From positions 44,211-64,210 of the forward strand of contig MEDY01000189.1 in assembly GCA_001724265.1 (NCBI GenBank): a stretch of DNA of 20,000 nt. Reading direction: 5' to 3'. Made by a program: the position numbers and the translations under genes. The DNA is from Rhizaria sp. SCN 62-66. Lineage: Eukaryota. The notes beneath the pieces are model-generated. The model did not search any database. It saw only the letters and a program-made list of their open reading frames with translations, and was not told the origin of the DNA. Below, in pieces: positions 1 through 20,000 of this stretch. How positions within the stretch are numbered: the first letter of the stretch is position 1; every line of letters begins with the position of its first letter.

Positions 1-180
1 GAAAGAGTCAAAGAGGCAGGAAAGTGAGGAGTAGAACAATTCAAGATACAAGATATGAGAGAGCTTCAATTTAATAATCATACATATACACATTTAAAAA
101 AAAAAAGAACGACAATTTCTTAATATGCAAAAACGGTGAACTATACTCCACGAAAGCTGAAGAGCGTAAGAATAGCGTAC
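1..180 (-). other. Spliceosomal intron (partial; acceptor outside the window)
   Basis: Donor AG|GTACGC at 180 matches the other donors in the window. Sequence becomes AT-rich, and 1..50 is pyrimidine-rich on the - strand. The TAG at 141-143 that closes the computed ORF lies inside this intron. Confidence 0.7.
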
Positions 181-1727
181 CTGGCCTCTGTGTCCTGCGC
201 CTGCGACACGGCCGCGACGGCCGAGTCGAGCGAGCCCTGGCTCTGCGCAATCTGCCCCAGGAAGCCCTCGCGCTGCGCCAGGAGCGCCTGCGCCTGCGCG
301 TTGAGGTCGGCCACCTGCGCCGAGAGATGCGCCGTGACGAGCCGGTGGTGCTCCTCGCGGTCGATGGCCGTCGCCAGCTCGGTCCGCGCCGCCAGGGCGC
401 CGCGGCCGATGGCGCGCAGCTGCTCGTCCAGCGCCGCCTTCTCCTCCCACAGCGTCTCCAGCTGCGCCCGCAGCGCCGCCACCTGCGCGCGCAGCGCCGG
501 CGCCGACGCCGAGTCCTCTTCCTCGTCGTACGGATCCTTCTTGCCATCGCTCTGGGGCTTGGTCTCAGACTGCTGCTGTTTGCTGTCCTGCGCGGGGTTA
601 GCTTCGGGGGCAGCCGTCGCCGTCGCCGCCGCGTTGCCGCCGCTGTTGGCGTTGGCGTTGGCGAGCGCGGCCTTGAGTGCGGCGACCTGTTTGCGCAGCG
701 TCGCGACCTCGCCCGCGTGCACCTCGGCGGCGCCGCGCCACTCGCCCGCCTCGGCCTGCGCCGCCGCCGCGTCCCGGCCCGCCGCCAGCGCCCGCGCGCG
801 CGCCCGCGCCAGCTCACCGCGCGCGTCGTCGCGCTCCAGCTCGGTGCGCCGCTGCAGGTTCGCCATGCGCCGCACGTCGTCGCCGCGCGCGCCGGCCTCG
901 GCGGTTGCCGCCGCCAGCGCTGTCTGGGCCGCGGTGAGCGCGGCGGCGGCGGCGGCCTGCGCGGCGCGCGCGTCGGCCAGCTGCGCGCGCTCGGGCAGTG
1001 CGTCAAGCGCCTCGCGCAGCGCGCGCGCCTCGTCCGAGCGCGTCTGCAGCGCGGCCTGGGCCTGCGCCAGCCGGCTCGCTGCGTCGGCGCGGGCGGCCAC
1101 CACGGTCACCAGCTGCGCCCGGACAAGCCCCGTGCGCGCGTCCGCCGCCTGCGTCTCGGCGCGCGCGTCCGCCAGCTGCTTCGCCAGCGCGGCGATCTGC
1201 GCCGCCAGCTGCTCTGAGCTCGCGCGCGAGAGTCCCGCCTCGCGGTCGCGCTGCTCTAGCGCGGCCGCCTGCGCGCGCGAGGCGGCGAGCAGGGCCTGGA
1301 GGCGCTGCAGCTGGTCCGCCTGCTGCGCGCAAAAGCCCGCCACGGCCGCGTAGTTGCGCTTCAGCGTCAGCACGTACTCCAGGTCCATCTGCAGCGTCGC
1401 CAGGGAGGAAATGTCGCCCGCAGAAGGGGCGGGCGCAGGTGCAGATGATGAGCCCGCTGCCGCAGAGGCTGATGCTGTGGCCGCTGATGATAACGATGTC
1501 GAGGTTGCAAAGGCTGACTGTGACGTCTGCGGTCCTTGGGTTGCGCCCGATGAGGCCGCAGACGCGAAGAAGAGCGAAGGACCCATCTGTGGCTGCGGCT
1601 GTTGCTGACCAGAGGAACTAGGACTGGGGAGAGCTGAAAAGTCGCCGAAGTCATTGGCTGTAGCTGAAGCCGTGTTGTCAGTGCGGCGACGGCCCGCAAG
1701 AATGGGGTTTGCCGTCGACGTCGACAT
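181..1727 (-). CDS. Uncharacterised long coiled-coil protein, first exon only; gene continues past the left edge
   Basis: Part of ORF 141..1844. Likely start is ATG at 1727 (MSTSTANP), since the upstream part of the ORF is AT-rich and looks non-coding. A Ser/Ala/Gln low-complexity N-terminus is followed by long heptad-like Ala/Leu/Glu/Gln/Arg helices (LQRLQALLAASRAQAAALEQ; LRAQVAALRAQLETLWEEK). GC-rich coding composition ends abruptly at GCCAG|GTACGC (181/180). Confidence 0.75.
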
Positions 1728-2114
1728 TGATCGCTGTGGTTGTCTCTGCAACAAGACACAACTGTGTGAGGTTCGGGATAGTGCTTGTGGTGCTAAATAA
1801 GGAAGGCTGTAGCAGAGCAAAAATGCTACATTGTGAGTGACCATAATAAAAAAAGAGATTAAACGCCAAGAATGTTCACACGACGTTGAATATAATTTAA
1901 CTGACGATCAAAACATCGAGATATGATCAATTCTAAATAGTGGACCGTTTTTCGAGTCGTCCCAGCCAGCCAATCGACCTCGAAAGTCAGCGATTGACCG
2001 TGGGCAAAACGGGGAGCCTGGTGGCGGCTTAAGTTTAAGTAAGGGCAGGTCGACAGAGATGAGGGGCGACTTTGCAAGAGCTCGTTCTTGTCCAAGTGTT
2101 TCCATCTGTGAACA
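1728..2114. promoter_or_regulatory. Probable bidirectional promoter/UTR region between divergent genes
   Basis: Inferred only from head-to-head starts under 400 bp apart and lower GC; no specific element identified. Confidence 0.45.
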
Positions 2115-4405
2115 ATGAAGGGTTTCTGCCTTTTGTTTGCTTTGGCTGCGCTTTTTGCAAGCGCCCTCGCTTACACAGCGGTACGTATCGCGCCCTATCC
2201 CGCCTGCCATGTTGCCCCCAAAGGGGAACTGGCTCTGCTCTCGCTTCCTTTGCTTTCGCCCATTTCCAGCATCTGCACATCCATGTTTGAATCCCTGCGT
2301 ACTTCCATGCGATGTTATACTCCGCAGAGAATCTCGTGCAGTGCTGGTGAGCGCGTGTGTCCGCCTCTTTTGCCACTCCAAGCCCCCTTTTAAGTCTTCT
2401 CGAGCCACTCCCCTCTACCAATCGACTCAGTGCTTTCCTCTCCTCTCTCACACCCCATTCTCTTCACCCCTATCCATTTTCACGCGTCCTTCGCCTTGCT
2501 TTACTATAGGAGGAGAGTCTTGCAAACCGTGTGACCACGTCTGCGGGGCCTAGTGCTTCGTTCGTGGATATGTACTCGGAGACTCACGCCGAGGGCGAGA
2601 TGTCTGCTGAGGAGGCCTACCAGCTCGAGGCCCAGCAGGAGGCCGACGACGCCGCTCTCGTTGAGATGTCGTCTGCCGTCGCCTTCGAGACTGAGCTCGA
2701 TGCCGCGGCCGAGACCGAGACCGAGGCCGAAGTTGACCGCCGCCGCCGTCGTCGTCGTCGTGGCGGCATCATCCGCCGCATCTTCGGCCGCCGCCGTCGT
2801 CGCCGCGGACGTCGCGGACGTGGACGTGCCGCTCCCCCGCGCATCATCCACCGCGCTGCCCCCGCTGCTCCCGCTGCCCCCGCAGTGGACAACACCGCCG
2901 TCCAGGCCGCGGTCGCCGCCGCCCGTGCGAAGGCTGAGGTCGAGGCCGCCGCCGCCGCCAGGGCCGCCCGCGCCAAGGCCGACGCCGACATCGCCGCCGC
3001 CGCCGCCGCCGCGCGCGCCAAGGTCGAGGCCGAGGCCCGTCTGGCCGCCGAGGCCAAGGCGCGCGCCGAGGCCGAGGCCCGCGCGCTGGCCGCTGCCCGC
3101 GAGAAGGCCGCCCGCGAGGCGCGCGAGAAAGCTGCGCGTGAGGAGGCGATCCGCGCCAAGGAGCGAGCTGTCGCCGAGGGCAAGGCCAAGGCCGAACGCA
3201 TCCGTCTGGCGCGCATCGCGACGCAGAAGCGCATCGCCAACGCGAACCAGAACGTGATCAAGAAGATCGAGAAGGCTCGCCGGCGCTCGCAGAGCTGGAA
3301 GAACCGCGAGAGCGCCATTAAGACCTCGCACGACACGATCGCGAGCGACTTCAAGAAACGCGAGGCCGTCAAGACTCAGGGCGCGGTGCAGATCGAGGCC
3401 GCCGTGGCGAAGCTTAACGTCCTCGCTCGCGAGATCAAGCGCGAGATCAAGGAGGTTGAGCAGAAAAAGGTCGAGCTCGACGCCAACACGCGCATCATGG
3501 CGCGCGCCGCCATCAAGAAGGAGGGCTCGTACCTCGGCGGTCACATCTCGTACCAGCCCGACGTGGCGGGCCCGCGCTTCCAGGCCGAGGCCAACGGCGC
3601 GCCCGCCGTCATCCAGACGCTCGAGCTGGGCAAGAACATCGCGCCCGCTGAGCACGGCCGCGGCTTGATCGACGACAAGTTCAAGGCCGACTTCGCGTCC
3701 AACCTGCGCGCCGGCAACCTCGAGGCGCAGGCCCGCGCGGACCGCCCCGGCATCCTGGAGGACATCCGCCACGCGGCCGCGTTCGACGACGGCGCTGACG
3801 GCCCCACCAAGGCTCAAGCCGAGCTCTCGGACAAGTTCCTCGACGGCTCCTTCCTCGAGACGCTCTCCGAGGCCGACGCCGAGGCTGAGGCCGAGCTCGA
3901 TGCTGAGCTTGACGCCGAGGAGGCCGCTATGGCCGAGGCTGAGGCCGACGCCGAGGCTGAGGCTGAGGCTGAGGCTGAGGAGGAGACTGACGCTGACTCT
4001 GAGGCCGATGCGGACGCTGACGCCGAGGAGGAGGCCGACGTCGACGCCGATGCTGACTCTGAGGCCGACGCCGAGGAGGAGGCCGAGGCCCCCGAGTCGT
4101 TCATGGAGACCGAGGCCGAGGCTGACGCTGCGGCCCTCAAGGACGCCGAGATCGTCAAGATGGAGGCCGAAGCCAAGGCGGCCGAGGACAAGGCCATGGC
4201 GCGCGCCCGCTCTGAGATCAAGAAGATCGACAACTTGGCGGAGCAGCACAAGTCTAACCACGCGCGCCTCACCTCGACCTTCGACTCGAGCCGCGCCAAC
4301 TCCGCGGCCTCCGACCTCGAGGCCACCACCAAGACCAAGAAGCTCGACCAGGACCTCTCCAAGTTCGAGCAGCTCGCCAAGCAGGTCGAGGCCATGGTTG
4401 AGTAA
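2115..4405 (+). CDS. Secreted modular precursor-like protein, 653 aa, exons 2115-2180 and 2510-4405
   Basis: Exon 1 encodes a typical signal peptide MKGFCLLFALAALFASALA-YTA. A phase-0 intron GTACGT...TATAG joins it in frame to ORF 2531..4405. Codons are strongly C/G-ending; stop is TAA at 4403-4405. Contains acidic Ala/Glu/Asp spacers, an Arg-rich segment and predicted coiled coils. No family recognised. Confidence 0.85.
2181..2509 (+). other. Spliceosomal intron, 329 nt, phase 0
   Basis: GTACGT donor, long pyrimidine-rich 3' half, TAG acceptor; splicing restores the frame. Confidence 0.8.
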
Positions 4406-4942
4406 GCAATAAGTCTTGGCTCGACTCTGTCTTTGTTGTTTGGTGTTGAGTAGTTTTTCTCGTGTGTTGGTGGATAACCTGTCGCGCAGGTTTACAAAGA
4501 ACAATTACAACAACTCTCATTTTCTCTTTCGTCCACAGCAATATGAATGAATGTGTGTCGCGCCCGTGTGGGTCTCCGTGAGCCGTGAGTTGGTCGGAGG
4601 GAGCTCCGGACTGACACTGGATGAAATCAATACACATCTTTACTTAAAACAGATATCTACGAGTATTGTTAACAGATTGGTGGTTATTATGACGATAACG
4701 AATGTGTATTCCTCTAGATAATGGGTGCCAGTGCTATGTCTTTCAGTGCAACTTAAAAGCGTAACAAGCGAATCTGCAATCATATTCACTGTGAATCAGC
4801 TTGTTCAAGTACTGTTAATACATGTTCTCGTTGATAACGTTTAAATAGTTCTCATATCGCGAAATTCTATCATTTTGAAATTCACATCTGATTTGTCCCT
4901 CGGCAAAAGTTTGTTATCCTTCCTCATATGAAATGCGTGCAC

Positions 4943-7900
4943 TCAGAAGTGGTTATCCCTGATGTCCACCTCGATCTCCTGTCCTAGGCTGAACACCGTC
5001 CCCCCGGTTCCGGCTCCCGCGCCGCCGCTGCGACCTAGGCTCACACCGCTGCCAGTAGCCGTCGAAGAAGAAGAGGAGCCACCGCTGACGCTGGCGCTAC
5101 CGTCGAGCGCGAGCGCGAGCGCTGCCGCGGTCGAGGGCGGCGCGGCGGGCGCAAGCGTGGGCGTGCACAGGTGCGCCAGCGCCAGCTCGCCCGCAAGCTC
5201 CGCCGCCAGCAGCGCGAACGACGGCGCGCTCGACAGCCGCGGCAGCCGCGGCGCGCGCGCGTCCGCAGACTCGCCGTCGCTCGCTGTCTCTCTCGCTATC
5301 GGGCCTGAGCCGGGGCTTGCGGGGCTGTGCTGCGACGGGAACTCGGGCGCCTGCGCCTGCCATGCCACCGGCGCGGGCTTGGACCAGAAGGACGCGAACA
5401 GCGAGAGCGGCCCCGACGACTTCGGCCGCGCCGTCTTGTGCGACTGCGACTGCGAGCTGCTGTTGGAGCTGCTGTTAGAGCCATTGCTGTTGCTGCTGCC
5501 GTTGTTGCTGTGCTTCGGCGCCATGAACGCGGCGAGCGCGGCCTCGAGCGCGGCGACGTGCGCTGCCGCAGCGTCGCGCGCGCAGCGCAGCTCCGCGCCC
5601 CGCAGCGGCGGCGGCAGCGCGGGCGGCGCCAGGCACGCGCCGCCCAGCGCCAGCGCCTCGCCGCGCGACAGCCGCGCCAGCGCGCGGGCCAGCGCCGCCG
5701 CCGCCTCCGCCTCCGCAGCAGCCTCCGCGGCAGCCTCGGCAGCAGCCTCCGCGGCGGTCTCGGCGTCAGCCTCGGCGTTCGCAGTGCAGCCACCCGCAGT
5801 CGCGCTGCAGCGGGGCGCCGCGTCCGCGGCGCACTGCTCCTGGAGCGCGCGCGCGGTCTCGGTGGCGGCGGCGAGCAGCCCCAGCACGTCGGCGACGCGG
5901 AGCCCTTCGAGCGCGGCCCGCAGGCGCGCGGCGCCGGCGTCCGGCGCGGACCGCGCGAGCGCGAGCACGGCGCGCGCGGCGACTGCGGCTACGCCGCGCC
6001 GGGCGCCCGCGCGCTCGCGCTGCAGCCACCCCTCGGCCAGCGGCGCCGCCAGCGCCAGCGCGTACAGGTGACCCAGCGCGGCGCGGCGCTTGGCCGCGGA
6101 CGCGCCCGCGATGGGCACCACAGCCAGTACGGCGTCCCACTCGCTCCCGCCCGTCGCCGGCGCAGACGCGGCCGCATGTTCACGCGCGGTGCCCGCGGAC
6201 GTCACGGAGCCTGCGGCGGCACCCGCAGAGGGCGGGTGGCCGGCAGCGAGCGCGGCAACGGGGTCTGTCCCCGCAGCGGCGGCGCGCGCGAAGGCGGCGC
6301 GAGCGAAGAGCGGCGGCGCGGGCGCGTGCAGATAGGGGTTGAAGCTGGGGTGCGCGGCCACGGCGGCGAGCGCGCGCGGGGCCGCCGCGAAGGGCCGCAG
6401 AGGCGCCAGCAGCGCAAGCGTGAGGCGGGCCGTGTAGGCGCGCGCCACGGCACTGCCGGCGCGGCACGCGCGCGGACACAGGTAAGGCGTCTGCAGCGTC
6501 AGCAGCCTCAGCCACGGCGCCGCGTCCTCCTCGGCGCGCGCGAGGCACCGCGCGCAGCGGGGCTGCGGCTGTGGCAGGAGCAGGGGGCGGAGGAGCGCGG
6601 CGGCGACGTCGGTGTGGGCGCCAACGGCGGGGCAGTCGCCGTGCGCGGCCGCCGCAGCCGCGCTGCCGCATCCGCCGCCGGCGGTCGCGCCCGCACCGAC
6701 GCCGAACACGGCGCGAGGGCTGCCGGCTCCATTGCTGCTGCTGTAGCCGGTGGGCGCCGGCGCGGCGGGAAACGGGTAGGCGTACGTGTTCGAGTCCAGG
6801 TCCGCGCAGGCGCCGCAGCGTGCGAGCGACAGAAAGCCCGGGCCGGCCAGCCCCGCCGCAGGCAGCAGCGCCGCAGCAGCGTCACCGCCGCCGCCTGGCG
6901 AGGCGAGGAGGCGCACGGCCGAGGCGCCGGCGGCGTCAACCGCGGCCTGCACAAGCCGCCGCGAGCGCAGCGCCTTGGCCGCGAACGACGACAGAGAGGG
7001 CTCGCCCGCGCTCGCGGCCGCGGCGGCGGCGGCCGAGGAGGACCGCAGCAGCGCCCGGGCCGGGACGGAGGCCGACACGGCGGCCGCCGGCGCAGACGAC
7101 ACCTGCTGGTGCTGCTGCTGTGCGCCATGCTGGGCACTGTGTTGCTGCTGCAACGACGTGCGCGGAAGCAGCAGCGGGAGCGAGCCGCCGCCAACGGCGC
7201 CGCCCGCGCGCAGCAGCGCCGGCGGGGCCGCCACGGCCGCGCCCAGCACTGCCCGCGCCGGCGCGCGCGGCCTCAGCGCCGCCACGGCCGCCGCCGACAG
7301 CAGCGTGCCAGTGCCGGGGCCGGGGCCGTTGGCCGCGGGGCCGGCACAGTCGCAGTCGCGGGCAACCCTGTACTCGGCGTCAGCATCGTCGTCGTCGCCG
7401 TCGTCGTCGTCGTCGAGACCGCTCCCCCGGCCGCTGGCGGCACCGCCCTGCTCGCGCCCCTCAGCGCCCGCGCGCACTGGTGCAACAGCCCCGTCGGCGG
7501 CCCGCGGCGCGGGCGGCGCGGGCGGTGCGGGCGGCGTGGGCGTGACCGCGAGCAGCTGCTGCACGCGGCACGCGGCAGCCAGCGGCACCAGCGCGGGCGC
7601 CAGCGGCGCGTCGTGCGGTGCCACGTGCTCCGGCCGCGGCGCGGGCATCAGCGCCCGCTGCGCCCGCAGCGCGCCCTGCGCGGCCACAAACATGCCGGAG
7701 CCATAGACAGGGCCGGAGCCAGTGTGGCTGAGGCCGCGGCTGTGCGCGGCGAGGCCCCAGGAGCGGAGCGCGCGGCGCGAGAGCGGGAGCGTGGCCGCGG
7801 CGGCCTCGACCGCAGTCCCGCCCAGCGCCAGCACCAGCGGCGCGGCCGCGAGACGCCGCAGCAGGTACAGGTCCACGACGCCCACCACGAGCGCGCGCGG

Positions 7901-10900
7901 CGTGTGCAGCGACACGCGCGCGCCCGCCGCAGACGCAGACGCGCGCGCGAACGCGGCTGCGGCTGTCGCGGCAGCGGCCAACGCTGCGGGCAAGGTGGAG
8001 GACGAGGCGGCCGTCGCGGCGGCGACGGCGGCGGCGGCGCTGGCTGCCGTGGCCGCCGCCGCAGTGGCCGCCGCCGCAGTGGTCGCGGCCACGTCCGCGG
8101 CCGTGAGCGCGGCGATGATGGGCTCTAGTAGTGGGTTGCCGACCGAGAGCAGCGGCACCACGCCGCCCGCCAGCGCCGGGCCCGCCAGCGCCGCACCGCG
8201 CGGCTGGGCGGGCGCGACCACGGGCAGCGGCGTAAGCGCGGCGTGCGCGGAGAGCGGCGCGGCGAGCGCGGCGACGGCCAGCACGGCGCGCGACACGGCG
8301 GGCGCCGAGGGGCCCGCGACAAGCACCGGCACGCCCGCCAACACGGCCGCCCACAGAGTCGGCAGCAGCGGCGCGAGCCGCGGGCCCAGCACGGCCAGCG
8401 CGTCCACGGCCGCGTGCGGCGCGTTGAGGCCCGCCAGCGCCGCGGGCGAAGCCGAGACGGCGTACGGTAGCGCAGCTGGCGCGCCCGCAGCAGGCGCAGG
8501 CACGGGAGTCAGCGTCTGTGCGGTCGTCGTCGGGGGGCAGAGCAGCGGCCGGTATGCGGGGCCGGCCCAGACGCGGCCCCAGTCGCACAGGCCGCGGGGG
8601 GCCCCGCAGCCGCCGCTCCCGCTGCTGTCGCAGCTGGTCGAGTCGAGCAGGGCCGAGAGGGCGCGCCACGGGCGCTGGCGCGGGCGCAGGGCGCCGAGAC
8701 CGTGGCTCGCGCCCGCAGCCTCCGCGAGCACCGGAGACACCGCAGCCAGCATCCCGACTGCGCCGGAACCAGCATCCGCATCAGCACCAGCATCAGCATC
8801 AGCATCAGCATCAGCGTCAGCGTCAGCGTTCGTGTCAGCGTCAGCGTTCGTGTCAGCGTCAGCGTCAGCGTCAGCGTCAGCGTCAGCGTCAGCGTCAGCG
8901 TCAGCGTCAGCGTCAGCGTCAGCGTCAGTGCGGGTACGGGCGCAGGTGCGGGCGCTCTCGAAAGCGGCGGCCCGCTGCAGCGCGGCGTCGAGCGGCGAAC
9001 GCGGAGCCGCCAGCAGCAGTGCCGCCACGGCCGCCGCGCCCACCGCCAGCCCCGCCGCGGGGTCGCAGCTCGCTGTGTGCGCTGTGTGTGCTGTGTGGTG
9101 GAGCACCGAGGCCATGAGGCGCCGCGCGCACTGCAGCATGGGCCCCAGCCCCGCGGCCCCGCCCAGCGCCACCCGCTGGCCCTGCGCGCCCGCCCCCATC
9201 GCTTGCGACGATGTGTCGTCTGCGGGCGCGAGGGCCTGCGCGGCAAGCAGCGGCAGCAGCCCCGCGCGCGCGGGCGGGGCCCAGAGCGCCGCGGTGGCCG
9301 CCCACGCCGCGCACAGCACCGCCGCGGGGCCCGCCAGCGCCGCAGACAGCTGTACCCCGGCCACCGTCAGTTCGCCGGCCGCCGTCAGCTCACCGACCGC
9401 CGTCAGTTCGCCGACAGGCTCTGATGCTGTCGCAAGTGCAGTCGCTACGGTTGAGGCATCACTCTCGGGCGATGTGGCTCTGTGCTGCTGCTGCTGCTGC
9501 TGCTGCTGCAGCTTACGGTGTCGCCGCCGCAGCTGTCGCAGCGCGCGCGCGCGGAGCCTGTCGGCCGCGCGCTCGGTGGCGGCGTGCGCGTCGGCCCGGC
9601 TCAGCGCGCGCGCCTCGGCCGCGAACGAGTCCACCACACACGGCGACTGCGCATACGACTGCGGCTACAACTGTGCGTCTGACTGTGACCGTGGTGCGCA
9701 GGGCAAGAGCCCCCAGAGCGCGGTGGCGGCGTCGGCGGCGAGCGCGAGTCCCAGGGCGTGGAGCGGCAGCGGCAGCAGCGCGAACACGGCCTGCTGCGCG
9801 AACCCGCGCGGGCTACTCTCGTCGCGCACGCGCGCGAACCGCGCGTACCCGTACAGCACGCGCACGCCAGCGCTGGCAGCGTCAGAGGCGCCTGCGTGGG
9901 CGGGGGCGTGGGTGTCGCTCTGGAGCAGGGCTGCGGCGGCGGCGCGGGGCGCTCCCAGGGACGGCAGCTGCGGGTGCGGCCGCCACCCCCAGTCCGCAGC
10001 AGCGTCGGTGTCAGCGGCAGCAGCGGCAGCAGCGGCAGCAGCGGCAGCAGCGGCAGCAGCGTGAGCAGCGTGAGCAGCGTGAGCAGCGTGAGCAGCGTGA
10101 GCAGCGTGAGCAGCGTGAGCAGCAGCGGAGCCGGTCTGCGCGAGTGCTGGAGCGACCGTAGCGGCGTCGGCGAGCGCGCGCGGGGCGACGCAGCTGGCGC
10201 CCCAGAGCCCGCGCGCGACGGCGCGCTCGGGGCACTCGTTGCTGTGGCTGCTGTGGTGGCCGTTGTGGCCGCCGCCGCTGATGCTGCTGCTACTGCCGTT
10301 GCTGTTGTTGCTCCTGGCGCTGGCGCCGCCGTTGTCGCCGCCGTCGTCGCCGCTGTCGCCGCCGCTGTCGCCGCTGTCGCTGCTGCTGCAGTCGCCGAGC
10401 CCCTCGCCCGCCCAGCCCCAGGGCCGCGCGGAGTGCCTCGTCGCACGGGCCGCCCGCGCCGCGCGCGTGGCAAGGGCGGCGCGAGACTGGGGTGACTGGG
10501 ACTGGGACTGGGACTGGGACTGGGGCTGGGGCTACTGAGGCTGGGATGATTGAGGCTGGGACGATTGAGGCTGAGGATGAGACTGTTTGTCCCGCTTGCG
10601 CTCCAGCAGCGCCCGCAGCCCGCGCGCGGCCGCGCACCGCGACAGGCCCGCATCGCAGTCTGCGTCACCGACAACGCTCGCACGGGCGCTGCCCCCATTG
10701 CCGTGACCGTTGCTCCTGCTTGCAGTAGCAGTGGCCGCAGGAGCAGCAGCAGTGAGCGGCAGCGGGGGGCGCGCGAGCGCGACCTGCACGGTGAAGCAGT
10801 GCGTGGTGTCGGTCTCGGCGGGCGAGAAGGTGGCCGAGTCGGGGAAGGCGAGCGCGCAGGCGGAGGCCACGGCGGCGGCCGAGAGCCCGTGGACCGGCGG

Positions 10901-11080
10901 CGGCGGCCACAGCGCGTACGGCCGCGGGCCGTGGTAGAGGTCGAACGTACACGCGCCCAGCAGCGTCACCCAGGGTGAAAATGCCGCCGGCGGCGCGGCG
11001 TGCCGCAGCGGCACCGCGGCGCGCGCGGGCGCGCGGGCGGGCCCGACGGAGGCGGGCGCGGGCGAGGGGGCCGAGGGCAT
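4943..11080 (-). CDS. DENND6: DENND6 (FAM116)-like DENN-domain Rab GEF, about 2045 codons in one frame with two internal TAG codons (10532-10534, 9665-9667)
   Basis: ORFs 10532..11080, 9665..9865 and 4943..9637 share one frame, and I read the gaps as open apart from the two TAGs. DENND6-like blocks occur in the expected order: WVTLLGACTFDLYHGP...LAFPDS...DTTHCF; LYGYARFARVRDESSPRGFAQQAVFALLPLP; LWAAVLAGVPVLVAGPSAPAVSRAVLAVAALAAPL; ALVVGVVD; RLTLALLAPLRPF; FNPY; LYALALAAPLAEGWL. Stop is TGA at 4943-4945. The start may lie further upstream (see findings). Confidence 0.75.
8770..8928. repeat. Hexamer tandem repeat (GCGTCA/GCATCA)n encoding (Asp-Ala)n inside the DENN gene
   Basis: Directly visible; two interruptions encode Thr-Asn; frame preserved. 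Confidence 0.95.
9361..9415. repeat. Three imperfect 18-bp repeats encoding GELTAV/GELTAA/GELTVA
   Basis: CCGTCAGTTCGCCG-like unit occurs three times, in frame in the DENN gene. Confidence 0.8.
9484..9510. repeat. CAG/CTG trinucleotide repeat encoding poly-Gln
   Basis: (CTG)n on + corresponds to the LQQQQQQQQH tract on -. Confidence 0.9.
10012..10126. repeat. Two adjacent 9-bp tandem arrays: (GGCAGCAGC)n and (GTGAGCAGC)x7, encoding poly-Ala and (Ala-Ala-His)7 in the DENN frame
   Basis: GTG recurs every 9 nt from 10061 to 10115. Confidence 0.9.
10485..10580. repeat. Gln/Pro/Ser repeat region: 15-bp (QPQSS) and 6-bp (SQ/PQ) units, containing the first internal TAG
   Basis: Minus strand reads CAG CCT CAA TCG TCC CAG CCT CAA TCA TCC CAG CCT CAG TAG CCC CAG CCC CAG TCC CAG TCC CAG. 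Confidence 0.9.
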
Positions 11081-11870
11081 CGGGCGGGGCGGCCGGCGAA
11101 GGCGGCAGCGCGGGACTGCTGCGCGGAGGGGACGCGATCTCGTGGGCTGCGGGCAGTTGAGTTAGGAATGTGTTCTAGTCAGCACTAAGGGCAGATGAAA
11201 AACTGGGAGACATAGGGGAAGCAACGAGCTGGTGAGATAGATTTGAAAAAGGCAGGGTGAACTTGAAACCATAGTACTATTAAGACTGACTACGAGTTGA
11301 TTTCGAGGTTTGAGACGATATAATACAAGTATGTGAATACACTGTCATAAAACATCACATTATTAGTAGTAAATCATGCAACGGTAATATATAGTATGAA
11401 TAGGCTGGTTGCTCCCGTTTGCCACAGGGACGCGAGACTGTGGGGGAACCTGCTCGTAACGCCATAAAATAAGGTTCTGCTTGGTCGAACTCGATATTAC
11501 CATCGTCAAATGCCACACAATCAAAGTATGGTGAACAACCTACTTGTTTTTACTTGTTCCGTTAATTATACTTTTCGAATTTGTTATGATGTTCCTATAG
11601 CCGATGAGACAAGGAAAGTCGCGTCCCACACCAACTCACGTCACCACCTCCGCAAGTCAGCCTCCCAGCCTCTTGAGAGTTGAATCCAAAGCCCAGTTTG
11701 TTTCTTTAATGTGGCTACTACTTAATCCATCATGTTTGTTTCACGCTATCTGTATTCCGCTGCATTTTCTGTCTCCAAGCACCGCTCACCCCTTCTCTTC
11801 AAAAATTTATCCTTCATGCCGTCGACACAAACGCGTGTGCTTGTATGTTCACTGCCAGGGCATTCCCGCG

Positions 11871-13688
11871 ATGAATCCATTCCCATTGGTGGTATTCATC
11901 CTGGTGATCGTTGGAGTCATCATCACTGTCAACTTCAATGTCTCCTTCCCCATCCCTTGCTGGCCCTTTCCCAACAACGACAGCAACGCTACCAACGGCA
12001 ACGCCGCCGTCAATAACAACGACAACACGATCAACGCCGCCGTCGCGGCCAACGCCGCCGCAGACCCCGAGGCGGCCGCGGCTACCGCCGCCGCGGCGCC
12101 GGTGCGGCGCGTGCGCGTGAGCTACACGGCGGTGCCCATCGCGGGCGTGCTGCTGCTGCTGCTGGGCGGCGCCATCGGCGGCGACGACGTGTGGGCCGGG
12201 CTCGCGGGCGACAACGACATCCAGCCCTACACGATCATGATTCTCTTTATGGCGCTTGCGTACGTGTGCATCTCGCTCGACTTCACGGGCGCGCTGGCTT
12301 TCGTCTCGCTCAAGGTCGTCGCCGCCGCGGGCAGCTCCAAGCGCCGCCTCTTCGTCGCCTTCTTCTGCCTCACGGGCGCGCTCACGGCCTTCACGTCCAA
12401 CGACGTCGTTATCCTCACGCTGACGCCCGTTGTGGTTTACTGCGCGCACTTCGCGCAGACCGACGCGGAGCCCTACATCTTCACGATGTTCTACGCCGCC
12501 AACCTCTTCTCCTTCTTCTTCATCATCTCCAACCCGACCAACATCATCGTCGGCGAGGCCGTCGGACTCTCATTCGCCGACTTCATCTCCTACATGCTGT
12601 TGCCCGGCTTTGTCACCGTGCTCGCCACGCTCGTCGCGCTGTACCTCTACTTCCGCTCCTCCCTCGACGGCGCGCTCGCGATGCCCGCGCTGGACCCCGC
12701 CAAGGAGCTGCAGTCGCGCCGCGGCGCGCTCGTCCACGCCGCCACGCTCGGCGTCTGCATCCTCTTCATGTGCGTGTCCTCGCTCGTGCCCGGCGTGCGT
12801 CTGTGGATGGTTGCGCTGGGCGCCGGCATCGTCTCGCTCGTCTACAACCTCTTCGCGCTGCCCTGGCGCCTCCCCGCGGGCGCGCCCGGCAGCGGCCGCG
12901 GCGGCGCGCGCGGCGGCCACCGCGCCGGTGCGGGCGACGCGCACGCGCAGCACGGGTACGTCGAGTTCGGGGACGAGCAGCTCCAGCAGCCCGGGCACGG
13001 GGGCGCGCTTGGCGTCATCGACCTCGGCGGCAACAGTAACAGCAACATCAACAACAGCGGCTTGCACTCGGTTGTGATCGGCGACGCGAGCGTTAGCGTG
13101 ACTATTAGAGGCGCCGACGGCGGCAGCGGTGGCAGCGAGGTTGTCGTGGCGGGCATCGAGCCGAAGCCGCAGGCGCACATGCCGATCGTCAAGGCGCTGC
13201 CGTGGGCACTGATGCCCTTCGTGTTCGGCATGTTCTGCCTCGTGCAGGCGCTGCTCGTGCACGGCTGGATTGACGAGTTTGCACGCTGGTGCATTGGTGC
13301 CATGGGCGGCGTTGACGCCCTACGCGACTCGGACGGCGGGGCGGCGCCGTTGGTCACTTCCTTGTTCATGATGTTTGTCACAATTGTGCTGTGCAACGCG
13401 GCCAACAACCAGCCCGCAACGATTTTGCTTACGCGCATCCTCATTTCGCCGCGCATGAAGGCGATGGGCCCGTTAGCGCACCGTGCCGCTGTGTTGTCCG
13501 TCATTGCTGGCTCAAATATTAGTGCGTGCTTCACCACGATCGGCGCACTTGCTGGGATCATGTTCTGCGGCGTACTCGCCATCCACAAGATCGAGATGTC
13601 CTACGGTCGCTTCATCAAGGTCGGCGTTATCTCGCTCCCCATTGCGCTCGCCTGCGCGCTCGCGATCACTGCCGTCGTCGCGATTTGA
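11871..13688 (+). CDS. ArsB/NhaD (ion transporter) superfamily permease, arsenical-pump-membrane-protein-like, about 605 aa
   Basis: Many hydrophobic TM-like segments. Motifs IQPYTIMILFMALAYVCISLDFTG, FTSNDVVILTLTP, AAN...ISNPTNIIV, LPWALMPFVFGMF, NNQPATILL and GSNISACFTTIGALAGIMF are typical of this superfamily. ATG at 11871 was chosen because 11604-11870 looks non-coding; an upstream exon is possible (CCAG at 11855-11858). Stop is TGA. Confidence 0.85.
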   Translation: MNPFPLVVFILVIVGVIITVNFNVSFPIPCWPFPNNDSNATNGNAAVNNNDNTINAAVAANAAADPEAAAATAAAAPVRRVRVSYTAVPIAGVLLLLLGGAIGGDDVWAGLAGDNDIQPYTIMILFMALAYVCISLDFTGALAFVSLKVVAAAGSSKRRLFVAFFCLTGALTAFTSNDVVILTLTPVVVYCAHFAQTDAEPYIFTMFYAANLFSFFFIISNPTNIIVGEAVGLSFADFISYMLLPGFVTVLATLVALYLYFRSSLDGALAMPALDPAKELQSRRGALVHAATLGVCILFMCVSSLVPGVRLWMVALGAGIVSLVYNLFALPWRLPAGAPGSGRGGARGGHRAGAGDAHAQHGYVEFGDEQLQQPGHGGALGVIDLGGNSNSNINNSGLHSVVIGDASVSVTIRGADGGSGGSEVVVAGIEPKPQAHMPIVKALPWALMPFVFGMFCLVQALLVHGWIDEFARWCIGAMGGVDALRDSDGGAAPLVTSLFMMFVTIVLCNAANNQPATILLTRILISPRMKAMGPLAHRAAVLSVIAGSNISACFTTIGALAGIMFCGVLAIHKIEMSYGRFIKVGVISLPIALACALAITAVVAI

Positions 13689-14487
13689 TGCTTGGTGCTT
13701 ATACCCTGTCGGTCAAGACTGACAACAAAGAACTGCCTTTTTCTACATGACTATTCAACGAATTCTACGATTGATACATAGCCTTTGATACAATTTAGTG
13801 GACTACATGATATGACGTGAATTATAAGCTCTTGCATTGCCGCCACTCGATTTGGGACTGGCAAGAGACCTAAATACTTCATACTCGACAAAATGATGTT
13901 AAAATGACCGGTTCATATTGTAAAACATTAAATAATATAATAAAAACATATAGTAAAATTGAATAAGTAATTATTTTAAAAATCGGATGCTTTAAAAATT
14001 TAATAGGTATTTAATGTATTATTTCAACTAAAATTAAGCAATAAATTTATTTTGATATAAAATGTCGTGGTTTTTGAAAACTTTTGAGAATGTAATCATA
14101 TTCTCCAGCAACCGATCACAGGGTATAAAAGCCAACTTAGCTCTTTTTGCTTTAAATAACACAAAAAAACTTTTAAAAGCTTTATTAATCTTTAAAAACA
14201 AAAAATGTTTTTAAATCGAAATAATTATTAAACTATTTTAAATACATACTTATAGAAGGTAAATAGAGATTTAAATTTAATTTTAATCAGAAAATATTAA
14301 TTGTCATTTTATTTTGCATTTTTGTTTCAGTTTACTGTTGTTTTTGCAGTTGGGACTTCTATTTGTTTGCTTCCAGCATGTTTTCACAAAGGGTCGAGAA
14401 GTTTTTAAATATACAGTGTATGTATATCATACAACAACCAATAACATCTTTACATGATTAAAAGTCAGATGCGACAAAACTCAAGCG

Positions 14488-16646
14488 TTAGATGTCTTGG
14501 ATGGCCTGGACGATGGTGTGAAGGTCCTCACGAGTGAAGCCGCCACTCTCGTCGATTGCAGTGACGAGGTCATCTTCCGTCGGCCACATAAACCAAATAT
14601 CATTGACAGAGCGGCCCGCAGCTGTGTTAACACGGACGATGCGGTTCGCCACGACCTGCAGTAACGCGGCAGCGAGCAAGCGCCACTCCCCCTTGCCAAA
14701 GGGCGGCAGTGCGTTACGAAAACGACCATAAAACGTGTCACAAAATGACAGCACGGCACCGACAGGCTCAGTATGCGGCCGGTCCGCACGCACCAAATTC
14801 ATGATCGAGTTGAGGTGCGGCCGCAGCACGGTCTTGAGCGCGATCAGTCGTCCGTCCGTCACAGCGGGCAGCGTGATCGTCGGGAAGCTCGTGTCCTCTG
14901 CAGCAGGCGAGTCAGCTGCAGCCTCGGACGCAACGGCAGCCGCAGGCTTAACGGGCGGGAAGAGCACGTTGTGCGATATGTCACTGGTCCACTGGAAGAC
15001 GACGCGCGTGATGCGGCCCACGGGCGTGAGATACCGGTCCAGCGCGGCCCCGTCGGCCGAGGTCAGTGCCTCGTGCAGCTCGTGGTCTGCCGCGGCCGCC
15101 GCGCGCGCAGCGGCGCGCTCCTCCCGCCGCGCGGCGCGCAGCTCGCGCCGCGTCTCCTCGTCCCAGCCATCGCCGTCGCTCTGGTTGCTGTTGTCCCCGC
15201 TGTCGTGATCATCGTCGTCGCCGTCGCCGTCGGGGTCGTAACGCTCGAGCCAGGGCAGCCAGGCGTCGCCACCCTCCTCTTGGTCCGGGTCCGCGTCCGC
15301 GCCCGCACCGTCGTCGCTCTCTTCCTCGTCCTCGTCCTCCAGCTGCTCTTCCTCGCTGCCGCCACTCTGGTCCTTCGAAGCGGCGGCAGCCTTCTCCTTC
15401 TCTTTGTCGGCAGCGCGCTGCTGCTTCTGCTGCCGCTTCTGTTGCTTCAGGATCTCCTGCTGCTGCCGCTCCACCATCCGCGCCTGCTCGGCCGCCTCCT
15501 CATCCTCGTCAGCCTTCACCTGGTCAGCCGTGGCTTGGTTTGCCTTGGCCATGGCCTCGGCCTCGGCCGCAGCACTCTCGCTGCTCTTGCCACTCGCACT
15601 CGCAGCGCTGGCCACGGCGTTGCGGCCGGGGCGGACGCGCTCGGTGACCTGAAGCCCTACCACCTCCGGCGTCGGCTCCGTGGCGGCCTTCTTCTTGCTC
15701 CCAGCCTTCTTGCCGCCCACAGCGTCGGCCTTAGCGCTCGTAGCGTCATTCTTAGCGCTGTCGGCGCTCTTGGAGGCGTGTGCCTGGGAGCTCGTCGGAG
15801 CTGCAGCCGCCGTCACAGACGCCCTGACAGCTGTCTCCGCAGTCGCAGGCGCAGCAGGAGCCTTCGGAGCAGCCGCGGCCTTGGTGGCGCCGACCGCCTG
15901 TTCCAGAGCCACCTTGTCAATGGGGTGGCCCTGGCTCGGGCTCCGCGAATGAGCCTGAGTCTGCGTCTGCGTCTGGGGCTTGGCCGCTGCCGCGGGCTTA
16001 GCCGCCGCCGCGGGCTTGGCGCCCGCCGCCGAGGCCGCGGGCGGGGGCCGCGCGGCGAGGTCCCTGGAGAGCAGCGAGTCCTCCGAGAGTCCGGCGCGCG
16101 CGGCGGCGGCGCGCTGCGCGCAGGCCTGGGAGCAGTAACGCGCGACTTCGACGACGCCCGCGGCGGCCGCGCTCAGGCGCGCGTCGGGGCCCTGCGGCAG
16201 CACCGTGCCGCCGCCGCGCGCACCCGCAGCGGCCCGCGCCTGCTGCTGTTGCGTGTGCTCGCGCGCCTGCTGCGCGGCGGCCAGCGCGTCGGTCAGCAGC
16301 TCGCGCGACGTCCGCGGCCCCAGCGCGCGCGCGCAGCAGGGGAACGCGCACTGCAGCAGTTCCGTGCGCTCGATCAGCACCGCGTCCCACTGCGCGGGGT
16401 TCAAAACTTTCGTCTGCGGGAAGGATAATGACAACGACAGCGGGTGATAGATGACTGTGAGCAGATGAGATTCAATGAAGCGTGGACGAGTTCGGGAAAG
16501 AGCAATGCTTGAGAGAGACGTACCGCGCGCGCAAGGGCGTCTTCAGAGACCTCCTTCTGACAGAGGATTTCCTGAACCTTGAGGGCAAACTGCGAGGCCC
16601 GGAGTGCGGCCTGCTGTGCCGTCATCGACTTCTTGGCGGCCGACAT
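14488..16646 (-). CDS. RPAP2: Rtr1/RPAP2-like RNA polymerase II CTD phosphatase, 682 aa, exons 16646-16524 and 16413-14488
   Basis: Spliced N-terminus reads ALKVQEILCQKEVSEDALARA|TKVLNPAQWDAVLIERTELLQCAFPCC...RYCSQAC, matching the RTR1-type zinc finger (ER-x5-C-x-F/YP-x-C ... F/YCS-x2-C). C-terminal DTF...EWRLLAAALLQV resembles the RPAP2 C-terminus. Long disordered middle. Stop is TAA. Confidence 0.85.
16414..16523 (-). other. Spliceosomal intron, 110 nt, phase 0
   Basis: GTACGT donor, TTCCCGCAG acceptor; frame restored. Confidence 0.85.
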
Positions 16647-17130
16647 GGCGGCTCGGCTCTGGTTCGGGAGCTTTACTTAGTGCGGCAGATTTGGATAAAG
16701 CTCTACGAAGCAGGTCGACCGTTACTAGCGCTAAAATTATAAAATCCAAATAAAAAATTAGCGTGTAAGTTAACTCATTCAATTATACGCAATAATACTA
16801 CCTATGTATGCCACAATCCAACATCTACTAAAGTCGTACTTGACTCCGATTCGAACCGAAGAGTAAGGACCATGCGCCAACCACAAATCACTCCCATTCA
16901 CCTTCAAGTGCATCATTCTCATTCAAACATCACCCGACCAGGACAAAACAAAGTTAACAAGTTAAAAACCTTGTTATATACTATTTTACATGATAAATAA
17001 CAACGCAGCACCAACTACACATAAATATATCCTGAGACAGAGGCCCCTGCACCACCAGGCCCACTCACTCGACTGGGCACACGCGTTGCACTCAAGCAAT
17101 GCCTCGCTCCCCGGCGCGGGCGCCCCCAGC

Positions 17131-18750
17131 TCAAGCGATCCCGTGCGCCTTGAGCAAGGCGTCGACGGCGACGCGGACGTCTGCGAAGTCGTGCTTGGGC
17201 TGCTGCAGCGGGAGCGAGGAGCGCGGGATCGACCCCGTGCGCACGAAGACCGAGTCCCAGCGCGGGCCCGCTCTGTTGGCGCCCTCGATGTCCGCCGCGG
17301 GGTTGTCGCCGACGCCGTAGCAGCGCGCGACGGCGGCCCCGTGCGCGGCGGCCTGCGCGTCGAGCAGCGCGTCGGCGTGCGCGTAGGTCGCGGCTGTGGG
17401 CTTGCCGCAGACGACGGGATGCAGCGGCTCGCCTGTCACGCGCGCATAGAGGTACCCCAGCACCTCGGTAAAGGCGCCCTGCGCCAGCCGTGGGACGTCG
17501 AAGCGCGCCGAGTAGAGCAGGTCCGGGTTGGACAGGTAGAAAGGCGTGTGGCGCGGCGCGTAACCCCCCCGCAACGCCTGAGCGACCGTGTAGAGCTGCG
17601 ACGGACCCAGGTGCGGCGCGCCGCAGTAGGGCGCAGAGGCGCGCTGCGCGCCCGCGGGCTCGTGCGCGGGGTCCTGCGGCAGCCCGAACCCGCTCGCGCC
17701 GCCGGTCGACGCGATCTCGGCCCCGGCCTCAGGGGCAGCAGAGGAGGCGAGGTTGGTGGTGCAGAGCTTGCTGTAGGTGTGCGAGGCGCCCTCACCGCCC
17801 GTGCACTTGCCCTTGTCCTTGCCTCTGCCACACTCACGCTCTGCGGCGCGCTCGGCGACGCGCTCGGGGCGGCCCGCGAGGAGCACGTCGAGGCAGACCT
17901 GGAGGTCGACGTACCAGTCGCGCGGGTCGTGGAGTACCAGCACCGCCTTGACCTCGCCCAGCAGCGCGCGCGCCTCGGCGACGGCGTCGCTGCCGTCCGC
18001 GCGGCGCCCGTCAGACGCGCGCGCCGTGGGGTAGTGCAGCGGGTCGAGCGAGGTGTGCGGGGACAGCAGCGAGCCGAATTGCGCGTGCACGTCCGCCGGC
18101 GTGATCACGCGCGAGAAGCCGTACGCGCGCGCGACGGCCGCGCAGTCGCGCATGCCAACCACAAGCACCAGGTCCTCGCCGTGGCGCGCGGCGAGCGGGC
18201 GCAGCGGCGAGTGAGATAGCACCACCTGCTCGGGCGCCACGGGCAACGCGAAGAGCTCCGAGAGCTGCTGCGCCTTGACCGACTCGAGCACGCCGCCACC
18301 GTTGGTCAGGTAGATGTGCGGCAAGCCCGCCGCAGCAACTGGGGCGGGGAGCACATATAGCAAGGAGGACAAGGTGGGGTCGTGTGATGTGAGTTAAAGC
18401 AAAGCAAAGCGACAACGATGCGAGTGTAGAGATGGGCGCGTTTATGAAGGGCAAGCGAGGCGAAGTGGAACTGATTAGATATGAGACACAAGGAAGAGTC
18501 TTATGGGAAAAGTACACGCGACACAATAAAAACAGATGTTAACTGTGAGATATTGAGCAAGGATACGCGTTCACGTACCTTTGTGGAGCGCTTCCTTGGC
18601 TCCCGGGATGGGGTTGCCACTCTTGAGAAGAACACCATCGATGTCGAAGGCAAAGGCGGGCAGCGCAGGCTTGGCAGCAGATGCAGCAGCCGAAGAAAAC
18701 GCACGCACACCTAAAGAGGAAGCGACACGTGCAACAGCCTTACGAAGCAT
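17131..18750 (-). CDS. HDHD5: Mitochondrial HAD-superfamily class IIA hydrolase, HDHD5/CECR5-like, 459 aa, exons 18750-18579 and 18338-17131
   Basis: Exon 1 is missing from the ORF track: MLRKAVARVASSLGVRAFSSAAASAAKPALPAFAFDIDGVLLKSGNPIPGAKEALHK, a presequence plus HAD motif I (DxDGV). Exon 2 has LTNGGG, LSHSP, HDPRDWYVDLQ, SNPDLLY, GKP, GDNPAADIEGAN and VRTG. Stop is TGA. Confidence 0.9.
18339..18578 (-). other. Spliceosomal intron, 240 nt, phase 1
   Basis: AAAG|GTACGT donor, CCCCAG acceptor; G+TT rebuilds Val in frame. Confidence 0.85.
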
Positions 18751-19535
18751 GGCGTCGAGAGAGCGTTACAATCGCTTGTTCACATCAAATTAGAGTCAGC
18801 CTTGAAAGGCATGACAGGGTTCGGGCCCAACGGGTAGATTGTACTGCTGAGTTCCTTCAACATTATTTGCGAGGCTTTGTGGTGACAAAGTACCACATGT
18901 CACAAAATATATTACCTCTACTTCGCTAACATATCTTTATTTTTATCATAGCCGCTTCATAGACCCTGTCTAGGGGTGCCTAAAGTGGAGCGCCAGAGCA
19001 AGTAGACACGAAGACGGACACCAGTCAGTCGGGCATGCGCTCTACAATCTGCCTTGTAAGAAACATCCCAATATACACTCTACACATAGCACTGCGTTGC
19101 ACAATTTTCACCCACTTATTCGTCTTAGAAAGTATACTGTGAAGCGAGATGCTTCCAAAAGCAAGTGGCAGGAGCACGGTGTCCGACTGCCCAGCGCAGA
19201 AAATTGCCAATCATAGGCTACCAAGACATAACATCTAACAAATGTGCATATAACAAGCACATATCTTAGACAGACACGCCCCCGCCCAGCTAATTACATT
19301 TGCTCAGGAGCAAGGGGATAAAGCCAAAGCGCGAGATACAGAGTGCAAAGATTGTTTTGGGTTCTGTTTTGGATTCGGGCACGGTTCTCAAAAAGTCCCG
19401 GCCTTCCCCGGCCCCCCACTATTGACGCCCACGGTCACTGCCCGGAGGCTGGAAGAAAGCCTCGCTCTCGCTCTGTCCCCGTTCACGACTCGTCCTCTCG
19501 AGGCGGAGCTTGCTTTTGTCCCAACTGCATCAAAA
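18751..19535. promoter_or_regulatory. Divergent promoter region between HDHD5-like and RPL17
   Basis: Head-to-head arrangement; GC-box-like CACGCCCCCGCCC near 19275 and pyrimidine tracts at about 19460-19525 before the RPL17 ATG. Confidence 0.4.
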
Positions 19536-20000
19536 ATGGTACGTACTCAGTTTTAGTGTTGTTTGAATGATATATTCTGCAGTGTAGTATTTCGTCGTTT
19601 GTTCGCGGGATCTATTTTGCTTTGTGCTGGGGCAGGGTATCGTTGTGTTTGTGGGCCCCAGAGAGCCCAGCGTCTTGGTGTTTGGCAGAGCTGTCGTCTA
19701 AAGCTCGTGCGTCCGCTTGCTCTCCGTGTGCTCATTGCTTTTCCTACGCCTTTTGTGATTGCTCCCCTATAGGTGAAGTACGCTAAGGTCATCAAGGGCG
19801 ACGAGAAGGTCGCCAAGACGCGCGCCACTGGCATCCGTGTGTCCTTCAAGAACTCCCTTGCCACCAGCTCCGCCATCCGCGGCATGCCCCTCCGCCGCGC
19901 TCAGGCCTACCTCAAGAACGTCATCGCGCACAAGGAGGTCATTGCTTTCACCAAGTACAACTACGGTGTCGGCCGCAACGCCGCGTGCAAGCAGGTCAAG
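19536..20000 (+). CDS. RPL17: 60S ribosomal protein L17 (uL22), 5' part; exons 19536-19538 and 19773 to window end
   Basis: ATG|intron|VKYAKVIKGDEKVAKTRATGIRVSFKNSLATSSAIRGMPLRRAQAYLKNVIAHKEVIAFTKYNYGVGRNAACKQVK matches the eukaryotic uL22 N-terminus (RVxFKN, AIxGM, A-x-x-YL-x-x-V, GVGR). Confidence 0.93.
19539..19772 (+). other. Start-codon intron, 234 nt, directly after the ATG of RPL17
   Basis: AAAAATG|GTACGT ... CCCCTATAG|GTGAAG; T-rich. Confidence 0.88.

Follow-up and report, generated by a model that had tools for sequence, protein, structure and literature searches.

Two in-frame TAG codons in a DENND6-like gene of a GC-rich eukaryote may reflect translation of UAG or a recently broken gene

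A DENND6-like gene of an uncultured wastewater eukaryote, on the 20-kb stretch of DNA analysed here (the window), contains two internal TAG codons in its reading frame, which may mean that UAG stands for an amino acid in this organism, although the window fits a recently broken gene too. Translation of UAG is put forward as a candidate reading and is held tentatively. Both TAGs would then be translated, UAG being either a sense codon in rare use or an efficiently suppressed stop while UAA and UGA terminate, and the DENND6-like gene would be intact and encode one protein of approximately 2045 residues. Read-through of UAG by the ribosome would be the inferred step, joining the observations that the frame is continuous, that conserved blocks flank the TAGs, that no canonical intron is available to remove them and that both codons recur in other assemblies.

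The gene lies on the minus strand (4943 to 11080), starting at ATG 11080 and ending at TGA 4943-4945, and its 2046 codons include long low-complexity inserts rich in Ala, Gln and Ser. Under translation table 1, the only stops of this frame apart from the terminal TGA are TAG 1 at codon 183 (10532-10534, context cag-TAG-ccc) and TAG 2 at codon 472 (9665-9667, context ttg-TAG-ccg). These three stops compare with 13, 18, 20, 21 and 39 in the five remaining frames across this region, and three or fewer stops were obtained in none of 2000 mononucleotide shuffles (mean 21.7) and none of 5000 codon-position-preserving shuffles (mean 17.0). Third-position GC (GC3) in the gene frame is approximately 0.8-1.0 on either side of both TAGs and dips only within GCT-type triplet repeats, so a frameshift is absent. 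The original prediction had described this frame as free of frameshifts, TAA and TGA with just the two TAGs, and translation, GC3 and the shuffles bear it out; the peptide contexts it quoted, SSQPQ before and PQPQSQ after TAG 1 and SDAQL before and PQSYAQS after TAG 2, are likewise those obtained by translation.

Assignment of the gene as DENND6-like, with its conserved blocks split by both TAGs, is supported by comparison with a reference profile of 12 vertebrate DENND6B sequences (hhalign). Block 1 (10694-11005, residues 26-129), possessing the motifs TFDL, LAFPDS and DT..CF, lies upstream of TAG 1 and matches profile positions 23-125 (score 41.1, E 4.8e-4). Block 2 (9695-9856, residues 409-462; YGYARFARVRDESSPRGFAQQ) lies between the two TAGs and matches positions 123-177 (score 36.9, E 2.9e-4), while block 3 (8222-8365, residues 906-953; LWAAVLAGVPVLVAGPS...) lies downstream of TAG 2 and matches positions 255-302 (score 31.8, E 6.8e-3). 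The three are colinear with the profile and score well above three controls drawn from the window (scores 14-21, E 0.11-0.63), so that termination at either TAG would cut the domain. The N-terminal uDENN blocks (TFDL, FPDS, YGY.F..V.D...RG) are thus present, as is the core DENN block (LWE..L.GEP..V.APSP, residues 906-953); the block following the latter is not significant against the DENND6B profile (E 0.21), and the best match of the C-terminal dDENN region (E 0.86) falls inside the control range. A phmmer search gave a match in two stretches (E 9.7e-4) to P0004, a linking fragment which carries the Pfam domains Avl9 and DENN. The gathering score of Avl9 (PF09794) or DENN (PF02141) was not reached, and no Pfam family was found in the whole protein, in four large pieces or in four short blocks, two of the large pieces giving unrelated sub-threshold matches only. 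The DENND6-like identity proposed from the sequence is therefore upheld by phmmer and by the hhalign blocks above controls, and the claim that DENN blocks flank the TAGs on both sides and also lie between them stands by profile comparison (scores of 41, 37 and 32) but not by Pfam. As with DENND6 (FAM116)/Avl9-type DENN proteins, the gene matches vertebrate DENND6B colinearly in the uDENN and core DENN blocks. However, at approximately 2045 residues against approximately 580 it is 3.5 times as long, has low-complexity inserts of hundreds of residues, lacks a Pfam match above threshold and has C-terminal blocks that are not significant against DENND6B.

Both TAGs lie within tandem repeats. TAG 1 sits in a period-15 repeat (10518-10573, 3.7 copies, 82% matches) adjoined by a period-6 array (10494-10530), and TAG 2 in a period-12 repeat (9646-9673, 2.3 copies, 81% matches). 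These repeats are fast-evolving and align with no homologue, so there is no conserved residue opposite either TAG. In repeat register, TAG 1 stands opposite the TCA/TCG (Ser) codons of the other copies and TAG 2 opposite TAT and GAC (Tyr/Asp) of neighbouring copies, in neither case opposite CAG. The earlier reading of both TAGs as Gln fits the context but is not supported by the register, meaning that Gln is not the sole reading, and the inserted residue would be Gln by the former and Ser or Tyr by the latter.

In-frame TAG accounts for two of the 4919 codons in the seven coding segments of the window and is found in one of these segments, being absent from the other six (approximately 2,870 codons, 121 CAG). 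In those six the ratio of TTG to CTG is 16:99, which predicts approximately 17-20 TAG were it an ordinary synonym of CAG; TAG makes up approximately 1% of CAG plus TAG as against approximately 9% predicted from TTG/CTG, making it about ten times rarer. Taken alone, the DENND6-like gene has a TTG fraction (TTG/(TTG+CTG)) of 6/129, predicting approximately three TAGs among its 68 Gln-type codons, with two observed. As for terminators, the five gene ends of the window are TAA in two cases and TGA in three, with none being TAG. Besides that of the DENND6-like gene, they are the TAA of gene B (4403-4405, plus strand, ORF 2510-4405), the TGA of a CitMHS/ArsB-type transporter (13686-13688, plus strand, ATG 11871), the TAA of an RPAP2/Rtr1-like gene (14488-14490, minus strand, ATG 16646, intron 16523-16414) and the TGA of a HAD (TIGR01456-type) hydrolase (17131-17133, minus strand, ATG 18750, intron 18578-18339). 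Both TAA terminators are followed by AT-rich DNA, in agreement with the prediction that UAA is still a stop. The lack of TAG among so small a sample of five ends is weak evidence, having a probability of approximately 0.1-0.3 if TAG ends 20-35% of genes, a share which is assumed. Over the 60 nt following the internal TAGs the GC content is 0.72 and 0.73, against 0.35-0.43 after four of the five real stops. An apparent terminator TAG at 141-143 lies downstream of a GTACGC donor and is thus probably intronic.

Both TAGs recur outside the window's own contig. The 182-aa product ending at TAG 1 (P0002) is found on three contigs from two sources (JGI/IMG and ENA), and the 66-aa product ending at TAG 2 (P0003) is on a separate contig of 3.5 kb that cannot be the window's own. 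Residues 1-600 compared with a library of 1.8 billion representatives gave three matches, two of which were the fragments P0002 and P0003, and no longer or intact allele was among them. Contigs of 55 kb and 89 kb from the organism also exist. Four sequencing runs, three of DNA and one a polyA metatranscriptome, were compared as contigs with repeats masked, and for the 2015-2017 runs only 4-5 positions differing from the window are listed across the 20 kb. The Logan contigs shown stop at 10540, beside TAG 1, with 45 unaligned letters beyond, and among those listed none covers 9475-10539. Within the gene, the contigs listed for the polyA RNA library map to 7593-8005, 8287-8761 and 8982-9429, downstream of TAG 2, which does not by itself prove transcription. 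None of those listed falls on either TAG, and no joints are listed for this run, so that it speaks neither for nor against splicing there. The depth of the RNA run was zero in two AT-rich bins (14008-14674 and 18677-19343) in which the DNA runs had depth, a hint of real RNA rather than evidence of it. No tRNA genes were identified in the 20-kb window with ARAGORN, and eRF1 is not encoded there. A 41-base stretch of the window had no exact match in viral and genome contig collections, and protein-guided scans of such collections gave no match. A metagenome scan returned two distant loci only, L001 (42% identity, 52% GC, long intronless ORFs, standard code) and L002 (45% identity, 3 kb), and both were set aside for the question of the code as they have no known kinship to this organism.

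Each of the four recognisable introns of the window has GTACG[T/C] at its start and a high AT content, and those that are complete measure 110-240 nt. Examples are that of the HAD hydrolase gene (18339-18578, minus strand, AAG/GTACGT...CCCCAG, 240 nt), which is AT-richer than its exons and parts the HAD motif exon from the remainder, and that of the uL22/RPL17 gene (19539-19772, plus strand, ATG/GTACGT...TATAG, 234 nt), which directly follows the ATG. The stretches in which an intron sparing the conserved blocks could start contain ten GT sites for TAG 1 and four for TAG 2, none of which is a GTACG[T/C] donor, the best agreeing at no more than four of six positions. The view that introns of this genome's canonical type would be unable to remove either TAG is thereby supported, as had been predicted; the minus strand does contain the GTACG sites named in that prediction, at 10950, 10919, 9854 and 9848, as well as GTCGGT at 10672. 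A long intron that would run from CAG/GTCGCG at approximately 10786 as far as an acceptor upstream of block 2 was rejected on account of its donor, GC content and length and the in-frame GC3 of 0.96-0.98 inside it. Literature on the GTACGT donor yielded nothing relevant. One study concerns the strong conservation of intron signals among eukaryotes with few introns (PMC2483917).

Removal of each TAG with an unconventional GC-rich intron having a length that is a multiple of three is considered quite improbable. The regions around both TAGs cannot be aligned to homologues, blocks 1 and 2 are separated by an insert that exceeds its vertebrate DENND6B counterpart by approximately 280 residues, a pyrimidine-rich stretch of lower GC precedes TAG 1 (0.57 over 60 nt) and GT sites do exist, GTCGGT at 10672 being an example. 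However, such introns would depart from the AT-rich GTACG[T/C] type followed by the four known ones, and from the conserved intron signals of intron-poor eukaryotes that the same study concerns (PMC2483917). In addition, the four GT sites between block 2 and TAG 2 are all poor, preservation of the frame by both introns would occur by chance in approximately 1 of 9 cases, in-frame GC3 of 0.84-0.98 continues just downstream of TAG 1, and the distances from GTAGCC, which overlaps TAG 1, to the following CAGs are 10-49 nt with none a multiple of three. An error of assembly or sequencing at repeat junctions is the other way of dispensing with the TAGs. Their position within tandem repeats and the break and gap in the Logan contigs would suit it, but the recurrence of products ending exactly at TAG 1 on three contigs from two sources and at TAG 2 on a contig other than the window's makes it very unlikely indeed, and no differing letters are listed at either TAG in the four runs, whose cover there is not displayed.

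If the standard code applies and the TAGs are real, the gene may be a young pseudogene or loss-of-function allele with two fixed premature stops in a near-clonal population, the frame persisting because the loss is too recent, and this is judged rather unlikely though worth weighing closely. From its codon content, a random nonsense mutation of the gene gives TAG with a probability of 0.66-0.72, by far the likeliest outcome, so two TAGs would be expected 44-51% of the time. Each is one substitution from the same-register codon of a sister copy (TCG for TAG 1, TAT for TAG 2), the confinement of TAG to this coding segment is also as expected for a broken gene, and at approximately 78% GC even non-coding frames are open for up to 939 codons. 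The near-identity of the 2015-2017 runs means that a single clone could carry a fixed null allele. On the other side, two independent nonsense events would be needed along with zero frameshifts across 6.1 kb of slippage-prone repeats, the vertebrate-invariant motifs TFDL, FPDS and YGY..F..V.D...RG are intact in N-terminal blocks that would supposedly be dead, no gene end uses TAG, and the library search found no intact allele. Leaky termination under the standard code, in which near-cognate tRNAs read both UAGs inefficiently and yield little full-length protein, seems improbable. C at +4 is a weak termination context. Each of the two TAGs stands in the context G-TAG-CC; in the five real stops the +4 letter is G, G, T, C and G. 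However, C at +4 and +5 is frequent in such GC-rich DNA, making the shared context weak evidence, two leaky stops in series would leave very little full-length product, and the contexts are unlike known readthrough motifs such as UAG-CAR-YYA and UGA-CUAG.

Returning to translation of UAG, excerpts of PMC11687900 and PMC5304391 report nuclear reassignment of UAG alone in Iotanema spirale (Gln), the rhizarian exLh (Leu), Scotinosphaera (Ser), Protocruzia and several phyllopharyngean ciliates. The pattern proposed here is alike, in that UAG would be sense and UAA a stop (two of five gene ends). However, those cases are backed by transcriptomes, by cognate tRNAs and by numerous UAGs that lie in frame where the protein is conserved, whereas in this GC-rich, intron-poor organism there are two codons, in one gene and in unalignable repeats, making up approximately 1% of CAG plus TAG. 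UAR is reassigned to Gln in Amoeboaphelidium according to the same excerpts (PMC5304391), and this was rejected as a match as it conflicts with the TAA terminators found here. No relevant literature was found on the reassignment of stop codons in organisms of activated sludge. When uL22 was compared with solved ribosomes (PDB), the top scores were animal and the lowest were those of a ciliate, Giardia and a microsporidian. Together with the protein atlas, this ranking places the organism no more precisely than as a eukaryote nearest to animal-, fungal- and plant-type sequences and far from ciliates, kinetoplastids and Giardia, and on the uL22 ranking it is probably none of the lineages with UAG-only reassignment. 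The product of uL22 exon 2 is 99% identical to P0152, and the uL22 protein search returned the organism's own protein only.

Sense stop codons are reportedly infrequent in Amoebophrya sp. ex Karlodinium veneficum, a possible analogue should UAG be only sparingly tolerated as sense here. All three stop codons are used as sense in that organism, as given in excerpts of PMC6394959, whereas TAG only is involved here.

If the gene is merely broken, the finding is an ordinary one. The alternative, that a GC-rich, intron-poor, non-ciliate eukaryote from a wastewater reactor decodes UAG at approximately 1% of CAG plus TAG while UAA and UGA remain stops, is conceivable but still doubtful. Only a handful of nuclear lineages in which UAG is reassigned without UAA are known from the excerpts cited (PMC11687900, PMC5304391). 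Standard gene calling would truncate the proteins of such an organism, and the 182-aa and 66-aa TAG-ending fragments are already in public protein collections. If true, it would be a further GC-rich, non-ciliate case in which the codon is still very rare, and that very low frequency could be the sign of a stop codon whose capture is at an early or ambiguous stage under strong GC pressure.

On the minus strand of the window, the DENND6-like gene translates as a frame of 2046 codons, from ATG 11080 to TGA 4943-4945, with exactly two internal stops, both of them TAG. TAG1 is codon 183 (10532-10534) and TAG2 is codon 472 (9665-9667, both in plus-strand coordinates). So open a frame would hardly arise by chance; each of the five remaining frames across these 6.1 kb has 13-39 stops, and three or fewer stops per frame were obtained in 0 of 2000 mononucleotide shuffles and 0 of 5000 codon-position-preserving shuffles of the region. 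Third-position GC is ~0.8-1.0 in this frame alone, before, between and after the TAGs, dropping only within GCT-type triplet repeats, and indicates no frameshift across this repeat-rich gene. Translation and third-position GC agree with the original prediction of only two internal TAGs and no frameshift between ATG 11080 and TGA 4943. Among the differences listed for public sequencing runs, compared as contigs, the only one within the gene is a T>G at 9351 between the window and a contig of a polyA RNA library (2025, other study).

No Pfam family was identified in the full-length protein or in any of four large pieces and four short blocks taken from it, with two of the large pieces giving unrelated sub-threshold matches only. 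A full HMMER scan of residues 1-600, with TAG read as Q, against 1.84 billion representatives returned three proteins. Two are products of this same organism, one of 182 aa that stops at TAG1 and one of 66 aa that stops at TAG2; the third is P0004, a fragment of a vertebrate DENND6B matched over two stretches (E 9.7e-4), on which Pfam Avl9 and DENN are present. A profile (A1) built from 12 DENND6B proteins, among 120 listed of 1441 found, gave colinear matches to the gene, with profile positions 23-125 matching residues 26-129 before TAG1 (score 41.1, E 4.8e-4), 123-177 matching 409-462 between the TAGs (score 36.9, E 2.9e-4) and 255-302 matching 906-953 after TAG2 (score 31.8, E 6.8e-3). Two more colinear matches (E 0.21 and 0.86) are not significant. 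As these blocks stand above three composition-like controls (two neighbouring proteins and a 939-codon antisense frame; scores 14-21, E 0.11-0.63), the gene is, by sequence similarity, DENND6-like, with its predicted domain interrupted by both TAGs. The expected DENN blocks before, between and after the TAGs were thus recovered by the profile and not by Pfam. The protein is ~3.5 times the usual length owing to low-complexity inserts.

Metagenomes of bioreactors, wastewater and activated sludge contain the eukaryote from which the window derives. Its coding DNA has a GC content of ~75-82% and its spacers 25-50%, the minimum of 25% at 14001-14500 being in extreme contrast with the coding DNA. 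The longest open stretch in a non-coding frame reaches 939 codons (5309-8128, plus strand), which makes ORF length by itself a poor guide in this window. Seven coding segments were recognised, these being gene A (coiled-coil), gene B (acidic; 2510-4405, plus strand), the DENND6-like gene (11080 to 4943, minus strand), recognised by its profile matches, a CitMHS/ArsB-type transporter gene, an RPAP2/Rtr1-like gene, a HAD hydrolase gene of the TIGR01456 type and the start only of uL22/RPL17. The gene B product (~630 residues, Ala/Glu/Asp/Lys-rich) has no Pfam match and is probably coiled-coil or disordered; RNA-library contigs lie on this gene at 2521-2929, 3022-3925 and 4092-4459. Among solved ribosomes, uL22 scores highest with animal sequences (~163 bits) and lowest with Tetrahymena, Giardia, kinetoplastid and microsporidian sequences (88-127 bits), a ranking that is a lead and not a phylogeny. 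A 3-kb metagenome record (L002, 1-3027) has a HAD gene 45% identical to that of the window and repeats the window's compositional pattern, with GC-rich coding DNA (0.66-0.67) between AT-richer flanks (0.43-0.48); it may come from a distantly related organism whose genome is built in a similar way.

All four recognisable introns of the window start with GTACG[T/C]. These are located at gene 5' ends, at 18578-18339 (minus strand, 240 nt), 16523-16414 (minus strand, 110 nt), 19539-19772 (plus strand, 234 nt, directly after the uL22 ATG) and from 180 on the minus strand, the last extending past the window edge. Their AT content exceeds that of the exons, and the three complete introns all possess a CTCAC/CTCAT motif ~45-55 nt upstream of the acceptor. 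This amounts to a highly stringent splice signal, in keeping with an intron-poor genome. Gene A has an apparent TAG end at 141-143, its last 13 codons being AT-rich and beginning CAG/GTACGC; judging from these features, 141-180 (minus strand) probably belongs to an intron that the window edge cuts off, rather than ending in a TAG terminator. A HAD protein of a related species (P0006, JGI contig of 16,375 bases), 69% identical to that of the window, ends ...GYLY-RYV..., as expected from reading into an AG/GTACGT donor; the window's HAD gene has no intron at this putative position.

Removal of both TAGs by splicing is quite improbable. In the 5' part of the gene GTACG occurs only at 10950, 10919, 9854 and 9848, and all four sites fall within the TFDL, PYAL and YGY blocks, as had been proposed for three of them; introns from them would delete conserved sequence. 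The only other places for a donor are one stretch for TAG1 (10765-10535), with 10 GT sites, the best with 4/6 of GTACGT, and one for TAG2 (9760-9668), with four, the best with 3/6. Such introns would also need high GC, unlike the four known introns, and lengths in multiples of three. Sequencing or assembly error is very improbable as the source of the TAGs, since the 182-aa product ending at TAG1 is found on three contigs (JGI/IMG and ENA, longest 89,635 bases) and the 66-aa product ending at TAG2 on a 3,500-base JGI contig that cannot be the window's own. The HMMER scan of residues 1-600 yielded no allele continuing past TAG1 among the 1.84 billion representatives. Contigs of four runs list no differing letters at the TAGs, which adds little, as repeats are masked and cover there is not shown.

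The choice is then whether UAG is translated in this organism, with UAA and UGA still stops, or the gene is broken; these readings and leaky readthrough were graded by weighing the evidence against our rough priors. Translation of UAG is proposed tentatively, at somewhat short of an even chance. In its favour, none of five gene ends uses TAG (TAA 2, TGA 3), the DNA past both TAGs is GC-rich and codon-like, unlike that past four of the five real stops, the N-terminal DENND6 motifs, which termination at codon 183 would render useless, are intact, and 6.1 kb of repeat-rich sequence has no frameshift. PolyA RNA-library contigs on the gene downstream of TAG2 also count for translation, being no proof of transcription. 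Codon usage bears on both sides. Across 4919 codons there are 187 CAG, 13 CAA and 2 TAG, and the synonymous first-position pair (222 CTG vs. 22 TTG) gives 9%; ~17 TAGs would be expected overall for an ordinary Gln codon against the two observed, and the six other segments have none (121 CAG, 99 CTG, 16 TTG), both of which argue against translation. Within the DENND6-like gene alone, 6 TTG vs. 123 CTG predict ~3 TAGs, which fits the two seen. A young broken allele is somewhat less likely than translation. Also against translation, a random nonsense mutation would, from the codon content of the gene, be TAG with a probability of 0.66-0.72, so that two TAGs would arise 44-51% of the time. Both TAGs also lie within in-frame tandem repeats (period 15 for TAG1, 12 for TAG2), which counts against translation; in repeat register TAG1 aligns with TCA/TCG and TAG2 with TAT and GAC, placing each one substitution from the codon of a sister copy. 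This register does not favour Gln over Ser or Tyr, and the original assignment of Gln is not upheld. Site-specific leaky readthrough of UAG is unlikely, its support being the context G-TAG-CC, with C at +4, common to both TAGs.

According to PMC11687900 and PMC5304391, UAG alone is reassigned, with UAA kept as a stop, in Iotanema spirale (Gln), an uncultured rhizarian (Leu), Scotinosphaera (Ser), and Protocruzia and several phyllopharyngean ciliates. The window organism is probably none of these, being GC-rich and intron-poor and having a uL22 that, among solved ribosomes, scores highest with animal sequences. If the code change is real, it would constitute a further UAG-only case, one in which the codon is unusually rare.
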